Shown here in pieces: positions 1 through 64,000 of a stretch of DNA of 64,000 nucleotides. The notes beneath the pieces are model-generated. The model was given only the letters and a program-made list of their open reading frames with translations, searched no databases and was not told where the DNA came from. The stretch is from a virus. A program made the translations under genes and the position numbers. The stretch lies in IMG/VR virus record IMGVR_UViG_3300041405_000225, positions 1 to 64,000 of that record. One strand, 5' to 3'. The stretch's first letter is position 1, and every line of letters starts with the position of its first letter.

Positions 1-116
1 AACATCAGCTCACGCTTCCCCACCACGTCCAGGGCTCCAGCCAACTGATCCACGTCGCGCTCAAACGCCGAATCGTTTTCGTAGTCGGCGCGACTTAAAA
101 CACGCTTAACCTGCAT
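1..116 (-). CDS. Hypothetical protein, N-terminal part (runs off window)
   Basis: ATG at 116 (MQVKRVLSRADYENDSAF...), G-rich RBS, operator motif at 167-177 upstream. Confidence 0.5.
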   Translation of the reverse strand, partial: MQVKRVLSRADYENDSAFERDVDQLAGALDVVGKRELM

Positions 117-280
117 AAACGCCCCCCTCAAATCCGCTTAAAACGTCCAAAACCAGCATAAAAAACTATCCCCGGACATTACTTGTCAAGATTAACAGTT
201 AATCGCTATTGTTTTTAGCGTTATTTGAAGGGGCAGAAACACAAACGGCGCCGATCGGCGCCGCATGTATTGCGAGAGGG

Positions 281-619
281 TCAAACCCTGGCTAACAGCT
301 CAGGAACCACTTGGCCGGTATCCATGAAATACCAGTCGCTATCGGTCAAGTTGTTGATGAAGAACCGCGCCAGATCGTCTTTGGTGCTGCGCTTGATGAA
401 ACGCTGCATCTTGGGCGATGGGCCGCGCCAAGTCGGCTCAACGCCCGCGAGCTTGGCCGCAGCGAAGTTGTGGTGGCCGTCGAGCAATACCCGATACCGG
501 ACACCTATCAGCTCAACGGTTGCTGTACTGACGATGAATTGTTTGAAGGTGGTTGCCTTTCGGTGAACCTTGTTGCGGTCAAGGTAGCGCTGGGAGCTGA
601 TCAACGGCGGCAGATCCAT
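281..619 (-). CDS. ParB/Sulfiredoxin-like small protein
   Basis: VLLDGHHNFAAA motif typical of the ParB-N/Srx fold; coupled to upstream gene. Confidence 0.6.
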   Translation of the reverse strand: MDLPPLISSQRYLDRNKVHRKATTFKQFIVSTATVELIGVRYRVLLDGHHNFAAAKLAGVEPTWRGPSPKMQRFIKRSTKDDLARFFINNLTDSDWYFMDTGQVVPELLARV

Positions 620-939
620 TACCGCACCGCCTTACGCGCTGCAATCACCGCGTCAGTTCGTTCGTCCAGGTGATGCCCATTGATCACGATATTGTCCGGC
701 GTGAGGCCGGCAAACAGCCCGCCGTTGTGAATGGTGTCGATATCGGCCTCACGCAATACTTGATAGCGGTCTGCATCTTTGCGCAGCACTTCGTTTTCGG
801 CGAGTAAGGCCAAGATATCTTCAGGTTCGCATACGTCATAAAACTCGGCCAAGCGCCGGCTATGCTGAGTTTCGTCAGCGCTTTTGCTTGGATCGCAAGC
901 CAGCGCCGCGGCCTTCAGATCGGTGGTATCAATCGTCAT
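619..939 (-). CDS. Ead/Ea22-like phage protein
   Basis: IDTTDLKAAALA...PEDILALLAENEVLRKDADRY pattern common in phage early genes. Confidence 0.55.
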   Translation of the reverse strand: MTIDTTDLKAAALACDPSKSADETQHSRRLAEFYDVCEPEDILALLAENEVLRKDADRYQVLREADIDTIHNGGLFAGLTPDNIVINGHHLDERTDAVIAARKAVR

Positions 940-1352
940 GGCGCAATCTCCATTGCAGCTTGTCGCAGGGCCAGCGCATCGTGATACGCGTTATGAGGTA
1001 GCTCAGAAGGGACCGCCGCGTAACTACACAACGTCATCGTCAACGGCGGCAGAGTCATGCACTCCCCTGGCCGGACAATCATCAGCCCGCAGAAGTGCGC
1101 GATATCTTCTGGCCAGTCGGCAATCAGTTCGATCGTGCTGTACTTCGACAGGTATGCCTGTAGCTCACGCTGTAACGTTGGGCGCCCGATCGGCTCGGTA
1201 CCCAAAAAAGGCATCACGTTTTCGGCGACCCATGGCATGGGATCCTTGCAGCCCAATGACCCATAGAAGCCACAGCGATTTTCATCCACCAGCGCAATGG
1301 AAATAAGCTCACCACCGAACCCGTTGAATTCGCTATCCATCCAAATTTTCAT
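936..1352 (-). CDS. DEDDh 3'-5' exonuclease (Rv2179c-like)
   Basis: DSEF...ELISIALV, ADWPED, HNAYHDA motifs. Confidence 0.75.
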   Translation of the reverse strand: MKIWMDSEFNGFGGELISIALVDENRCGFYGSLGCKDPMPWVAENVMPFLGTEPIGRPTLQRELQAYLSKYSTIELIADWPEDIAHFCGLMIVRPGECMTLPPLTMTLCSYAAVPSELPHNAYHDALALRQAAMEIAP

Positions 1353-1963
1353 GTCGCCACCTCGATCTTTGTCACTGACCGCACAAAGACCCGCTTGTGG
1401 GTGCTGGTGCCGTCCAACGCCATCGCGGTGATGAAATAGTGGTTTCGCTGGCGGTTGTAGACGATTTCCTCACGGTCGGTACCGGCGAACAGAACCTGCC
1501 GCGCGATTGCGCACACAGGCTTACCGCCCACGGTGAAACTGAGGAAGTCTCCCGGCTGAATCTGGCCTGGCGCCAACAATGGCAGCCACTCGCTGGCCTT
1601 GGCCTGTTCTGCGCCCTGTAACGCCCGCACCAGCCGTGGGTGCAGCGCCACCACGTCAGAGTCGAGGTCTAGAACCTCATTGCGAGGGTTCAGCATTGCG
1701 CGCAGCCCTAAGACGGCGCGGCCAGAACTCCCTGCGTCATTGATCTCCAGCAGCTTGCGCAGCACGGTCTGACATGCGGCAGGATCGTCGATATCAAAGA
1801 ACGCCATATTGGCTTCCGGGTTGTCGGTCAGGCTGTCCGGCAGCCACCCTTCACGCAGGGCCTCAAAAAAGGACATCACCTGCATTACGCACTGCAAATC
1901 CTCGGCGGTGGTCATGGCCACGCGCATTCCCATCAGCAACACTTCGGATCGATGATCAGACAT
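1349..1963 (-). CDS. Hypothetical phage protein
   Basis: 204-aa ORF in coupled operon; near-consensus operator immediately upstream. Confidence 0.6.
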   Translation of the reverse strand: MSDHRSEVLLMGMRVAMTTAEDLQCVMQVMSFFEALREGWLPDSLTDNPEANMAFFDIDDPAACQTVLRKLLEINDAGSSGRAVLGLRAMLNPRNEVLDLDSDVVALHPRLVRALQGAEQAKASEWLPLLAPGQIQPGDFLSFTVGGKPVCAIARQVLFAGTDREEIVYNRQRNHYFITAMALDGTSTHKRVFVRSVTKIEVAT

Positions 1964-2033
1964 AAAAAAATCCCCGTACAAAACGAGGATCATTAAACAA
2001 TAATTTTATAATGTTTTCGACGGTTTCTGAGCC

Positions 2034-3392
2034 CTATTCCGCGAACGGCTCCCCGTAGGCGTCCAGACCGTTGTCGTTGAGGTGCTGGCGACCTTTCTCG
2101 CTCAGGAAATAGATGCCCTCGGCAACGTCGACCATCGACAGCGCCAGCAATGTCGTCAGGGCATCCTGATCGGCGATCTCATCCTCGGAAGCGGCTGACG
2201 TCTTGGCGATCGCCACCAGCTGGTCCAGGGCTCTGTCATCCATCTGGCGTTCGCTGGCACTGTCGAGCATCGCAATGGCAGCCCGGAAAGACTTGGCCAT
2301 GTGCAGCTGAAGCCGCGCTTGTTCAATCTTGCCCTCTGCCAGACTGATCGGGCCGTTATTCTCGACGGTATCTAAAGCTATCTTAAGATATCCTTTTGCG
2401 CCGTCGGTCGAGGCTGCATCGAGCATCACGCCCAGTGCCGCCGTCAGTTCCCTGGCGGCTACGTAGGAGCTGGCCAGCGACATGACTCCAGCGTCAGAGG
2501 TCGGCAGCGGTTCTTTGTACACGTCCATGGTTTCGATTGTCTGCGGACGATCGGCGCTGTCCATCATCGCGCCGCTGATGCCGCTAACGAAAATCGAATC
2601 AACGTCATGCAGCACCGCGTAAATCGTCTGCCCGCTTTCCGCGTCCTGCCTTACCGGCAACGCAACAGAGTAAAAGACCTTCGGCGCACTGAACTTCACT
2701 GCCACCACTACGCCAATGACATCGAACGGCGAACCGTCGGCCAGGGTGATGTTCAGACGGACTTTCCCGGCAACGCTTTCGGCAGACGGCAGAATGCTCG
2801 CGGTTGTTTTGTCGACGAACACCTGATCAACTAGCTTGAACCCAAGCCACGAGATCCCATCGGGAAGCATCGTTAGGTTTGGCTCAACGCTATCAATCAT
2901 CGCCCCCACGCCGAGTTTCGATTGCAGGTCGACGATAGTGGCTTTGCGCTCACTGATCTGCGCGTCCAGCTCACTCACCTGCTGCACCAAGGCATCGACT
3001 TGTTTTGGTTTAGTGGTAGTCATTCCCTTGGGCAACGCAATCGCTTTACGGGCCTGCGCCTTCTGGAATGCCCCCTGATTCTTTTCGGCCAGGCTCGCAA
3101 TTTCAGCGATCGCTTTGTCAGTGTCGGCGTGTTCCTTGAGGGGTTTGACCGAACCGTTGAGCAGCACCTGATAGATATCGCCTGTGCCATTGACCCGCAA
3201 CGTGATCAGCTGACCACTGGCAAGCGTGATGAACGCTTCTCTGTAGGTCGTATCGGAACTGCGGCGAGGTTTTTGATTGAATTCAGAGGAAACAACGGAT
3301 TGACCAGCACGCCCCAGCTGCTGAGTGATCTTTTGAAGTGCCTTTTCAGCGCCGGCAGGCGAAGAGAAGTCCAAGGTATTGGTTTTCGGCAT
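2034..3392 (-). CDS. DarA/Hdf-like head-associated antirestriction protein
   Basis: N-terminus (LASGQLITLRVNGTGDIYQVLLNG) resembles the DarA N-terminal domain; coiled coil; several M(L/I/M)D motifs; late promoter upstream. Confidence 0.65.
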   Translation of the reverse strand: MPKTNTLDFSSPAGAEKALQKITQQLGRAGQSVVSSEFNQKPRRSSDTTYREAFITLASGQLITLRVNGTGDIYQVLLNGSVKPLKEHADTDKAIAEIASLAEKNQGAFQKAQARKAIALPKGMTTTKPKQVDALVQQVSELDAQISERKATIVDLQSKLGVGAMIDSVEPNLTMLPDGISWLGFKLVDQVFVDKTTASILPSAESVAGKVRLNITLADGSPFDVIGVVVAVKFSAPKVFYSVALPVRQDAESGQTIYAVLHDVDSIFVSGISGAMMDSADRPQTIETMDVYKEPLPTSDAGVMSLASSYVAARELTAALGVMLDAASTDGAKGYLKIALDTVENNGPISLAEGKIEQARLQLHMAKSFRAAIAMLDSASERQMDDRALDQLVAIAKTSAASEDEIADQDALTTLLALSMVDVAEGIYFLSEKGRQHLNDNGLDAYGEPFAE

Positions 3393-3427
3393 GGCGGGGA
3401 ATCTCGGCGAGTGTGGTAATACGCGCC

Positions 3428-3469
3428 ATTTTGAAGCGGAAAAGCCCGGGCGAAATGTGGCGCTTTGCG
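3428..3469 (-). promoter_or_regulatory. Late promoter (CGCAAAG-N29-CAAAAT) of darA-like gene
   Basis: Member of 9-copy motif family with fixed 29-nt spacing. Confidence 0.6.
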
Positions 3470-3483
3470 CCGCAACCCCTCCC

Positions 3484-3522
3484 GCTTGCCTGTTCTTTCG
3501 CTGCGCTTCAGAACAGGCAAGC
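3484..3522. repeat. Perfect 13-bp inverted repeat GCTTGCCTGTTCT/AGAACAGGCAAGC
   Basis: Seen directly; no U-tract on either side, so may be a processing stem or 3' hairpin of the upstream RNA. Confidence 0.8.
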
Positions 3523-3526
3523 CCTC

Positions 3527-4114
3527 CCGGCCCCGTAAAGGTTTCGAGTGGTCCGCCTTGCTACTCACTTTCGGAAGAATCGGCGAGATTCCTGCCCCCA
3601 TTGCCCGCTGAGTAGACACTTCATAGACCTGCTGCATTACCGGACCTTATCCTGCTGGATGGTCCCCGCGGCGTTTTTAACGTGGTGCCGGTCTATTCCC
3701 CTTGCCCACATGGTAAAGCCCCCAGGTTGCGAGCCTGGGAAGGCGTGAAGCGCGTCGCACGGTCGGCCCTGTGCAATGAATCCCCATTGGGCCGTACAGT
3801 CGCAAAAGTGGGTAACAAACGCTTGATATCCAACCCCACCAATCGCATACGCTTACGTCCATTTTGCGCGCACGAAAACAACTCGGGCGCGCAAAAAAGC
3901 GCGACTGCTCGATGAGTTGAGGGGGCGGACCTGTAGACATTGGAGCTCATTCGCGCCAAAATTGGGCCTACAGAGTCGAGCATCCCGGCCGCCACAGCAG
4001 AGATTCCCCTCGACTCCAGGCTAAGGGAGTTTGCACCTCCGCGTAGCCCTTCAAGACCCGCTTATAGCGGGTCTTGTCGTATCTGACGCGCAGAATACTC
4101 GTGAAAATGACCGG
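3527..4114 (-). ncRNA. Putative ~590-nt highly structured non-coding RNA of unknown family
   Basis: More than 12 nested helices, pairing 5'/3' ends, G-U pairs mostly compatible with - strand, promoter with LexA box directly upstream. Confidence 0.6.
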
Positions 4115-4120
4115 CGCGCT

Positions 4121-4156
4121 ATAGTGGCAATTTGTACAGCCTGTATGTAACAACAG
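4121..4156 (-). promoter_or_regulatory. Sigma70-type promoter (TTACAT-N18-CACTAT, extended TG) overlapped by LexA box CTGTATGTAACAACAG (4141-4156)
   Basis: Perfect CTGT-N8-ACAG over the -35; predicted +1 near 4114. Confidence 0.7.
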
Positions 4157-4169
4157 TTTTATCCATAAA

Positions 4170-4180
4170 TATCCCCGGAC
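4170..4180 (-). promoter_or_regulatory. Phage operator-like motif GTCCGGGGATA
   Basis: One of 8 exact GTMCGGGGATA copies (167, 4170, 22358, 26303, 30155, 46419, 48905, 51040). Confidence 0.7.
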
Positions 4181-4258
4181 ATTGCGCCTCTCTACAGCCC
4201 CCATACTGCGGGCTCTCCCGACAGACGGTAGTACGCTGCCGGAAAAACAAAACCTCGA

Positions 4259-4807
4259 CTATGACGGCAGCGGCGGACTGGTCTGGCCGTTCAAACTGTC
4301 GCGATGCGGGTGCTCTTGAACGCTGATGCCATCGCTGGTGATGTCGCCACCGGTCTGCGTCACAGCCCCTTTAATCGTTACCGTCGCCTCAATACCAAGG
4401 GCCGTGGCGATCTGCTTGATTGAATCAGGCGTCAGGGTGATGGACGTCCCGCCCACAACCAGGGCGATTTTGGCACCCGCGTTCACGGTAAACACTTCGT
4501 CGGCGTTGAATTCAAAGTTGTCGTGATTCCAGCGCCGGGTGCTCTGTTCGTTTCCGATGTTCACCGCGCGGTTACCGACAATGATCGGATAGCGCTCATC
4601 ACCACCACGAAACGCCAGCCAGACCGGCATACCCGGCACCATTCGGATTTCGGTACCGCGCGAGTCGTCGCCCATTGGGTAGGACATTTCTGCGATCGGC
4701 CATTCGCTGGCGCCGTCGGTGTACGGGGAGAACGAAACGCGAATCTCCCGGCGCTCCCGGTTGTCCGTGACCGCCTCCACAAAGCCAGGCAGGTAATTAG
4801 GCAGCAT
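4259..4807 (-). CDS. Baseplate spike protein (gpV/gp5-like)
   Basis: OB-fold VWLAFRGGDERYPIIVG, beta-helix repeats, C-terminal GISVQEHPH metal-binding tip. Confidence 0.8.
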   Translation of the reverse strand: MLPNYLPGFVEAVTDNRERREIRVSFSPYTDGASEWPIAEMSYPMGDDSRGTEIRMVPGMPVWLAFRGGDERYPIIVGNRAVNIGNEQSTRRWNHDNFEFNADEVFTVNAGAKIALVVGGTSITLTPDSIKQIATALGIEATVTIKGAVTQTGGDITSDGISVQEHPHRDSLNGQTSPPLPS

Positions 4808-5696
4808 TGACCAAGCTCCCAAGCCACAAGCGACTGTAGCTCTCCATGGCGCCCGTCTTCTGGATCGCGGCATGGGCGGCAGTGATGACCACCAGGTTCT
4901 CCCCGCCCACCGTCAGCACATGGCCAGCCTGGATTTGCTGGCACTGCTGAGAGTCGACGGTTTTACTACGCACCAGCACGCAAGACGCGTTGCGCAGCTG
5001 ACGCTGATCGCCCCGCGGCATATAGCTGATCACACGGGACTCTCCCATTTGCCCAGTAACGATCGCGCCGGTGTCATCCACGCTGTAGAAGCTCGGGATC
5101 TGCTGAAGCTCAAGAAACTCGCTGTCGATCTTCGCGCTTGAGTCCACTTGGCCAATGTCGTCGACGGGTGCCTGCTTGGCGATATCGGTAAGGCGCATAA
5201 CCTGCAACTTCCCGCCGATCATCACCAAAGCGGCTCCCTCTTCCTGCAACACCCTGGCCACGCTGTAGCTGGGCTGGCGCCCACGAAAGCAAGTGAATCG
5301 CGGTACCGCGAAGTCGCTGCCAATGCGCAGGAACGCGCCACAGCTTCGCAGCACATTGGAAAACGGGGTGTCGCGCAGAACCACGGCCTGCGCCAGCGGT
5401 TCGGCCAATGGTGCGCAGCTGGCCAGCAAGGCGATAACACTCATCGCCTGTTGCTGGTTTTTGCCCTGAACCTCACCCTTCGGCGGCTCCTTGTGGGTTT
5501 TAACGATCTTGTACGGGAGATTTTCCCGGCCAGACCAAACAATGGTGCCGCGCTTAAGCTTGGCTTCCACGCCATCGATCAGCTTCACCGTGAATTCCAG
5601 GCTGCGCGGTACCGGCGTAAGGTCCGATCGGTTCACCCAGCGAATCACCACGTCCGTGGGCAGCTGATCACCGCTTTCACTCAGGTAGACGTTCAT
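4797..5696 (-). CDS. Baseplate hub-like tail protein
   Basis: 299 aa, directly upstream of spike as in P1-like tail operons. Confidence 0.55.
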   Translation of the reverse strand: MNVYLSESGDQLPTDVVIRWVNRSDLTPVPRSLEFTVKLIDGVEAKLKRGTIVWSGRENLPYKIVKTHKEPPKGEVQGKNQQQAMSVIALLASCAPLAEPLAQAVVLRDTPFSNVLRSCGAFLRIGSDFAVPRFTCFRGRQPSYSVARVLQEEGAALVMIGGKLQVMRLTDIAKQAPVDDIGQVDSSAKIDSEFLELQQIPSFYSVDDTGAIVTGQMGESRVISYMPRGDQRQLRNASCVLVRSKTVDSQQCQQIQAGHVLTVGGENLVVITAAHAAIQKTGAMESYSRLWLGSLVNAA

Positions 5697-6438
5697 CGCC
5701 GTCCACCAATTCTGTGAAGTTGTGGCCCATGCGCTGGCGGACGTGCAACTTGCTCACCACCGGGTAGCCTGGCGGAATGTTGGTGGTGCCGTCGTTCGGC
5801 TCGCCCTCGCCCGGGGCGCGCAGAATCGGCACCACACACTTGAGCGCCACGTCGGCGGCCAGAATCTTCATGTTCTTCTGGTCAGTCTCAACCCGCATCC
5901 AGTCGATACGCTTCGTCTCCAACTGCATCGGCGCCGGGATGTCGTACTGACCAAACGTGTATTTGGCATCCATGTAGCGGTGATGCGGTTCCTGCATGTA
6001 GGCGCTGAGCTGCGCCGCCAGCGACTTGGCGGTATCCCCGTCGCTGGCGATGATCACCACCTGGATACGCCGATCGTGCATGTCTTGGCGGTAGTCGTAC
6101 CACGATCCCCCTTCATGGATCTGCACACGCTCGAAACCCGTGTGGTGACCGCCCCAGTCGGCGCCGGTACCCAAGAAGTCATCATCGGTCGCAAGCAGAA
6201 TAACCGGTAGCTTGGTGGTGGCGCCGGGCGGGCCGTTCTCGTTTTTGCGGTACTGCGCAAGCATTGACTCAACCTTATCCAGCATGCGCGACGGCGCCCA
6301 CTGCATCACTTGTGCAGGGCGCCGCGATCGAAACTCTTTGAGCGCAGCCGTATCGGTGTACAGCTTGTTAAACCAGTCGAGCAGGTACCACCCGAAGGCT
6401 TCCTTCTGCTGGATAAAGCTGCCGTTCATTTCAGCCAT
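5677..6438 (-). CDS. Tail completion/stability protein (P1-like)
   Basis: Synteny in tail operon; LPVILLA motif. Confidence 0.5.
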   Translation of the reverse strand: MAEMNGSFIQQKEAFGWYLLDWFNKLYTDTAALKEFRSRRPAQVMQWAPSRMLDKVESMLAQYRKNENGPPGATTKLPVILLATDDDFLGTGADWGGHHTGFERVQIHEGGSWYDYRQDMHDRRIQVVIIASDGDTAKSLAAQLSAYMQEPHHRYMDAKYTFGQYDIPAPMQLETKRIDWMRVETDQKNMKILAADVALKCVVPILRAPGEGEPNDGTTNIPPGYPVVSKLHVRQRMGHNFTELVDGDERLPE

Positions 6439-6439
6439 G

Positions 6440-6943
6440 TCAAACCTCTTTAGGCCGCATCGAGCAGCGAACAAGCAGCGACGGCGGATGACCTGACGTC
6501 TGTGCGGCGGCGGGCAGCATCCACAGGTGCTGGGGCGTAATGCGTGCCCCCAGCTCTGGACGGAGCAAAGGCGCTTGGCACTCGCTGAATGCCCACGCTA
6601 CGAACTCGGAACAGAAGAACCGATCTTTCGATTGCAGTCGCTTGGAGTGCAGCAAGATGCCCAGCAGCCCCACGTAGTCATAGCCGGCGCCCAACTTGCT
6701 CAGCGCGGTGTTTTTGATCGCCTGTGCGTCCTTGCATGGGAAGCTGACAAGGGCGGCGTAGCTAGATTTCTCCAGGCGCTCCTTGAGCGGCGTCAACGTG
6801 ACGCCTCCCAGCATGTTGGCGCCAATCACCTGGTCGCCAATCACAATTTCGACGTGACTGAAGGCTGACCAAGTGATCCCCCGAATCAGTAGGCTGCCGA
6901 TCATGCGGCGACGGGTGAACAGCAGCTGTACCGATTGCATCAT
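6440..6943 (-). CDS. Permuted papain-like NlpC/P60 amidase (YiiX/YaeF family)
   Basis: FSHVEI...GAGYD...FFCSEFVAWAF...ITPQHL motifs (His before Cys). Confidence 0.8.
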   Translation of the reverse strand: MMQSVQLLFTRRRMIGSLLIRGITWSAFSHVEIVIGDQVIGANMLGGVTLTPLKERLEKSSYAALVSFPCKDAQAIKNTALSKLGAGYDYVGLLGILLHSKRLQSKDRFFCSEFVAWAFSECQAPLLRPELGARITPQHLWMLPAAAQTSGHPPSLLVRCSMRPKEV

Positions 6944-7782
6944 TGCGGGGCTTCCTCTTCAGGTTCTGGCGCAGGATCTGGCGCCGGCTCTTCAGGAGGA
7001 ATTGTCTCAGGGTCTACAGGCTGGATTTCTGCCGACTCTGCATAGGTTTGAGGCCAGCCGGCAGTGTAGTCGTAGGCGCTAGGATCTTCGGCGGCGCGCA
7101 TAGCAGCGTTGTGCTGCTCGGCCACCTTGAAGATCGCCATGTCGGAGCGGGTGACCGCCGCCACCACGTCGAAAGCGAGCTGTGCGGTCACAGGCACAAA
7201 CGAGCCGTCTAGCATTTTCCACACGATTGGCTGGCCATCGCTGTCATGCAGGGCGCTTGCCATCGAGCCGCCAGCGACCAGGGTGTCGCGAGCGTTGTCC
7301 TTCAAACCCAGCCACTGGCTACGGCTGAACAGGTCGGAATGCACCCATTCGTTACCAACCTTAAACCCGGCCTCCTTGCGACGGTCGCGGTCAGCCTTGA
7401 TCAGCTCCCAGGCTTGCGCCTCGGCTTCGGCGTGAAGCTGAGCCACCAGTTCGGCGCTGACTTCCCATAGGCCATTGCTCCAGGCATGGGCTGGTGATGG
7501 GCGCGGCTCGCTGGTCAAGCCTGCGGGCAGCTCGCCCAACTCGTTGTGTTCCTGCGCCTCGCCGGAAGCGGTGCTGTAGACCGTGCCGCGATTGTCCGGT
7601 AACTGCCCCGGCTCCCCATCGATCAGCGCCCACACCATGCCTTCATCTGGCGGCAGTAACTGCCCCGGCAACTCAATGGCATCGTCAGGCAATTGAATGC
7701 CCACACCTGGCACGATAGGAAGCGTCACAGGCCCGGACAGGGCGCCACACGCAGCAATAAGATAAATTGCACTCATAGACAC
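6940..7782 (-). CDS. Tail fibre assembly-like protein (Tfa/DUF4376-like)
   Basis: PDNRGTVYST, LGELPAGLT..PRPSPAHAW, IKADRDRR, IVWKMLDGSFV motifs. Confidence 0.7.
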   Translation of the reverse strand: MSMSAIYLIAACGALSGPVTLPIVPGVGIQLPDDAIELPGQLLPPDEGMVWALIDGEPGQLPDNRGTVYSTASGEAQEHNELGELPAGLTSEPRPSPAHAWSNGLWEVSAELVAQLHAEAEAQAWELIKADRDRRKEAGFKVGNEWVHSDLFSRSQWLGLKDNARDTLVAGGSMASALHDSDGQPIVWKMLDGSFVPVTAQLAFDVVAAVTRSDMAIFKVAEQHNAAMRAAEDPSAYDYTAGWPQTYAESAEIQPVDPETIPPEEPAPDPAPEPEEEAPQ

Positions 7783-7783
7783 C

Positions 7784-8668
7784 TCAGATCAGTTTCAGTC
7801 GGCCGGGATAGGCAATGTTGCGCGGCCTTGTAATGCCACCTACAGGCGAAGCTACTGCGAGCAGTCCCGTAGTCGAATAGCTGAGGGTGCTACCCGTGTA
7901 ATCCGCTGGAACCAGAAGAGGGTCAGCCCCAATAGTTCCGAGTGTTCCGCGAACCACGTCGACACTCGCGCCGCCACCAGAGTCATCGAAGGCGGCAAGC
8001 GTACCTTTCTGCCAGCTGCCCGCCACGCGAGCGGAATCAATCCCGCGCGACTCATCGAGCACCCGAACAAACTCGCCGCGTCCCTCGGGACTACGGAAGG
8101 TCAAAGCACCGTCGCCAGAGGTCCACATACCCTCTTTGCCAGTGCGCAACGCTTCAGTGGTCAGCATCCCCGACGCCTGCGCGTGATCCCACGCCCACGG
8201 CCATTCCGCGCGGTTGTAGACAAAGCCGTTATGGCCAACCCAACCACCCGGCGAGAACGCGGTGGTTGTTTCAAACACCGGACGCCCTAGCGGCGTGGCG
8301 TCCAAACGGTCAAGAACACGCCAGTTGCCATTGCCATCACTACGCAAGTGCCAGAAGTCACCAGCGCCCATCAGCACAAAGAAGGGATAGCCTTCGGGGC
8401 GTAGATGCGTGTGGAAAAGGATTTTTTCTGCGCCACTGGCCTGAACCACCAGGCGGTTGCCGCCGTTGTCCACGCGCTGCACACGGACATCCATCGCGCG
8501 GTTCGCTGGCGGCAACGTAAGGGCGAACCCCGCCGCTGTAGCGTCTACCAGTAGAAAACCCGTCTCGCTGGCGGTGAGCACCTTGGCTGCGGTGATAACG
8601 GCGTTATTCATCCCGCGCATGGCGAGCAGGCCGCTCTCGATATCGGCTAAATCATCGGCGCGACTCAT
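7784..8668 (-). CDS. Second tail fibre-like protein with collar domain
   Basis: TFRSPEGRGEFVRVLDESRGID...GSWQ...TRPRNIA collar motifs; no baseplate-anchor N-terminus. Confidence 0.7.
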   Translation of the reverse strand: MSRADDLADIESGLLAMRGMNNAVITAAKVLTASETGFLLVDATAAGFALTLPPANRAMDVRVQRVDNGGNRLVVQASGAEKILFHTHLRPEGYPFFVLMGAGDFWHLRSDGNGNWRVLDRLDATPLGRPVFETTTAFSPGGWVGHNGFVYNRAEWPWAWDHAQASGMLTTEALRTGKEGMWTSGDGALTFRSPEGRGEFVRVLDESRGIDSARVAGSWQKGTLAAFDDSGGGASVDVVRGTLGTIGADPLLVPADYTGSTLSYSTTGLLAVASPVGGITRPRNIAYPGRLKLI

Positions 8669-9105
8669 TGATCACCCTCTTGTGTTTGGGGGAGCCATTC
8701 AGGCGGGGTAGGACGTTTTTTGGAGTTAGGGAAGTCCGGCGATTGCGGCCAATCACGCAGGGCCTGCACGTAAATCAGCAGCTCGTTGAATTGCTCGGCT
8801 GTCAGGTTGGTCGGCTCTGAAATTTCCAACTGATCACGGTGACGCTCGCGCAACCACATCACCGCCGACAGCGTGCCCTCTCGCCATTGGCGCTCGATGC
8901 CGGCAAGCGTCTCACTGTCAGGTGGAAGGGTATCGACCAGCACAGGCCGCCCCTCGGCATCATGGCCGCGCACCTTCCCGGGAACGGGGTTGGCAATTAC
9001 CGATAGATAGATCTCCTCGGAGATTGGCACCGCGTCGGCGGGCATATTGTCGCCATGGACACTACGCAAATAGGTGCAGCCCGTTTCTTTACTGTAAAAA
9101 CGCAT
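8665..9105 (-). CDS. Tail fibre assembly chaperone
   Basis: YVQALRDWPQSPDFP...RPTPPEWL motif. Confidence 0.8.
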   Translation of the reverse strand: MRFYSKETGCTYLRSVHGDNMPADAVPISEEIYLSVIANPVPGKVRGHDAEGRPVLVDTLPPDSETLAGIERQWREGTLSAVMWLRERHRDQLEISEPTNLTAEQFNELLIYVQALRDWPQSPDFPNSKKRPTPPEWLPQTQEGDQ

Positions 9106-9114
9106 AAGTCCCCC

Positions 9115-11136
9115 TTAGTTTCCAATGGCCAGCCAACTACCGTTGGCAGCAATACCGTTTGTACTGCTGGCCAAAAATCCAGTTTTGGTTTGGGAATACG
9201 CACTGACAGGCACCACTTTTTGATAAGCCGGCTTGGGAGCGTCATAGTTTGTGCCGCATGCCACAAGAGATAGGCAGGCATTAGGAAAGGCAATGGGGAA
9301 CGTAACCGGCGTATCGGCCACATACAGACCAGTGCCCCATTGAACAATCAGCCCGCCCAACCAACTTGGAAAGGTGATATAGCCGTTCGCGGTTAGGCTG
9401 ATTGCAAAGCCCTTACGCAGCTTTTTCGGTGTAGCAACAACGACGTCATTCGCGCCGTCCAGCATCTGCGCATCAGTCGCAACCTTCGCCGTGCCCTGAT
9501 TGATTTCCGTCGCCTGAGCCGCTAGCGCCGCCAGCGCCGCAATATCAATGTTTCCCTGATTGACCGGCGCGTTCCAAGCCTTGATGCACCACATCACCGC
9601 CAAGTTGCGCGGGCGAGTAGAGCCGACGAAGCCAGTTGATGTCGCAGCATTTGCCGCGCTGCCAAGTACGGTAAATTGATTGGGGTAATCGGCCAACGTT
9701 ACTGCATCGATCCCAAAAGTGGCGAGCGGCGTTGCTGTGGCAGTTCCTAGGCCTGCAACAACGGTACCGTCGGCATTACCCGTCGTGTCCGCGATAACCA
9801 TCGTACCTTTCTGCCAGCTGCCGATAGCCCGGCCCGCATCCACGCCGCGTCCATGGTCCCAGCCACGGAAAAATTCAGCGCGCGATTCGGGCAGACGGAA
9901 GTTGCCGGCGCCTTCATTGCCTTGGTTAAACCTGGTGCCAAGAAAGGCCGCAAGGTCCGGATAGACCGCGATGCTTTTGACGCTGGCGTCAACTTCCAGA
10001 AATCCTGGCGGGACGATATCCACAGGGAACGGCAGCATGGTGCCGACCGGTACCGCGCCAGCGGTGGCCAGCAGCGCCATTATTTCGGCTTTGGTGAACG
10101 TGTCCGCTACCCTGAACGACTTGAACGCCAAAATCTCAATCCGGTCGTCCATGTTGCAGGCAATGGCCAGGGTGATCTTGGAACCGTCAGCCGCCGACGT
10201 GAAGTCGAAAACCTCGCGCCCGTTGCGCAGCACAATAACGCTGCCAGGGACGTGCGCCGCGGTGAATTCCGACTGCGCCACCGCCGCCGTGAACGAATAG
10301 CGCTCAAAGGCCTTACCGCTACCTACGCCACCGCCCAGCTGAAAATAGGTGCCGTCATAGTTCAGGTCGTAAAGCGAACCGGCCTTAATATCCCCCGGTT
10401 CGAGGTCAACCAGCCCCGCGTCCCCCCCGCGCTTGACCGTAATGGCGCCCAGGCCTTCAACGTTCGCGGTTACGCCGCCGGCGACATTGGTAGCCGTCGC
10501 CACGAACTGGAAACGCTGAAACTTCGCGTATGCCGGCAAGATCGACTCAGGCGCATCAAGCGCCAGCAACAAAGCATTGGCTGTGCTCCCGGCGGAATGC
10601 ACAAGCCCCATCAGCGGGCCTGCATCCTTCGCAACGTCCTTGCGCAGCAGATACTGCGGGTGAGCATTCGCGGCGCCTTCGTGCGCACTGAGCGCGGCCA
10701 GAGCGGCGCTTTCATCAGGGCTGATAACTATGGTGATGCTGTTTGCCGGCACTTGAGCAAAGGCCAGGTCAGCCATCAGTACATAGGTGACGCCATCGGT
10801 TTTGTAAGACGCGACTTGCCCGTTGGCCTTGGACCAGACGAACACCAGCACGTCGCCCGCCCAAAAACCAATTTCACCGATCGGCACTTCGCCAACGTTC
10901 TCTTTCCAGGCGCTACTGATACGCAGCTGGTAAGGCGTTGGCCGACTGCCACCCGCGAAAGGGATTCGGCTGCCCACAGGATCGACCAGAGCCAACTCAT
11001 TGCCGGTCGGATCGTAATGCGCCCGCCCGAAGGTTACGCCGTCAATGATGAGTTCAATCCCGGTATTGCTTGCGTTGAACGCCGCGGCCTGACCAGCGAG
11101 CGTCAGCGTAGGATTGAGAATTAAAGGATCTGCCAT
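9115..11136 (-). CDS. Main tail fibre protein
   Basis: EIGFWAGDVLVF anchor, HPQYL, collar domain, C-terminal GLIVQWG...TFPIAFPNAC receptor-binding domain. Confidence 0.9.
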   Translation of the reverse strand: MADPLILNPTLTLAGQAAAFNASNTGIELIIDGVTFGRAHYDPTGNELALVDPVGSRIPFAGGSRPTPYQLRISSAWKENVGEVPIGEIGFWAGDVLVFVWSKANGQVASYKTDGVTYVLMADLAFAQVPANSITIVISPDESAALAALSAHEGAANAHPQYLLRKDVAKDAGPLMGLVHSAGSTANALLLALDAPESILPAYAKFQRFQFVATATNVAGGVTANVEGLGAITVKRGGDAGLVDLEPGDIKAGSLYDLNYDGTYFQLGGGVGSGKAFERYSFTAAVAQSEFTAAHVPGSVIVLRNGREVFDFTSAADGSKITLAIACNMDDRIEILAFKSFRVADTFTKAEIMALLATAGAVPVGTMLPFPVDIVPPGFLEVDASVKSIAVYPDLAAFLGTRFNQGNEGAGNFRLPESRAEFFRGWDHGRGVDAGRAIGSWQKGTMVIADTTGNADGTVVAGLGTATATPLATFGIDAVTLADYPNQFTVLGSAANAATSTGFVGSTRPRNLAVMWCIKAWNAPVNQGNIDIAALAALAAQATEINQGTAKVATDAQMLDGANDVVVATPKKLRKGFAISLTANGYITFPSWLGGLIVQWGTGLYVADTPVTFPIAFPNACLSLVACGTNYDAPKPAYQKVVPVSAYSQTKTGFLASSTNGIAANGSWLAIGN

Positions 11137-11163
11137 AAAGCCCCCGGCGGTTATTTATGGCAA

Positions 11164-11205
11164 AGCGTAAGGCCGAAAAACGGCCCTATTTTGTGAAGGT
11201 TTGCA
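11164..11205 (-). promoter_or_regulatory. Late promoter (TGCAAAC-N29-TACGCT) of tail fibre operon
   Basis: Motif family member. Confidence 0.65.
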
Positions 11206-11902
11206 TGTCCAAACGGTCAATCGAACTGAACGCCAGGGTGGCGCCGGTGACCTTAATCCCGGGGCCTACTGTCATGTAGCTTTCAATGACTGGCTGCTGG
11301 TAGAGCGCGGTACCGGTGACGCGACCAATGTTGAAGCCGTAGGCAATGCAAGCAATTGGGATCTTGAGGCTTGCCCGGCGTGCGGCGCGCAGATCCAACA
11401 CGAATCTGGCGGCCACTGCGGTACGGGCCGCGGCCAGGATCCGCTCAGGGACAATTTCTGTCTCGATGTCCACACGCAAGCGGCTGGTGAGGAAATAGTC
11501 GCTCAGCTGACGGCCAGCCAGCTGAATTTCATTCTCAGTCATTACGTCTGCGGGGTATTCGCCCTCTTTTTCGCACCACAGCTGATCGATGGTGAACACA
11601 TCACCGAATAGCGATCGCAGGTAAAACGCCAGGAACTTGGTACCGCGCTGGGGGTTCAGGTAGCGCCACGCCATGAACAACATACGGGTCATGTCGCTGG
11701 TCGTGTCATTGAGCAGCGCCAGCCCGTCGTTGTTGAGCCCTCGACTGATAAACGCATCAGGCCCCAAGTGAGGCATGCCCAACGTATTGGCGTCGACTAC
11801 ATGGCCGCTCAGGTCTTTGTGATAGAGGCTCAGGAACAACGCTTTGAATTCAGATTCAATCTCGTCGTACTCGGCACTGCGCTGTAACGGGATGAGTTGC
11901 AT
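11186..11902 (-). CDS. Baseplate wedge protein (P2 gpI-like position)
   Basis: RGTKFLAFYLRSLFG motif; between J-like wedge and tail fibre. Confidence 0.65.
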   Translation of the reverse strand: MQLIPLQRSAEYDEIESEFKALFLSLYHKDLSGHVVDANTLGMPHLGPDAFISRGLNNDGLALLNDTTSDMTRMLFMAWRYLNPQRGTKFLAFYLRSLFGDVFTIDQLWCEKEGEYPADVMTENEIQLAGRQLSDYFLTSRLRVDIETEIVPERILAAARTAVAARFVLDLRAARRASLKIPIACIAYGFNIGRVTGTALYQQPVIESYMTVGPGIKVTGATLAFSSIDRLDMQTFTK

Positions 11903-13287
11903 CAGTTCGCCGTCTCCGTGTTGACCTCAAGGCTCTCTTCGGTCACGTACCTGAAGTGCTCAGGCAGGTCCGCTGTATCGTCCCCGATCATGTCGACAGA
12001 GATATCTGCAATGCGCTGAGTCAGCGCCGGCACGTTCTGGCGCAGCAGCTCGTAAAGGTCTTTTTTGAGCATTTTCGCTTCGCCGCGCTTGGCCCAAGCC
12101 GACAGACGCCCGTAGTTCTCGAGAATCAGCGCCCGGACCGCCTGTTTGATCGCCGCCGAGTCATAGGTAGACGGCACGTAGAGGGTGAGTTTCAGCGGTA
12201 CCGGCTTCTCGATCACCGGCACATGCTTGAGGCGGTAGCTGTTGTCGGCGGCGCTGATGATGGCGGCAATTTCGTTCTGTAGCGCCAGCTGGCTCACGCC
12301 CTCCTTGATCACGGCCACAAACAGCTTATTGATGTTGTCTTGGCTCGCCCCGCGCGCCTTCTCTTCCTTCAGTTCGTTCCATACGTTCAGGAACGTCACG
12401 GCGCCCAGCTTTTTACGTACCAAGAAGTCGAAGTTGGACAGATAAACCGCGTTCTCGTTGTAGATCCCAGGATAGGAGCAGACCTCACGCATGGTTGTGA
12501 TGCTCATTGGCGCTTCACCGGCCTGAAGCACCTCAGACAGCGCCATGGTCGCCTTCTCGATCGCATCGCTGTATTCGAAATAGAACGCCATGCCGTTGCT
12601 CGGGCTGATATCGCCTTCAGTGTCGTAGATCGAAATACTGATCTTCGAACCGGTGGCCGGCTGGGTGCCAGACAGCCCATTGACGCCGAACACCAGGCTG
12701 ATCACCTGATTTTCATCGGTCTGAATGTGATAGACCAGCTCGCCGGCCAAGACATTGCAGAACTCGGGGGAGTACTCCCATCCGGCCACCGAGACTTCAG
12801 CCATGTAGCCGACATCGGGCTGCGCCAGTTCGACCATGTAGAACGGGGTGTTTTGTCCGACGGTGTGCGTGAAGGTGCGCAGCTCTACCTGGCGCGCGAC
12901 GATACTCCCCGTGGCGCCGGCGCCGATCTGGCCACCGGTAGTCACGCGCCACATGCGCCCATTCTGATCACGCAGCACGCGTCCGGCCAGAATGCTCAAG
13001 GGAGCCGCGCCGTTGTTGATCACCGTAACCACTGCAATGCAGGGCTTACCGAATGGCAGCACGCCTTTTACCGCCGCATCAGCCTTTACCGTGACGTCGC
13101 GGGCCTTCAGGTACACCTCACCGGTCGTTACCTCTACTTGAGTGCCCAGGTCTGCCAGCATCGCCGCCATGGATGCCAGGCCCTGCGTAATCAGCGGGTC
13201 GCCGATCTGGAATCGCTTGGCCAGCGCTGGGTAGTTGCTGATCTCGTTGGCCGCGGCCTGAATGTACTGGTCTTTAGTAATTGCCAC
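11902..13287 (-). CDS. Baseplate J-like wedge protein (P1 BplA-like)
   Basis: 461 aa, GRVLRDQNGRMWRV, LVFGVNGLSG.QP..G, AVYLSNFDFLV. Confidence 0.75.
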   Translation of the reverse strand: MAITKDQYIQAAANEISNYPALAKRFQIGDPLITQGLASMAAMLADLGTQVEVTTGEVYLKARDVTVKADAAVKGVLPFGKPCIAVVTVINNGAAPLSILAGRVLRDQNGRMWRVTTGGQIGAGATGSIVARQVELRTFTHTVGQNTPFYMVELAQPDVGYMAEVSVAGWEYSPEFCNVLAGELVYHIQTDENQVISLVFGVNGLSGTQPATGSKISISIYDTEGDISPSNGMAFYFEYSDAIEKATMALSEVLQAGEAPMSITTMREVCSYPGIYNENAVYLSNFDFLVRKKLGAVTFLNVWNELKEEKARGASQDNINKLFVAVIKEGVSQLALQNEIAAIISAADNSYRLKHVPVIEKPVPLKLTLYVPSTYDSAAIKQAVRALILENYGRLSAWAKRGEAKMLKKDLYELLRQNVPALTQRIADISVDMIGDDTADLPEHFRYVTEESLEVNTETAN

Positions 13288-13591
13288 GGGATACCTCTGA
13301 CAGATCCGAGAGGTTCAGGGTTTGCCCCGCCACCTCGATATGAACATTCGTGATGTCGACGCCTTCAGGCGTTGCGTACAGGTTGATGGTCCCAGCGGGG
13401 AGCGCACCCAAGACGGGAATGTCTTTGAGCATCTTGGCCAGAAACCAATCGGCGACGGGTGAGCTCAGAGGCTTTTGCAGCATGTCCTCCACGGGGTTGC
13501 CGTAGGTGCTGCCCAGGTAACTGTTCGGCTTGGTCGCCCACCAATGCGCGATCATGCGGAAAATCAGGTCTGTGTTTAACGTTTCGGCCAT
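13274..13591 (-). CDS. Baseplate gp25/gpW-like protein
   Basis: SYLGSTYGN..EDML pattern; upstream of J-like gene. Confidence 0.6.
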   Translation of the reverse strand: MAETLNTDLIFRMIAHWWATKPNSYLGSTYGNPVEDMLQKPLSSPVADWFLAKMLKDIPVLGALPAGTINLYATPEGVDITNVHIEVAGQTLNLSDLSEVSRGNY

Positions 13592-13620
13592 GACGGACGC
13601 GCTCAGAATGCTTTGCGGTC

Positions 13621-13662
13621 ATCTTGGCAAAGAAAACCGCCGCCCTTTGGCGACGGTTTGCC
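13621..13662 (-). promoter_or_regulatory. Late promoter (GGCAAAC-N29-CAAGAT) of baseplate operon
   Basis: Motif family member. Confidence 0.6.
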
Positions 13663-13664
13663 GG

Positions 13665-16205
13665 TCAAATCGGGAACATCCCCAGTCCGCCCGCCGAGGC
13701 ATGCGCAATCCCTCTATCGCCCACGTTCTGCGAAAGTGGCAACTCGACGGACACCTGCGCCGGCCCTTCTTTGCCGCCAGCGCCACCCGTTGGTGTCTTG
13801 ATCTCCGGTACCGCCGGGATCTTCATCTTGCTGGCGTCTGCCGCCGCTGGCGCATAAGTGCCCACTTTGGGGGCTGCGAGCGACACAGGGAGCGAAGAGT
13901 TTGCCACCGCTGCCGATCGAACCTGCGTAGGCGCCATCACGCCGATAGGGGTTGCCGCTTGGCCCTTGGCCGAAGCCATGGTGCTGGCCAACGCCGTATT
14001 GACCCCTGTGGGCGCGGCCACTTTCAGTTCATCCGCGCGCCGGGTCGGCGTCAGATCGCCCGCCTTGGCCTGCGCCAGATAGGCGTCATACTTGCTGTTG
14101 ACGTCCTCCAGGCCGTTGGTGCCGCCGTTGATACGCTTGCGGGCGCCAGTCATGTCACCGGCTTGGGCCAGCCGATCGGCGCCGGAACTCTTCCAGTTCG
14201 CCACCGCGATTTTCGCGGAGTACTTCGGATCAGCTGCTAACTCGGGGTTATTCACCAGGTCGACACCCAGCTTTTTGCCCATGGCTTCGTACTGCGCGCG
14301 TCCCGTCAGCTGCGTGTCGCCCCGCCCCCTGAACTTGTAGCCGTCACCTGGATTGACGTTCCCCATGCGCCCGCCGTAGACCTTGTTGCCGATCGCTTCA
14401 GCGTTGCCGGCATCGGCGCGGGCGTCCTCGTCGGTCTTGTAGTACTTGGGAAACACTTCGCGCAGGCGCTTGGCCGAGTAGTTCAGGTTCTCTTCTTTGC
14501 GCGTGAACCCGCCCGACTCGTGATCCATGTTCGCCATCAGGGCGGCTTTCGACTTCGCGTCGGTGATACCGCCCTCATCCATGGCTTTAATCAGCTGATC
14601 CTTTGCCGCAGCTGAGCCACCACCGCCGTATTTGCCGCCCGATGCCTTGTAGAGCACGTTGGAGCCTGCATCCTTTACGGCAGTGGCCTTTTCACCGACA
14701 TAATCTTTTCCCCTCTGCACGGCATCCGCAGCGGTGTCCTTCCAGCCGGCGACCTTGTCCGTGACCGCTTTCCAGGTGTCTCGTGCCCAGTCGGCCATGC
14801 CACTGATGGCTTTGGTACCCGATGTGACCAGCCCGTCCCAGCCTGTTTTGACGAATTCGAATGCCGCACTGGCTGCCTTGGATGCGCTATCGGCCCACCC
14901 TGAGAATGTGCTGCTGATATTCGATAGAACCGAATCGAAATCAACCGTCGACAGCCATTCGCCAACCATTCCACCGAGCTGATCGCCAATCAGACCACCA
15001 GCAATCGCACCGGCAGGCCCGCCAAGCATGCCTAGCAAACCGCCTGCGATCCCCCCAATGCCGCTACCTACGTTCCCCCATTTGTTTTTCTTGTTCTCGT
15101 CCTTGGATAGCTCAGGGTCATCCCCTGCCATCGCATCGTTAGCCAGCATTGCGCCGCCTATCAATGCACCAACAAACGGAATCTTGCGCAATAGGCCTTT
15201 GCCCGCTTTGAGCATTCCACCGCCCGCGCTTTTTGCCACGCCCTTGATACCGCCAGCCTTACTTCCTTTGGCGGCCTTCGCGCTGCGTCCCTCGCCACCT
15301 TCGATGATGGGCGGGCCATTGGTAGGCGTTCCCGATCGGGTGCCAGCACGCACTGCCCGCGCGCCTGATGCGGCGCCACGGCCCGGCATTAGGTTGCTGA
15401 CTGCCTTCAGGGCTCTACCCATACCCAACATGCGCCCCAGCGCCTTGAAGGGCGCCAGCACCGCCGTGACCATTGCCAGCAGCATCCCCAGCATGCCGCC
15501 CATTCCACCACGGCCTTGCCCCTTGGTGGCGTCAGCCTGACCACGCCAGATACGGCGTAGCCAGGTGACACTCTCTCGGTGCTGCTTGGTCTGCTGTGCG
15601 TCCTTGTTGCGACCAAACAGGCGCCCGAGCGGCTTAAATAGCGCCATTGCGGGCGACAGGATCCCGCTCAGCTCTTTCGCTGCCTGAATGGTCGGATCTA
15701 CGTTGTCGACGTCGGCGGTCAGCCCGTTTTTAACGTCGCGTGCGGCATCGGCGATCACGCTGCCAATCGACCGTGCGGAGCTTTCAGATCCCGCGCCATC
15801 ATTGGCACCACCCTTGGCCGAAGCGCCACCAACGAACCGCCCGGATGCGTCCCGGGTGCCAGCTTGGCGCGGCGATGCCGCCAAACGTTCCCCCGCCATT
15901 CCTGCACGGTTGCGCGCTCCGCGGGCCTCACCAGCCGCCCGCGAAGAGGATCGCGAAGACGATCGAGCGGCGGCAGGGTCATTGGCGGCGTTGTTGACCA
16001 TGATCGGCGCTCGGCGGGCGCCAGCAGGTCCAGGCTGCACCGCTGGCCGCCCTTGGCTCAGTTGGCCAAGCCGGCGCGCGATCTCGCTGGTGTTGGCGTC
16101 AATGCTGCGCAGCAGCTTCAGTTCTTGTGCGAGCTGTTCAACCTCGTCGGCAATGCTCTCACCGCGCAGGAAGCCCGTGGCCGCGTCATGATCAAGTTGG
16201 GCCAT
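13665..16205 (-). CDS. Tape measure protein with GH19 (chitinase-like lysozyme) domain
   Basis: Ala/Gly-rich, W/F-periodic helices, hydrophobic segments; HESGGF..EENLNYS, YKFRGRG..QLTGR..Y, INGGTNGL. Confidence 0.8.
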   Translation of the reverse strand: MAQLDHDAATGFLRGESIADEVEQLAQELKLLRSIDANTSEIARRLGQLSQGRPAVQPGPAGARRAPIMVNNAANDPAAARSSSRSSSRAAGEARGARNRAGMAGERLAASPRQAGTRDASGRFVGGASAKGGANDGAGSESSARSIGSVIADAARDVKNGLTADVDNVDPTIQAAKELSGILSPAMALFKPLGRLFGRNKDAQQTKQHRESVTWLRRIWRGQADATKGQGRGGMGGMLGMLLAMVTAVLAPFKALGRMLGMGRALKAVSNLMPGRGAASGARAVRAGTRSGTPTNGPPIIEGGEGRSAKAAKGSKAGGIKGVAKSAGGGMLKAGKGLLRKIPFVGALIGGAMLANDAMAGDDPELSKDENKKNKWGNVGSGIGGIAGGLLGMLGGPAGAIAGGLIGDQLGGMVGEWLSTVDFDSVLSNISSTFSGWADSASKAASAAFEFVKTGWDGLVTSGTKAISGMADWARDTWKAVTDKVAGWKDTAADAVQRGKDYVGEKATAVKDAGSNVLYKASGGKYGGGGSAAAKDQLIKAMDEGGITDAKSKAALMANMDHESGGFTRKEENLNYSAKRLREVFPKYYKTDEDARADAGNAEAIGNKVYGGRMGNVNPGDGYKFRGRGDTQLTGRAQYEAMGKKLGVDLVNNPELAADPKYSAKIAVANWKSSGADRLAQAGDMTGARKRINGGTNGLEDVNSKYDAYLAQAKAGDLTPTRRADELKVAAPTGVNTALASTMASAKGQAATPIGVMAPTQVRSAAVANSSLPVSLAAPKVGTYAPAAADASKMKIPAVPEIKTPTGGAGGKEGPAQVSVELPLSQNVGDRGIAHASAGGLGMFPI

Positions 16206-16208
16206 GAC

Positions 16209-17123
16209 TTAGTGCCCGCGCAGAACAGAGTTGACCACCGACAGCGTTTTTTTCATGCCGCTGGCCACCGCTGCGATGGCGCCCTTTTCTTCATCATCGT
16301 TCACCGGTGGTGCCTCATACCCCGGCAGATCGGAGCGACCCATGAAACGATTAGCGCTATCGAGCATTGCGGTACCGGGATCCATTGGAATCCCGCGTTC
16401 CATCACCGCCGGGGCGCTATCGAGCATCGGCGCTGCGATATTGGCTTGGCGCAGCTTCTCCAGCAGGCGCGCGTTCTGCTCGATCAGATCGTCATTGAGT
16501 TGGTATTGCTTCAGGAGGTCGGTGCTGACGCTCGCGGCAAAGGCGTCCGACTCCTTGATCATGCTGTCTACAGAGTCCAGCAGTGCCGCGTTGTCGGAAG
16601 CGAAGGTGTCCACACCCGAGAAGGCGCCAGCGTCCGCGCTATCGAGCATCACCGCATAGCCGCGGTTGCTGTCATAGTTGGGCGCCCGCACCAGGTCCAT
16701 ACCGAAATAGCCTTTCGGTACGCGCAACCCGCCCTCTTCAGGCGCGAAAATCGCCGAGCTGAAGCCGTAGGCCTTGCTTTCCCACAAGCGCAGCGCCACC
16801 CGGCCCGGCGCGGTATCCAAAAACTCTTGCTCGTGCTCGATGTCGCCCGTTGGCAAGCACTTGATGTAGATCGTGCGCAGCGCCGGCTCAAGCACCACCG
16901 GCACCCCGCCTTCAATCACCGTTTCCGGCACGTCCAGCTTGTATTTCTCGCGGTACTGATGGCCCACATAGCCCACGATGTCGCCTTTCTGGATCGCCTC
17001 CTGAAGCGCAGCGCCGTTGAACAAGCGCATGGCCGCGTCGATATCGATCTTTCGCGCCTGACCGGTGAAGGTGCGCCCGTTGTCGTTCAGGTTGTAGCGG
17101 ATCACGCCCGTGCGCTTACTCAT
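16209..17123 (-). CDS. Prohead protease (P1 Pro-like)
   Basis: GYVGHQYR and GFSSAI catalytic-like motifs; directly after portal. Confidence 0.75.
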   Translation of the reverse strand: MSKRTGVIRYNLNDNGRTFTGQARKIDIDAAMRLFNGAALQEAIQKGDIVGYVGHQYREKYKLDVPETVIEGGVPVVLEPALRTIYIKCLPTGDIEHEQEFLDTAPGRVALRLWESKAYGFSSAIFAPEEGGLRVPKGYFGMDLVRAPNYDSNRGYAVMLDSADAGAFSGVDTFASDNAALLDSVDSMIKESDAFAASVSTDLLKQYQLNDDLIEQNARLLEKLRQANIAAPMLDSAPAVMERGIPMDPGTAMLDSANRFMGRSDLPGYEAPPVNDDEEKGAIAAVASGMKKTLSVVNSVLRGH

Positions 17124-18754
17124 TGCTGCCCGTCCTCATCATCGTTGTTGCCACCGCCAGCACCCGGCAGCAAATCCATATCGTTGTCACCGCCACCGCC
17201 GAAACCCGGTTGCACTGGTGGCTTGGCGTTGGCCAGGCCTTTGGCGAATGTTTCCGCCGCTTCGGTATCCATTTCCGCCACCTTGGCCAGCAGGTAACTC
17301 ACGGTGTCCTGCGGCAGCCCCAGCTCACGCAGCTGAGCCATGATTTGCACCAGGATCGCGGCCTTGTTCATGGCGCGTTCGGCACTGATTTGCTTTTCAG
17401 CCTCCAGTGCGGCGATCGCGCCGTAGAAATTGATCGTGTAGGGGCGTTCGGCGTTCGGCCAGCACTTGCCGTACTTGGCCAACATATGGCGATCGATCGT
17501 GTCGTTGGCCATGTTGGTGTAGCTGGTGCGCAGCATCCGGGCGCGCTCGGCACCCATGGCGCTGGTGCGGTTGGAGCCACCATCGCCCAAGCCGCCGGAC
17601 AGCAGGTCGGCGAAGCCCATCTGTGAAATGTCGGTACCGAGGGTGCCTGCTAGCTTCTTGGCGTGAAACATCACGTCTTCAACGCCCAGGTTCTGGCCGC
17701 TGGCACCGGAAGCAATGCTGCTCACCTGTGTCAGCTGCTTGTCGTTCCACACTGGCATGATGTTGAAGTTACGGGACGTCGAATAAATGCCCTCGCTGAT
17801 TTGCTTTTCAGCGCGGGCCTTCATTTCCGTGAGCATTTTCACGGTGTTCTTGGTGATGCGCTCGCGCTGCTCTTTGGTGGTGTCTGCCAAGTTCATCGAC
17901 AGCAGCACTTCTTCGATCGAGCTGGCGATACGTTGCCCGACTAGACCGCGCACGGCGGCATAGAGGTTGTCGAAATCATGCTCAGCGGCTTCCAGCAGAG
18001 AACCGCCAACCAGATCCGGCAGCGGCATGACGTCGCGCAACGACTTGGCTTCCAGATTGATCTTTTGTGCGTTTTCCAGCGCGCGGAACTGGGACACAAA
18101 CCCCATGCGCGGCATCTTCCACCGGACCATTTCCAAGGGAGACACGCGACTCTGCATTTTCTCGCCCAGGCTGACCACGTAACCCACCGTGCGCCCCAGC
18201 TCTACATAGGGCTGCACGATCGGCGACAGAATGCTTTCGTGATCAAACGCCACGATGCCTTCCTTGGGCACGACATACAGCTTGGCGTAGGCATCACCGA
18301 AGCCGGTGGCGCTCACCCCCATGGAATGGCAGCTGTCATTGAGCATTTTGACGATCGGCGCCAGCTCTTCGAGCATCTTTTTATCGGCGCTGCTGATCTT
18401 CGGCTTGGGCTCAAGAAAGATCGTTTCGCCGGTTGTCTCGTGGCCACCCAGCGCCATCTGCACGTTGTTGCGCAGGGCGGTGCTGATCATGCCTTCCTGC
18501 ATCATGAAGTGGTATTTCTGGTACAGCTGCGCCCTGGAACGAACGGGCTTGTCGCCGTTGCCCAGCAGCATTTCCATGCCGACATAATCAGCATCGAAGG
18601 TAGACACCTGCGCCATTCGGTTTTCGGCCTGTGTGGCGGCTTGAGCAAATGTCATATCAGCGAGCTGGCCGCCCGTGATCAGGTCGACACCCTTGCGGGC
18701 ACCGTCGGCCAAGCGAGCCATAAGGCCCTTTTTGTGATCAGTTGAGTTCGCCAT
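17120..18754 (-). CDS. Portal protein (P1 Prt-like)
   Basis: 544 aa, GFGDAY, GGSLLEAA, GFADLLSGGLGDGG; prt-pro synteny. Confidence 0.8.
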   Translation of the reverse strand: MANSTDHKKGLMARLADGARKGVDLITGGQLADMTFAQAATQAENRMAQVSTFDADYVGMEMLLGNGDKPVRSRAQLYQKYHFMMQEGMISTALRNNVQMALGGHETTGETIFLEPKPKISSADKKMLEELAPIVKMLNDSCHSMGVSATGFGDAYAKLYVVPKEGIVAFDHESILSPIVQPYVELGRTVGYVVSLGEKMQSRVSPLEMVRWKMPRMGFVSQFRALENAQKINLEAKSLRDVMPLPDLVGGSLLEAAEHDFDNLYAAVRGLVGQRIASSIEEVLLSMNLADTTKEQRERITKNTVKMLTEMKARAEKQISEGIYSTSRNFNIMPVWNDKQLTQVSSIASGASGQNLGVEDVMFHAKKLAGTLGTDISQMGFADLLSGGLGDGGSNRTSAMGAERARMLRTSYTNMANDTIDRHMLAKYGKCWPNAERPYTINFYGAIAALEAEKQISAERAMNKAAILVQIMAQLRELGLPQDTVSYLLAKVAEMDTEAAETFAKGLANAKPPVQPGFGGGGDNDMDLLPGAGGGNNDDEDGQQ

Positions 18755-18786
18755 TCAGGTACACACAGAGGCTTGAATTAACCTCC

Positions 18787-18828
18787 AGCGTACAGGCGCC
18801 CACAAGGGCATCCCGGCGCCGGTTTGCA
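18787..18828 (-). promoter_or_regulatory. Late promoter (TGCAAAC-N29-TACGCT) of portal operon
   Basis: Motif family member. Confidence 0.65.
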
Positions 18829-18837
18829 CCGTTCTGG

Positions 18838-19347
18838 CTACTCGTTTAGATCCTCGCTCGCTTCCTCATCAGGCCGAGGATTGAGCAGGTATTTGCGGGT
18901 ATAGGGCGGGATATTCACGTTGCCTGTGACGTCGACGATCTCAAAGTTGATGATCACGCCTTCCCCCATCAGCACGGCTACCAGCATGCGCTTGCCAGGC
19001 TGCACATAGGCTTCGGTACCTGGATCGGCCAGCGGCTCAATCGACGCTTCAAGCACGCCCTCTGCATAGTCCATGCGGCTGCTGTCGTCGGAGGTGTTGC
19101 CCAGGGGCGCGGCATAGCCCTGAGCGAAGTGAATCATGGCCTCGCCCACCTCAACCCATTCGTAAGCGGTTTCGTCCTCATCGCTCATGACGCCCAACGG
19201 GCCGATGGTTGGGTAACCGTCGGCAGTCTCGTCGTCGCTGGTGCGGGTGACCTTCTTGTCAAAGAGCACGCAGGGGATAGCGTTGGGCTCGCGCAGGGTG
19301 CGCTGACGGTTTGCCCGGTTGATCTGAATGGCCACGTTATTGAGCAT
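18838..19347 (-). CDS. Virion morphogenesis protein (head closure-like)
   Basis: Late operon, 169 aa, P1-like morphogenesis context. Confidence 0.5.
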   Translation of the reverse strand: MLNNVAIQINRANRQRTLREPNAIPCVLFDKKVTRTSDDETADGYPTIGPLGVMSDEDETAYEWVEVGEAMIHFAQGYAAPLGNTSDDSSRMDYAEGVLEASIEPLADPGTEAYVQPGKRMLVAVLMGEGVIINFEIVDVTGNVNIPPYTRKYLLNPRPDEEASEDLNE

Positions 19348-19350
19348 GTC

Positions 19351-20478
19351 TTATCCCTTTACCTTGTTCACGGCGCTGAGCGCGGCGGCAATCTGTTTCT
19401 TACTGAAGCCTTGGGCCTTCATCGCAGCCGTAAGCGCCTGGTGCTGGACGCTGGACGCCTTCCTGTTCACTTTTGCGGCTTGGCTATGGCGCAACTTGTC
19501 GTTTGCCGCACGCACCGCGGCGCGATCGGCGGCGCCGGCCTTGCGGGCTTCCTGCTGGCGTTGGTACGACGGCTGTGCCTGGCGCTGTGTCTTCAGCTCT
19601 TCGGACGTCTTGATCACGGTCCCGCGTTTGGCTTGCTTGCGGGCCTGCTCCATCTGTTCGACGAACGCCTGCTGTTCCTTCACGGTCACTGCCGTGCGTT
19701 TGTTGCTGAGGGTGCGCCGCCCGTTTTCGATCATGCGCTTGGCGAACAGATTGAACGTCGCGCCCGCGGTGATGGTGGCCATGACGCGGATGACGTGTTT
19801 GCAGGCAATCCCCTTCAGGGTGGGGTTACGAACGCGGGGGAAACCATCCTCTGGCCGCCCATAGTTGAAGCTGCCAATGCTGGCGATATAGCGGTACCAG
19901 AACGTGTGCCGCCCACAGTCGCAATCAAACTTCAGCTTGCCCGCCAGCATGCGCCGGGCCGCTTCAAGCGTGGTGTTGCCGTCGGCCAGCACCTTGTCGT
20001 AGTCCAGAAACTGCACATAGACGTGATGTCGGGAGACGTCAGACTTTGCACTGGCGTTGGTCGTGATATGCACCACACCGCCCTGGTTGCTGATAGGGAT
20101 TATCGTGTGGATTTCCCGGCTGGCGCGGGCTCGATCATCCGGCGCCGACAGGTTGACCACCTGCTTTGCCAGGATCCCGCCCGGGGCCGCGGTGACAGGT
20201 ACGTTGCCCTTGCGCTGGCCATGCCGGCGCTGGATGTCGTGCACCGCGGCTCGGAACGCAATCAGGTCATCAACGGTGACAGGCCTGAATTCGCCGCCCA
20301 AGGTGGTGAATAGCCCGCGCTTCGGGTCATACAGGCCCGCCATGTCGTCGGCGGACAGAATCGCGCTCTGGTCGCCAATACGCTGCGCCCGGTCGGCTTC
20401 GAAAAGCTTTCGGGCTTCCGCACTGGCCTTGTTCGCCGAAATTACGACCTTGCTCCGTACACCCTTCTTGGCGGCCAT
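19351..20478 (-). CDS. SWIM-type zinc-finger morphogenesis protein (P1 Pmg-like)
   Basis: FDCDC...GIACKH motif; basic C-terminus. Confidence 0.6.
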   Translation of the reverse strand: MAAKKGVRSKVVISANKASAEARKLFEADRAQRIGDQSAILSADDMAGLYDPKRGLFTTLGGEFRPVTVDDLIAFRAAVHDIQRRHGQRKGNVPVTAAPGGILAKQVVNLSAPDDRARASREIHTIIPISNQGGVVHITTNASAKSDVSRHHVYVQFLDYDKVLADGNTTLEAARRMLAGKLKFDCDCGRHTFWYRYIASIGSFNYGRPEDGFPRVRNPTLKGIACKHVIRVMATITAGATFNLFAKRMIENGRRTLSNKRTAVTVKEQQAFVEQMEQARKQAKRGTVIKTSEELKTQRQAQPSYQRQQEARKAGAADRAAVRAANDKLRHSQAAKVNRKASSVQHQALTAAMKAQGFSKKQIAAALSAVNKVKG

Positions 20479-20774
20479 CAGCGAACGGACCTCACGGCAG
20501 CGACGATGCCTGACTTCTGTTTTAGGTAGGCCAAGTGCTCTTTGGTTGGCAGAACCACGTCCTGTTCTTCCAGTGGGGAATCAACCGTCGACAGCCCAGC
20601 CGCTGCCTGAATGGCCAGCACCTCACTTGTATCGCCGTACACCCTCAGCGCCATCATTTGCAGGTGATAGCGCTCGCTCGGAAAGCTACGCACCACCTGG
20701 CGCCGAGTGGAATACGACGGCTCAGTCAGCGCGAATTTGCGCACTTCCAGATAAAACCGGACTTCAGGGATCAT
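20478..20774 (-). CDS. Tail X/LysM-like baseplate protein
   Basis: MMALRVYGD...IQAAAGL...VVLP pattern. Confidence 0.55.
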   Translation of the reverse strand: MIPEVRFYLEVRKFALTEPSYSTRRQVVRSFPSERYHLQMMALRVYGDTSEVLAIQAAAGLSTVDSPLEEQDVVLPTKEHLAYLKQKSGIVAAVRSVR

Positions 20775-20799
20775 CGCTCACCTCTTCAAACACCAGCGG

Positions 20800-20841
20800 A
20801 TTATCCCGGCGCCATCAGCCCTCTCTGCGGAGCGCTTTGCA
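20800..20841 (-). promoter_or_regulatory. Late promoter (TGCAAAG-N29-GATAAT)
   Basis: Motif family member. Confidence 0.6.
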
Positions 20842-20851
20842 TCCTCCAGAC

Positions 20852-20876
20852 AAAACAAACCCCGCTCATGGCGGGG
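20852..20876 (-). terminator. Intrinsic terminator
   Basis: CCCCGC-N5-GCGGGG hairpin followed by TTTGTTTT on - strand. Confidence 0.7.
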
Positions 20877-20884
20877 CACTTTGC

Positions 20885-21151
20885 CTATTCGCTGTCTTGC
20901 CACTTTCCCGGTGGCCACGTCTTGTCGGCGTACTTCATTGCGGCCTCTTTTGTGCTGAAACGCCGGCGCAAGACCTTATCCGGGTGCCCAACGTCTCTGC
21001 GATCGCCGGTAATGTACGGTGCCCACGCCAGCCAGTAATCCGCCTCGGGCTTATCGTCCCAGCCGTGTGGTTGCGAGGCCCCAGCCCCGTCGGTTCGTGT
21101 CCAGCTGCTTGGCCTGAACTCTCGCCACAACGGCACCGGCCCGGCACTCAC
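20885..21151 (-). CDS. Hypothetical protein
   Basis: GTG start with GGAG RBS, Trp-rich 88 aa. Confidence 0.5.
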   Translation of the reverse strand: MSAGPVPLWREFRPSSWTRTDGAGASQPHGWDDKPEADYWLAWAPYITGDRRDVGHPDKVLRRRFSTKEAAMKYADKTWPPGKWQDSE

Positions 21152-21162
21152 GCTCTCCACGA

Positions 21163-21957
21163 TCAACCCGCCAGCAGAGTGGCACGAGGGTCGCTGGCCA
21201 AGCGTTCGCGCTCTTCGTCCAGATACAACAGACACAGGGCCTCAAGTTCGCGGTCCATTCTGTCGCCCGGACGGGTGAGAGCTACGCGCCCCTGGCCGTC
21301 GATGCTCGGCGCCATCGCCGTCACCTGACCCGCCAGCGAGTCAAGGGGCGGGCACTTGATGACTTTGGTGGCTGAAGCCTCTTTGTAGCGCTCAAAGCCC
21401 AGCGCGTAGTTGTCCTGATACTGGTCGCGCAGCGATTCGCACTCCGGTGGCCACTGCACCTTGGCGTCTGCCCATTCCATACTGTTCGGCACGCTACGGG
21501 TAAGGCAACGGGCCAGATCGCAGCAGAACGACAACACGCTGATCATCACCCGGGGATTGCCCAACGCGGCGGCGTACTCCACCAACCGGATGGCGTAGGC
21601 CGAAGCCATTTCGACATTCCCGTTCAACGTGCGCTCACTCAGCAGAACCGCCCGACGGCGCCCGCCAACACTACGCGGCGCGGCGATGATGAAATGGAAA
21701 GCGTGAAACCGGTAGTTGTCGCAAACGACGGCCAGAAAGTGCTCAAAGGCCTCCCCCTGCTTGATTGGACCAGCGCCAGCAAGCGCCTTGGCCACCAACG
21801 CGGGCACGTCGCTCGGCTTCAGCGAGGCGCCTGCCGGGCGGGCCTTCTTGGGGAAGTAGTCGAAGTTGCGGGTCTGGCCGATCCGTTCAACCTTGCTCAG
21901 CTGGCCCGTCGCAAAGAGGAATCCGCGGTTATCGTCGTCATGCCGGCTGCGCTTCAT
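21163..21957 (-). CDS. Hypothetical protein
   Basis: 264-aa ORF, ATGA overlap with upstream gene. Confidence 0.6.
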   Translation of the reverse strand: MKRSRHDDDNRGFLFATGQLSKVERIGQTRNFDYFPKKARPAGASLKPSDVPALVAKALAGAGPIKQGEAFEHFLAVVCDNYRFHAFHFIIAAPRSVGGRRRAVLLSERTLNGNVEMASAYAIRLVEYAAALGNPRVMISVLSFCCDLARCLTRSVPNSMEWADAKVQWPPECESLRDQYQDNYALGFERYKEASATKVIKCPPLDSLAGQVTAMAPSIDGQGRVALTRPGDRMDRELEALCLLYLDEERERLASDPRATLLAG

Positions 21958-22340
21958 GCTGCCACCGCCGGCACAAACCCGTGCTCTGCAACGTAGGCGC
22001 GATATTGCGCATAGAGGGTAGGCCGGCAGGTGCGGGACACGCCGAACTCACGTCCGCCCACCACGCAGAAATAATCAGGCTTGTTTTTTCGTAGCTCGTT
22101 GCGCGACATGACGCGATCGATCGCGCTCACACGTACCAGACTACTGCGGTGCGCCCGCGTCAAGCTGGTATCCCCGGCCTCGATCTCTTTGATTGAGTGC
22201 TTGCCGCACAGCATCCACTCAACGCCATCACGGTCCAGCGCGTGGACATACTTCTCATCAGCCCAAAAGGCCACGAATACAGACGAATCAACTTTTTCGG
22301 CACGTAGTCGGTGGTTCTTCCTGTAGCGGCGCAATTCCAT
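21954..22340 (-). CDS. Stand-alone LytTR DNA-binding domain protein (candidate late activator)
   Basis: ADEKYV...SIKEIE...RAHRSSLVRVSAI...VSRT motifs of the LytTR domain. Confidence 0.75.
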   Translation of the reverse strand: MELRRYRKNHRLRAEKVDSSVFVAFWADEKYVHALDRDGVEWMLCGKHSIKEIEAGDTSLTRAHRSSLVRVSAIDRVMSRNELRKNKPDYFCVVGGREFGVSRTCRPTLYAQYRAYVAEHGFVPAVAA

Positions 22341-22466
22341 GTTCAAACCCTCAAAACTATCCCCGTACCAGTTTTATCGCTGTTTCACGCGATTAAAGAC
22401 CAGAAACACGGGGTTTTGCCTCTTGGTCACGTCGAAATATACACCAATAAACATAAAAATCTATGT

Positions 22467-24017
22467 TTATGCGACGTCGGCAAAAAGGTCGTTGGCTTTG
22501 CTCAGGGCCGCTTCAGCGCGCGAAGACTTGGCCACCGATGTTTCCTCGGTGCAGGCCACGTAGTTCACGTCTTCCAGGAAGGCCATACAGATGGTGTCGA
22601 AGAGGTCAGGCGAGGACAGGCCGTCTGCCGCCATGCTCTCTTTGCTGGCGATCTTGTAGCGCCCCAGCTCGTCGAACGAATACGGCAGGCGGGAGCCTTG
22701 GTCGATGAGGTCGCGTTTGTACTTGGGCGCCAGCTTGACCACGTTGTCTTTGATCGCCTCGGTGGCGTGGACAGTGCACTGGGCGCGCTGGTTGATGAAT
22801 CGCTTGCGGTTTTCGTTGGAGTGCGGACGGGCACCCCACTGCACGCCCTGGATGATCATGCTGCCCATCTGCAATTCCTCCAGGCGGCGCATGAACTGGA
22901 TACCCATGGCGTTGACGTCGATCACGATGGTGACGTTCGGGAATTGCATGGCGTAGTCGCGCAGCTTGACCGCCAGCGGTGTCCAGTCCTCGGTAGCGCT
23001 GTAGATTGGCACGTCGACCACTTCCACCTTGCGCCGACGCTCGTTGGCCATCCGGTCGCCCTTACCGCTGACTCGCAGGTGGGTGGCCACCGTCTTGTCT
23101 CGCCCTACGCCAGCCGCGACGTCAACCACGATCACATGGCCCCACTCTTCACCTGGCAGGATCGGGCTGGACGCCGCAATGGCGCGCTCAAGCATGGCGC
23201 CACTCAGCAAGTACTTGCTCAGGTTGGTAGGGAACATCCCCTTAACCTTGATCTGGTATTCCGCTTCGTCGGTACCGCCGTATTGCTGGCGCTTCTCCTT
23301 GATGAACTTAAGCGAAACAATCGGACTCTCTTCGGAGTTGAATACCAGGGGCACCCACGGGCCGCCGCGGTAGATCGACTGGCCATGGTGGGTTTCCCAA
23401 AAGAAGCCGGTCGATCGCGTGGGCTGACTGGCCATGATGAAACGGTTTCGCTCATCGGTCAGAGCGCCACCGATCACACCAAAGTTTTCGTCGGGGATGC
23501 CAGACGCCTCATCCGCCAGCCATAGCAGATAGTCGCCGTGGGTACCGGCCAAGTTCTCAGGGGAGCCGCGCGGGGCGGTACGGGTGGTTACGTACCAGGT
23601 GGCGCTATTGCCAACCACGTAGACCTTTTCGGCCTGGATCACTACATAGTCAGCGATCCACGCATGCGGGCCTTTGCGGATCTCGGCGAGCATGGTGGTG
23701 ATTTCTTTCCATACGCCCTCTCGCACCGTCTTGAGTTTCGGTGCGGTCACATAGGTGTTGGAATTCAGGTAGCACAGCAAGTGCCAAAGACAGATAACGC
23801 CGAAACTGCGGGTTTTACCAGTACCGTGGCCAGACGATACCGATACCCGGCAGCCATAGACTGAGGACTCATTGAACAGGTCTTGTTGTTGCGGTGTGAC
23901 TTCCATCAAGCACGCTTCAACCGCGAAGGCGTACAGGTTGAATGCGTAACGCTCGATGAACGCGGGCCACCTCGGGTCTGCCTCTAGACGCAGACGCTTG
24001 GGTTTAGGCTTGGCCAT
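22467..24017 (-). CDS. terL: Terminase large subunit (P1 PacB-like)
   Basis: Walker A SGHGTGKT, Walker B LLWLADEA, SQP motif III, RNase H-like VVDVAAGVGRD...SPDLFD. Confidence 0.95.
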   Translation of the reverse strand: MAKPKPKRLRLEADPRWPAFIERYAFNLYAFAVEACLMEVTPQQQDLFNESSVYGCRVSVSSGHGTGKTRSFGVICLWHLLCYLNSNTYVTAPKLKTVREGVWKEITTMLAEIRKGPHAWIADYVVIQAEKVYVVGNSATWYVTTRTAPRGSPENLAGTHGDYLLWLADEASGIPDENFGVIGGALTDERNRFIMASQPTRSTGFFWETHHGQSIYRGGPWVPLVFNSEESPIVSLKFIKEKRQQYGGTDEAEYQIKVKGMFPTNLSKYLLSGAMLERAIAASSPILPGEEWGHVIVVDVAAGVGRDKTVATHLRVSGKGDRMANERRRKVEVVDVPIYSATEDWTPLAVKLRDYAMQFPNVTIVIDVNAMGIQFMRRLEELQMGSMIIQGVQWGARPHSNENRKRFINQRAQCTVHATEAIKDNVVKLAPKYKRDLIDQGSRLPYSFDELGRYKIASKESMAADGLSSPDLFDTICMAFLEDVNYVACTEETSVAKSSRAEAALSKANDLFADVA

Positions 24018-24026
24018 ATTATCCTT

Positions 24027-24056
24027 AAACACAAAGGGGCCAGTTCCCCGGCCCCT
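24027..24056 (-). terminator. Intrinsic terminator just upstream of terL RBS
   Basis: GGGGCC-N8-GGCCCC followed by TTTGTGTTT. Confidence 0.6.
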
Positions 24057-24059
24057 GCC

Positions 24060-24101
24060 ACTCTACGGCTACGCCAATCGCACTTTTAGCGACGGTTTGC
24101 T
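24060..24101 (-). promoter_or_regulatory. Late promoter (AGCAAAC-N29-TAGAGT) of terL
   Basis: Motif family member. Confidence 0.6.
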
Positions 24102-24785
24102 GTGTTCCGTACCGTTCAGAACGAACGCTTTCCAGCTGCTGCCAGACGCCCAGCAGCTCAACGTTGTTTGGGTGTCGCGGAAAAAGCCTTTGAGCCGAAA
24201 TCGACCGGCGTGCAGCACCATCCCGCCGTTGTTGCAGTGGGCCAGCCCCCCACGCGCTACTTCAAAGCTCACGGCAGGCATGGCCCCGGCGTCTTCCATC
24301 AACCACATGACATCACGCCCACAAAACCCGGCCATGTTTTCGGGGGAATGCGCGCTCGCAGCAAAAAAGAGAACGCCGCACCACTGCTCCTGCTGGCGCA
24401 GCCTGATGCTTCGGATGGTGATTCGCAGGTGTTCAACCAACCACGCGTGCTCGCCCGAAATGTTCCTGACCAGCTTGCTGTACTGCTCACAGCAGCGAAG
24501 CATGTCGCCAAACGGCACGGCTACGAGGGTCTGCGCGTCGGGGCGGCACAGCAAGCGCCAGAACGCGATGGGCGCCAGCGGGCTGATCACTCCCCGCTCC
24601 ATCGCATTTAGGTCTGAGGCGATCGACACGCGGCAGTCCGGCAGTTGCGCGCTTTCGAAGGCCCGCCCCAGCTGGCTATCCACCTCCATGCCGCACACCT
24701 CCCGTGCGAACGCGGCCAGGTCGTTCGCATAACGGCGGACAAATGCAGGCCAACGTTCATCCTCTTGGATCAGGCGCGCACTCAT
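24069..24785 (-). CDS. Degenerate paralog of the TerL ATPase domain
   Basis: Collinear with TerL N-half (DERWPAFVRRYA vs DPRWPAFIERYA; SPENMAG vs SPENLAG); Walker A lost. Confidence 0.8.
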   Translation of the reverse strand: MSARLIQEDERWPAFVRRYANDLAAFAREVCGMEVDSQLGRAFESAQLPDCRVSIASDLNAMERGVISPLAPIAFWRLLCRPDAQTLVAVPFGDMLRCCEQYSKLVRNISGEHAWLVEHLRITIRSIRLRQQEQWCGVLFFAASAHSPENMAGFCGRDVMWLMEDAGAMPAVSFEVARGGLAHCNNGGMVLHAGRFRLKGFFRDTQTTLSCWASGSSWKAFVLNGTEHSKPSLKVRLA

Positions 24786-25381
24786 GCAGCGCCCTCCGTG
24801 GCCAGCTGCGCCGACTCCCGCTCGTGCTCGGCAATCAGCAACGCGGCGGCCTTCTCGATCGCGCGCAACCGGGTTTCTGCCTTCATCGGATAGTGCGGCC
24901 ATGGCCAGAGGGTGGTGGCGTAGTCCGGCACCAGCACTTGGAGGACATAGCCTGCCGCCGCGCGCAGCAACTCATCATTGCGATAACGCCGATCAAGTTC
25001 AGGGTTGTAGCCCTTCACCAGCTTCTGGCGCTGACGCTCACTGAGGATTGCGTCCTCGCTGGCGCTGGTCACAGGCATGGCCGGCCACAGCGCCAGCGGT
25101 TGCTCCCAGCCTCGGGCGGCCCGCTGTGCCCATTGCTCGGGACTCAAGTTGGTGTGTGGCCGCGGTACCGAAATGCCCTGATCCTTGCCACGGTGCCGAG
25201 TCAGCCAGGCTGTTGGGGTTTTGGTGCCCTGCTTGGACTGCGCCAGCGATTCCCATACCTGGAACGTCTTTTGTGTGTGGGCGTTCGCGTACTCGCCCGT
25301 TTCATCGTTATAGGCCAGGTCACTGATGCCGGCGTGACGACAGGACCGCTCGAAATGCTCACGATTGAAGAACAAGGTCAT
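24782..25381 (-). CDS. Hypothetical phage protein
   Basis: C-terminal ERQRQ..KGY..E.D..Y...EL.RAA..Y...WPW...KAAALLIAE domain common in phages. Confidence 0.65.
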   Translation of the reverse strand: MTLFFNREHFERSCRHAGISDLAYNDETGEYANAHTQKTFQVWESLAQSKQGTKTPTAWLTRHRGKDQGISVPRPHTNLSPEQWAQRAARGWEQPLALWPAMPVTSASEDAILSERQRQKLVKGYNPELDRRYRNDELLRAAAGYVLQVLVPDYATTLWPWPHYPMKAETRLRAIEKAAALLIAEHERESAQLATEGAA

Positions 25382-25653
25382 GGTGCAGTGCGCTCAGTTG
25401 AGAAGTTGTATGTGCGTCCAAACAGTTCAAGCAGCCCAGTCAGTGGCGGTGGAAATTTGTGGTTAATGGCGATGCGCGGAATGTCATCGCCCGCACCGCG
25501 GACACCTTCGAAGTGCCAACGATCGGCGGGGAGCTGTGCGCGCTCGGCGTGCTCGATGTCGCCAGCCTCATTGCGCAGCCACAGGTCATCCCCCAGCTCC
25601 AGGTACACGGTCAGCGTCTCGCCGGTCAGGCGATTGGTGATGGTTTGACTCAT
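25378..25653 (-). CDS. Hypothetical protein
   Basis: ATGA-coupled ORF. Confidence 0.6.
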   Translation of the reverse strand: MSQTITNRLTGETLTVYLELGDDLWLRNEAGDIEHAERAQLPADRWHFEGVRGAGDDIPRIAINHKFPPPLTGLLELFGRTYNFSTERTAP

Positions 25654-26111
25654 GGCTTCGGCCCGGCCTTGCCGTTGATCTCGATCGGCTTGGCGAACGC
25701 CTTGGTGAATCGGAACTCTTCCATCAGCTGGCTTCCATCCGCCAGCAGGGCCTGCGCCAACGTGGCCGCCGGGACACTGCGCCCCTCGGCCACATAAGCA
25801 GCCAGACAGCGCACCAACCGCTGCGCGGCATAGGTGCCATTGAATCCAGGCAGCAGGCGAGCACGCCCAACCACCGGCGATTCCAAGTCCACAGCGCGGG
25901 CTTCAGCGAAAGGCGGGGAGAAGTAGAAGCCACCCAAACGCTTTGGCTCCAGGCTGGCCACCAAATCACCGCGCCCAAAAGTGCGCAGGCCTGAAGCTGC
26001 CAGGGATTTGATAATCAGGTTCACGGTATCCAGCCGGTAGCGCTGGCGCTCGCTCAGCATGACGCCAGCAGGCGCCGCGGGTGGTGCGATAGATAAAGCC
26101 TGCATGTACAT
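25650..26111 (-). CDS. Hypothetical protein
   Basis: RBS AGGGG, operator at 26303 upstream. Confidence 0.6.
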   Translation of the reverse strand: MYMQALSIAPPAAPAGVMLSERQRYRLDTVNLIIKSLAASGLRTFGRGDLVASLEPKRLGGFYFSPPFAEARAVDLESPVVGRARLLPGFNGTYAAQRLVRCLAAYVAEGRSVPAATLAQALLADGSQLMEEFRFTKAFAKPIEINGKAGPKP

Positions 26112-26312
26112 CCCCTAAATCTTGAGCCGCAGCTGGGCGCGGTCGCATTCGTTTTCACCGTGCGGCAGCTTGTGGGCATGTACCTCACAGTTCCGACGCT
26201 TGCAGTCACGGCAGTAGGTGTAGGCGGGGGCTTTTTTGGTCCGCCGCCAGGTGACGCGATCGCTTTCGCAAAATCGACAATCCATGTAGTCCGTTCCGGG
26301 TCTATCCCCGGA

Positions 26313-27608
26313 CTACACGGGGCGTGCGTCGATCATCGCCTGCGCGTACACCCACCGGCGATCAGCAAAGGCGGCCATGCTTTCGTCTTTTTCCTGCACC
26401 AGCGGACAGGTAAGCGCGAAGTCGTCACGCAGCTCGATCAGGAATTTGTCCAGGGGCTTGGCTGACGGGCGCGTGTCCGGGTTCGGGCACGCGCCTGGGT
26501 CTGCAACCGGGGGCGCCTTCTTCTCGACTGCAATCGGCAGTTCAGTGCTGTGGAAGGCCAAGGAAATGGCTTCGAAGAGGTCCGCCGCTTCCGCATGCTC
26601 ATGTTTCCAGTCATCTGGCTTGTCCACCCGAAAACGCCCGGTGTCATCAACGTGATACGGCACTTTCAAACCCAAATGTTCCAGCACCGTTTCGTAGTTG
26701 GCGGGGCGCAGACTCTGCGGGATGGCCAGCTTTACAATGCCGGACTTGATGGCTTGGGCAGCAAGCACACTGCATTCAGCGCGCCGGTTGAAAAAGCGCC
26801 CACTGGTGCCACGCTTGGCCAGTGACTGGCCCATCATCAGGCCGTAACGGCTGACTGTCGGGCTCGCGAAGGTTTGCAGGCACTGAAGAAAAAACGCACC
26901 CATTCCCTTTGCATCCACAAGGATGGTGGCATTCGGTAGTGCTGCCGCGCGCTGGAACAGCTCAGCCGCTTGCTGCTTAATGTCGCCGCTGCCTGTGTAA
27001 AGCGGATAATCGACCACCTCAACGAAACGGCGGGACTGGGGGCCGTCGTAGACTTTCATATGGGCGACAACGGTATTACCAGGGCGCACGCCGTCGGATA
27101 CGCGCACACCGAATACGTCATGCGCCTCCACTCCTTTCGGGACAGGGCTGTCGATATCGAGGGCGCGCAGAAGGTCGCCTTCATCGAGAAGGAACGCGCT
27201 CGGCGATTGCGCAGGCTTCTGGAGAATCGCCGGCACCTCTGTATTGGCCGCCGGGGCGGAATGTTGCAGCTTGCCACCAATCACGGTTTGCACTGGATTT
27301 GGCTCCTTGGTGCGCACGATCTCTTTGATGGCGCTGGCCATAGGGGACGTCAGGAAGCTATTCAGCACCCGGCGCAGGCGATAGTGGGTCTGTGCGTAGC
27401 GCGATTTGCGGCCAAAACTTTCCTGGACTGATACGGGCTTGCAGCCTGGGATCTCGACCCAGTAATGCACTCCGCGGGCGATGTTGGCGTGGTCGGGCGC
27501 CGTGACCGCGAACCCTTGGGTGATCAGCCACTGCCTGAATGCCGACACGTTGCTGGCCAGCAACAGATCGGTGTCATGCGTTCCCTTTGCCTTGGCGGTA
27601 TTGCCCAT
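26313..27608 (-). CDS. Protein containing a degenerate paralog of the TerL nuclease domain
   Basis: VEVVDYPLY, PNATILVD..GMG, RFFNRRAEC, PYHVDDTGRF, DLFEAISLAF align with TerL C-half. Confidence 0.8.
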   Translation of the reverse strand: MGNTAKAKGTHDTDLLLASNVSAFRQWLITQGFAVTAPDHANIARGVHYWVEIPGCKPVSVQESFGRKSRYAQTHYRLRRVLNSFLTSPMASAIKEIVRTKEPNPVQTVIGGKLQHSAPAANTEVPAILQKPAQSPSAFLLDEGDLLRALDIDSPVPKGVEAHDVFGVRVSDGVRPGNTVVAHMKVYDGPQSRRFVEVVDYPLYTGSGDIKQQAAELFQRAAALPNATILVDAKGMGAFFLQCLQTFASPTVSRYGLMMGQSLAKRGTSGRFFNRRAECSVLAAQAIKSGIVKLAIPQSLRPANYETVLEHLGLKVPYHVDDTGRFRVDKPDDWKHEHAEAADLFEAISLAFHSTELPIAVEKKAPPVADPGACPNPDTRPSAKPLDKFLIELRDDFALTCPLVQEKDESMAAFADRRWVYAQAMIDARPV

Positions 27609-27898
27609 CAGTCAGCTCCTAACGTGTTGGCCATGAACGGCCTTAGATTTTCGATTCGCCCTGGCCGGCTGGCCTTCGGGCGCACTTCAACAATGGGCTT
27701 GATCCAGAGCTGTCCGGTTTTGAACAGGAACAGCTCCCACAGCCCCAACTTCATCTTGGTCGTACCCTTCTCGTACAGGCGCCAAGACTCACGGCTCACG
27801 TAAATCAGTTCCCCGGCAGCGCTCTCACTCAGGTTCCGGTTTTTCCGGGCCTTGCGGATGTTCTGCGGGGTTGGCTGCCGATCGGCGTTAAGCGTCAT
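27608..27898 (-). CDS. XRE-type HTH transcriptional regulator
   Basis: IRKARKNRNLSESAAGELIYVSRESWRLYEKG. Confidence 0.75.
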   Translation of the reverse strand: MTLNADRQPTPQNIRKARKNRNLSESAAGELIYVSRESWRLYEKGTTKMKLGLWELFLFKTGQLWIKPIVEVRPKASRPGRIENLRPFMANTLGAD

Positions 27899-29016
27899 GC
27901 GTCACCACCATTGTCCAAAGCGGCGATCTCGGCTTGGCGCTGGGCCATGGCTTCTCGCTGGGCATTTGTTTGTTCCAGGCCGAGGCGATACGCCTCATTA
28001 AGTCGCTCTGTGTCCACTTGGGCCGCGGGTGGCTGTGCCGGCTCGATGTTCATGTTGAAGATCCGTCCCAGCATTTCCAGATACGGGCGAGCGTCGTAAA
28101 CCTTCATTTCAAGCCCGTCCTTGGTTTCTTTCACGCCGCCGTACAGCGCCAGCGCGCCAGGTGAAAGGTGGCGGGTGTCCTTGAGCACGAGCTGGCCGAT
28201 ACCGTTGCCATTGCACTCAGGGCAGTCCGGGTGCGGATCCAGATTGGTGTCAAAGCCCAGTCCGCCCAGTTCGTCGAACACCGGTGGCTTGCGCTTCATA
28301 TGCTTGGCTTCAGCCACCAGCTCTTGGTGCCGGGCCTTTCTCGCTTCCAGTTCACGCGGGGTCATCTGGTAGCGGAAATCCTTGCCATGGCAGCACCGAC
28401 AGCACTTGTAGATGTATTCCACCAGTTCGCGGGGATCAGCCATGGCCGCGCCGTAGATCCGCTGAATCACACGCCCGGTGATTTCCTCGGTCTTGGCGAA
28501 CAGCTCCGCGCGCTTGGCCAGGGTGTAGGGATGTTCCTTAACCTTCTTTAACAGGCGACTGGCTGCCGCAGCGGCTACGGCGTCGGATTTGCACTCGTAG
28601 CCCGCATCTAGATACGCCTGAGTGCCGTTTTGAGTGACCAGCCAAAGGTCGACAAACTTCGCTTGGCGGGCGTCTAAATCGTGGAGACTCCCAGCCTGCA
28701 AGGCTTCCAGCTCTTTGGTGTTCAGCTTTACGGCTTTCTTTACTCGGGTACTCCCACCGGTTTTGCGTGGCGGTTTGGTCGGTGCGGGCGCAGCTGTAGC
28801 CCCTGCCGCTGGCTTGGTCGCGGCGGGCCTCTTGGGTTTTGCTGGGGCTTTTTTCGATGCCTTTGCAGGGGCCGTTTTTAGAACGCGACCAGCCCTCACC
28901 TTAACTTCTGGCTTTTGAGGGGGTGTAAACACGGGCCGGCCAGTATCGTCCGGGGATTGTTTATCCTCGGCAGATTTGGATTGAACATCAGTACCCTCGA
29001 TCTTTTTCCGTGCCAC
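27895..29016 (-). CDS. terS: Terminase small subunit
   Basis: QAKFVDLWLVTQNGTQAYLDAGY HTH, CRCC/CPEC insert, GVKETKDGLEMK..D...LEMLGR. Confidence 0.85.
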   Translation of the reverse strand: MARKKIEGTDVQSKSAEDKQSPDDTGRPVFTPPQKPEVKVRAGRVLKTAPAKASKKAPAKPKRPAATKPAAGATAAPAPTKPPRKTGGSTRVKKAVKLNTKELEALQAGSLHDLDARQAKFVDLWLVTQNGTQAYLDAGYECKSDAVAAAAASRLLKKVKEHPYTLAKRAELFAKTEEITGRVIQRIYGAAMADPRELVEYIYKCCRCCHGKDFRYQMTPRELEARKARHQELVAEAKHMKRKPPVFDELGGLGFDTNLDPHPDCPECNGNGIGQLVLKDTRHLSPGALALYGGVKETKDGLEMKVYDARPYLEMLGRIFNMNIEPAQPPAAQVDTERLNEAYRLGLEQTNAQREAMAQRQAEIAALDNGGDA

Positions 29017-29363
29017 TTGTCAGCAACCTTAATGCAAAGTTTCTTGGCTATCGACCACGTAAAAACCGCAACTTTCTGCACGCATGGCGCAAAAAAACCC
29101 GCAACCGCGGGCCAGAATCCTAGAAGGATCAGCCCGCCGAAACGGGCTCCCCAATGCCGTATAGGGGACGCCACGGCGGGCGCTGCAATGGTGTCGAGCC
29201 ATTTCCCCAATTTTGACCGTTATCCAACATCGGCTACCTGATGAAGCCTCCCTGTCGAAAGACTTCAAAAGCTCGGGACCGTGTGGCATCCCTTACCCAG
29301 CACCTAGCGCACGACAGCCCGGCATGGCCACCCTATGCCGGGTGGCTGACTTACAAACCGGTG

Positions 29364-30116
29364 TTAAAACAGGGCTTGCTGTACAGCTTCACTCACCTGT
29401 TGCACCGTGCAGACAGGATGATCGAATTCGATAAGGGCAGATTCGCGTTGTTTGCTTGCAATTCGGTCTTTCACTGACACCGACAGCTCGGAGATAAGGC
29501 GCTCCAACTTGCCACCACCACGCAGGCCTTCAAACGCCGAACCGTGATGCTTGCGGATGACCGCCAATGCATCGCTCAGCTCGATGGAGATTTCAGCCAC
29601 TCGGCCCAGCAGCACGCGATCCATGCTCGCGCCTTCGACGCTGATTGCCGTCACTCGGGCCAAGCCTTCCAGATAACGCTGGTTGTATTTGCCAAGAACT
29701 GCCGTCAAGACGCCCGTAATCAGGGCCTGATTGCCCTCTTCAGGGGCCAGTCCAAGATCATCAGTGCGACCCAGCAGATAGTCGGTGGTGACTTCGTAAA
29801 GATCGGCCAGCACCTGAAGATTTTTCAGACTCGGCGATCGGTGACCATTTTCGAAGAGGCTGATCATCGTCAGATTGGAATGACCGAGACGCTTAGCCAC
29901 TTCCAAATCCTTGAGGCCAGCGGCCCGGCGGGCTCTCACAAGGCGACTGGCAACAACATCGCGCAGGGCCTGCTCTTCATCCTTAGCGCGGCTCGATGGG
30001 CTCATGCCCTCCCCGCACTCATCAGGTTCAAACATGGCCAGGTTTGCAGGCGCAGCATCGAACTGCTCGCCCTCCACCAGCGCGATCCCTTCCCCGTTAT
30101 CACCGTTCGCAGACAA
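29364..30116 (-). CDS. XRE HTH regulator
   Basis: RLVRARRAAGL...ISLFENGHRSPS...LADLYEVTTDYLLGR; operator at 30155. Confidence 0.8.
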   Translation of the reverse strand: MSANGDNGEGIALVEGEQFDAAPANLAMFEPDECGEGMSPSSRAKDEEQALRDVVASRLVRARRAAGLKDLEVAKRLGHSNLTMISLFENGHRSPSLKNLQVLADLYEVTTDYLLGRTDDLGLAPEEGNQALITGVLTAVLGKYNQRYLEGLARVTAISVEGASMDRVLLGRVAEISIELSDALAVIRKHHGSAFEGLRGGGKLERLISELSVSVKDRIASKQRESALIEFDHPVCTVQQVSEAVQQALF

Positions 30117-30384
30117 TTTGGCGTCACCTTTTAGTCAGTGGCGCCATTAAATTGTATCCCCGGACCAATCGCAACCCCGAAATGCCTAAATAGTTCCCAA
30201 TGACTGGTGGAACTTTTGCCAACTTCCTATTATTTCAGGCGCCCCCGATTCTGAAGTTAAGCGCGTTTTTACCGACATTCCCCGACGGATCCAATCCGTT
30301 AGGCTCAAGGCTACCGCCTGTCAGGCTACGCCCGTAGCAATGCATGACACCCCCGAAAATAAAGGGCCCGCAACTGATCCGGTT

Positions 30385-30654
30385 TCAGCACAGCTCAGCC
30401 TGATTACGCTGATGGATCTCTATTAATAGCGTTTTTATGGCTTCGCAGCGCACTGGATCAATGGGTTCCAGCTGCGCCAGGAATGCCCGGCGGGCGTACA
30501 GGTCCAGACTCATCAGATAGTGCGCTTCGTAGCGATCGCGCAGGCCGCCACCTTCATGACAATAGCGTTTTGTTGGTGGATGGCATGAGCGGCAAAGCAT
30601 GGCGTGATTTATATAAACCTCATGCGCCTCGTGCGTTGCCTCGTCCAGCAGCAT
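30385..30654 (-). CDS. Hypothetical protein (Cys/His motif)
   Basis: YINHAMLCRSC...YC; coupled ORF. Confidence 0.6.
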   Translation of the reverse strand: MLLDEATHEAHEVYINHAMLCRSCHPPTKRYCHEGGGLRDRYEAHYLMSLDLYARRAFLAQLEPIDPVRCEAIKTLLIEIHQRNQAELC

Positions 30655-31163
30655 CAGAAATCCTCCATCTTCCAGGACGGATCGATATTTTTCCCCCCAT
30701 CCACTTTCATGACGGCTATGAATTTGAATATCGGGAATTTTTCGGCAGCTACCTTGATCTTTACTCGCGCGTCATCAGTCCAAAATCCCTTCACTTCATG
30801 CACCTCCAGGTGCCCGCTGGCCAGCTGCACGAGAAAGTCCGGCGCATAGGTCGTTTTCGGGGCCAGCACCAGCTTGAAGGGCTCAAACTGGTACCACACC
30901 ACCTCACCGATCATCCGGCGCCTCTCCAAATGCGCTTGGTAAAGTTCTTCGGTCTTATTCAGCTCGCCCGTTTTCAAGCGCCCCAGCGCCTGCATAGCCT
31001 TCATCCCGCCACCGGCTGCCGACTTCTTGCCCGACGCTCCGGGCATGCGCATGTGTTCCGGTTCCTCACCCTTCTTGCCAGCTCCACGCCTACCCAGCGC
31101 CCTTTGAGTCATGGCCGGCGGCAGGCGGGCCAGATCTTCTTCGCTGAATATCCGCTTGCTCAT
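30654..31163 (-). CDS. PD-(D/E)XK endonuclease (DUF1064-like)
   Basis: TYAPDFLV...VHEVKG. Confidence 0.75.
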   Translation of the reverse strand: MSKRIFSEEDLARLPPAMTQRALGRRGAGKKGEEPEHMRMPGASGKKSAAGGGMKAMQALGRLKTGELNKTEELYQAHLERRRMIGEVVWYQFEPFKLVLAPKTTYAPDFLVQLASGHLEVHEVKGFWTDDARVKIKVAAEKFPIFKFIAVMKVDGGKNIDPSWKMEDF

Positions 31164-31363
31164 TGCACCACCACGCCATCACAGCACCGGCAAGACCGCA
31201 CAGAAGCGCGCGCACGCAACCAGAGCATGTAATCGCGCTGCACCTGCGGCTCTTTGTATTCATCCAGGTTGCGCCCCATCGGGCCTTTCTTGCGATCAAA
31301 TGGGCCTTCGTGGTCACACTCAAAATCACTACGGGCTTCATCGACTACTTCAAACGCGCTCAC
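31160..31363 (-). CDS. Hypothetical protein
   Basis: Short coupled ORF. Confidence 0.5.
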   Translation of the reverse strand: MSAFEVVDEARSDFECDHEGPFDRKKGPMGRNLDEYKEPQVQRDYMLWLRARASVRSCRCCDGVVVQ

Positions 31364-31494
31364 TTCACAGTCTCCAGACGATCGAACGGGGAACGGAACA
31401 GCTCCTGATCTGCGCTGGCCAATTTAATAGCGCGCACGGGGGCGCCACCCGCGGGGTTTGCAGGTGTTCGCAGTCAGTCAGAGAGTTGTGTGGA

Positions 31495-32295
31495 TCAGGC
31501 TTGCAGCTGCTGCTCGGGCGGTCTGTCCACTTGGCGGCGCAGATACACAGCGGCCAGATCCATCGGGAACAGCGAGCGCTCACCGCTCTGAATGGCTGTG
31601 TCGAGCGTCCACTGCCGTGTTTCAGTATTCATGCGATGCCAGCCTGTGTTTGGGAAATAGCCGAAGAACGACAGCACCTCAGTGGCTTCACACAACAGGA
31701 AGTGCGTGGCCATCGACTCTTCGTCCATCATTCGCTGGATCTCTTCCAAGTGGTACGAGCGCAAACCTCCCGGCAAGGCATGGCCGTTGTAAGCAATTGG
31801 TGGCTCCAGCCCCATGGATTCGCACCGCTCCAGATGAAACGCCAGCGATCGGACAGGCCCGGCATCATCGTTCACGGCAAAGGCTGCATGCTTGAACAAC
31901 CTGCGGGCGCGTGGCATGCGCTCTTCAGAGGCAGCTTCCACTGGCACCCGGGGCCGTGGCACCAACTTGGGATTGATCGTCGTCACCTGCGCCCCTGAGC
32001 CGCCCTGCAATTGATCGTCGGTGCTCGATGCAGGTCTCGGGGTGGATCTACCCGGCTTCAGCAGTTCAGGGCGCTCACGCAGCGGTAGAAAGCCTTCTTC
32101 ACCAAGAATGACGCTACCAACGGCGCGCCCCATTTCGATCTGGTCCATAACGAACTCAACAAGCGCCAGCCCGCGGGCCAACAACAGGTTCAGATTTTGG
32201 TGCCCGCAACGCTTCAGCAGCCCCTGCACGCGCACCATGCTTTCGGGAGCCATAGAGAAAACGATTTCTTGCCGCTGTAGTGCCTGGCTGGTCAT
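31495..32295 (-). CDS. Hypothetical protein (possible N-terminal ribbon-helix-helix)
   Basis: GAGG RBS, conserved promoter at 32330-32372. Confidence 0.6.
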   Translation of the reverse strand: MTSQALQRQEIVFSMAPESMVRVQGLLKRCGHQNLNLLLARGLALVEFVMDQIEMGRAVGSVILGEEGFLPLRERPELLKPGRSTPRPASSTDDQLQGGSGAQVTTINPKLVPRPRVPVEAASEERMPRARRLFKHAAFAVNDDAGPVRSLAFHLERCESMGLEPPIAYNGHALPGGLRSYHLEEIQRMMDEESMATHFLLCEATEVLSFFGYFPNTGWHRMNTETRQWTLDTAIQSGERSLFPMDLAAVYLRRQVDRPPEQQLQA

Positions 32296-32329
32296 GGGTA
32301 CCTCTGAGCGTGTTGATTTGATATGCGAC

Positions 32330-32372
32330 ATAATGACATAAAGACAACATATCACAATAGCGTTTGTATGTT
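32330..32372 (-). promoter_or_regulatory. Early promoter family copy 1 (CATACAAACGCTA-TTGTGA-N16-CATTAT)
   Basis: Near-identical copies at 35745-35788 and 44491-44534. Confidence 0.7.
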
Positions 32373-32406
32373 TTCCGTTGTTTGCCTCCCCTTCGATCGC
32401 CAGACA

Positions 32407-32431
32407 TAAAAAAGCCCGCACGCGGCGGGCT
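32407..32431 (-). terminator. Intrinsic terminator
   Basis: AGCCCGC hairpin followed by T-tract on - strand. Confidence 0.7.
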
Positions 32432-32451
32432 CATCAGTAAATCGGTCTACC

Positions 32452-32697
32452 TCAACTGGGCACGGGCTCTTCGGCTTCAGCGTCCTGCACCAGCTTGTTC
32501 AGGCCGCCAATCAACTCGCCAACGGCGCTGGTGTAGGTTTCCTCTGCCTTGGCGCACGCCCGCAGCACTTTGTTGCGGCGGCTGGCAGACAGCTGGGTCG
32601 CTCCGGCAAGCTCGGTGATGGCTTTGCGGTGCTCTGCGCTGGCTTCATTGACCGGATCTAGGAAGCGGCGCAGGTATACGGTTTCAATTTTTGCCAT
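32452..32697 (-). CDS. Hypothetical protein
   Basis: 81-aa helical ORF (MAKIETVY...). Confidence 0.55.
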   Translation of the reverse strand: MAKIETVYLRRFLDPVNEASAEHRKAITELAGATQLSASRRNKVLRACAKAEETYTSAVGELIGGLNKLVQDAEAEEPVPS

Positions 32698-32914
32698 ATC
32701 GGCTCTGTCCTGGCTCGTCGAACTTGTGTGTCTGTACATACTGGATAAGGGCAATGCAGGCCGGGCAATCAACCATTGCGTCCGTGGGCAGGGCCTGATC
32801 GATATCCCCCTTCTGGCAGCCGCAAAGCGTGATGTATCCGATCCTGCCGACGTAATGTGTTTGATCACGGGCCGGGTGATAGACCTTTTCCGCAATGGGC
32901 AATTGCTTAGCCAT
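32684..32914 (-). CDS. Small zinc-finger-like protein
   Basis: H...TLCG...VDCPAC; GGAG RBS. Confidence 0.6.
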   Translation of the reverse strand: MAKQLPIAEKVYHPARDQTHYVGRIGYITLCGCQKGDIDQALPTDAMVDCPACIALIQYVQTHKFDEPGQSRYGKN

Positions 32915-32970
32915 GGTTTTCTACCTCCAGTCGATCGCACTCAGTTGCGAGTGGTTGAACATAAACGGCG

Positions 32971-33222
32971 TTACTCGTAACGCGACGGGCGGCTGCCTTC
33001 GGCAATGATCGCGTCGATCATCCCGGGCGCATCGCCAATCTTGTGCATGGCGTCCTCGGCGAACTGCTCAAACCAGCGGACGTTTAGGCGGACCACCTCG
33101 ACAAACGTCAGCTCGCCACTGTCCAGCTCTTCTTGGTGAATCGGCTCGAAACCGGTGGCGTCTTCGTAGGTCTTGAGCCAGGCGGCTTGCTCAGCGGTGA
33201 TGTTCTTGGCATAGACGGCCAT
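32971..33222 (-). CDS. Small acidic hypothetical protein
   Basis: AAGGA RBS, 83 aa. Confidence 0.6.
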   Translation of the reverse strand: MAVYAKNITAEQAAWLKTYEDATGFEPIHQEELDSGELTFVEVVRLNVRWFEQFAEDAMHKIGDAPGMIDAIIAEGSRPSRYE

Positions 33223-33244
33223 GGCGGGGGATCCTTTCTGTTGG

Positions 33245-33493
33245 TTATTCGAAGCGCTGGACCCCGGCCGATCCTTCGCCGGTAATCGCGCCGAGGTTGT
33301 GCAGTGTCTGCATCTGGAACTTGTGGCCGCAGTCTTCACACGACACCAGGCTGTAACGCTGATTGCCGTTGTCACCGGACGACGCCATGGCTCCCCACGC
33401 GCCGCCCATGGCGTGCTCTTCTGTCATGGTGAAGCTATAGCCGGATTGGCCGCCGCACTTCGGGCAGCCGTTTTCGGGGGTGTATGCAGTCAT
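33245..33493 (-). CDS. Zinc-ribbon protein
   Basis: CPKCG...CEDCG. Confidence 0.65.
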   Translation of the reverse strand: MTAYTPENGCPKCGGQSGYSFTMTEEHAMGGAWGAMASSGDNGNQRYSLVSCEDCGHKFQMQTLHNLGAITGEGSAGVQRFE

Positions 33494-33525
33494 GGCGGCG
33501 GGGGTTCCTTATCGTATGGTTCGGC

Positions 33526-33720
33526 TTACCAGGCGACATCTTGTCGGTATTCCAACTCAGCCCAATCCAGCCACTCTTTCTGAACCGCCGCGTCGACATA
33601 AACACCGCCGGTCGTGGCCAGGTTGGTCGCGGGATTTTCGGCGCGTTTTTTGGCTTCAAACTTTGGCCGATAGCCTTCGCGAAAATCTTCGGGGGACAAT
33701 AATTTTTTGAGCCTGGACAT
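33526..33720 (-). CDS. Hypothetical protein
   Basis: 64-aa ORF. Confidence 0.45.
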   Translation of the reverse strand: MSRLKKLLSPEDFREGYRPKFEAKKRAENPATNLATTGGVYVDAAVQKEWLDWAELEYRQDVAW

Positions 33721-33843
33721 TACACGCATCGCGCTCGGCCTTATGTTGATTGAGATAAAAGTCTAACCATTGTGACACGACCTACGCTGCCTTCAGTCGA
33801 CATGAACGGGTTCCTGTTCAGTTCATTATGGGTAACGTGCGGC

Positions 33844-34083
33844 CTAGTCTTCGCGTTCCAGGCGCAGCGCCGCTTTTCCTTCGACCCACTCGGCCTTGCG
33901 CCGCCATTCGTCAGCTTCGGCCTGTTCAACGGCCCCAACCGCGACCATGGCGTCGACATACCCGGCGGCATAGGTCTTGTTGCGCTCGACGTCCTCCAGG
34001 GACACGGCGCTTTCGATATCGGTGATTTGCGCCTGCACCTGGGCGCGGATCGTCTCGCGGTCTTCCGGGGTAAAGGTCGGCAT
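33844..34083 (-). CDS. Small acidic hypothetical protein
   Basis: AAGGAG RBS, 79 aa. Confidence 0.65.
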   Translation of the reverse strand: MPTFTPEDRETIRAQVQAQITDIESAVSLEDVERNKTYAAGYVDAMVAVGAVEQAEADEWRRKAEWVEGKAALRLERED

Positions 34084-34095
34084 GGCGGGGCTCCT

Positions 34096-34329
34096 TTAAC
34101 TGTTCAATTCGCGGGTCAAGGCGTCTTCAACGTGGTGACTGTAAGCAGAGTCGGCCAGCTCGCGCAGGTCGTGAGCTTCCTCCGGATCTATCAAGCCTTT
34201 GGCTTTCATTTGATCGACCTCATTGCGCAACTCAGCATTCCACACATCCAGCTGGTCGGTAGCCACCGTGCTGTCCAAACGCTCTTTCCAGTCCGCCAGC
34301 CGGCGCTCTCTTTCTGTTGTATCAGTCAT
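34096..34329 (-). CDS. Small acidic hypothetical protein
   Basis: GGAG RBS, 77 aa. Confidence 0.65.
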   Translation of the reverse strand: MTDTTERERRLADWKERLDSTVATDQLDVWNAELRNEVDQMKAKGLIDPEEAHDLRELADSAYSHHVEDALTRELNS

Positions 34330-34424
34330 GGCAGTGCTCCCCTCTCAAATGTCCGTCTTTTACACCTGGTGTAAAGGGGGTCAGAGATTGCCGGTAGTAG
34401 CAAGATTAGACCCATGCCAGAATA

Positions 34425-34440
34425 CTGGATATACATACAG
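34425..34440 (+). promoter_or_regulatory. LexA (SOS) box CTGGATATACATACAG
   Basis: CTG-N10-CAG with AT-alternating core, 16 nt before the ATG at 34457. Confidence 0.75.
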
Positions 34441-34456
34441 ATATCAGGTATCAATC

Positions 34457-34705
34457 ATGGCCCGTGAATTACCGCCATTCCGGCCTGTCACGCTGGACGA
34501 ATTGCGTTCAATCTGGTCCCAACATCCTAACTCTGACATTCAGCGTCTGGTGCTTGAGATCGTGCGCTACAGGGATGTTATCGCTGAAGTCGATCACCTT
34601 TACAAAACCACCCACCAGGCTTGGCGCGAAACCCACGGAGGCAACCTCATTGCCCTGCACCTGCTACAGAAACTCCTTAATGCAGAGCAGGAACGGCTGG
34701 CTTGA
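34457..34705 (+). CDS. SOS-regulated 82-aa protein
   Basis: MARELPPFRPVTLDELRSIW...; lone + strand gene in a - strand block, LexA box upstream. Confidence 0.7.
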   Translation: MARELPPFRPVTLDELRSIWSQHPNSDIQRLVLEIVRYRDVIAEVDHLYKTTHQAWRETHGGNLIALHLLQKLLNAEQERLA

Positions 34706-34717
34706 GCGGTGCCGACG

Positions 34718-34948
34718 TCAGTGACGTACGGGAGCGGGAATATCGCCCAGGCTGGCCGCCAACAACTCAACGCTTTCGGCAGTCTTCTCCAGCTCCATCA
34801 GCGCCCTCGCCTTCGATTTTGCATAGGCCGGGTCGTCTTTATCAGGGTATTGCTCAATCGCAAATCGGGTGATCTCCAGACTTGCGCGCATTTCCACGAC
34901 CTTCTGTCGAGCCTCTTCCAAATACTTATCAGTCATTGCAGGTTCCAT
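34718..34948 (-). CDS. Hypothetical protein
   Basis: 76-aa ORF. Confidence 0.55.
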   Translation of the reverse strand: MEPAMTDKYLEEARQKVVEMRASLEITRFAIEQYPDKDDPAYAKSKARALMELEKTAESVELLAASLGDIPAPVRH

Positions 34949-35045
34949 ACGATTGGCTTATTGCGGCGCTGGCCAGGGTGCTGTGCAGCAATGTGAGCGC
35001 CAACTGGAAAAGTCTTTCCAGTTAGGTGCAAAGTTTTTCTGATGG

Positions 35046-35291
35046 CTATGCGCCCCCGCTGTCGCGGTAGCAGCCGTAATGCCTTACATGCGTCGTTCCC
35101 ACATGGTCGCTATTGCTCCGCGCCAGGATCGCCTCGCACGACGACGACCGGCGCATTTCGTCTTGTAGGGCTTCGTCATCGACCGAGGCATACACGTTGT
35201 CGTCGATACCGACCAGTACCAGCCCTGCGCGCTTGATGCGTAGCAGCGCCGTCTCAAGCTGCTTGATGGCGTCGATTTGATTCTTTTTCAT
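35046..35291 (-). CDS. Hypothetical protein
   Basis: ATGA-coupled ORF. Confidence 0.6.
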   Translation of the reverse strand: MKKNQIDAIKQLETALLRIKRAGLVLVGIDDNVYASVDDEALQDEMRRSSSCEAILARSNSDHVGTTHVRHYGCYRDSGGA

Positions 35292-35713
35292 GATTTACCA
35301 CCTGGTGGGAAGTCGCCCGGGGCCGCCGACAGCACGTCGCCCAGCCACTTGGCAATGCGCTGCTGTTCATCCTTGGTTGCACGGTGCAGGAAGTCACGAA
35401 CCTCATCCGCCGCCCGTTCGACCGCCTCACGCTTGGACGGTGCAAAGCGCCCCCACTTTGGAAAAGGCTTGTACCCCTGCGCAGAGCCGTTGCGCGAATT
35501 CAGGCATGCCGCCCACATCCAGCGATTTTCAAAAGGCTCGATCTCAATACTGATCAGCGGCAACTCACCCATGGTGCGTTGGCACGCCCACTTGTGCGGA
35601 CGCATCAATTTCACCGTAAAGCCGGCGTCTACAGGCTCGGAAGCTGGCACAGAAAAAAGATCAAGCTGGATGCCGAAGGCTTTGCCTGTCTTGATGCCCT
35701 GGTTGGTGCGCAT
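35288..35713 (-). CDS. Hypothetical protein
   Basis: ORF behind early promoter copy 2 (upstream ATG overlaps the -10, so start placed at 35713). Confidence 0.6.
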   Translation of the reverse strand: MRTNQGIKTGKAFGIQLDLFSVPASEPVDAGFTVKLMRPHKWACQRTMGELPLISIEIEPFENRWMWAACLNSRNGSAQGYKPFPKWGRFAPSKREAVERAADEVRDFLHRATKDEQQRIAKWLGDVLSAAPGDFPPGGKS

Positions 35714-35744
35714 TGAGGTATTCCGTGCGGTGTTAATTGCCGAC

Positions 35745-35788
35745 ATAATGGCACAAAGGCGCTACATCACAATAGCGCTTTTATGTTT
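35745..35788 (-). promoter_or_regulatory. Early promoter family copy 2
   Basis: CATAAAAGCGCTA-TTGTGA-N16-CATTAT. Confidence 0.7.
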
Positions 35789-35821
35789 AATTTCGACATA
35801 ACCATTACGCAGGGTCGGGCA

Positions 35822-36457
35822 TCAGAACGATTCATCTGCGGGCTTGAGGCTCACATTCGGCAGCTCAAACCTGACAATCAGACTGGATGACTCCTTGTCG
35901 CTCACCAGCCGTATGGCCGCCGCCCGAACGTCTTCAGGCGCCGCCTTCAACATCGCTTCGACGTTTGCATAACCGGCAGTATCCGGCACTTCCAGATAGG
36001 TATAGGTCAGGTCGCCCGTTGCAAGCGCTGAGCTCTCAAAGGCCATGAACTTCTTCACGTAGTCGTCTTGGCTCACCGTGTTTCTCAGCGTCACCATGTC
36101 GAGAAACGACTTTTCGTTTTCCAGTGAAATGATGTTGAAGGACTTCGATAGCGCGTCGGACACTTTCGGGTACAGGCTCTGTTTGTACGGGGCAATCAGC
36201 GCCACCGTGCTCAGCCTGTCTTCCCGGAAGAACAGGGCCGCGGTGAACTTCTCGCCGAGAAATTCGAAGTTATCGGTGCAACGCCCTTTTTGCTCGGGGT
36301 TGGAGCAGTCGTAGTAGCCTGCTGATTTCGTGTATTTCCCGATAGGCGTGCCGTAGGTGTAGTCCTTGAACAGACTTACTCCAGCGGATGCGCTTGGGAT
36401 GCCGGCGAGCATGCCCAGGCTGGAAGTTAGCGCGAAAGCGAGTAGCTTTTTTGACAT
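35822..36457 (-). CDS. Exported/periplasmic protein (moron-like)
   Basis: Signal peptide MSKKLLAFALTSSLGMLAGIPSASA. Confidence 0.7.
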   Translation of the reverse strand: MSKKLLAFALTSSLGMLAGIPSASAGVSLFKDYTYGTPIGKYTKSAGYYDCSNPEQKGRCTDNFEFLGEKFTAALFFREDRLSTVALIAPYKQSLYPKVSDALSKSFNIISLENEKSFLDMVTLRNTVSQDDYVKKFMAFESSALATGDLTYTYLEVPDTAGYANVEAMLKAAPEDVRAAAIRLVSDKESSSLIVRFELPNVSLKPADESF

Positions 36458-36562
36458 TGAGGTCCATTCTCTTTGAGTAGTTAGGTGTCACTCCACCAGA
36501 CAATACTATGAAAGAGATTGCGCGGCCTCTATCGGCGCTGCCAGGCGACTTTTTGCAGGGCC

Positions 36563-36594
36563 AAAAAAAGGCGGCACATTGGCCGCCTTCTTTC
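36563..36594. terminator. Bidirectional intrinsic terminator after TA operon
   Basis: AAAAAAAGGCGGC-N5-GCCGCCTTCTTT. Confidence 0.7.
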
Positions 36595-36611
36595 ATTGTA
36601 CCCACCGCAAC

Positions 36612-36896
36612 TTATGCGGCTTTCATTTTCACTGTTACATCAATTTCCAGATTGGCGCTGGCCAACATGTTCACCAGTGCATCCAAGGAAAATTTGTCGA
36701 TCTTCCCCTTCAGCAAATCATTCAGCCGCGGCTGTGTCACATGCAACTGCTGAGCCGCTTCCTTCTGCGAGACATTCCAGGCCTTTACGGTCCTGGTGAT
36801 TGCCCGCATCAACTTGGATCGCAGGCGCAGGTTTTCAGCCTCTTCTGGCGAATCAACCAACGCATCCCACACTGAGGTAGAGCGTTCGTTTGCCAT
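36612..36896 (-). CDS. HigA-like XRE antitoxin
   Basis: SVWDAL...ENLRLRSKLM...SQKEAAQQLHVTQPRLNDLLKGKIDKFSLDALV. Confidence 0.85.
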   Translation of the reverse strand: MANERSTSVWDALVDSPEEAENLRLRSKLMRAITRTVKAWNVSQKEAAQQLHVTQPRLNDLLKGKIDKFSLDALVNMLASANLEIDVTVKMKAA

Positions 36897-36992
36897 TAGG
36901 TTATTCCCTCTAATTTTACTGCTTGGTTCGTTGAGTAGCGTTGAAGGTAGAAACGCCTTTCCCCCACCGATTGGTGAGGGGGCGCCCGTTCT

Positions 36993-37322
36993 TCAGTCCA
37001 GCGATTTCAACCGAGCTTTGCCCAAATCGATATCGCGCTTTTCCGTCTTTTGAGTGGTCTTCCGGAACGCGTGCAACACGTAGATCGCTTCCGGTCGATT
37101 CGCCACATAAAACACGCGAAAAGCCCCGTCATCACATTTAATCCGGATCTCTTGCACACCCGGACCAACTGTTTGCATCCACTTTGCATCATCCGGCTCA
37201 TCGCCTTCTTGCAGGAGCTCCAACTGGTACCCTGCTCGCTGCTTCGCTTCACTCGGGAAGTCCCGCAGATCGTCCTTGCTACTACCAACCCATTCGATGG
37301 GCTTCAATGCCTGATTGTTCAT
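36993..37322 (-). CDS. RelE/ParE-family (Gp49/HigB-like) toxin
   Basis: WVGSSKDDLRDFP...GPGVQEIRI...FRVFYVA...IYVLHAFRKTTQKT. Confidence 0.9.
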   Translation of the reverse strand: MNNQALKPIEWVGSSKDDLRDFPSEAKQRAGYQLELLQEGDEPDDAKWMQTVGPGVQEIRIKCDDGAFRVFYVANRPEAIYVLHAFRKTTQKTEKRDIDLGKARLKSLD

Positions 37323-37468
37323 TACGATGATCCCTTAGCCGATGTCGTCGGCGGTTAAATTTGCGATGTGCGGCCATGATTGCCTCTCCTGTCATGTGGT
37401 GATGTTGGGTAGCCTGTCCGCCTAATATTTGGCATTGGTCACAGAGCTTTTATTGACCCAACACGTAT

Positions 37469-37497
37469 AATTTATATCCGTTTTGATATCGCGTCAA
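37469..37497 (-). promoter_or_regulatory. Sigma70 promoter of TA operon (TTGACG-N17-TAAATT)
   Basis: Near-consensus hexamers. Confidence 0.6.
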
Positions 37498-37529
37498 GGG
37501 CAACTATTTCGGGCGCTATACGTCGCCCG

Positions 37530-37901
37530 TCAGCGGCTTGATTTCTTGCGTTTCGAGATCTTCAACAGGGTGTAACCCGTACCGCAGGACGTGCATCGCC
37601 CTTTCATTGAGCCGGAGCGGGTTTGTCGGAGCGTGCCGCCGCAGCTTGAACACGGTTGCTCCGCGACACGCTCGGCCATCCGTTTGTTGATTGCGTCGGT
37701 GTTGTTGCGCCTGGGTGCTCCTATCCCCAACGCTTTGCTGACACGCCGATATTCCTCTTTGATCCACTTACCATCCGGCTCATCGCCCATGCCATCGCCA
37801 AGCATGTCGCCCAGCTTGACCAGATCGCGGTACAAGGCCGCGGTTCGCTCATCACGGGGATTAGGTGCAGGGGCTGGCGAATCAAACAGGTCTGGCTGCA
37901 T
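37530..37901 (-). CDS. Zinc-ribbon-containing hypothetical protein
   Basis: CSSCG...CTSCG. Confidence 0.6.
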   Translation of the reverse strand: MQPDLFDSPAPAPNPRDERTAALYRDLVKLGDMLGDGMGDEPDGKWIKEEYRRVSKALGIGAPRRNNTDAINKRMAERVAEQPCSSCGGTLRQTRSGSMKGRCTSCGTGYTLLKISKRKKSSR

Positions 37902-38301
37902 GGGTAGCAACCTCCGCGTAGAGCACCAGCACCTCTGGCACCTGCACCACATCCCCCCGATTGAGTCTCACCAGTGCACGGCAGAAAGCCTGAAGGATTG
38001 TTTCGCCGCCGGCGATCCGGCAAAAGCCTTCAGGGCTATTGTCCCGGGCAAAGGCGCGAAAGCGTGGCGGCTCGCTTCCGTCCACTATCCCGAAGCTCTT
38101 CGCATGCTTGTCCATCAGCGGGCCGCCTTGGTTCCAGTCCGTGGAAGGCCGGTAGGCGTAGCCTCGATCCTCAAGGGACACGCGCCAGTAGGTGCCGTTG
38201 TGCGGTGGTGACAGCTTCACCGCCACACCCACAACTTGCGCCACCACCCAATCCAAGGCCCGCCCCTCAAGATCGGCAAGTTTTACCTCGATCATGTTCA
38301 T
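37882..38301 (-). CDS. NinX/DUF2591 family protein
   Basis: LEGRALDWVVA...YRPSTDWNQGGPLM. Confidence 0.8.
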   Translation of the reverse strand: MNMIEVKLADLEGRALDWVVAQVVGVAVKLSPPHNGTYWRVSLEDRGYAYRPSTDWNQGGPLMDKHAKSFGIVDGSEPPRFRAFARDNSPEGFCRIAGGETILQAFCRALVRLNRGDVVQVPEVLVLYAEVATHAARPV

Positions 38302-38615
38302 TGCGGCGACTCCACAGCGGGCACGAACGGCACAGTGATAATGCCGAAGCGCTCTGCCCCAATAGCGCTACGCCCACCTGGATGCGCACTCATCCAAGCT
38401 TCACGGGCTTCCTCAGCGCGCACCCACTCGTTTTGCGGCGCCGCAGTGTCCGGCCAGTCAGGTTTGCCCCGTTGGTAAGCCTCCAGTTCGCTTCGGAAAG
38501 CCTCTGCTTCAGCATGGCAGCCGAAGCCCTTGATGAATTCAGGCTGTTCGTAATCGACCTCAATCGTGACCAGGTAGCACTGGTGGGCAACGACTTTTTG
38601 CGGCTGCTCACTCAT
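38298..38615 (-). CDS. Hypothetical protein
   Basis: Coupled ORF. Confidence 0.6.
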   Translation of the reverse strand: MSEQPQKVVAHQCYLVTIEVDYEQPEFIKGFGCHAEAEAFRSELEAYQRGKPDWPDTAAPQNEWVRAEEAREAWMSAHPGGRSAIGAERFGIITVPFVPAVESPQ

Positions 38616-38848
38616 CACCACACCCCTCCGTTGATATGGCAGTACCCGGCAGCAGTCAGCCGAATGTGTTTCTCGCGCTCCCTCGGCGGGCCGTCACTAT
38701 CACCATCCATCACAAATAGAGTCGCTGACTCTTCGAACAGGTTCGCCTTGGTGCCGTACAGCTCAGTGGCCAGCGCTTTGGCTAGGGCTGTATCAGCAAC
38801 GATCTTGTCTATGAGCTGCTGCAACTCGGCCTCCTTGCGCTTACTCAT
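38615..38848 (-). CDS. Hypothetical protein
   Basis: Coupled ORF. Confidence 0.55.
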   Translation of the reverse strand: MSKRKEAELQQLIDKIVADTALAKALATELYGTKANLFEESATLFVMDGDSDGPPREREKHIRLTAAGYCHINGGVW

Positions 38849-39419
38849 CGACTGCACCCTCTAGCATCGTTTCCCCAATTGGCGGCTTCCACAGTGCCGC
38901 GCCGTGGTAGGTGTAACCCTTAGCGTTCAGGGTATTGATTGCGGCTACTGCTGCGCCCACAGCGCCTAACGTGTACACCGCCGTTTTCGAACACATGCGA
39001 TCGGTAATGAGTTCCGCGTATTCAGGAGTGAATACGGTCTGGTTACCACCGCACGCTGCGTAATCACCAATCACCGCAAATGGCTCAATGTCAGCCACGG
39101 ACGGTTCAGGGGTGGCGTCGAGCATCTGCGACCACGCACTGATAGCGCGCCCCCGGGCCAGATGCTTGTCATCAACCTCATCATCTACGGCCTTGAGCAT
39201 TTCGTTGGTTGGCTGGATTGGTACAAGCTTCCATCCATCCGGCACCACCGATACCGGCGCGGCGCGCAGGTTCCACGGCGTCATATCCTTCAGCACGTCA
39301 ACCGAGACATGGCAGTCCGTACACTGCACAAACTGACCATCGGCATTGGCATACCCCAGCAGATTTATTTCAGCGCACCCACACAACGGGCACGGCAAAA
39401 GTTTTATTTCGTTGGTCAT
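38841..39419 (-). CDS. Lar-like restriction alleviation domain protein
   Basis: LLPCPLCG...VQCTDC...WNLR, followed by VPDGWKLVPIQPT.EM module. Confidence 0.7.
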   Translation of the reverse strand: MTNEIKLLPCPLCGCAEINLLGYANADGQFVQCTDCHVSVDVLKDMTPWNLRAAPVSVVPDGWKLVPIQPTNEMLKAVDDEVDDKHLARGRAISAWSQMLDATPEPSVADIEPFAVIGDYAACGGNQTVFTPEYAELITDRMCSKTAVYTLGAVGAAVAAINTLNAKGYTYHGAALWKPPIGETMLEGAVDE

Positions 39420-39420
39420 G

Positions 39421-39708
39421 TCATTCGCCTTCGTTGGCCAGTTGGTTCAGGCGCTGGCCAGACGTGCCAGGGATTCCTTGGCTGCGCTCGATGCCTTGAG
39501 CGACCTCAACCAGCGCCAACCCTGCATAAGTGAATTCGTAACGCTTGAACCCCACAGACCGGATAAGCCCAACTCGCGCCAGCGACTTCATCCGGTCCGC
39601 TGGAACGTCATAACCCTGGCCATCCTCGGTGGTTTCATGAAACCGAAGAACATCCCTATGTTGTTGCTCAGTCAGCACCAGCTGCACTTCTATCGCTTTG
39701 TTCGTCAT
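39421..39708 (-). CDS. Winged-helix-like hypothetical protein
   Basis: MKSLARVGLIR...YEFTYAG. Confidence 0.55.
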   Translation of the reverse strand: MTNKAIEVQLVLTEQQHRDVLRFHETTEDGQGYDVPADRMKSLARVGLIRSVGFKRYEFTYAGLALVEVAQGIERSQGIPGTSGQRLNQLANEGE

Positions 39709-40196
39709 ACCGCCCCCCATGGCGTAAGTGGTGTGTCGTAACCCAGCGTTAGCGGGTGCAGTGGGTCGCCCGCCTTGGTGGTACCGAAATGCAGCACCGG
39801 CTTACCGCTGGCCAGCAACAGGTGCAGGGTGTTTTTGATGTAGTAGTGCAAGCTGGCCGGCACCTTGGCGGATACGCCCCAGCACGGCACCAGCACGTCG
39901 GCGACTTCGATAATCTCGCCCAAGTGCTGGATATGGTCGGGACCGCAGGGCTGCTCAATGGTCGCCAGTGCGTTTACGTCAGTCGCCCGGTATGAGAAGA
40001 CGTTGCCCACGACGAACTTGCGCCCACCGTTGCGCAGCGTGAAACCGCGCCACTTGCGCACGGTGTGATCGTCAATCAAGGCGTCTGCGGTTGATGGGTT
40101 GATGCCGAAGTACGCGATCACCAGGCCTTGCTCTTGGATGTCGCGATCGAGGCGGTAGCGATACAGTCCGCAGTCGCTGAGTACGGCACTATTCAT
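39705..40196 (-). CDS. DUF1643 family protein
   Basis: SDCGLYRYRL...NPSTAD...DDHTVRK...NVFSYRATD...TKAGDPLHPL. Confidence 0.85.
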   Translation of the reverse strand: MNSAVLSDCGLYRYRLDRDIQEQGLVIAYFGINPSTADALIDDHTVRKWRGFTLRNGGRKFVVGNVFSYRATDVNALATIEQPCGPDHIQHLGEIIEVADVLVPCWGVSAKVPASLHYYIKNTLHLLLASGKPVLHFGTTKAGDPLHPLTLGYDTPLTPWGAV

Positions 40197-40420
40197 GGCT
40201 TTACCTGCTCGCCCGTGGCGATGTTGCGGACTGAGAAAAGCTTGTAGCCCTTTGGGATAGCATCCGGGTATTGGGCCGCAGTAACGATTTCATGAATATC
40301 CTCGGTGCCCATGTCTTCGGATTTCACAGTAAAACCTTTCTTTCCCCACTTTGGGTCAGGTCGCATCCCGTCAGAAAGGGAATAACCGATTACTCGATAT
40401 TCGATGCTGAACACCGTCAT
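40193..40420 (-). CDS. Hypothetical protein
   Basis: Coupled ORF. Confidence 0.6.
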   Translation of the reverse strand: MTVFSIEYRVIGYSLSDGMRPDPKWGKKGFTVKSEDMGTEDIHEIVTAAQYPDAIPKGYKLFSVRNIATGEQVKP

Positions 40421-40539
40421 TCGCTTGCACCCGATTCGATTGGATTGATCTCGGGCGCTACAACCGCGACAGGTACCGGGTGTGCAAGACGCTGCAACAG
40501 GTCGAGGGATAACCCTTCAATCGTCTGGTACTTGCTCAT
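40417..40539 (-). CDS. 40-aa hypothetical protein (below ORF-track cutoff)
   Basis: MSKYQTIEGLSLDLLQRLAHPVPVAVVAPEINPIESGASE; ATGA overlaps on both sides fill the operon gap exactly. Confidence 0.55.
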   Translation of the reverse strand: MSKYQTIEGLSLDLLQRLAHPVPVAVVAPEINPIESGASE

Positions 40540-40745
40540 AAGTGCAATCTCTCCTTGATCTCGGTGTACTGGTCAGCGCTCAGCTTGTGGTGATGCATCG
40601 CTTCGCGTAGCAGCGTTTGCGCGGCAGAAACATGCTCCGGGGTCTTACCTTCCGAGAGTTTTTCGACTGTGCGCTCAACATGGCCGCGACTGGTGAACGT
40701 GATCCCGTGCGACTTCCACGGGAATTTTTGTTGGCCTGGGATCAT
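40536..40745 (-). CDS. Hypothetical protein
   Basis: Coupled ORF. Confidence 0.55.
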   Translation of the reverse strand: MIPGQQKFPWKSHGITFTSRGHVERTVEKLSEGKTPEHVSAAQTLLREAMHHHKLSADQYTEIKERLHL

Positions 40746-41236
40746 TGGTCACCGCCTTGACCTGCCTGATTGGCGTTGCGGAATTCCACAAAGCAGTGAG
40801 CCAGGTCATCGGCGCCGTTCTGTACAAGATCCGGCGTGTCCGTGAGATACGGCAGTGCCTTCCCCATCAGCCGCAAGGCCTCTGCCAACTGCTTTTGCAG
40901 CGCAGCCACATGCGCCTGCGATCGGGATAATTCCGACTCATCACTGGCGGTGCCAGCTACCACTACAGGCGTGTGGTTAGGGACATAGTTGATAAGCCCT
41001 TTGGCTTGAATGCAGCGAAGCGCTTCACGCACCGGCATACGACTGATGCCGTAGTGGTCAGCGATGGATTGCTGACTCATCTTGGTGCCGATCGGTAGCG
41101 CTCCGCTGGTGATGGCCAGCGCAAGCTGACCAGCGATAAACACACCGTCAACCTGGCGGTCAGGGCGTGGCCCCAGCGCATTCAGAAGTACTTCACACAT
41201 GGCAACTCTCCCGTACTCAATCGTGTAGGTGCGCAC
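40742..41236 (-). CDS. GntR-family HTH domain protein
   Basis: ITSGALPIGTKMSQQSIADHYGISRMPVREAL. Confidence 0.8.
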   Translation of the reverse strand: MRTYTIEYGRVAMCEVLLNALGPRPDRQVDGVFIAGQLALAITSGALPIGTKMSQQSIADHYGISRMPVREALRCIQAKGLINYVPNHTPVVVAGTASDESELSRSQAHVAALQKQLAEALRLMGKALPYLTDTPDLVQNGADDLAHCFVEFRNANQAGQGGDQ

Positions 41237-41567
41237 GGTTCCCCGTGTGCTGGTAATGCATGTCTTGAATGGCCAGCTGCTGATCGACAGTGAACAACGG
41301 GTTGCAAGTGTTGCAGTGCCCCGCCACTTTGATGGCCGAGTAGTGAAGCGATATTGAGCTGTAATCCCGGTAGCAGGATGGGCAGCGAATCCCCTCCACG
41401 TTGCAGCAGGTCAGGGCCTTGTCATCGTCGTCGTGGTGCTCCGCGCATACCGGGCAGACGTAGATGGTGTGGACTTCCGGCATGCAACATTCACGCGCAC
41501 CGTCTTCATCTTCGTGAATGTCTTTGCACTCACCGCAGCGGTACAGCTCTTTAACTTTTATGTTCAA
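41217..41567 (-). CDS. Cys-rich metal-binding protein
   Basis: Multiple CxxC motifs. Confidence 0.6.
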   Translation of the reverse strand: MNIKVKELYRCGECKDIHEDEDGARECCMPEVHTIYVCPVCAEHHDDDDKALTCCNVEGIRCPSCYRDYSSISLHYSAIKVAGHCNTCNPLFTVDQQLAIQDMHYQHTGNRAHLHD

Positions 41568-41581
41568 GGCTGAATCCCCAG

Positions 41582-42193
41582 TCAGGCGATGACCCGCTCA
41601 CCGATAACAGCAGTCGTGAAAGACGGTGTGTATTCGACTTCAAGGCTGAATGCACCTGCGCAGATACCGCACGTCATCGTCTTGCTTCTGTAGTCCTCGG
41701 TCTCCAGATGGACTTTGGTGGCGCAATGCGGACACAGGCACTCATCCATGCACTCAAAGTCGTGATCGTCGTAGCCCTCTTCGGCGAACTTGGCCAGCGC
41801 TTCAGCCTTGGCGATCGCAGCTAAAACATCACCGCACGGCTTGCACATAAAGCCATCCGGGTGTCCCCACGGTGTTTCTGTGAGCTTTGAACGATGGGTA
41901 CTGCACCGCACGCATACGTTGTGTTTGTCACAAACGACGTAGCTGTATTTCTCACCTTTCCCGTTGCACTTTGCGCAGCCAGACACCCAGTACCAGGCGC
42001 CCTCGATCCGCTCGGCGTACAGCCCAACCTCGGGCGGATCCAGACGCACTTCGGGAAGGCCGTTACGGTGCGGACGCCCGTGCAACGCGTTATTCCATAT
42101 GCAGGTGTTGCCAGAACGCGTGAGGTCAGTCCATTCACCGGATATTTCCGGGATCAGGATCTTGGTGTCTTTGTCCATGGGGTGAAACTCCAT
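41582..42193 (-). CDS. Cys-rich hypothetical protein
   Basis: Multiple CxxC motifs. Confidence 0.6.
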   Translation of the reverse strand: MEFHPMDKDTKILIPEISGEWTDLTRSGNTCIWNNALHGRPHRNGLPEVRLDPPEVGLYAERIEGAWYWVSGCAKCNGKGEKYSYVVCDKHNVCVRCSTHRSKLTETPWGHPDGFMCKPCGDVLAAIAKAEALAKFAEEGYDDHDFECMDECLCPHCATKVHLETEDYRSKTMTCGICAGAFSLEVEYTPSFTTAVIGERVIA

Positions 42194-42233
42194 TCATGCG
42201 CCGCCATCGAGCACGACAGCGGCGCAGCAGTGA

Positions 42234-43241
42234 TCAGGCCTTGGCCCGCTTCAGTTGATCCATCAGCGCCGTCGGCAGACTGCGCAAGGTCAGAGTGCCG
42301 CCCTCTTTGTCGAACTCGACCTTGTTGCCCAGCAGGTGCGATTCGAAGCTGATCGACAGGCCTTCAGTGCGGGCGGTGAAGCGGCGGAATTGGTTGATGG
42401 TGCGCTTGTCGGCTGGGATCTCAGGCGACAGACCATAGGCCGCGTCACGGGCGAACTCGGCAAACGCCTTGGGGTTGTCCTCATCGATCAGCTCTGACAG
42501 CTCGTCGAGGGTGAGCAGACCGCCGATTTTGGTCTGACTGGTGGCGTAGTCGACCAGCGTTAGGGTTTTCTCCCGGGCGGACTCTTCCGACAGATCCTCG
42601 CGTTCCACAAAGTCGCTGAAGGCTTTGAGCAAGGTCCGGGTTTCGCCCGGCGAATCGATACCTTCCTGGCAGCCGATGAAGTCACGGAAGTACTCCGACG
42701 ACTTGCGCCCGTTCTTGCCCTTGATGAAGGAAATGTACTGCCTCGACTTCGGGTTGCCCTGCCATTCAGAAATGTTGATACGCGCGGCCAGGTGCAGCTG
42801 GCTCAGATCCAGATGGCGGGCCGGGCTGACATCGAGCTGTTCGGTCACAGTCACGCCGTCGCTGTGGTGCAGAAGTGCGATCGCCAGATAGTCGGTAAGG
42901 CCCTGCTGGTAGTGGGCAAACAGAACGTGGCCACCGACGGACAGATTCGATTCTTCCATCAGCTTTTGCAGGTGCTCCACCGCGTCACGACTGAACTGAA
43001 TGAACTCAGTAGTCCCGGCCAGATACTGTTTCAGCCAGCCGCTGAATGGGAACGCCCCGGATTCAGCATGGAACAAGCCCCACGCTTTGCCCTGCTTGGC
43101 GTTGTAGCTCTCGTTCAGGTCGCCCAGCATGTTGTCGAGTGCGGCGGATTCGGCCAGTTCGGTGTCACGAGCGTGCAGCACCGCGGGGGTGCCGTCAGGC
43201 TTCTTGTCGATCAGGTGCACGATGGCATGGCGGATTGGCAT
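42234..43241 (-). CDS. ndpA: Nucleoid-associated protein YejK/NdpA (phage copy)
   Basis: [17 protein letters not shown]...[18 protein letters not shown]...[20 protein letters not shown]. Confidence 0.9.
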
Positions 43242-43294
43242 TTGATGTCCTTGAGAAAAGTTCGGCGCACCACCAACGGCGCGCCGGCTGGCGA

Positions 43295-44065
43295 TTAGTC
43301 GAGGTGGTAGGTGAAGTCTTCTTCGCGGCAGTCGACGATTAGCTTGGCGCCACCGAAATACAGGGCCGCAATCTGGCGTTGCCACTTCGACGTCATGTTG
43401 AAGTGACGCCCGATCGGCTGGCCGTCCAACTGCGCGCTGTAGACCTCGCCGTATTCGTGGCCTTTGTCGGTGTGGCCAGTGATACGAATGCTCAGCCGAT
43501 TGGCGTAATCCGCCTCGGAGCGGGTCCGCTCGCGCAGCTTGTTGCGATCGCGGTAGCTGATTTCTGGCTCTGCGTCGAAGAAAACGTGAACATAGCGCAC
43601 GCGCGCACCGCCGGCTTCGTTGATGGTGATATGCGGTACATGCCAAGCCTTTTCGCTTGCCTTTTCCTGATTCACATCGACGAACGCCTCAAGCAGCTGA
43701 TTCAGGCTGATGAACTCAGGGATCACGTCGTCATGCAGCACTTCGTCAATCGCCTGTTCGGCGCGACGTAGCATGTCGCCGGTCACGCCTGCATCCATCC
43801 AGCGCTTTTTGAGCGATGTAATGATCAGGTCGTTGTAGCGCGGTAGATCGATCAGGTTGGAAATGTTCGATGGCAGGGCCTTGGCAATCTCATCGCGCAC
43901 CGAACTGCTGAAGGTGCCGTGGGGGCTGAAGACATCCTTGACGACATCGGTAAACAAACGCTCTACACAGGCCTTGATGATCTCGCCAGGCCGGTCGCTG
44001 TTTGAAAAGGCTTTGACATGCTCTGTCATCACCTCTTCAAGCGTCTTACTTTTCGCTGCACACAT
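43295..44065 (-). CDS. Hypothetical phage protein
   Basis: 256-aa ORF, GGAG RBS. Confidence 0.65.
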
Positions 44066-44096
44066 AGTGTTACTCCCTACTTCACACTCGTGAAAA

Positions 44097-44456
44097 TCAG
44101 TCGTTGGCGTGCGGGATATCGAGAATCACGCGACGCCCTATGAACGGTTCCAGCCGTTTCGCCAGCAGCGCGGCCACTTCCTGCCGCCCGGTCTTGCCTG
44201 CTGATCCCAAACTGCTGCCTTCAAGGGCCTCGACCAGAATCGCCGCGTTCGTGTGCCCCACCTCCACCGCCTGCCCGGCCTCCAACCGCTGCACCAGATC
44301 GGTAGCAGCCAGCGCCCAAACGTCGGCGCTGAAAAACGGCTCTTCAACCGTTTCGAAGGTTTCAAGCATTACCTGGGGGGAGGACAGGAACCGAAGCCGG
44401 TCGAGCAAGACACCTGCTGCGAACCGGCTTATCACCAAAAACTGCGGAGAATTCAT
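44097..44456 (-). CDS. Hypothetical protein
   Basis: First gene behind early promoter copy 3. Confidence 0.55.
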   Translation of the reverse strand: MNSPQFLVISRFAAGVLLDRLRFLSSPQVMLETFETVEEPFFSADVWALAATDLVQRLEAGQAVEVGHTNAAILVEALEGSSLGSAGKTGRQEVAALLAKRLEPFIGRRVILDIPHAND

Positions 44457-44490
44457 CGTCTGAGCCCTGGACTGGTTAACCGTCCTAGAC

Positions 44491-44534
44491 ATAATGACAC
44501 AACATCACAATATCACAATAGCGTTTCTATGTTT
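44491..44534 (-). promoter_or_regulatory. Early promoter family copy 3
   Basis: CATAGAAACGCTA-TTGTGA-N16-CATTAT. Confidence 0.7.
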
Positions 44535-44552
44535 TTGTGATGGACTGATTCC

Positions 44553-44972
44553 CTACGCGGCTGCCTCGTTCTGATGGTCCTGGTACTGCTGGCTGGCGTA
44601 CCACTTGGCCAACAGCGCCCGGACCTCTACCGGCACATCGCGCCCCGCTACCTCAACCATCTGCGTGCAGGCCTCCAGCAACGCGATCTCCCGCGCATAC
44701 TCAGCAATGAACTCGGCCTTGTTGCCGTGAACCGCCTTCATCGACTTGATGGGGCCGGTACCGGGCTGGTGGTGGCCAGCGCACAGCGGCAACACGTACC
44801 AGTGCGCGTGCTTCTTGGTGCGCCCGTCACAGTGGTGGATCGACACGTACGCGTGCTCTTCGTAATTGCGCGGCCTGCCGTCCAAGATGCAGCAGATACA
44901 CCCGCACACGTCTGCTACGGTGTCGTGCCAGCGTTGTTCACCCTTCGTCTTACTTCTTCCGTCCATTGCCAT
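44553..44972 (-). CDS. ref: Ref-family RecA-dependent HNH nuclease
   Basis: GCICC...SIHHCDGRTK..AH..VLPLCAGHHQ...VHGNK. Confidence 0.85.
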   Translation of the reverse strand: MAMDGRSKTKGEQRWHDTVADVCGCICCILDGRPRNYEEHAYVSIHHCDGRTKKHAHWYVLPLCAGHHQPGTGPIKSMKAVHGNKAEFIAEYAREIALLEACTQMVEVAGRDVPVEVRALLAKWYASQQYQDHQNEAAA

Positions 44973-44983
44973 GCTCACCACCC

Positions 44984-46027
44984 CTACGCGGTCAGTCGGT
45001 TTTTAAAATCGCCACCCACCAGTTGCCCGAGCTTTGCTCTGGCCTGTTTGGCGACGTCGGTTATCTCGGACTTGGCGCCAGCCTTGATTGCGGGCGGCGC
45101 GACTTGAATAGGGGCTGCATTGGCAGCGGTGGCCACGGCCTTTTCGGCGCTCTCGCGGCGCAGGCGCTGTTTTTCCTGCGCTTGGGCTTTCACCACGTAG
45201 GATTCACAGTGGCGCAGTAGGGAGGCGATCGGGTGGCAGTTGTCGGCAATGGATGGCGTCTTGACCGCTTCGACGTAATACCGGGCGGTGAGGGGCGCGA
45301 TGTCCTGCCCAATGCGCTCGACAAGCTTGGCCATCTGTCCGCCGATCGTGGCGTTGTAGATCGGCCACTGGCGGTATTTGGTGTTGAACGCGATGGCATA
45401 CGCCAGCCAGGCCGCAAAAGTTTTGCTCTTCGGGCTCTGCGGGTAGTTGGCCGGCGCCAGCGCCAGCGCCTTTCGCTCTTCGTCACTCAGCGAGCAGTCG
45501 TCGTTCGCTCCCGCAGGGTCGTCGGTGAGGTTTTTGACTGCTCTTTCAATGCTAACTGCTTGTTTATTATTAACTAAAGCGTCCGGGTTAGCCGTATCCG
45601 GTTGAGCCGTATTCGGCGAATCCTCACTCGGTGCCACCGTTTCCGGCAAATCCGTAACCGGTTCGCCCTTGCTCTTTTTCTGGCTCGCGATGAACAACGC
45701 ACCAGCATCAAGATCCGGGTTTTCGGATACTTCGTAGGTCATCCCCTGGAAGGTGCCGCCCTGTCGGTCGTAGTGGCGGACCACGTAACCGGCCATTTGC
45801 AGTTCCTTGAGGATGCCATACACCTTGTCGCGGCCCGATCGCTTGCCCAAGCAATTACGCGTACGGGCCAGCAAGTCTTCAACGCGGACTTCCCAGTGAT
45901 CCGGCTTGCTCAGCAAATACACGAGCATGCCGCGGGCTTCCCAGCTCAATCGGTTGTCTTCGATTGTGGTCGTGGGCAGGACGTAGAACTGGCTTTTACG
46001 AGCGGCGCGAATGATGCTCATCAGCAC
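44984..46027 (-). CDS. Phage replication initiator (lambda O-like, N-terminal wHTH)
   Basis: DNRLSWEARGMLVYLLSKPDHW...ILKELQMAGYV; internal iterons. Confidence 0.8.
   Translation of the reverse strand: MLMSIIRAARKSQFYVLPTTTIEDNRLSWEARGMLVYLLSKPDHWEVRVEDLLARTRNCLGKRSGRDKVYGILKELQMAGYVVRHYDRQGGTFQGMTYEVSENPDLDAGALFIASQKKSKGEPVTDLPETVAPSEDSPNTAQPDTANPDALVNNKQAVSIERAVKNLTDDPAGANDDCSLSDEERKALALAPANYPQSPKSKTFAAWLAYAIAFNTKYRQWPIYNATIGGQMAKLVERIGQDIAPLTARYYVEAVKTPSIADNCHPIASLLRHCESYVVKAQAQEKQRLRRESAEKAVATAANAAPIQVAPPAIKAGAKSEITDVAKQARAKLGQLVGGDFKNRLTA
45561..45661. repeat. Putative replication origin: CCGTWWYCGG iterons at 15-bp period plus AT-rich tract
   Basis: Copies at 45592, 45607, 45637, 45652 (degenerate at 45577, 45622); AT-rich 45561-45578. 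Confidence 0.6.
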
Positions 46028-46297
46028 CCCCTGTTAGGTGTGCTACATGGGCAATAACGGGTCGACTCGCGCAGAAATGCCGGAAACATCCGACAAAACT
46101 GGCAAAAAGAATGATTGCAAAGCCAGGGGAGGCTTTGCTATGGGGACAATTATGGTAAAGTCGGGGCACGATGCTTCACATCTCCTAAGCAATTGGGCGA
46201 TGTCTCATCTGAATCCCACGGCTGAAAGCTTTGAAAAAAAGCAGGCCTAAAGCATGGAAGGCTTTGTGGTGCAAAGGGTCTAAGCATCGGTAGTGTT

Positions 46298-46342
46298 AAA
46301 AAAAGAACCTTCGCTTGCAGGCGGTCCGGGTTCTTTTTTTTT
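46298..46342. terminator. Bidirectional hairpin/terminator in rep leader
   Basis: AAAAAAAGAACC...GGTTCTTTTTTT. Confidence 0.7.
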
Positions 46343-46469
46343 GCCTCTAATTCGGTGATTCAAAGGATAAGCTGCGCGCTGTATACCATACAGGCTTAGT
46401 GCCAGCCAATTAATCCCTTATCCCCGGACATTGTAAATACTGTTCTTTTGAACAGCCCTCCTATTTTCG

Positions 46470-46949
46470 TCATCCCCGAGGGAGCTTTTTGAGCTTCCCC
46501 ATCGTCTTCTGATAGAAGGCTTCTGAAACACCTCTGAGCCCCAAACAGGCTTGCTCAAGCTGCTCGAAATTGCGCTTGCCCACCACGACCGGCACACCTT
46601 CGCCGCGTGCATCAGCCATGCGCTTCAGCCGTCGCGCGCGATTCAGAGACGCACGTAATTCCGGGTAGGGATAAGGCTGGTCCAAATAGCCGAAAGGCAG
46701 GCCTATAGCCTCTTCTACCTTGCGTGCCAAGAACTCAGGGAACCCGCCTTTGGCTTGCATAGCCTGGGTGATCTGGTTTGCGATCGCATGACATTCAGCG
46801 TCCGGCAAATGCGACAGCAACGCGCGCATACCCCTCGGACTGTGCAGGTCTGAATACAAGCTAAATCGTTGCTGTCGTGCCCGCTTCCCGGCGTCAACCG
46901 CTTCCCTCGCGGTAGTGGCGCCTTCAAACACTTCTAGGTTCATGCTCAA
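46470..46949 (-). CDS. Candidate immunity repressor (CI-like HTH, no S24 peptidase domain)
   Basis: LARKVEEAIGLPFGYLD motif of phage repressor HTH domains; at the divergence point of transcription. Confidence 0.55.
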   Translation of the reverse strand: MSMNLEVFEGATTAREAVDAGKRARQQRFSLYSDLHSPRGMRALLSHLPDAECHAIANQITQAMQAKGGFPEFLARKVEEAIGLPFGYLDQPYPYPELRASLNRARRLKRMADARGEGVPVVVGKRNFEQLEQACLGLRGVSEAFYQKTMGKLKKLPRG

Positions 46950-47177
46950 GATTCCATTGGTAAATCCATGGGTAATTTACGCGCAAGCCCATAAAAACGC
47001 TATTAAACTTTGACAAACCTGTTTACTCTTCTCGATCTGGAAAAGCGAGCCTCAAACAGACCTGTCCGGGGATCATTACGGACCGTACGAACAGAAGTAG
47101 ACTTGAAACACAAGCCCACGCTTCCTGTTCCAGCTCGTGCGTGTTCAAGGCCATGCCGCCATCAGTAAGGAAACAGC

Positions 47178-48293
47178 ATGTTTTTCAAGAATCTCCTGCT
47201 CTACCGCCTCACCCAATCGATCGACCTGTCAGCCGACACCCTGGAAGCCGCACTGGCCACCAAACAAGCGCGGGCCTGCGCTAACCAGGAACTGACCACT
47301 TATGGATTTACCGCACCGTTCGGCAAAGGCGAAGACGCTCCACTGGTACATGTCAGCGGCGACTTCCTGCTGATCAGCGCTCGCAAGGAAGAACGAATTT
47401 TGCCGGGCAGCGTTGCACGTGATGCCGTCAAGGAGAAGGTCGAAGAGATCGAGGCCGAGCAAATGCGCAAGGTCTACAAAAAAGAACGCGACCAGATCGA
47501 AGACGACATCATTCAGGCCTTCCTGCCGAGGGCATTTATCCGCCGATCGGCGACCTTCGCCGCCATCGCGCCGAAGCTGGGTCTGATCTTCGTCAACTCG
47601 GCTAGCCCGAAGCGCGCCGAGGATCTGTTGTCGACCTTGCGCGAAGTTATCGGCTCACTGCCGGTACGCCCACTGACGGTGAAGATGTCACCAACCGCCA
47701 GCATGACCGACTGGCTGACGACACAGAAAGCCGCTGATGACTTCTTTGTTCTCGATGAGTGCGAGCTGCGCGACACCCATGAAGACGGCGGTGTTGTCCG
47801 CTGCAAACGTCAAGACATGACCGGCGATGAAATTCAGACTCACCTGAGCACCGGGAAAGTTGTCACTCAGCTGTCCATGGCCTGGCAGGACAAGCTGTCG
47901 TTCGTGCTCGACGACAAGCTGGTGATCAAACGCCTGAAGTTTGAAGACTTGCTGGTGGATCAGGCGGAACAGGACGGCGGCGACGATGCCCTTGGCCAAC
48001 TGGATGCCAGCTTTACCCTGATGATGCTGACCTTCGCCAACTTCATTCCGGCGCTGCTGGACGCGCTGGGCGGTGAAGAGACCCCCGACGGTCTGGCCAG
48101 CACCAACGTCCCCGAAGATGAATTGCTGCCCGAGGCGATCGCCTTTGTGCGTGTTTCGCGCCGCGCAACTGTCGCCGCCCTTCAGCGCCATTTCCACATC
48201 AACTACAACCGTGGCGCTCGCCTCATAGAGCGAATGCAGGCCAATGGCGTTGTCAGCCCGGCCAACGACAAAGGCGCCCGAACCGTTTTGTAA
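47178..48293 (+). CDS. rdgC: Recombination-associated protein RdgC with C-terminal FtsK-gamma domain
   Basis: [11 protein letters not shown]...[11 protein letters not shown]; C-terminal [27 protein letters not shown]. Confidence 0.9.
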
Positions 48294-48346
48294 CAGCACT
48301 GCCCGGCGGGCCTCTGGTCCGCCATAACGCCAAGGATTAGCGAAAA

Positions 48347-48610
48347 ATGATCGTGATTGTTGATGGCCGCCGCGACACCAGCAGCGGAGAGAAACCCAAT
48401 AAGCCTGTGAAGTGGACCGGTAATTTCGTGGTCGCAGATTCGTCAGGCAACGCCATTGAGGCCGCATGGGAACCAAACGGCGTGCCTCGCATGAACTACC
48501 AAGGGGCTCGTAACCGAGCGTCACAGCTGGTCGCCAGCCTGACCGCCCGCCTCTTCGAACAACACAAGCAGCCTATCCGCAAGGTGGCTTACACACTGAC
48601 ATCGCGATGA
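48347..48610 (+). CDS. Hypothetical protein
   Basis: AAGGA RBS, coupled to next gene. Confidence 0.6.
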   Translation: MIVIVDGRRDTSSGEKPNKPVKWTGNFVVADSSGNAIEAAWEPNGVPRMNYQGARNRASQLVASLTARLFEQHKQPIRKVAYTLTSR

Positions 48611-49086
48611 GTTTTTACGAGATCGATGGTACCGACTTGCGGCTGCCCCAGTTCATGGTGTCGCCGCAGGTGGGCAACCGCATACAGAGCGGAAAGGCAC
48701 GGCTGATGATCATCCCGTTTCGACCTCAGCCGTCTGTTTGCGCGTCCACTCTCGAGAGCCTTGGCCTTCAATCAGTGACCGATCGCGACTTGCTGGGCGC
48801 TGCTCGTTTGGCCTTCAACCTGGGGCTAATTCCGCCGCCAATCCGGATGGGATATGCCTTTGAACTAAAGCACGAATTCGTACCTGAAAAGACTCACAAA
48901 GTAGGTACGGGGATAGTCGAAAAAATGGGCATAACAAGGCTGCTGGATATAACCGCAAAGCACTGGCGCTTGTGTGGCTACTCCAACCGCGAAGACTTCA
49001 ACACCTATTGGCACCAGGCAGCTGCTGACATGAGTGAGCACCCTAACCCTTGGTGCTGGCTGATCGAATTCAATTTCAAGGGGTAA
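48607..49086 (+). CDS. ASCH/PUA-like domain protein
   Basis: IQSGK...RLLDIT...GY...EDF..YW...NPWCWLIEF. Confidence 0.6.
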   Translation: MSFYEIDGTDLRLPQFMVSPQVGNRIQSGKARLMIIPFRPQPSVCASTLESLGLQSVTDRDLLGAARLAFNLGLIPPPIRMGYAFELKHEFVPEKTHKVGTGIVEKMGITRLLDITAKHWRLCGYSNREDFNTYWHQAAADMSEHPNPWCWLIEFNFKG

Positions 49087-49089
49087 GCC

Positions 49090-49383
49090 ATGGAAACGCC
49101 AGTAATCGCAGCTCTACTGATCCACGTCATCTGGCTCGCCCGCTCCTACAAGCACGTTAAGCCGATGATTGAGAAGTGGGTACGTACCACCAGCGCGATC
49201 AGTTCACTGATCCTCACCACTGCTTTGTTCTGCTTGATCTACATTCAAGTGAGTGAGTTGGCACGGAGAAATATTTATTTCGGGGCTGATTCAGTGAGCC
49301 GACAGGTTGTAAGCGTCATATCTTCCCCTGACAATTCAGTTTGTTACGTGGAAATGCGATCACTTGACGATAACGGTAAATGA
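49090..49383 (+). CDS. Small membrane protein
   Basis: Two hydrophobic segments. Confidence 0.5.
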   Translation: METPVIAALLIHVIWLARSYKHVKPMIEKWVRTTSAISSLILTTALFCLIYIQVSELARRNIYFGADSVSRQVVSVISSPDNSVCYVEMRSLDDNGK

Positions 49384-49691
49384 CAACTACCGTTTGTCGT
49401 CTATTTTAAGCTCTATTGGAACTTACTCTAACGCTTGCTACCTTAAGCGAGTGTGGGGCGCAGTGTGGGACTGAGTTTTTCTGGCGTCAGGAAAACCCTT
49501 ATTTCACAAGGCTTACAGGCCATACATACCGGGGATACACCATCCCCGTAGCTTTCGGTAAAATCTGCGCCACTTATCCTAATGAAGTACGGATCGGGAA
49601 AATTTCCCTTACCCCTGTCACTCGGTCCGAGAATGGAAGCTGCAAGCAATGCGAACCCAAGCCGTTACACCCTGCAAAAAGGTCGAATACT

Positions 49692-50900
49692 ATGCCGCTC
49701 GCTCAAAAGGTTATCGCGACGATAACAGTCCCCGGCGTCTATGCCGATAAGAACGGACTAAGCCTCAAGGTTAGGCCCACTGGCACAAAATCGTGGGTAC
49801 TACGCTATCAACTCAATGGCGAACGCCATGACATCGGCTTAGGGTCATTTCCCGATATCAGCCTGGCCGACGCGCGCAAGAAAGCAATGGAATTTCGCGT
49901 TCAGATCAACAAAGGGATAGATCCACTGGAGCAACGCAAGGAAGCGACAATTGCCGCGGTTACCGTTGAAGATGAAGCGCTGACCTTTATTGAGCGACAT
50001 CGTGCAGGGTGGTCGGACAAGCACGCCACACAGTGGCTGAATTCGCTGACTGAGTATGTGTTCCCCGTCATCGGCAGCATGCCGATCGCCACCGTGGACA
50101 CACCCGACGTCATCAAGGTGCTCGATCCGATTTGGCTGCAAAAACCTGAAACAGCGCGCCGGGTCCGTAACCGCATGGAGCGGATATTCGATCACGCCAA
50201 GGCTCACGGGCACCGCAAGAACAGCGAAAACCCGGCGCGCTGGAAAGGCCATTTGCAAAACCTCATGCCCAACAACCAAAACTCGGTTGAGCAGCTGGAA
50301 AGCATGGATTTCACGCGCCTGCCTTTCTTTATGCGTGTGTTGGAAGGGGAGGACTCCCGGGCCGCCCGCTGCTTGCAGTTCCTGATCCTGACCGCATGCC
50401 GTACCAGTGAAGCCTTGGGCGCCACCTGGAGCGAAATCGACATGATCAATCGTGTCTGGACCATTCCAGCCGAGCGCATGAAGAACGGCGAAGAGCACCA
50501 GATACCGCTGAGTGAAGAGGCTATGCAGGTTCTACGCGACACTGGAACCCGCGGCAGAAGCGAGATCGTTTTCCCAGGCACGCGATCGACGACCATGTTG
50601 CCGGATAACTCGCTGCGCCGACTTTTGCGTAAATTGAAAGAGGACTGCACACCACACGGTTTCCGGGCAACCTTCCGCACTTGGGCGTCTGAGAAAACGG
50701 CTTTTTCGCACGAGCTGTGTGAAATATCGCTGGCCCACGTTGTCGGCAATGCTACATCGCGCGCCTACGTCCGTGGTAACCAGTTGGAGAAGCGCCGACC
50801 GCTGATGTCCCGCTGGTCGAAGTACGCTATGGACCGTGTAACACCGCATCACCCGATCATGGGAAAACAACCTACGCCCGAGCAAACAACATTTATATAA
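49692..50900 (+). CDS. int: Tyrosine integrase, P4/IntA type
   Basis: Arm-binding N-domain (GLSLKVRPTGTKSWVLRY..IGLGSFPDISLADAR); catalytic R, K, HGFR, LAH, Y intact. Confidence 0.93.
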   Translation: MPLAQKVIATITVPGVYADKNGLSLKVRPTGTKSWVLRYQLNGERHDIGLGSFPDISLADARKKAMEFRVQINKGIDPLEQRKEATIAAVTVEDEALTFIERHRAGWSDKHATQWLNSLTEYVFPVIGSMPIATVDTPDVIKVLDPIWLQKPETARRVRNRMERIFDHAKAHGHRKNSENPARWKGHLQNLMPNNQNSVEQLESMDFTRLPFFMRVLEGEDSRAARCLQFLILTACRTSEALGATWSEIDMINRVWTIPAERMKNGEEHQIPLSEEAMQVLRDTGTRGRSEIVFPGTRSTTMLPDNSLRRLLRKLKEDCTPHGFRATFRTWASEKTAFSHELCEISLAHVVGNATSRAYVRGNQLEKRRPLMSRWSKYAMDRVTPHHPIMGKQPTPEQTTFI

Positions 50901-50930
50901 ATTGACACGACATTTCACATAAATTGACAC
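50889..50930. repeat. Tandem direct repeat ACATTT..ATAAATTGACAC at integrase 3' end (possible arm-type sites)
   Basis: ATAAATTGACAC at 50897-50908 and 50919-50930. Confidence 0.55.
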
Positions 50931-50941
50931 CGCACCAATCA

Positions 50942-50967
50942 GCCCGGCGGTCAAAAACCCGCCGGGC
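50942..50967. terminator. GC-rich hairpin between convergent int and lysis genes
   Basis: GCCCGGCGG-N8-CCGCCGGGC. Confidence 0.55.
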
Positions 50968-51073
50968 CATCCCCTACCGCTCTCACCTCCGTTCCCCCAC
51001 GCAAAACGCCTTTTAGTGGCCTATCGCCATCAAAACCGCTATCCCCGGACCTGATTTGGCCGAAAAAGTCCGT

Positions 51074-51400
51074 TCATTGGCTTTTAGGGGTTGCCCCGTT
51101 CAAACCGCCGATCGCCGCCCCGCTTCCTTGCCCGACACGCACAGCGGCTTCCTGCTTTCCAATACAATCCAGCACCTGTGTGGCGCACTTTGTCAGTGCG
51201 TCTTCCGTCTCATCAATTGCACTGTACGGCGCATCATTGAGCAGTAACGGCGGGCGCCCTGGCAGTCGACACGGCACCAGGCTGCACACCGGCAGCTGCG
51301 GCGCGATAAGCAGCGGGGTCGGTGGTTTCTGGACGGGCGTAGCGCAGCCCAAGAGCAACAGGAACAGGCTGGCGGAAGTAATCAGCAATCGCTTTGTCAT
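51074..51400 (-). CDS. o-spanin (Rz1/LysC-like lipoprotein)
   Basis: Lipobox LLLGC, Pro-rich, overlaps i-spanin 3' end. Confidence 0.8.
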   Translation of the reverse strand: MTKRLLITSASLFLLLLGCATPVQKPPTPLLIAPQLPVCSLVPCRLPGRPPLLLNDAPYSAIDETEDALTKCATQVLDCIGKQEAAVRVGQGSGAAIGGLNGATPKSQ

Positions 51401-51695
51401 TGCGCTTTAACTCTTCAAGGTTGCGGGATATCAGGGCGGACTGCGTGTCGAGTGTGGTATTCAGCCGCTGCGTGGTGCGGCTGACTTCCGAGATCTGCTG
51501 CTGCAACTCAGCGCGATCGGCCAAGACCCGCGCCAGCTCTTTGTTGTGTGCGTCCAGGGTGCCATTCGCTTCCGTGAGGGTAGCGACGTCCCGCAATGCC
51601 GCCTCTTTGGCCATTTGTGAGTGGTCCAACGACCACAGCGACAGCAACGCCACCAAAACCCCAGCGCCGCCTACCGTCCAACCGATTGAAATCAT
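51234..51695 (-). CDS. i-spanin (Rz/LysB-like)
   Basis: N-terminal TM plus coiled coil, QPVP motif. Confidence 0.8.
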   Translation of the reverse strand: MISIGWTVGGAGVLVALLSLWSLDHSQMAKEAALRDVATLTEANGTLDAHNKELARVLADRAELQQQISEVSRTTQRLNTTLDTQSALISRNLEELKRNDKAIADYFRQPVPVALGLRYARPETTDPAAYRAAAAGVQPGAVSTARAPAVTAQ

Positions 51696-51722
51696 GATTA
51701 CCCCCGGCGCCTGCGCGCTCCG

Positions 51723-52043
51723 TTACGGCTTTGCAGCCTCATCAGGTGATTGCAGCTCTTTACGGGGCCGCTCCACCGCCTTGCCGGCGACGTAACCGGT
51801 AGTGACGGACGCCAGCACCATCCCCGAAATGACTTCCAGCGAACTGGCGATGATCCGCACCAGCTCGATGGCTTGAGCGCTGCCGTGTGCCATCCAGGCC
51901 ACGCCGCCCATCACGCCACCGAACAACCCGATCACGGCGGACAGCACAGTGACGCACAGGGCGAAGCCGAAGCGCTTCACCGACGGCCTGCCGGTGGTGC
52001 CCTCTTCAACAAATCGCCCCATCCAGCGCAAGAATGCGTTCAT
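51723..52043 (-). CDS. Holin-like membrane protein
   Basis: TGRPSVKRF then two TM segments, charged C-terminus. Confidence 0.7.
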   Translation of the reverse strand: MNAFLRWMGRFVEEGTTGRPSVKRFGFALCVTVLSAVIGLFGGVMGGVAWMAHGSAQAIELVRIIASSLEVISGMVLASVTTGYVAGKAVERPRKELQSPDEAAKP

Positions 52044-52735
52044 GCGGACATGGCCCTCTGTGCGCGCTCCAGGTACACAAGGCGTTGGGACGCCCCGACC
52101 TGGCCGCCGTTGATCTTCTCGGTGATCATTTTGAAATTTCCAGCATCGGCCAGCTCGTTGAGCCCGCGCGAAAACCAGTACCAGCCCGCCGACAGCGCAG
52201 CGCCTTCGGGCAACCGCAAGTAGTCCGGTACCAGCGACAGCTCAAGGCCGACCGCCTTGCCAAACTCCAGGTGGTTCTCTTTGAAGGTCAGCTGCTTGAG
52301 TCCGGCGCCGCGGTACCGCCAGCCGTCACCACTCGCTTCAGGACCATTGCCGAACCGGTTGGCATAGGCGCTGTTGGCGATCGCTTCCGGCTTGCGCTCT
52401 ATCTGCAAGGCCACAGCATTCGGCTTGTTGCGCGGCTTGCCCTCTACCATCACCTTGACGTAACCGCCCTTTCCATCCGGCACGGCGTAACGACTTGGCC
52501 AAGTGCTGGCCAGCCCGTAGGCGCTGTAGTTCAGGCCTTCAGTCACACGGATGAAGTCACCCGATTCATGGGCAATCTGCGCCAGGAACATGGTGATACG
52601 CGGGTAAGTGGTGATCTTGAAACGCCGCATGGCGGCATTGAGGGGGGCCAGGTACTTGGCGCATGCCACGCGTCCGTCTTGCGTGATGCACAGCGCTTGC
52701 AGCTGGCCCAGCGTTACCAGTTCGTTACCGGCCAT
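52040..52735 (-). CDS. Endolysin, GH19 family
   Basis: FLAQIAHESG..EGLNYS...GDGWRYRGAGLKQLT...ITEKINGG. Confidence 0.92.
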   Translation of the reverse strand: MAGNELVTLGQLQALCITQDGRVACAKYLAPLNAAMRRFKITTYPRITMFLAQIAHESGDFIRVTEGLNYSAYGLASTWPSRYAVPDGKGGYVKVMVEGKPRNKPNAVALQIERKPEAIANSAYANRFGNGPEASGDGWRYRGAGLKQLTFKENHLEFGKAVGLELSLVPDYLRLPEGAALSAGWYWFSRGLNELADAGNFKMITEKINGGQVGASQRLVYLERAQRAMSA

Positions 52736-53039
52736 GAGGACTCTCCCGCTCCAGTTGTTCAACTTTGAAGCCGAGGCGAGCCACCAGCTGCTCCAGCGTC
52801 TCGTTTTTGCTTTCCAGCTTGCCCACGCGCTGCGTCAAAGCAGCCACGTCACGGTCGGCCAAGGCCTGCTTTGCAGCAATCTCCGCGATCGACAGCGCCA
52901 CCTTGTCCAGCTTGTTGCTGAACGCAGTCACCGAAGAGCCGATGTTGCTGCCCAGCCAGCAGATGAAGGTGATGAACAGCACCTGCGAGGCGTTCATTAC
53001 CCACTTCACCACCGGGTTTTCCCAAACCTGCGAGGCCAT
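52725..53039 (-). CDS. Single-TM coiled-coil lysis protein (holin/antiholin)
   Basis: First gene of lysis cassette. Confidence 0.6.
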   Translation of the reverse strand: MASQVWENPVVKWVMNASQVLFITFICWLGSNIGSSVTAFSNKLDKVALSIAEIAAKQALADRDVAALTQRVGKLESKNETLEQLVARLGFKVEQLERESPHGR

Positions 53040-53074
53040 ATCCCGATCCCATTACCCATAAGCACATGGCCATC

Positions 53075-53116
53075 ATTTTCGGGTAGCCATGCGCACGTTC
53101 CGGGTGGGGGTTTGCG
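53075..53116 (-). promoter_or_regulatory. Late promoter (CGCAAAC-N29-GAAAAT) of lysis cassette
   Basis: Motif family member. Confidence 0.65.
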
Positions 53117-53119
53117 CGG

Positions 53120-53371
53120 TCAGCGCCGCGGGCGACGGCTCAAGACACCGCCGAGCATGTTCAGGCCCTTGATCACGTTGTTGATGCCGCCAAGGATGGC
53201 GGACAGGCCTTTGTTCTGGTTTTCCTGGCTCTTTTTCCAATTCTGATAGGCCGAACATTCAAACAGCGCGTTGACTTCGCTAAGCGGCAGCCGGCTGGCC
53301 GTGGCCAGATCCTGGCGAAAGTACAGAGCCAAGTCCGCCTTCGTATTGATCATCTGCTTCCAGAAGCTCAC
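53120..53371 (-). CDS. Small tail assembly/baseplate protein
   Basis: GTG with GAGGGG RBS; overlaps upstream gene by 92 nt. Confidence 0.55.
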   Translation of the reverse strand: MSFWKQMINTKADLALYFRQDLATASRLPLSEVNALFECSAYQNWKKSQENQNKGLSAILGGINNVIKGLNMLGGVLSRRPRR

Positions 53372-54122
53372 ACGCCCCTCGGCTGATTCCGGTACGAGGG
53401 TGAAATCGGGCCGGACCCAACTCAGGCACCCCCGTCGATTCGTCAGGTTCGGTTACTTGGGCCGCCAGCACGCCCTGCGCGTTGAATACCGCGTGCACAA
53501 AGTGCTGAAGTTTGAGCGAGGCCTGTGAGTAGGCGTCGAACAGCTGCACAAACTCGGTTTCCGGGCACTTCTTGAGCGCATTGATCTTCAACAGCAGCGC
53601 TTTGCTGTAGGACGCGGGATCGACGTACTCAATCGGCGTCTCATTGACCCCACGGATACACGCCGACATCACGCCCAACTGCCAGCCGAAATAGGTCTTA
53701 GGCAATACGCCTGTCTCAACCATTGTTTCGATCGCTTCGGCTTGGTAGCCGTGCAGCGGCGTGCAGTGGTGAATATCCCCGCCGTGGTCAAACTCGACGA
53801 ACTCCAGGTAGTCGGTATCCGCCAGCAGGTAGTCATGCAACCTGCCCTCGCCCAGCGCGAAGTCAGGGCCATCGTCCAGCATCGCCGCCAGGTAGAAAAT
53901 CACGACGTTCATGCGCTCGTTGACGGACCACAGCAACGGATCAACCACTTGCAGCTTCCCCGCCGGGCGCGGGATGTGCTCACAGGCGGCCTTGAGGAAC
54001 GCGGTGATAGTTCGCTGCGAAAAGCGGTAAGGGATGGCGCACAGTTCCTGCACCTGGCCAATCTCCAGTTCGCGCGGTTGAACTGAAATGCGCAACGTGT
54101 GCACGGGTTGAATTGACTTCAT
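53280..54122 (-). CDS. Tail/baseplate assembly protein
   Basis: DPLLWSVNER; late tail operon. Confidence 0.6.
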   Translation of the reverse strand: MKSIQPVHTLRISVQPRELEIGQVQELCAIPYRFSQRTITAFLKAACEHIPRPAGKLQVVDPLLWSVNERMNVVIFYLAAMLDDGPDFALGEGRLHDYLLADTDYLEFVEFDHGGDIHHCTPLHGYQAEAIETMVETGVLPKTYFGWQLGVMSACIRGVNETPIEYVDPASYSKALLLKINALKKCPETEFVQLFDAYSQASLKLQHFVHAVFNAQGVLAAQVTEPDESTGVPELGPARFHPRTGISRGACELLEADDQYEGGLGSVLSPGSGHGQPAAA

Positions 54123-54823
54123 AGAGTCCCTAACGAATCGTATTGTGTGAAAGTCAGGTTCAGCGCCGAAAACTCTTCGACAGCCCGGTTTTGCGCCACT
54201 TGGCAGCTCACTGGGACCAGAACCCACGATTTCGAATAGCCCCGGCCCTCTTCAATGGCGCCATGGGTGATGGTGAAGGTGTTGGCGTAGTCACCCGGCA
54301 GGCCGAACGTGCCATCAGGGTGAGCGTGCAGGAGCTTGAGGTTTTCAAACCATGACTTGATCTCCCCGTCCACGTCGTAGCACGTCATGGTCAGCTCTAC
54401 CGGGTCGGCTCCCGTCGGTACCTGTGTGAACCCGGAGCCGATTTTTTTCGTCTCGTACCCCAACTGCACGCCGTTGTAGCTGAACTCCGTGGCCAGCAGG
54501 TTTATGCGCGGGGCCCCGACCTTGCCGATCGGTTCCACCAGCACATGCCAGAGGTTTGAGCGCTCGCGCAGGACGTCCATCGACTCCTGAAACATGGCGT
54601 ACAACGTCGCCCAACTGGTACCGGCCAACGCAACGTTGCCGCCGCCGTACTCACTGGATGCCCCAAAGAAGTTATCCATCAGGCCATTGGCGGCGCCGGA
54701 CAGGTTGCCGTTGAGCAAGTTGCCGGCGATCTTGGTGTACTTGATCACCGGCGCCGACGCACTGAGAGCGCCAGCGACCTTCCCCGCCGCCTGATAGCCC
54801 AGGCGTTCGAAAATGCTGCCCAT
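54119..54823 (-). CDS. Tail tube initiator-like protein
   Basis: Tube-like fold pattern (ELTMTCYD..GEIKSWF..DGTFGLPGDY). Confidence 0.55.
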   Translation of the reverse strand: MGSIFERLGYQAAGKVAGALSASAPVIKYTKIAGNLLNGNLSGAANGLMDNFFGASSEYGGGNVALAGTSWATLYAMFQESMDVLRERSNLWHVLVEPIGKVGAPRINLLATEFSYNGVQLGYETKKIGSGFTQVPTGADPVELTMTCYDVDGEIKSWFENLKLLHAHPDGTFGLPGDYANTFTITHGAIEEGRGYSKSWVLVPVSCQVAQNRAVEEFSALNLTFTQYDSLGTL

Positions 54824-55212
54824 CAGATGGTCACCCACTCTTCACAGAACGCCATCTGAGGCAGCCGCAATTCGTAGTCCTGGATGCTCATTTGCACCTC
54901 GGCCACCGCCCGGCCAAACAGCTCCGCACCTTGCGTGCGTGAGGCCTCCAGCGCCATGCTGTTTTCCTTCTCCATGTACAGATCCCACAGCGGCCTGATG
55001 AGCGTTAGTTCGCTCTCGCTCAGGTCTACGTCTTGGGCCGCATTGGTGGCAATCAGCGCGTCGGCGCCCACAGGTTCACCGCTGGCCAGGTCCGCGCAGC
55101 CGTAATAAAACCGCGTGGCGCTGAGCAGATGACGCTCAATCTGCTGCTCAGTCAGAATGCAACCGATCGGTAGCACCGCCACGTATTGGGCAACCAACGC
55201 GCTGATCTTCAT
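54823..55212 (-). CDS. Virion morphogenesis protein (head-tail adaptor-like)
   Basis: 129 aa in late operon. Confidence 0.5.
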   Translation of the reverse strand: MKISALVAQYVAVLPIGCILTEQQIERHLLSATRFYYGCADLASGEPVGADALIATNAAQDVDLSESELTLIRPLWDLYMEKENSMALEASRTQGAELFGRAVAEVQMSIQDYELRLPQMAFCEEWVTI

Positions 55213-55221
55213 GGCCGCCCC

Positions 55222-55692
55222 TTACTTGTTGGCGAACCAATGGAAGTGCAGCGTGCCGGCGTACAGCAGCGGCGTATCGTTTTCCCAGTCGATATCTGGC
55301 GTATCCATGACCATGGACGCCTTCAGGATCTCTTCCTTGCGGGTGTAGTCGTCCGGACGCCCACGGTAAGCCGTTGCATCAAACTGCGCGCCGCTCTCGA
55401 TGAGCGCGATCAGGGCGTCACTTACGGTGCCCGCAACCACTTCATACATCGCCACCGGACCTTCAAACTTGGTCTTGGCGTTCTGAGGTTGCACCATCAA
55501 CTGCCCGTTCGGCCCATAGAACTCCATCATGTCTTTGGGGGTCGCAACCGGCCAAGGGAACTGCTTGATCAACAGCTGAATGTTCTCGTGCCCGTGGATG
55601 ACCAGCACCGCGTCAGCGGTCGAAGCTTTGCGCCCCAGGTCGTGGATGTTTTGAAACGTGCTCGAAAGAACAACATGAGAATTGACCGTCAT
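55222..55692 (-). CDS. Tail tube protein
   Basis: LLIKQFPWP...GTLHFHWF; own late promoter. Confidence 0.7.
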   Translation of the reverse strand: MTVNSHVVLSSTFQNIHDLGRKASTADAVLVIHGHENIQLLIKQFPWPVATPKDMMEFYGPNGQLMVQPQNAKTKFEGPVAMYEVVAGTVSDALIALIESGAQFDATAYRGRPDDYTRKEEILKASMVMDTPDIDWENDTPLLYAGTLHFHWFANK

Positions 55693-55724
55693 CGGGGCGC
55701 CCCTGATTGTGTGTATTCAGGCCA

Positions 55725-55766
55725 ATGATCAGGCATAAAAAAACCCGCCAATTGGCGGGGTTTGCA
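55725..55766 (-). promoter_or_regulatory. Late promoter (TGCAAAC-N29-GATCAT) with terminator hairpin in its spacer
   Basis: Motif family member; CCCGCC-AATT-GGCGGG plus T7. Confidence 0.7.
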
Positions 55767-55777
55767 TGCTTTCCCGG

Positions 55778-56941
55778 TCAGGATCGGGCAAAGAAACGCT
55801 TGATGTCTGGCCGGTCCAGCGCCGTCAGTGTGGCCATGCTCACTTGCACAGTCAGGGCAATGAAATTGCCTCGGTTATCCTTGGGGCCAGTCAGCGGATA
55901 ACTGATCGACTCCACCACCATGGGCGCATACGTTTGTGCCGCGTAGGTCAGCCCGATCAGCTTTGGCGTCAGCGACGGGAAAAGTGCCTTGATAAAGCTG
56001 TCCAAGTCGCGCGTGGTTTGCAGTACCTCGGACAAAATCCCTTCTTCCGCCAGTTCCTGCGGGAATACCCATTCCAGCAGGCGCTGTAACGGCGCCATCA
56101 CTTCCTTTGCTGCGTCCGTAGTTGCCCTGAACTCAACACTGAAATTGATGCGCACCGGCGGCATGCCGCTGAACACCTGGCGCGAATTGAGCTTTGTCAT
56201 CCCGGTGCGGCCTTCCAGCTCGTGCACCGCCTTCTTGAGCTTGTCGGCGCCGGTGTCGAGCATGGCGCCGATCTTGCCGTTCGGGTCAGGGTTGACTGCC
56301 TGCAACGCATTGAGCACCGGCACCAGCGATCCGCTTTGAATCATTGCTGTCAGCGCTGGCGCCTTGGTTTCAGGCCCCATGTTTTCGAAGGGGCTTTGCC
56401 AGTTGAAGGTCGCTTCAAACGAGCCCTCTTCCATCGCACCATAGACGCCTTCGTATTCCTGGATGTCCGCCACGCCTTTGGAGTCGCACACGAACATGCG
56501 CGCCATCAGCAGCGGCGACAGGCTCCCCCAATCGCTGCCAAGGTCATTACTGGACACCTTCAGGCCCAGCAACGAATCGGCGACACCGCCCAACCCGGAG
56601 GCGGCGGTGTCACCATCAAGAAATTCAGAAACACTGCCGCTGATTTTCTCGCCGACTTCGGAAAAGGTGGTTTCACCGTTCCAAAGCGCCGAGACGGTAC
56701 CGGTCACCTTTTCCGCGCCACCTTTGAGCAGGTTCAGGTTTTCTTTACCGCCAACGAACCCGGCAAGCGTGTTTTCCGCTTGTCGGGCAACACCGCCGAT
56801 AACCCCCTCTCCCACCCGACCGACAGTAGTGGCGGCTGACCCTAGCAGTTTGTTCGACGTGCTGCCGGCCAGGGTGCCGGTCACACCCTTGAGGGAGCTG
56901 GAAACCAGCGCCCCGGCCTTGTCAAAGCTAAAGTCAGCCAT
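55778..56941 (-). CDS. Baseplate/tail tube-associated protein (P1 BplB-like)
   Basis: WQSPFEN, QVFSGMPP, PMVVESIS.P; follows sheath operon. Confidence 0.6.
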   Translation of the reverse strand: MADFSFDKAGALVSSSLKGVTGTLAGSTSNKLLGSAATTVGRVGEGVIGGVARQAENTLAGFVGGKENLNLLKGGAEKVTGTVSALWNGETTFSEVGEKISGSVSEFLDGDTAASGLGGVADSLLGLKVSSNDLGSDWGSLSPLLMARMFVCDSKGVADIQEYEGVYGAMEEGSFEATFNWQSPFENMGPETKAPALTAMIQSGSLVPVLNALQAVNPDPNGKIGAMLDTGADKLKKAVHELEGRTGMTKLNSRQVFSGMPPVRINFSVEFRATTDAAKEVMAPLQRLLEWVFPQELAEEGILSEVLQTTRDLDSFIKALFPSLTPKLIGLTYAAQTYAPMVVESISYPLTGPKDNRGNFIALTVQVSMATLTALDRPDIKRFFARS

Positions 56942-56944
56942 GGG

Positions 56945-57664
56945 TTACAGGCTCATTTTCTTGCGCAGGCGCATGGACTTCGCACGCTTGATCTTCGCGG
57001 TACCGCTGAAGGCCTTGCGCTGCATCTTGCGAACCGCCGACTTCTGCGCCGCGGTCAAACGCACGGTGCCGGAAATGCGCTTGTTGATGCGCACCTTCTT
57101 GCCACCACGCACCACGATCTTCTTGCGATAGGTCGCATCGAGCATGGTGGCATCGTCTTCACCGTCCACAAAACGGCCAGCATCGTCCATCATGGCGTCT
57201 TCGCCATCAGGGAGTTTGTCCAGCAGCGCTTCGTGCACACGCTCAGCCACGTCGTTGTCGAACTTGCCATCGTTAAATAGCGCATCCAGATCGTCGTCAG
57301 GAATGCCCTTGTCCGACAGGTAGTCGCCAACCACCTCGGCAACCATGCCGGCGTATTCCACTTCGTCTTCGGTCAGGTCGTTATCGCTGTGCGCGGCGGT
57401 ACCGACGATCAGCGCCAGCAGACGATCACCATAGCCTTCGTCGTCGCCCAGGTCTTCGGTCTGCGCCCACTCGGCGATCACGCGGGTGGCATCCAGGCGC
57501 ATGTCTTCGGTAAAGACAATTTTCGGCACTGCGTCGTTGTTGTTCTCGTTGGCGTTGTCGAGCATGTTCCCCTTGTTGTCCGGGGCATTGTTGCCTTCAT
57601 TGGCCTTTTGAACTGCCGTCGCAACGGCATTCGAGTTTTTCAGAACGTCTCTCAGCATATTCAT
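56945..57664 (-). CDS. Prohead core/scaffold-like protein (acidic body, very basic C-terminus)
   Basis: MLD motifs; YRKKIVVRGGKKVRINKR...RKK tail. Confidence 0.55.
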   Translation of the reverse strand: MNMLRDVLKNSNAVATAVQKANEGNNAPDNKGNMLDNANENNNDAVPKIVFTEDMRLDATRVIAEWAQTEDLGDDEGYGDRLLALIVGTAAHSDNDLTEDEVEYAGMVAEVVGDYLSDKGIPDDDLDALFNDGKFDNDVAERVHEALLDKLPDGEDAMMDDAGRFVDGEDDATMLDATYRKKIVVRGGKKVRINKRISGTVRLTAAQKSAVRKMQRKAFSGTAKIKRAKSMRLRKKMSL

Positions 57665-57676
57665 GTACGTGTCCCC

Positions 57677-59323
57677 TTAGCTCTGACGGACGATTGTTTG
57701 TTGCGCGCGGGTGATGCGGTTCGTACCGTCGTAGCAGACGTCAAAAAGCACCATCATTTCGTCGTAAGGCGCAGCCTCGTTACGCTTGACTTCGAACTGC
57801 CAGCCCGCGCCATCCAGCTCAGCGGTACCGTTTAGCCACTTGGCGGACTCAACTGCCGGCAACAGCGTGCCCAAGAAACGGCTCATCATCGTGATCGAGT
57901 CGTTCATTGGTTTTTGCAGGGTTTCCTGGCCGTAGGCCGCTACCTTGTCATCCAGGAAGGTCGCCATTTCAGCAACGGCGATCAGCTTGGTAGCACCCGT
58001 GGTTTGCGCGCCGGTCAGCGAGTCAACCCAGGCGTATTTCGCACCGCTCGGGTAGTCCTTGAAGATGCACGGGTTAATCTGGTTTTCCGCCAGCAGCTCC
58101 AGTTCATCATCCGACGGCTCGTGCGTTTGGGTGATACCGGTACCGGCCAGACCGTAATCGCTACCAGCGATCACACGGTTGCGCGGCGCAATGCCTTTGG
58201 CGTTCACCTGAGCATTACGCGCGCAGCGCAATCCGATTTGCTGGCCAGACGTACCAAAAAACGCCTTGCCGCCGGCAATCGGGTTCGCTCGTTTAAGCGG
58301 AGCCCAATAGGCCTGCCCGTACAGTTCTTTTACGCTGGCGCCGATCGACTGCACGAACGCCGCCGCCGCTTCTGGCGAAAACCGGCCCGGCACGTCGAAC
58401 GGGAACTGTTTGTTGATCTCTTTGCCCAGGTCCGCCATCAGCGACAGCAGCGCCACGTTTTCCGAACCGCCGGCATTCAGGTAGGTGAAGTTCGGGCGAG
58501 AACGGCGCAGGCGATCAACCGCCGATTCCATTTCCGCCGCGGTGTAAACGGTACGACCTTCGGTGAAGTAATTCAGCAGCGCCGAAGAAAACTTGGCCTT
58601 GCCGTTGGACTTGCCGTAGAAGCCACAAGTGACCGGTACAGAAGCGCCGGAGGCGACCTCGATCACGTCCAGGTCATCGGTGCCTTTGTCGATCACGTCA
58701 CCGATGTAGCTGCTGTTACCGAACTCATCTTTCGCCTGTGGATCCAGGGAGCCGGTAAACGGGCCGATGATCACTTTGGCGCTGGCCGGGTCCACAAACT
58801 GCACGGTGATGATTTTCGACGGCGCAGCCGCGCCCTGAGCGTCCTCAGCCGCCTCGGCGTTGATTTCGCAGGTTAAGCCATCATTGAAGCAATCCAGGTG
58901 CTTGAACGCGATCAGGGCGCCTTCAGGCAGGTCTTCGCTTTCGAGGCCAACGCTCCAGACAGCAGGCGCAGCACCGCCACCTTCCGGCGGTACCGTTGCA
59001 GTCGCGATCAGCAGTTTGTTTACTGCGTCAGTCGCGATCATGCGGGACACGATGGCCTGTTGCGTGCCATAGCGCAGCGCTTCATAAACCTGAATCTGTG
59101 CCTCGCCCAAGGCGGAAACACTCAGGCTTACAGCCGAGCCCAGTTTGCGCTCCAGCTTTTCGCGGGTTACCGGGAAAACTTTGTCGATACGCCCTCGGGT
59201 GAAGCGGCCAATAAAACCGCCGTTGTAGTCGGAGGCAACGGAACCGATCTCGGAATTATCCGCGATGAAGTTCTGCTGGACGCCGGAGCGCTTGTTGATG
59301 GCGCGAGACATTTGAACAGTCAT
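57677..59323 (-). CDS. Tail sheath protein
   Basis: GFIGRFTRGRIDK, ELELLAENQINP, WVDSLT; 548 aa. Confidence 0.85.
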   Translation of the reverse strand: MTVQMSRAINKRSGVQQNFIADNSEIGSVASDYNGGFIGRFTRGRIDKVFPVTREKLERKLGSAVSLSVSALGEAQIQVYEALRYGTQQAIVSRMIATDAVNKLLIATATVPPEGGGAAPAVWSVGLESEDLPEGALIAFKHLDCFNDGLTCEINAEAAEDAQGAAAPSKIITVQFVDPASAKVIIGPFTGSLDPQAKDEFGNSSYIGDVIDKGTDDLDVIEVASGASVPVTCGFYGKSNGKAKFSSALLNYFTEGRTVYTAAEMESAVDRLRRSRPNFTYLNAGGSENVALLSLMADLGKEINKQFPFDVPGRFSPEAAAAFVQSIGASVKELYGQAYWAPLKRANPIAGGKAFFGTSGQQIGLRCARNAQVNAKGIAPRNRVIAGSDYGLAGTGITQTHEPSDDELELLAENQINPCIFKDYPSGAKYAWVDSLTGAQTTGATKLIAVAEMATFLDDKVAAYGQETLQKPMNDSITMMSRFLGTLLPAVESAKWLNGTAELDGAGWQFEVKRNEAAPYDEMMVLFDVCYDGTNRITRAQQTIVRQS

Positions 59324-59334
59324 GTGCAGCCCCC

Positions 59335-59733
59335 TTATTCGCTCGCGGCGTCAGCAGCAGCCTTGCCGCCTTTGCCGGTGGGTTTGGTTTCAACGACTTT
59401 CGGTGCCTCTTCCGGCACTTCGGCCGCTGGCTCTTCCTTCGCGACGTCAGGGACTTCGAAAACTACAAAGTCTTCATCATCGCTGCTGTAGCGCTTGGCC
59501 AGGGCCGCACTGTCGGTCACGAGAACCCACGCCTGTTCAAAGTTTTTGACCTTGAACTGCGTTTCCACGCCTGGCGCGATCACTTCATTGATACCCGTCG
59601 ACGGCACCAGCAACGGCTTAGCCGCCTTGTGGGTGATCGTCGCCATGAAAGGGAACTTGCGCCCTTCGCAGATGGCTTTTGCCAACTCGCTCGGCTCGTC
59701 CCCCGCCCCTTGCTTAACCTTGATCTTCGCCAT
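59335..59733 (-). CDS. Hypothetical virion-associated protein
   Basis: Late operon between capsid and sheath. Confidence 0.6.
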   Translation of the reverse strand: MAKIKVKQGAGDEPSELAKAICEGRKFPFMATITHKAAKPLLVPSTGINEVIAPGVETQFKVKNFEQAWVLVTDSAALAKRYSSDDEDFVVFEVPDVAKEEPAAEVPEEAPKVVETKPTGKGGKAAADAASE

Positions 59734-60337
59734 GCTTCACCTGTAAGCCCTTGTCTGAATTCCAGCCCTCGCGCACCGCACGCCCGGCGTATTCACGCTG
59801 AATCGCGCTGTACTTCTCGGCTGTCGGGCAGATCACCGTCTTGCTGCTGAACTGAGGCAGATGCACGTTCAACTGCCGCACCACTACCCGGTTGCGCGTG
59901 TTGTTCGTAAGCGTCAGCTCGGCAGGAAATTCGGCAATGTCCGGCAGTCCCCACGACGTAGACTGTAAGGGCTCTTCAGACCCCGTTTCGGCGGTGGTTT
60001 GCTCCAGTTCTGCGCCGTCTGGCTCAAGCTCTTCCAAGCGAGGCGCCGGCTTCCAATCCAGCGGAAAACGCCCCATACCCGGGAAAAACTCTCGGCGTAC
60101 AAACACAGGCGCTGCCGGCTTATCCTGGCCGGACGGTGCATCGGCAGCCGGCTCAACGGGCGGAATAGACGTGACAGAAACATCACCAGCGGGTGCCTGA
60201 TCAACCGGCAAAGAAACGGGCGCCGTAGCGCCCCCCTCTTTCTGGTTGTTGGCATCACTGGCTTTAGCAGCCGCCTTGCGAGGTGTAGCCGGCTTGGTGC
60301 CCGGTTTCTCGGTGGCGGGTTTATTTGCCTTAGCCAT
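59714..60337 (-). CDS. Hypothetical virion-associated protein
   Basis: Pro/Ala-rich N-terminus; FP..LTLTN domain resembling next gene. Confidence 0.6.
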   Translation of the reverse strand: MAKANKPATEKPGTKPATPRKAAAKASDANNQKEGGATAPVSLPVDQAPAGDVSVTSIPPVEPAADAPSGQDKPAAPVFVRREFFPGMGRFPLDWKPAPRLEELEPDGAELEQTTAETGSEEPLQSTSWGLPDIAEFPAELTLTNNTRNRVVVRQLNVHLPQFSSKTVICPTAEKYSAIQREYAGRAVREGWNSDKGLQVKHGEDQG

Positions 60338-60350
60338 ATCAGCCCCCTTA

Positions 60351-62039
60351 TCAGTCTTCCAGCAGGTCGACGTTCTGAACGGTGATTAATGCGCAGCCCA
60401 TTGCAGAAGGCTGGTGCGGGTTGATCTCGGTCAGGTTGCGGCCATACAGCGCAGTGCCTTGCTTGAGGTCCGACAAGATGCCCAGCGGGATCAACGTCGG
60501 CGGCACGGCGTCGGAGGTGACCACAGGGTTACGAGCAACCTGCGAGGCGCGACCGATCGCCAACATCTGGATTTCGGTAGCCGTCTCGTCGACGTGACGC
60601 GGGGTGTAGTAGACATCCACTTGGTTCTTGTAGCGGCCCACGCGGAAGATGCCCGGACGCGCCGACACACCCGACGGGACGAAATCGTCACTGCCCATGG
60701 TGCGGAAGTTGGAAGCACCCTTGGCGCCGACAAAGATCATGGAAATACCGAATTCCATGGTGTTGTTGGCTACCAGTTGATCCACTTCGCCCAGGAAGGC
60801 AGCGAAGTCGCGCCAGCGCTGTGCACGGGACTTTTGCAGCAGCTGGTTAGCGGCGTCGAAGTTGAAAATTCGGCTGGTGTTGATCGCCACTTCCTTGACC
60901 TTGGCCAAGGCCAGGTAGAAACGCTCGTTCGACCACTGACGACGTGCCGAGTTGACGGCGACGGTCAGGAAGTCTGCACCCAGTTCGTTCTGTGCCTGAC
61001 TACGCGCACCTGGTGCAACTTGCATCAGGGTGCGCTGCTCGGCGCAGAACAGGCTGAAGCTCTCGGCCTTGACCTTGACCGCAGGTGTCAAAGCAGGGTT
61101 GGCTTCGTAGTCGATGAAACCCACGACTTTCGGCACAACACCCGCCGGCAGAGCCGGGTTGAATGTCAGGCTACCGCTGCCGTTTGCAGGCGTAACCGAA
61201 CCACCAATGGCGTAGTCCGAACCTGCGATATTGATGGTACCGGCGATCTGGCGAGCGGCAGTGGTTTGGTTCGGGTTGACTTCAGCCGCCACCTTGAAAC
61301 CCGCGACCTTGACATAGGTTCGGGTAGGCAGCACAGGCACGGCGGCGCCAGCGCCACCAATGTCAGCTTTGAATGCAAAGGTTGCAGTCAAGCGGTCGCC
61401 CGCCATAGCTGCAACCACAGTGCGCTCCGGCATGGTGTACGCCTGGCCACCGTTCACGCCGTCCAGGATATCGCCGTCTTTGTACGCACCGAAGGCAGTG
61501 CCGGCAGTGCTGTTGACGATCGCCAGTTTCGATTCGTTCGACGACAGGTCCGAAGGCAAAGCCGCCGCGAACGGGATGGCTTCAGCAAGGCCGCCGACGA
61601 TGGCCACCGCGATACGGTTAGGTTGGTGAGACAGTGGTGTCGATTGCAGGGAGCTGGATACGCTGTCGAGCGTCACGCCGTCAGGCAAAACGAGTTGCGA
61701 ACGACCATCAGCGACCGACATGCCTTGAAAGATTGCAGCATCAATCATGTCTGCGGATGGCGCGAAGCCGTGCGAATGCTGGAAGCGAGCAATACCGTCG
61801 AGCATTGCGGCCAGGATCGTCGGGCGAGATTTCTCGTCGACCATGGACATCAGCGGGACCATGCGCGCCGGAAGCATGTCATCCGGGTTTTTCAGCGCCT
61901 CGGTAATCGCCGCGACAGACGATTGAGAGGTGCTGTCGAGCATGTTGCCACTGCCATGGCTGAGACGCACCAGCTCGCTGACTTTGGCATCATCCGACTC
62001 CAGCGTGGTGTCGGGCGCGTATTCATACTGTTGCGGCAT
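60351..62039 (-). CDS. Major capsid protein precursor (P1 gp23-like)
   Basis: 562 aa, GAGGTAGG RBS, late promoter, N-terminal region with MLD motifs. Confidence 0.85.
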   Translation of the reverse strand: MPQQYEYAPDTTLESDDAKVSELVRLSHGSGNMLDSTSQSSVAAITEALKNPDDMLPARMVPLMSMVDEKSRPTILAAMLDGIARFQHSHGFAPSADMIDAAIFQGMSVADGRSQLVLPDGVTLDSVSSSLQSTPLSHQPNRIAVAIVGGLAEAIPFAAALPSDLSSNESKLAIVNSTAGTAFGAYKDGDILDGVNGGQAYTMPERTVVAAMAGDRLTATFAFKADIGGAGAAVPVLPTRTYVKVAGFKVAAEVNPNQTTAARQIAGTINIAGSDYAIGGSVTPANGSGSLTFNPALPAGVVPKVVGFIDYEANPALTPAVKVKAESFSLFCAEQRTLMQVAPGARSQAQNELGADFLTVAVNSARRQWSNERFYLALAKVKEVAINTSRIFNFDAANQLLQKSRAQRWRDFAAFLGEVDQLVANNTMEFGISMIFVGAKGASNFRTMGSDDFVPSGVSARPGIFRVGRYKNQVDVYYTPRHVDETATEIQMLAIGRASQVARNPVVTSDAVPPTLIPLGILSDLKQGTALYGRNLTEINPHQPSAMGCALITVQNVDLLED

Positions 62040-62091
62040 AATTCCTACCTCGTTGCGTGTTTTGGGCTGCGCCCGATCCGTTACAGCAACA

Positions 62092-62133
62092 ATTCTGAGG
62101 TCGAAAAAAACCCCCAACTGGTGGGGGTTTGCA
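62092..62133 (-). promoter_or_regulatory. Late promoter (TGCAAAC-N29-CAGAAT) with terminator hairpin in its spacer
   Basis: Motif family member; CCCCCA-N4-TGGGGG plus T7. Confidence 0.7.
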
Positions 62134-62156
62134 TGGTTTTCGCGCCAGCTGGAAAA

Positions 62157-64000
62157 CTACTTATGCAGCACAATCATCCGGGCACTGACTGAGGTTTGCG
62201 CCAAAAGCGCGTTGTCTTGGAACGTGCCGCCGGCCAGTTTTTCGACTTCGGCGTTGTGGGAGTCCAGCCAGGCCCGGAACTGCACGGCCTTCTGGTCGGT
62301 ACCGAAAAACACACCCTCCCCCGCGATCGCCACCAGCGTCCCGCCGCCGGCCAGCATGCCGTAGGCGCGCATGATGTGTTCGGCGTCCTGGCGCTTGGAA
62401 AACGGTGGGTTCATCAGGATGGCGTCATACTTCTCATCCGGCGTGAAGGTGTTGAAGTCATGGGCGACGACGTTGTACCCCTTGAGCGTCAAGATGTCGC
62501 GCAGCTGACTGCTGATCTCGATCACGTCCACTTCCCCGCCTTCAGCTGCTGCCGCATCGGCAAGATTGCCATTGCCGGCACTTGGCTCCAGCACTCGCTT
62601 GCCCTTGCTGATCCTGGCCTTGCGCGCCATGCGTTGCGCCTCGGCGGCTGGCGTTGGGAAAAAGTCGATTCCCACCTTCTGGCCGATAATGGCGCGCTCA
62701 GCTTTGACCACTGCGCTTTCTTCCTGCTTGGCGGCCATGTGCGGCAGCAATGCCCGGCAAGCGTCCTGCAACTGCGCGTCGTTGGTAATGCCCATGCGCT
62801 TGAGACGTTCGACCCGGGCCAGCATTTCCATCGGGTCTTTCAAGTCCCAAGTGTCTTTGATCGTGCCAAGTACCTGGTAGGCCTTGCGAGTGATGGCGAT
62901 ATCGCCGTCATTGGTCAGTGGCCAGCGCTCAGTGCGATCGCCCATCTTGTTAAGCGCAGCGATCAGCTTGGAGTTGCCCGTGGCCGCCTTCTTGGCCAGC
63001 GTCATCGCCGCGCTCTTAAACCGACTGGACCAGACCAATCGACTCGGCATGCTGACGTGCCGCAATGCGTCTTCGCCCACTGGATTGCCGCGCCGCTCCA
63101 GCTGTTCGCTGTAGGTAAGCCCCCGCTCGGAATCAAACTTGGCACGACTCAGTGCGCTTTTCAGCTCTTGCAGCTGCGCCCGGCTGGTCAGGTTGGCCAG
63201 CGGCCCGGCGGCGCCGACCTCGATCGAATCAGCAATGTTGTTCAGGGTTCTGCCGTCGGCCTCATCAGCAGCTGATCGGGCGTAGGCACTGGCTGCCATC
63301 CCGGCACGGCGGTGCGTGTTGGTTTTGCGATCGGCATTCATCCCTTCGGTGCCGCTGGCAATTGCCTTGTTACCGGCTTCGCGCAGCTTCCCCACTTGGC
63401 TAGCGATGGCCTGCTGCTGGCGCTCCAACGCCGCACGGGTGTCGCGCTCCTGCTTTTCAGCCTCCTGCTCAGCGGTCAGCATCGTCGGTGCCGGAGCGGC
63501 CTGTATGGCGCTGGTATCCGCGTCCAGGTGCTTTTCGCGGATGAAGTAACCACCGTTCATGCGCCAAGTGTAGGGATCGATCGCTTTGGCTTCGGCCAGG
63601 GTCAGGTCCAGGCGGATGATCCCGCGCAGCACTTTGCCCTTCTTGGTGGTGTACTCAATGATTGAGTGGGTCTGTGCTGGCGGCGCAGGATCTTGATCGG
63701 CCTCGGTCGGCTCGATCTTTTCACCGGGCAGGATCCAGCGCCGGCCAGTGTTGTATTCACGGGCGTAGGCTCGGACCTTCGCGGGGCCTTCCTTGCCGTA
63801 GGCGAACACCATGGCGTCTTTTTTGGACTCATCGGCAATCATTAAGCCGTCTTGCAGCACCAGAAATTCGCGCCGGCTGCCGTAGACAGGAATTGCACCC
63901 ACTTCTGGCGGCTCAGCCAGCACACCCGGCTCAACCAACTGCGTGCCGGCACCCGTCGTGCTGGTGGTGCTCGATCCTTTCGGTAGCGTGGTGTTGGGCA
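62157..64000 (-). CDS. Large multidomain protein with C-terminal N6-adenine-type methyltransferase (5' end outside window)
   Basis: DFFPTP, VLEPSAGNG (motif I), ILMNPPF (motif IV); frame open to window end. Confidence 0.8.
   Translation of the reverse strand, partial: PNTTLPKGSSTTSTTGAGTQLVEPGVLAEPPEVGAIPVYGSRREFLVLQDGLMIADESKKDAMVFAYGKEGPAKVRAYAREYNTGRRWILPGEKIEPTEADQDPAPPAQTHSIIEYTTKKGKVLRGIIRLDLTLAEAKAIDPYTWRMNGGYFIREKHLDADTSAIQAAPAPTMLTAEQEAEKQERDTRAALERQQQAIASQVGKLREAGNKAIASGTEGMNADRKTNTHRRAGMAASAYARSAADEADGRTLNNIADSIEVGAAGPLANLTSRAQLQELKSALSRAKFDSERGLTYSEQLERRGNPVGEDALRHVSMPSRLVWSSRFKSAAMTLAKKAATGNSKLIAALNKMGDRTERWPLTNDGDIAITRKAYQVLGTIKDTWDLKDPMEMLARVERLKRMGITNDAQLQDACRALLPHMAAKQEESAVVKAERAIIGQKVGIDFFPTPAAEAQRMARKARISKGKRVLEPSAGNGNLADAAAAEGGEVDVIEISSQLRDILTLKGYNVVAHDFNTFTPDEKYDAILMNPPFSKRQDAEHIMRAYGMLAGGGTLVAIAGEGVFFGTDQKAVQFRAWLDSHNAEVEKLAGGTFQDNALLAQTSVSARMIVLHK

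Follow-up and report, generated by a model that had tools for sequence, protein, structure and literature searches.

Sequence evidence for a ColE1-type replication origin between the spike and darA genes of a Pseudomonas phage-plasmid of about 80 kb

Introduction

The closest described counterparts of the locus reported here are the RNA-primed theta origins of the ColE1 superfamily. In ColE1 and pMB1, an RNA II of ~555 nt is overlapped at its 5′ end by an antisense RNA of ~110 nt with three stem-loops, a G-run hairpin is located ~265-285 nt before the origin, and a further G-run is found ~20 nt before it; a comparable arrangement of RNA II, antisense RNA and three stem-loops can be recognised in the locus described below, which also has two G-runs as candidate counterparts. 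With regard to phage-plasmids, phage P1 carries the plasmid origin oriR with RepA and the lytic origin oriL with RepL, the latter under the control of C1 and accompanied by an antisense transcript. The genome studied here resembles P1 in being a phage-plasmid that combines at least two replicon candidates with a partition system, and in having a transcription-dependent origin near a repeated operator-like motif. However, it contains neither RepL (PF05732) nor Rep_3 (PF01051), its origin appears to be RNA-primed and of the ColE1 type, and the DNA of the locus shows no similarity to any deposited phage in a blastn search against 50,697 phage records.

The prevailing view takes ColE1-like replicons to be small plasmids of high copy number that belong to Enterobacterales, Pasteurellales, Aeromonadales and Vibrionales (Ares-Arroyo et al., 2021; PMC8683028). 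The largest survey contains only one ColE1-like record from Pseudomonas, a fragment of 1.35 kb, and leaves undecided whether such replicons are rare in this genus or have been missed (PMC8683028). In the literature library searched, no phage-plasmid is described as having an origin of the ColE1 type. Here we present homology, the geometry of the RNA I and RNA II genes, conserved promoters and a covarying fold as sequence evidence that an unannotated intergenic element in a Pseudomonas phage-plasmid of ~80 kb is a ColE1-type replication origin, comprising the RNA II primer and the antisense RNA I. With high confidence, the element can be assigned to the RNA-primed theta origins of the ColE1 superfamily, where it most likely represents a second replicon of a prophage in the plasmid state. 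New are the carrier, a tailed phage-plasmid of ~80 kb, the host genus Pseudomonas and the divergence of RNA I beyond the Rfam model, while the kind of element is known.

Results and discussion

The intergenic gap, its relatives and its coding content

The window, that is the whole stretch of DNA analysed (64,000 nt), covers the first 64 kb of an IMG/VR virus record with a length of 79.8 kb. The gap of interest (3393-4258, 866 nt) separates a spike-like from a darA-like gene, both of which are located on the minus strand. The coordinates of all features discussed are given in Table 1. Searching with the flanking proteins yielded seven viral contigs as relatives, four distinct ones of which share gap sequence with the window at 88-94% identity. 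One of the gap-sharing relatives is CP048608.1, a complete circular plasmid of Pseudomonas fluorescens DR133, and a sixth copy was found on an 82.7-kb contig of P. azerbaijanoccidentalis. The element was found in 1 of the 401 genomes of Pseudomonas species searched. In the phage-plasmid family it is unannotated and not typed by MOB-suite.

None of the gap ORFs matches a Pfam or PHROG family, and in the relatives they are interrupted by stop codons or by indels that are not multiples of three, with the exception of one short plus-strand ORF. A first-pass annotation of the window, made from the letters alone, had also seen no convincing ORF in the gap and had named coding potential in related phages as a check; apart from this exception, its view of the ORFs is borne out. 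The exceptional ORF comprises 77 codons (3682-3915) and lies within nearly invariant sequence, and across the wider family indels that are not multiples of three are frequent in its region. For ColE1, a RefSeq-derived table lists a 52-aa “replication initiation protein” in antisense orientation inside the RNA II region (L017:784-942, NC_001371.1). The ORF of the window is placed inside RNA II like this annotation and is probably spurious as well.

Table 1. Features of the origin locus and of the carrier genome. Positions refer to the window unless another record is given.
Feature	Position	Strand	Description
darA-like gene	2034-3392	-	DarA_N and Hdf-like PHROG matches
Conserved RNA II core	3480-3839	-	94-99% identical among relatives
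13-bp hairpin	3484-3522	-	family-wide compensatory changes, 5 pairs double-changed
Origin-proximal signature motif	3497-3527	-	G-run, followed by conserved loop sequence
Putative RNA II pre-primer, ~540-610 nt	3506-4114	-	ColE1-type homology and covariation; ends by analogy with ColE1
G-run hairpin	3764-3794	-	aligned with the ColE1 hairpin (917-955) bearing the G-rich segment ~265 nt upstream of the origin
RNA I promoter	3934-3962	+	-35 3934-3939, 17-nt spacer, -10 3957-3962
RNA I-like antisense RNA, ~115 nt	3969-4085	+	three stem-loops: 3973-4016, ~4019-4048, 4052-4076
Alternative RNA II -10 (candidate)	4092-4097	-	aligned to the ColE1 P2 -10 in the family profile, start ~4084
Upstream RNA II promoter candidate	4121-4150	-	-35 4145-4150, 18-nt spacer, TG-extended -10 4121-4126, start ~4114
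15-bp near-palindrome	4133-4147	.	conserved in all relatives, including the origin-less L007
LexA-like box CTGT-N8-ACAG	4141-4156	.	over the -35 of the upstream promoter
Repeated 12-nt phage motif	4170-4181	-	operator or gene-start element (candidate); no variation among six related genomes
Spike-like gene	4259-4873	-	Phage_base_V match
O/DnaD-like initiator candidate, 347 aa	44984-46027	-	N-terminal 150 residues match initiator/DnaD-/O-like PHROGs, best E 2e-13
Tyrosine integrase, P4-type	49416-50900	+	Arm DNA-binding domain
ParA partition ATPase	L020:7336-8109 (genome 69336-70109)	-	partition
184-aa HTH_36-like protein and repeat array	L020:16082-16910 (genome 78082-78910)		weak match to PHROG “replication initiation protein”

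Homology to ColE1-type origins

In nhmmer searches, the 3′ two-thirds of the gap element match origin regions that are unannotated in small plasmids without a Rep gene (E 1e-19 to 1e-45). In a search of a plasmid collection, three such plasmids were matched in unannotated DNA, namely Zymobacter pZB5060, Oceanimonas pOCEGK02 and Oceanisphaera pC. With a profile of five phage copies, E-values of 2.6e-45 for pZB5060, 1.5e-33 for pOCEGK02, 1e-28 for another plasmid and 2.7e-19 for Aeromonas pAsal3 were obtained, and the Zymobacter region itself matches ~100 plasmids, mainly small ones of Aeromonas. Both pOCEGK02 and Aeromonas pAsa2 have been classed as “ColE1-only” (Ares-Arroyo et al., 2021, table S3; PMC8683028). 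In pZB5060, a Rop gene is convergent with the matching region, as in ColE1; the search for a Rop gene in the phage-plasmid found none, but the control genomes were silent in the same search. The Aeromonadales-type plasmids (pAsa2/pAsal3, pOCEGK02) and pZB5060 are the closest relatives of the element, with ~68-73% identity over up to 390 nt, and share with it the origin-proximal motif, the hairpin and the same covarying helices. They differ in the 5′ RNA I region, where no sequence similarity is detectable, and in their carriers, which are plasmids of 4-10 kb, often mobilisable (MobV/MOBP), from other gammaproteobacterial orders.

A profile of the whole family of 17 sequences matched ColE1 at positions 609-955 with an E-value of 4.9e-34, and the match runs colinearly, with the RNA II promoter at one end and the G-run hairpin at the other. 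With the profile of the five phage copies alone, ColE1 was not reached, and direct pairwise alignments of the window with ColE1, both local and global, were not significant. Homology between the window and ColE1 is thus transitive, as it is seen only via the intermediate plasmids, and in this form it is well supported. A further difference from ColE1, which is a small multicopy plasmid, is the carrier of the window's element, an 80-kb tailed phage-plasmid with ParA.

In a permissive Rfam scan of window positions 2800-4900 (E up to 10), only two chance-level snoRNA matches were obtained (E 3.9 and 7.9), and there was no curated covariance-model match to ROOL, GOLLD, OLE, HEARO or any other Rfam model. 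The RNAI model (RF00106) likewise found no match in this region at the same cut-off, and none in the copy from P. azerbaijanoccidentalis. Rfam misses the window because it models RNA I only and the RNA I of this lineage is too diverged. The first-pass annotation had interpreted the gap as encoding an undescribed RNA and had reasoned that a match to a described Rfam family would remove its novelty. No such match came up in the window, yet the kind of RNA is a known one, since the element is homologous to ColE1-type RNA II and is accompanied by a matching antisense RNA I gene, so that its claim to novelty fails in spirit if not by the letter.

The antisense regulator RNA I

The RNA I promoter is the only sigma-70-like site called by a promoter scan of 3350-4300, and in the relatives both of its hexamers are invariant across a spacer of variable sequence. 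A transcript starting at ~3969 would consist of a short 5′ tail and three stem-loops (fold z-score -3.3), with complementarity to the RNA II 5′ end; a U-tract terminator is not present on it. The three hairpins, of which 3973-4016 and 4052-4076 had already been listed in the first-pass annotation, are conserved across the six Pseudomonas genomes. The stems are retained in all of these, and variation is seen in the loops and in the apical portion of the first stem. Such variability is as expected for determinants of copy control and incompatibility.

The position of this gene corresponds to that in known ColE1-type origins. RNA I of the window is located 442-553 nt upstream of the origin-proximal motif, compared with 426-530 nt in ColE1 and 430-545 nt for the Rfam RNAI in those homologous plasmids where the contig spacing is readable. 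RF00106 scored above its gathering threshold of 47 bits in six homologous records (pOCEGK02 and five contigs of Aeromonas or Rheinheimera, at 54-75 bits), always in antisense orientation; ColE1, which served as the positive control of the scan and is not counted among the six, was above the threshold as well. The gap thus holds a gene for a stem-loop RNA of the RNA I size class (~100-115 nt) that overlies the RNA II 5′ end, at the distance from the origin (~445-555 nt upstream) that is characteristic of ColE1-like origins. It differs from its ColE1/pMB1 counterpart in falling outside RF00106.

The loop sequence UGCAAAC is most simply read as the middle kissing loop of RNA I and RNA II. It had been pointed out as identical to an upstream element of the late promoters, and a mimicry of these promoters was considered and rejected, as the 7-mer TGCAAAC is not enriched in the window (15 copies versus 13.8 expected) and the loop sequence is changed in one relative. 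Of the 15 copies in the window, 14 are located on the minus strand, with the total count at the chance level.

Conserved fold of the RNA II core

The core of RNA II is more strongly conserved than the genes flanking it, as the spike gene is 75-89% and the 5′ end of darA 78-91% identical among the relatives. RNAalifold predicted 68 base pairs for an alignment of the core containing 17 sequences. In this alignment, 97.9% of the cells are paired and 31 of the 68 pairs are double-changed. The resulting covariation score of 0.404 was reached by none of 500 shuffled alignments (0.159) and is well above the values obtained with slid partners (at most 0.077), which argues for a conserved RNA II secondary structure. 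Four of the six pairs of the G-run hairpin (3764-3794) are double-changed, and covariation in the 17-sequence family was also found for helices 3721-3739 and 3561-3615; all three are among the helices listed in the first-pass annotation. Compensatory changes are present within the phage lineage as well. Owing to invariant G-U pairs, the fold can be assigned to the minus strand, as had been proposed from the window alone.

The architecture of nested helices drawn in the first-pass annotation is confirmed in part. All of the listed helices are complementary in the window and the local hairpins persist in the relatives, but the two long-range helices, namely the terminal closing helix 4109-4114/3527-3532 and the helix 3924-3930/3551-3557 that was thought to close a domain of ~370 nt, are broken there. 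The minimum free energy of the whole element gave z-scores of -2.2 for the minus and -2.0 for the plus strand against shuffled sequences; the folding energy is thus lower than that of the shuffles, as anticipated, but it does not discriminate between the strands. Since the values are similar on both strands, folding energy alone says little.

Start, ends and proposed function of RNA II

Two candidate starts of RNA II are to be considered. The -10 hexamer of the upstream promoter candidate and its TG extension, which the first-pass annotation had recognised as an extended -10 promoter (4129-4121), are invariant in the six genomes, and this candidate is not called under the strict criteria of the promoter scan. 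The alternative hexamer at 4092-4097 is invariant in the relatives too, has a poor -35, and may serve as the -10 of RNA II by analogy with ColE1. If RNA II starts at 4114, it may have an extra 5′ hairpin compared with ColE1/pMB1.

Towards the 3′ end, the upstream G-run hairpin aligns with ColE1, and an origin-proximal G-run is located at 3522-3528. The origin-proximal motif is common to small plasmids of Aeromonas, Oceanimonas, Zymobacter and Rheinheimera. Pairwise comparison of the 3′ half with ColE1 was not better than with shuffled sequences (z 0.8), and therefore the point of origin is uncertain by ~40 nt. From MAFFT and pairwise alignments to ColE1, the switch from RNA to DNA would be at or just upstream of the 13-bp hairpin, with 3542-3544 and 3506-3510 as the two placements. 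The length range given for RNA II in Table 1 depends on the choice of start (4114 or 4084) and of end, and includes the 555 nt of ColE1. The first-pass annotation had described a structured minus-strand RNA of ~590 nt with its own promoter, and this description proved appropriate, as a non-coding RNA of ~570-610 nt with a conserved promoter region is supported. What did not survive is the function it suggested, an antirepressor, a sponge or a scaffold, in place of which the homology identifies a counterpart of the RNA II pre-primer of ColE1-type plasmid origins.

According to the ColE1 paradigm, from which priming chemistry, exact ends and dependence on host factors are taken here, host RNA polymerase would transcribe RNA II on the minus strand from near 4114 or 4084. 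After ~540-610 nt, the folded transcript would remain hybridised to its template near 3506-3545, and the hybrid would be processed to a primer with a 3′-OH end, as is done by RNase H in ColE1. DNA polymerase I would then extend this primer leftward, in the direction of darA. From the plus-strand promoter, the antisense RNA I of ~115 nt would be produced, which would pair via its three loops with nascent RNA II, block primer formation and in this way set copy number and incompatibility. Replication via RNase H and DNA polymerase I without a plasmid-encoded Rep protein is therefore predicted by the paradigm.

The spike-darA gap as a replicon slot

Comparison of the relatives shows the gap between the spike and darA genes to be a slot for replicons. 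L006, a complete record of 77.6 kb that has terminal repeats, and L012 both contain in this gap a RepA gene of family PF10134 (E 1e-53 and 1e-63, respectively) together with five or six iterons at a spacing of 21 nt. In both records, RepA is on the opposite strand (L006:4736-6010, L012:2443-3770), and a complete iteron replicon replaces the ColE1-type origin. L007 and L008, which are classed as proviruses by IMG/VR, have a gap of 340 nt, in which a PAAR gene is found together with the palindrome located over the -35 in the window. The PAAR-motif protein of L007 is encoded directly after the spike gene (L007:4583-4801), a place at which the window has no PAAR gene.

Other initiator candidates are found elsewhere in these genomes. 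In two relatives that carry the origin, a RepA gene with iterons is additionally located ~6-7 kb beyond darA. CP048608.1, a circular plasmid of 81 kb with ParA, has neither a typed replicon nor a PF10134 gene, and the window's genome contains no PF10134, PF01051 or PF05732 gene. At the syntenic place, both of these genomes encode a 184-aa HTH_36-like protein instead of RepA, which in the window's genome is preceded by an array of short repeats at a spacing of 24-25 nt. This gene and its array, whose position is syntenic to that of a RepA module with iterons in the P. azerbaijanoccidentalis relative (L039:917-2223), form a candidate second replicon with an undescribed type of Rep. The 347-aa protein, which has no Pfam match, is likely an initiator of the phage type. 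The idea that the ColE1-type element is the sole replicon is weakened by the iteron-like array with its HTH gene and by the RepA genes in two origin-bearing relatives, and the element is read here as one of at least two replicons of the genome.

These observations extend the ColE1-type origins, in a diverged and conserved form, to a family of Pseudomonas phage-plasmids of ~80 kb in which one intergenic slot swaps a RepA-iteron replicon for an RNA-primed one. RNA-primed replicons in phage-plasmids escape protein-based replicon typing, and the element could offer Pseudomonas vectors a native origin of the RNA-primed type. For the discovery of new RNAs, a note of caution follows, as large conserved structured intergenic RNAs beside phage genes can be origin primers.

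Upstream regulatory elements and an inducible origin

The 12-nt motif upstream of the RNA II promoter region had been marked in the first-pass annotation as a phage operator (4170-4180) and is indeed repeated, with 14 copies in the window at up to two mismatches versus 3.3 expected (167-178, 4170-4181, 46419-46430 and 11 more). Copies are present at syntenic sites in CP048608.1. Because a start codon often follows 3-17 nt after the motif, it may be either an operator or a gene-start element. The near-palindrome was also considered as a repeated late-promoter box and rejected, since it occurs in a single copy in the window.

The LexA-like box, described previously as perfect, has its CTGT-N8-ACAG core in the window, where this core occurs twice versus 0.78 expected. 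However, at the origin it is intact in only two of the six genomes, the window and the P. azerbaijanoccidentalis element, and is degenerate in the other four. The SOS control proposed for the RNA is accordingly weakly supported, and an SOS input for the origin would be lineage-specific at best. A different pattern is found at the O-like initiator gene (44984-46027), where the pair of motif and box located upstream is identical in CP048608.1. An SOS input is therefore plausible for the O-like initiator gene. All three exact copies of the 12-nt motif in the 64-kb window are accompanied, at a distance of 4-13 nt, by a box of the form CTGT-N8-ACAG or -ACAA, while a fourth exact copy at genome position ~77218, beyond the window, has no adjacent box.

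These elements raise the possibility that the same origin functions as a lytic or induced origin, with RNA II transcription being repressed in the prophage by a phage regulator that binds the motif or the palindrome, and in this lineage by LexA, until DNA damage fires it. The invariance of motif and palindrome at or upstream of the -35, the boxes adjoining all three exact motif copies within the window (though not the fourth beyond it), the conserved box beside the O-like initiator gene in CP048608.1 and the separate iteron-type candidate replicon, which could serve plasmid maintenance, are consistent with this interpretation. It is nevertheless judged rather unlikely, as the LexA-like box at the origin is degenerate in four of six genomes, the motif may be a gene-start element in view of the start codons closely behind it, and an antisense copy-control RNA is typical of steady-state maintenance. 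In a more elaborate version, a tailed phage-plasmid would have acquired the origin and turned it into a switch gated by damage and by a repressor, with RNA II transcription under the control of the repeated motif, the palindrome and, in this lineage, LexA. RNA I would keep copies low in the prophage state and induction would lead to RNA-primed runaway replication; we regard this as speculative and give it somewhat less weight still.

Non-replicative interpretations

The assignment as a ColE1-type origin was also weighed against interpretations in which the element has no role in replication. It could be an inert relic of a small ColE1-like plasmid formerly cointegrated with the phage, given that the site is variable, with nothing or a RepA replicon at this place in some relatives, and that the genome has other replicon candidates. 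An inert remnant is difficult to reconcile with a core that is 94-99% identical in six genomes in which the flanking genes are 75-91% identical, with two invariant RNA I promoter hexamers on either side of a variable spacer, and with compensatory changes within the phage lineage, and it is considered very improbable.

Equally improbable is a cis-acting role of the element as a long, structured 5′ leader of the darA anti-restriction operon. The element is on the same strand as darA and immediately upstream of it, with no canonical terminator between them, and the relatives that lack the element retain the palindrome directly upstream of darA. However, homologous sequence occurs in plasmids without darA, and a leader would need neither an RNA I gene nor an origin motif; read-through from the origin element into darA may occur as a side effect. 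That the RNA represents a novel class of large ornate RNAs with a function outside replication (antirepressor, sponge, anti-defence or scaffold), for which the size, conservation and structure of the RNA and the lack of an Rfam match could be adduced, is hardly tenable in view of its significant homology to ColE1-type origins of small plasmids without phage genes, an RNA I-type antisense gene at the canonical distance, and proposed closing long-range helices that are not conserved.

Further features of the carrier genome

Besides the partition ATPase, the genome encodes a P4-type tyrosine integrase (Table 1), and among its relatives there are circular plasmids as well as records with a provirus classification. 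Three giant polyvalent proteins are encoded on the minus strand: a protein of 1244 aa with InPase, DarA_N and ddrB-ParB domains (L020:10838-14572), one of 1272 aa with LPD3 and methyltransferase domains (genome 62157-65975) and one of 774 aa with an LPD1 domain (L020:3968-6292). Judging by these domains, the three proteins look like a DarB-like anti-restriction arsenal.

Follow-up and report, generated by a model that had tools for sequence, protein, structure and literature searches.

The window, the whole stretch of 64,000 nucleotides analysed here, is part of an ~80 kb Pseudomonas P1-like phage-plasmid. The sequencing runs listed for it are DNA from rhizosphere metagenomes, with no RNA among them. 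Every gene of its packaging region lies on the (-) strand, and from terS through the gene for the A-like protein adjacent genes share 1-4 nt where one stops and the next starts. In coding order, the features are:

27895..29016, (-): terS, small terminase of 373 aa (Pfam Terminase_2, E 4.9e-14; phrog_51)
27608..27898, (-): HTH96, an Xre/MqsA-like helix-turn-helix protein of 96 aa with weak HTH_31 and MqsA matches
26313..27608, (-): N-like protein, 431 aa, protein X with an inserted, apparently dead TerL nuclease domain
26544..27206, (-): the inserted pseudo-nuclease domain, aa ~135-355 of the N-like protein, from Foldseek and the motif table
26115..26285, (-): o56, small conserved ORF present in all relatives
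25650..26111, (-): o153, variable accessory ORF without a family match
25378..25653, (-): o91, small ORF shared with most relatives
24782..25381, (-): o199, present in all relatives, its C-terminal ~90 aa matching eight PHROGs of unknown function
24069..24785, (-): A-like protein, 238 aa, a stand-alone and apparently dead TerL ATPase-domain paralog
24035..24056, (-): GC-rich, terminator-like hairpin with a T-tract after it, close upstream of the ribosome-binding site of terL
22467..24017, (-): terL, PacB-type large terminase of 516 aa (phrog_2)
21954..22346, (-): o130, small regulator-like protein between terL and o264 (phrog_13895; weak LytTR match)
21163..21957, (-): o264, 264 aa, a third, more diverged and apparently dead paralog of the TerL nuclease domain

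TerL is intact, carrying Walker A, Walker B and the nuclease acidic residues, and is 35-36% identical to P1 PacB. Its gene lies 3.9 kb from terS; in P1 and in Xanthomonas phage Rb1 the two genes are adjacent, which bears out the wide separation relative to P1 pointed out in a first-pass annotation of this DNA. Aligned across relatives, TerS displays an N-terminal extension rich in Lys, Pro and Ala, as well as an insertion rich in Cys. HTH96 is found in all relatives, with a position conserved over 20+ loci, and in the locus comparison no homolog of o91 was detected in relatives L020, L021, L032 and L033. The hairpin in front of terL is kept in relatives with compensatory changes, whether the upstream gene encodes the A-like protein or o199. 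Pfam, NCBIfam and PADLOC hold no family for the A-like protein, the N-like protein, o264, o199, o153 or o91. PADLOC defence profiles match none of the A-like protein, the N-like protein, o264 and their neighbours, save for the weak helix-turn-helix matches of HTH96, and a PDB sequence search returned no match.

When the whole genome is searched with TerL, similarity is found at three places only: TerL itself, the A-like protein and the N-like protein. The A-like protein aligns with the ATPase half of TerL (31% identity over 232 aa, E 2e-30) and is collinear with it, as had been claimed. The quoted motif changes also stand: Walker A SGHGTGKT has become SDLNAMER and Walker B WLADE has become WLMED. 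The P-loop is absent from 15 of 15 alleles taken from the loci and from 12 of 12 aligned database homologs; in the alleles ED, EG, EA or HD stands where Walker B of TerL has DE, and the SQPT-type coupling motif has disappeared. Two stretches common to TerL are retained, the N-terminal motif DxRWPAFxxRYA and PExLAG; the former, best conserved between the two proteins, also occurs in P1 PacB and Rb1 TerL. With a length of 228-240 aa, the protein stops after the ATPase domain, so that no nuclease domain is present in the same polypeptide. Its AlphaFold2 model (pLDDT 78) shows the ASCE ATPase fold that the N-terminal domain of TerL has, and structural comparison by Foldseek, which had been proposed alongside the first description, matches it to the solved TerL ATPase domains of T4 gp17 (TM 0.68), P74-26, HK97 and Sf6. 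Where the gene is present, it always stands directly upstream of terL in the locus comparison.

The N-like protein is similar to TerL over 221 aa (33% identity, E 1e-30), confirming that a copy of the nuclease half is embedded in this ORF. VVDVAAG of TerL corresponds to GVRVSDG and RDKT to PGNT, exactly as first reported. The host of the insertion, protein X, is a conserved two-part protein comprising an N-domain (aa 1-100 of the N-like protein) and a C-tail (aa 386-431), and the nuclease copy occupies the linker between them. Every relative carries X in its packaging operon, and close relatives encode it without the nuclease insert; the search for the short form gave 2 clusters only. In the inserted copies the first catalytic Asp is Arg in seven of seven; in that of the N-like protein the RDKT motif is lost, and of the acidic residues the second, an Asp, and the third remain. 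Free-standing nuclease copies downstream of terL in L024, L026 and L030 have Val in place of the first Asp (3/3). The predicted model of the N-like protein shows an RNase H-like fold, for which the same kind of structural comparison returns the solved TerL nuclease domains of E217 and Sf6. A predicted complex between the N-like and A-like proteins scored 0.00, which gives no verdict either way. In the ESM Atlas, the X N-domain resembles small viral hypothetical proteins and, weakly, restriction-endonuclease-like folds (TM ~0.4). A nuclease role for this domain was considered and dropped, its acidic residues being variable among relatives.

Another copy, overlooked in the first reading, is o264, which by its sequence is a further nuclease-like paralog and in all appearance a dead one. 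BLASTP aligns it with TerL residues 274-456 (E 3e-6), its family profile matches TerL nuclease domains, and hhalign pairs it with TerL 274-483 at a probability of 97.3% (E 1.6e-11). At the TerL-aligned acidic positions, the first and third residues are non-acidic and the second is not conserved; an invariant Asp is found two residues past the first position. No match to o264 was obtained in the ESM Atlas. In the locus comparison, free nuclease copies lie directly downstream of terL.

The copies are accessory genes, optional among close relatives, and across 25 loci the presence or absence of each varies independently of the others. The gene contexts compared came from IMG/VR, GTDB and plasmids. 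Because of this independent distribution, they do not represent one terminase gene split in two. The first-pass description of split copies of one terminase therefore fails: the nuclease domain sits inside an unrelated protein, and the copies are distributed independently. Splitting of one terminase gene by an insertion was likewise rejected, since on the coding strand the nuclease copy precedes the ATPase copy. The tempo of change also sets the copies apart from their parent enzyme. Tree branches of the A-like protein measure 0.4-1.7 versus 0.01-0.1 for TerL, those of the copies are 10-20x longer than those of TerL, and the A-like tree conflicts with the TerL tree. Among elements whose alleles of the copies are highly dissimilar, TerL identity is 86-99%. 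Between the window and its relative L013, 12 kb are 90-99% identical with the exception of the N-like gene, at 55-76%, and within it the pseudo-nuclease segment 26544..27206 has 55-65% nucleotide identity and forms the cassette-swap segment. The N-like gene has been exchanged as a cassette among genomes whose remaining sequence is 90-99% identical. The fast change of the copies could reflect relaxed constraint together with recombination.

Dead ATPase-only paralogs fall into three separate clades, and joining them in one clade is rejected by an AU test (p 0.0016); such paralogs arose independently at least two to three times in PacB-type phages. One of them is enterobacterial. Both of its Walker motifs, A and B, are degenerate, and it adjoins isaA in ~100 of 5,426 complete E. 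coli genomes, far from pacAB. The natural P1-like plasmid NZ_CP062890, for example, has it downstream of isaA. In reference P1 only the neighbouring isaA matches and the dead ATPase gene is absent, which may be the reason that the E. coli version went unstudied. P1 IsaA has no similarity to any of the window proteins.

Could the copies be functionless, decaying remnants of duplicated terL DNA? Their catalytic residues are gone and they have no family of their own in Pfam or NCBIfam, as such remnants might. However, dN/dS is 0.23 for the A-like protein, 0.17 for the N-like protein and 0.23 for o264, compared with 0.07 for TerL, values read from alignments in which dS is saturated. Homologs 37-100% identical keep a constant length, with 19 intact clusters for the A-like protein and 27 for the N-like protein, all on ~80 kb Pseudomonas contigs. 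More than 20 lineages retain intact ORFs, and no frameshifted or truncated copy was seen in the 25 loci. Two signs of pseudogenes, frameshifts and dN/dS near 1, are thereby missing, in agreement with the earlier claim that these ORFs are intact and under selection rather than in decay. Together with the high-confidence predicted folds and the independent keeping of like dead paralogs in at least two to three lineages, these observations largely refute the remnant explanation, which is now very improbable. A derivation of the A-like and N-like proteins from TerL, with loss of catalytic residues in every allele examined, is supported by their alignments. On the evidence of enzyme homology, lost catalytic residues and purifying selection, the copies are classed as pseudoenzymes.

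The parent family is the P1 PacB-type TerL, with which the copies have the fold, the N-terminal motif and PExLAG in common. The A-like protein is collinear with its ATPase domain, the N-like protein and o264 with its nuclease domain. Unlike PacB-type TerL, the copies are single-domain proteins or inserts that are optional, evolve far faster and lack the P-loop, the Walker B Asp-Glu, SQPT and the first nuclease Asp. Pseudoenzymes that accompany an active enzyme include the inactive ring-ATPase subunits of the clamp loader (delta and delta-prime) and the Rad51 paralogs. Those proteins, like the copies, are duplicated, have lost catalytic residues and have kept the fold under purifying selection. 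They are, however, obligatory and co-evolve with their active partner, whereas the copies are dispensable and cassette-swapped.

A role as non-catalytic accessory modulators of the phage's own pacase is possible but doubtful. The dead ATPase would dock on TerS or TerL through its retained N-terminal motif, and the dead nuclease domains would hold on to DNA, or to the end cut at pac, with no cleavage of their own, so that the copies adjust how headful packaging is initiated, how ends are protected or how packaging terminates. Gene order favours such a role: the genes belong to the terS-terL operon or directly adjoin it, their starts and stops overlapping, the A-like gene being invariably directly 5' of terL and the free nuclease copies directly 3' of it, and one nuclease copy is fused into X, a protein found in the packaging operon of every relative. 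The sharing of DxRWPAFxxRYA and PExLAG between the A-like protein and TerL points the same way, and dead RNase H-fold domains often persist as nucleic-acid binders. Against it, close relatives with the same TerL, TerS and X do without the copies, and the enterobacterial dead ATPase paralogs are distant from pacAB. Change 10-20x faster than that of TerL, and swapping between near-identical genomes, are unexpected for a subunit that fits a conserved enzyme. Such optional presence, hypervariability and cassette swapping are typical of exclusion or conflict genes, and the copies might instead be dominant-negative poisons that, during co-infection, hit the terminase of related phage-plasmids or of satellites and spare that of the resident. 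The retained PacB-specific motifs would direct them to PacB-type machinery. Packaging is redirected or blocked in a comparable manner by Ppi and the alternative TerS of SaPIs, small proteins without enzymatic activity whose targets are terminase subunits; these are satellite-encoded, TerS-directed and not derived from TerL, while the copies are phage-encoded beside their own terL. This poisoning scenario is improbable: with TerL 86-99% identical despite differing alleles of the copies, there is little basis for distinguishing self from non-self, and an inhibitor expressed from the late packaging operon would also meet the phage's own TerL. A scan of the region for sigma-70-type promoter-like sites gave none.

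Preferred over modulation of the phage's own packaging is that the copies are terminase-domain mimics with a role in conflict, to which we assign a probability of about 0.4. Three domesticated dead TerL-domain paralogs, a stand-alone ATPase-like protein, a nuclease-like insert in X and a free nuclease-like protein, would act without catalysis by mimicking terminase domains. They are presumably co-produced with TerL, whose coupled gene string they share, and would compete for some binder of terminase domains. The copies are hypervariable and the phage's own TerL, TerS and neighbouring proteins are conserved; therefore, the partner is more likely to be external and fast-changing. The likeliest binder would be a host factor that recognises terminase domains, with the paralogs as its antagonists or decoys. 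Their evolution, being optional, fast, cassette-swapped and convergent, fits a conflict-type role. Accessory, fast-evolving phage genes also encode the anti-defence proteins Ocr, a DNA mimic, and Tad1 and Tad2, which are signal sponges; that the copies likewise occupy a host factor without catalysis is a proposal.

Host factors of the required kind are known. Avs1-3 and Upx target terminase's ATPase and nuclease domains, SeAvs3 senses active-site residues and bound ATP of the terminase, and in EcAvs2 ATP is located at the interface with the terminase ATPase domain (PMC13601566). Since the A-like protein has no P-loop, it cannot supply active-site residues and ATP and would be a poor ligand for SeAvs3 or EcAvs2. 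STAND sensors are normally activated by ligand binding, so a decoy would need a special, non-activating binding mode. Two further points speak against mimicry. Packaging accessory factors would be expected no less in a late terS-terL operon whose starts are coupled, and the presence of the N-terminal motif in P1 PacB and Rb1 TerL points to a conserved phage-internal partner or a purely structural role. It is conceivable, if somewhat unlikely, that PacB-type phages and phage-plasmids have repeatedly evolved dead, stand-alone terminase-domain copies that antagonise host terminase sensors, whether Avs-like, Upx-like or other.

Of all tailed-phage proteins, the large terminase is conserved most strongly, and it is a main target of innate immunity in bacteria. 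If the proposal is true, the copies would be anti-defence proteins of a new class, arising through self-mimicry. More broadly, they point to a side of terminase biology that has gone unstudied, be it in blunting of sensing, tuning of headful packaging or exclusion of rivals. Within an incomplete coverage of the literature, no account was found of conserved single-domain paralogs of terminase that lack catalysis, nor any report of a mimic of a phage's own terminase domain. The E. coli P1-like plasmids that carry the dead ATPase gene and laboratory P1, which lacks it, offer a ready natural comparison.

The TerL (large terminase) of the window is PacB-type, with 35-36% identity to P1 PacB over 95% of its length. 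The window covers the first 64 kb of its source, an IMG/VR virus record of 79.8 kb. Among named elements the nearest are non-mobilizable plasmids of Pseudomonas, ~80-95 kb in size (CP048608, pKF715C and CP070504); contigs of ~82-85 kb in Pseudomonas genomes are related as well. Thus, the element is a member of a Pseudomonas group of P1-like phage-plasmids. Its packaging region reads terS, HTH96, N-like, o56, o153, o91, o199, A-like, terL, o130, o264, all on the minus strand, and includes:

27895-29016, minus strand: terS, small terminase gene
26313-27608, minus strand: N-like, ORF with a dead TerL nuclease domain
24782-25381, minus strand: o199
24069-24785, minus strand: A-like, dead TerL ATPase-domain paralog
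22467-24017, minus strand: terL, large terminase gene
21163-21957, minus strand: o264, nuclease-like, two genes downstream of terL

From terS through A-like most neighbours overlap by 1-4 nt, with short gaps only at N-like/o56 and o56/o153. Homologs support both the terL start at 24017 and the A-like start at 24785, the ATG of which overlaps the stop codon of o199. As the first-pass annotation had pointed out, terS and terL lie ~3.9 kb apart whereas they are adjacent in P1; terS/pacA also adjoins terL/pacB in Xanthomonas phage Rb1. It is in the Pseudomonas group that the 3.9 kb insert occurs. All relatives keep in terS a ~105-aa N-terminal extension rich in Lys, Pro and Ala, and a four-Cys-pair insertion (CCRCCHG ... 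CPECNGNG) within the Terminase_2 domain. The C-terminal ~90 aa of o199 match the C-terminal ends of eight function-unknown PHROG families, which include proteins of 500-685 aa, and look like a widespread uncharacterised phage domain.

The copies of the two TerL halves reported at first pass are real: A-like shares 31% identity with TerL over 232 aa (E 2e-30) and N-like 33% over 221 aa (E 1e-30). Terminase folds are predicted for both. AlphaFold2 models from family alignments (pLDDT 78 for A-like, 76 for N-like) match, in Foldseek, the solved TerL ATPase domains of T4 gp17 (TM 0.68), P74-26, HK97 and Sf6, and the nuclease domains of E217, Sf6 and G20c, respectively. The motif substitutions described earlier are correct. 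The P-loop is absent from the A-like alleles of the loci (15/15), in which the Walker B Asp-Glu has become ED, EG, EA or HD and the SQPT stretch is lost. A-like alleles keep the N-terminal helix motif DxRWPAFxxRYAxxLxxFAxEVCG and PExLAG.

N-like is a mosaic: a shorter protein, X, shares its N-domain (aa 1-100) and its C-terminal tail (aa 386-431). This protein holds the position of N-like in every relative (196-272 aa in L020, pKF715C and CP070504), and only in the window's clade does its linker contain the nuclease-like domain. All seven inserted copies have Arg in place of the first catalytic Asp and have lost the RDKT stretch; most retain the second Asp and the third acidic residue. The N-domain of X, present in the packaging operon of every relative, is compact alpha/beta; in its Atlas model it is similar to viral hypothetical proteins of 81-87 aa (TM 0.6-0.7).

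By its sequence, o264 is a third dead copy, probably of the TerL nuclease domain. BLASTP aligns it collinearly with TerL residues 274-456 (E 3e-6), its family profile matches TerL nuclease domains, and hhalign assigns 97.3% probability (E 1.6e-11) to its alignment with TerL 274-483. Where TerL has its acidic residues, o264 has non-acidic ones at the first and third positions and an acidic but non-conserved one at the second; an invariant Asp lies two residues past the first. The free nuclease-like copies that directly follow terL in L024, L026 and L030 have Val at the first catalytic position. A fourth location is seen in L029 (1678-2739): there an ORF of 353 aa, which lies several kb upstream of terS and falls on a long isolated branch, has a C-terminal half 33% identical to the TerL nuclease domain.

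Selection rather than decay had been proposed, and the data agree. In comparison with the P. fluorescens plasmid, TerL has a dN/dS of 0.074, A-like and o264 have 0.23 each and N-like has 0.17; within N-like the N-domain and the nuclease-like domain each come out at ~0.10, although dS is saturated there. Database searches returned 19 clusters of A-like homologs (228-240 aa, 42-100% identity) and 27 of N-like (389-448 aa, 37-100%), all of them located on Pseudomonas contigs of ~80 kb. Frameshifted copies were not seen among 25 loci. By these measures the copies are not pseudogenes.

Across the 25 related loci the dead copies were gained and lost independently of each other, and they are therefore accessory genes; a single terminase split in two is contradicted by the same pattern. 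A-like, the inserted nuclease domain and o264 all occur in the window's clade. L020 combines A-like and o264 with a short X; L021, L031, L032, L033 and pKF715C have A-like only. In L024, A-like is accompanied by a free nuclease-like ORF that directly follows terL; such a free ORF is the only copy in L026 and L030, and L003, L022, L023 and L034 have no dead copy. Inspection by eye suggests that in L026 and L030 (~8763-8989) the 277-nt gap between o199 and terL holds a small ORF similar to the C-terminal extension of pKF715C-type A-like, which looks like a leftover or separable module.

The A-likes form a single clade (SH-aLRT 98) branching among Pseudomonas TerLs, with terminal branches of 0.4-1.7 versus 0.01-0.1 for TerL and a tree discordant with that of TerL. 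Inserted (support 99) and free downstream (support 98) nuclease copies form two distinct clades, both close to the base of that TerL group. Over 12 kb the P. azerbaijanoccidentalis SWRI74 contig matches the window at 90-99% identity. The one exception coincides exactly with the N-like gene, whose N-domain falls to 74-76% and whose nuclease-like part falls to 55-65%; the cassette has been cleanly replaced. L027 shares 94% identity with the window in TerL and only 42% in A-like.

When 1.84 billion representatives were searched with a profile, 1,089 matched. Among the best 150, 55 are at most 300 aa, and 42 of these lack Walker A; such short copies form three clades, namely the large Pseudomonas A-like clade, one nested within the P1 PacB clade, and one comprising P0085, P0176, P0130 and P0167. 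A single clade of all dead copies was rejected by the AU test (p 0.0016), a test weakened by the group having been named after the first tree was seen. The P1 variant MH422554 encodes a 364-aa dead ATPase-like protein between isaA and hxr, and a Citrobacter plasmid a 263-aa one after ref; in these GHGTGKS has become PHGIGET or PSGIGCK, and DEASG has become INSAE or PNANS. Of 5,426 complete E. coli genomes, 100 carry the cassette of isaA and dead paralog at >=80% coverage, nearly always on a plasmid. Reference P1 (NC_005856, 21737-22532) matches only the isaA part of the MH422554 cassette (L041 4202-6083), and laboratory P1 therefore lacks the dead-paralog gene, which is gone where reference P1 carries IS1.

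The dead copies are most likely non-enzymatic mimics of terminase domains, because catalysis is lost, the fold is kept, selection is purifying and they are placed beside terL. Mimicry in a conflict with a fast-changing external partner is our tentative reading (probability roughly 0.4). Such a partner fits because the copies are dispensable, their branches are 10-20 times those of TerL, cassettes are exchanged between near-identical genomes and origins are repeated and independent. Avs1-3 and Upx have terminase ATPase and nuclease domains as targets; SeAvs3 senses active-site residues and bound ATP, and the interface of EcAvs2 with the terminase ATPase domain holds ATP (PMC13601566). Since recognition by both involves bound ATP, plus active-site residues for SeAvs3, the decoy role suggested at first pass faces a specific difficulty: a P-loop-less protein cannot supply the features they read. 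A-like may be recognized in the manner of Upx, through an unfolded ATPase core, or by other sensors.

The competing reading, a little less probable, is a partner inside the packaging machinery, with the copies modulating the element's own pacase. In its favour are the position in the operon, the fact that one copy is fused to X, a protein found in every relative, and the N-terminal motif still shared with TerL. Interference with rival elements is a distinctly improbable role, and decay, given the dN/dS values, is scarcely credible. No paper describing dead terminase paralogs was found in the literature searched, whose coverage was incomplete.

Just upstream of the terL ribosome-binding site lies a GC-rich hairpin with a T-tract (24035-24056, minus strand), preceded by a TAGAGT/TAAGGT-like hexamer. 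It occupies the same position in L013-L038. Relatives with A-like upstream and relatives with o199 upstream both retain it, and the changes in its stem are compensatory; it may serve as an attenuator or belong to a separate terL promoter. In L003 (2911-5187), L033 (8986-11280) and L034 (8983-11295) TerL is ~760 aa long and contains a Hint/homing-endonuclease intein just past the Walker A region.
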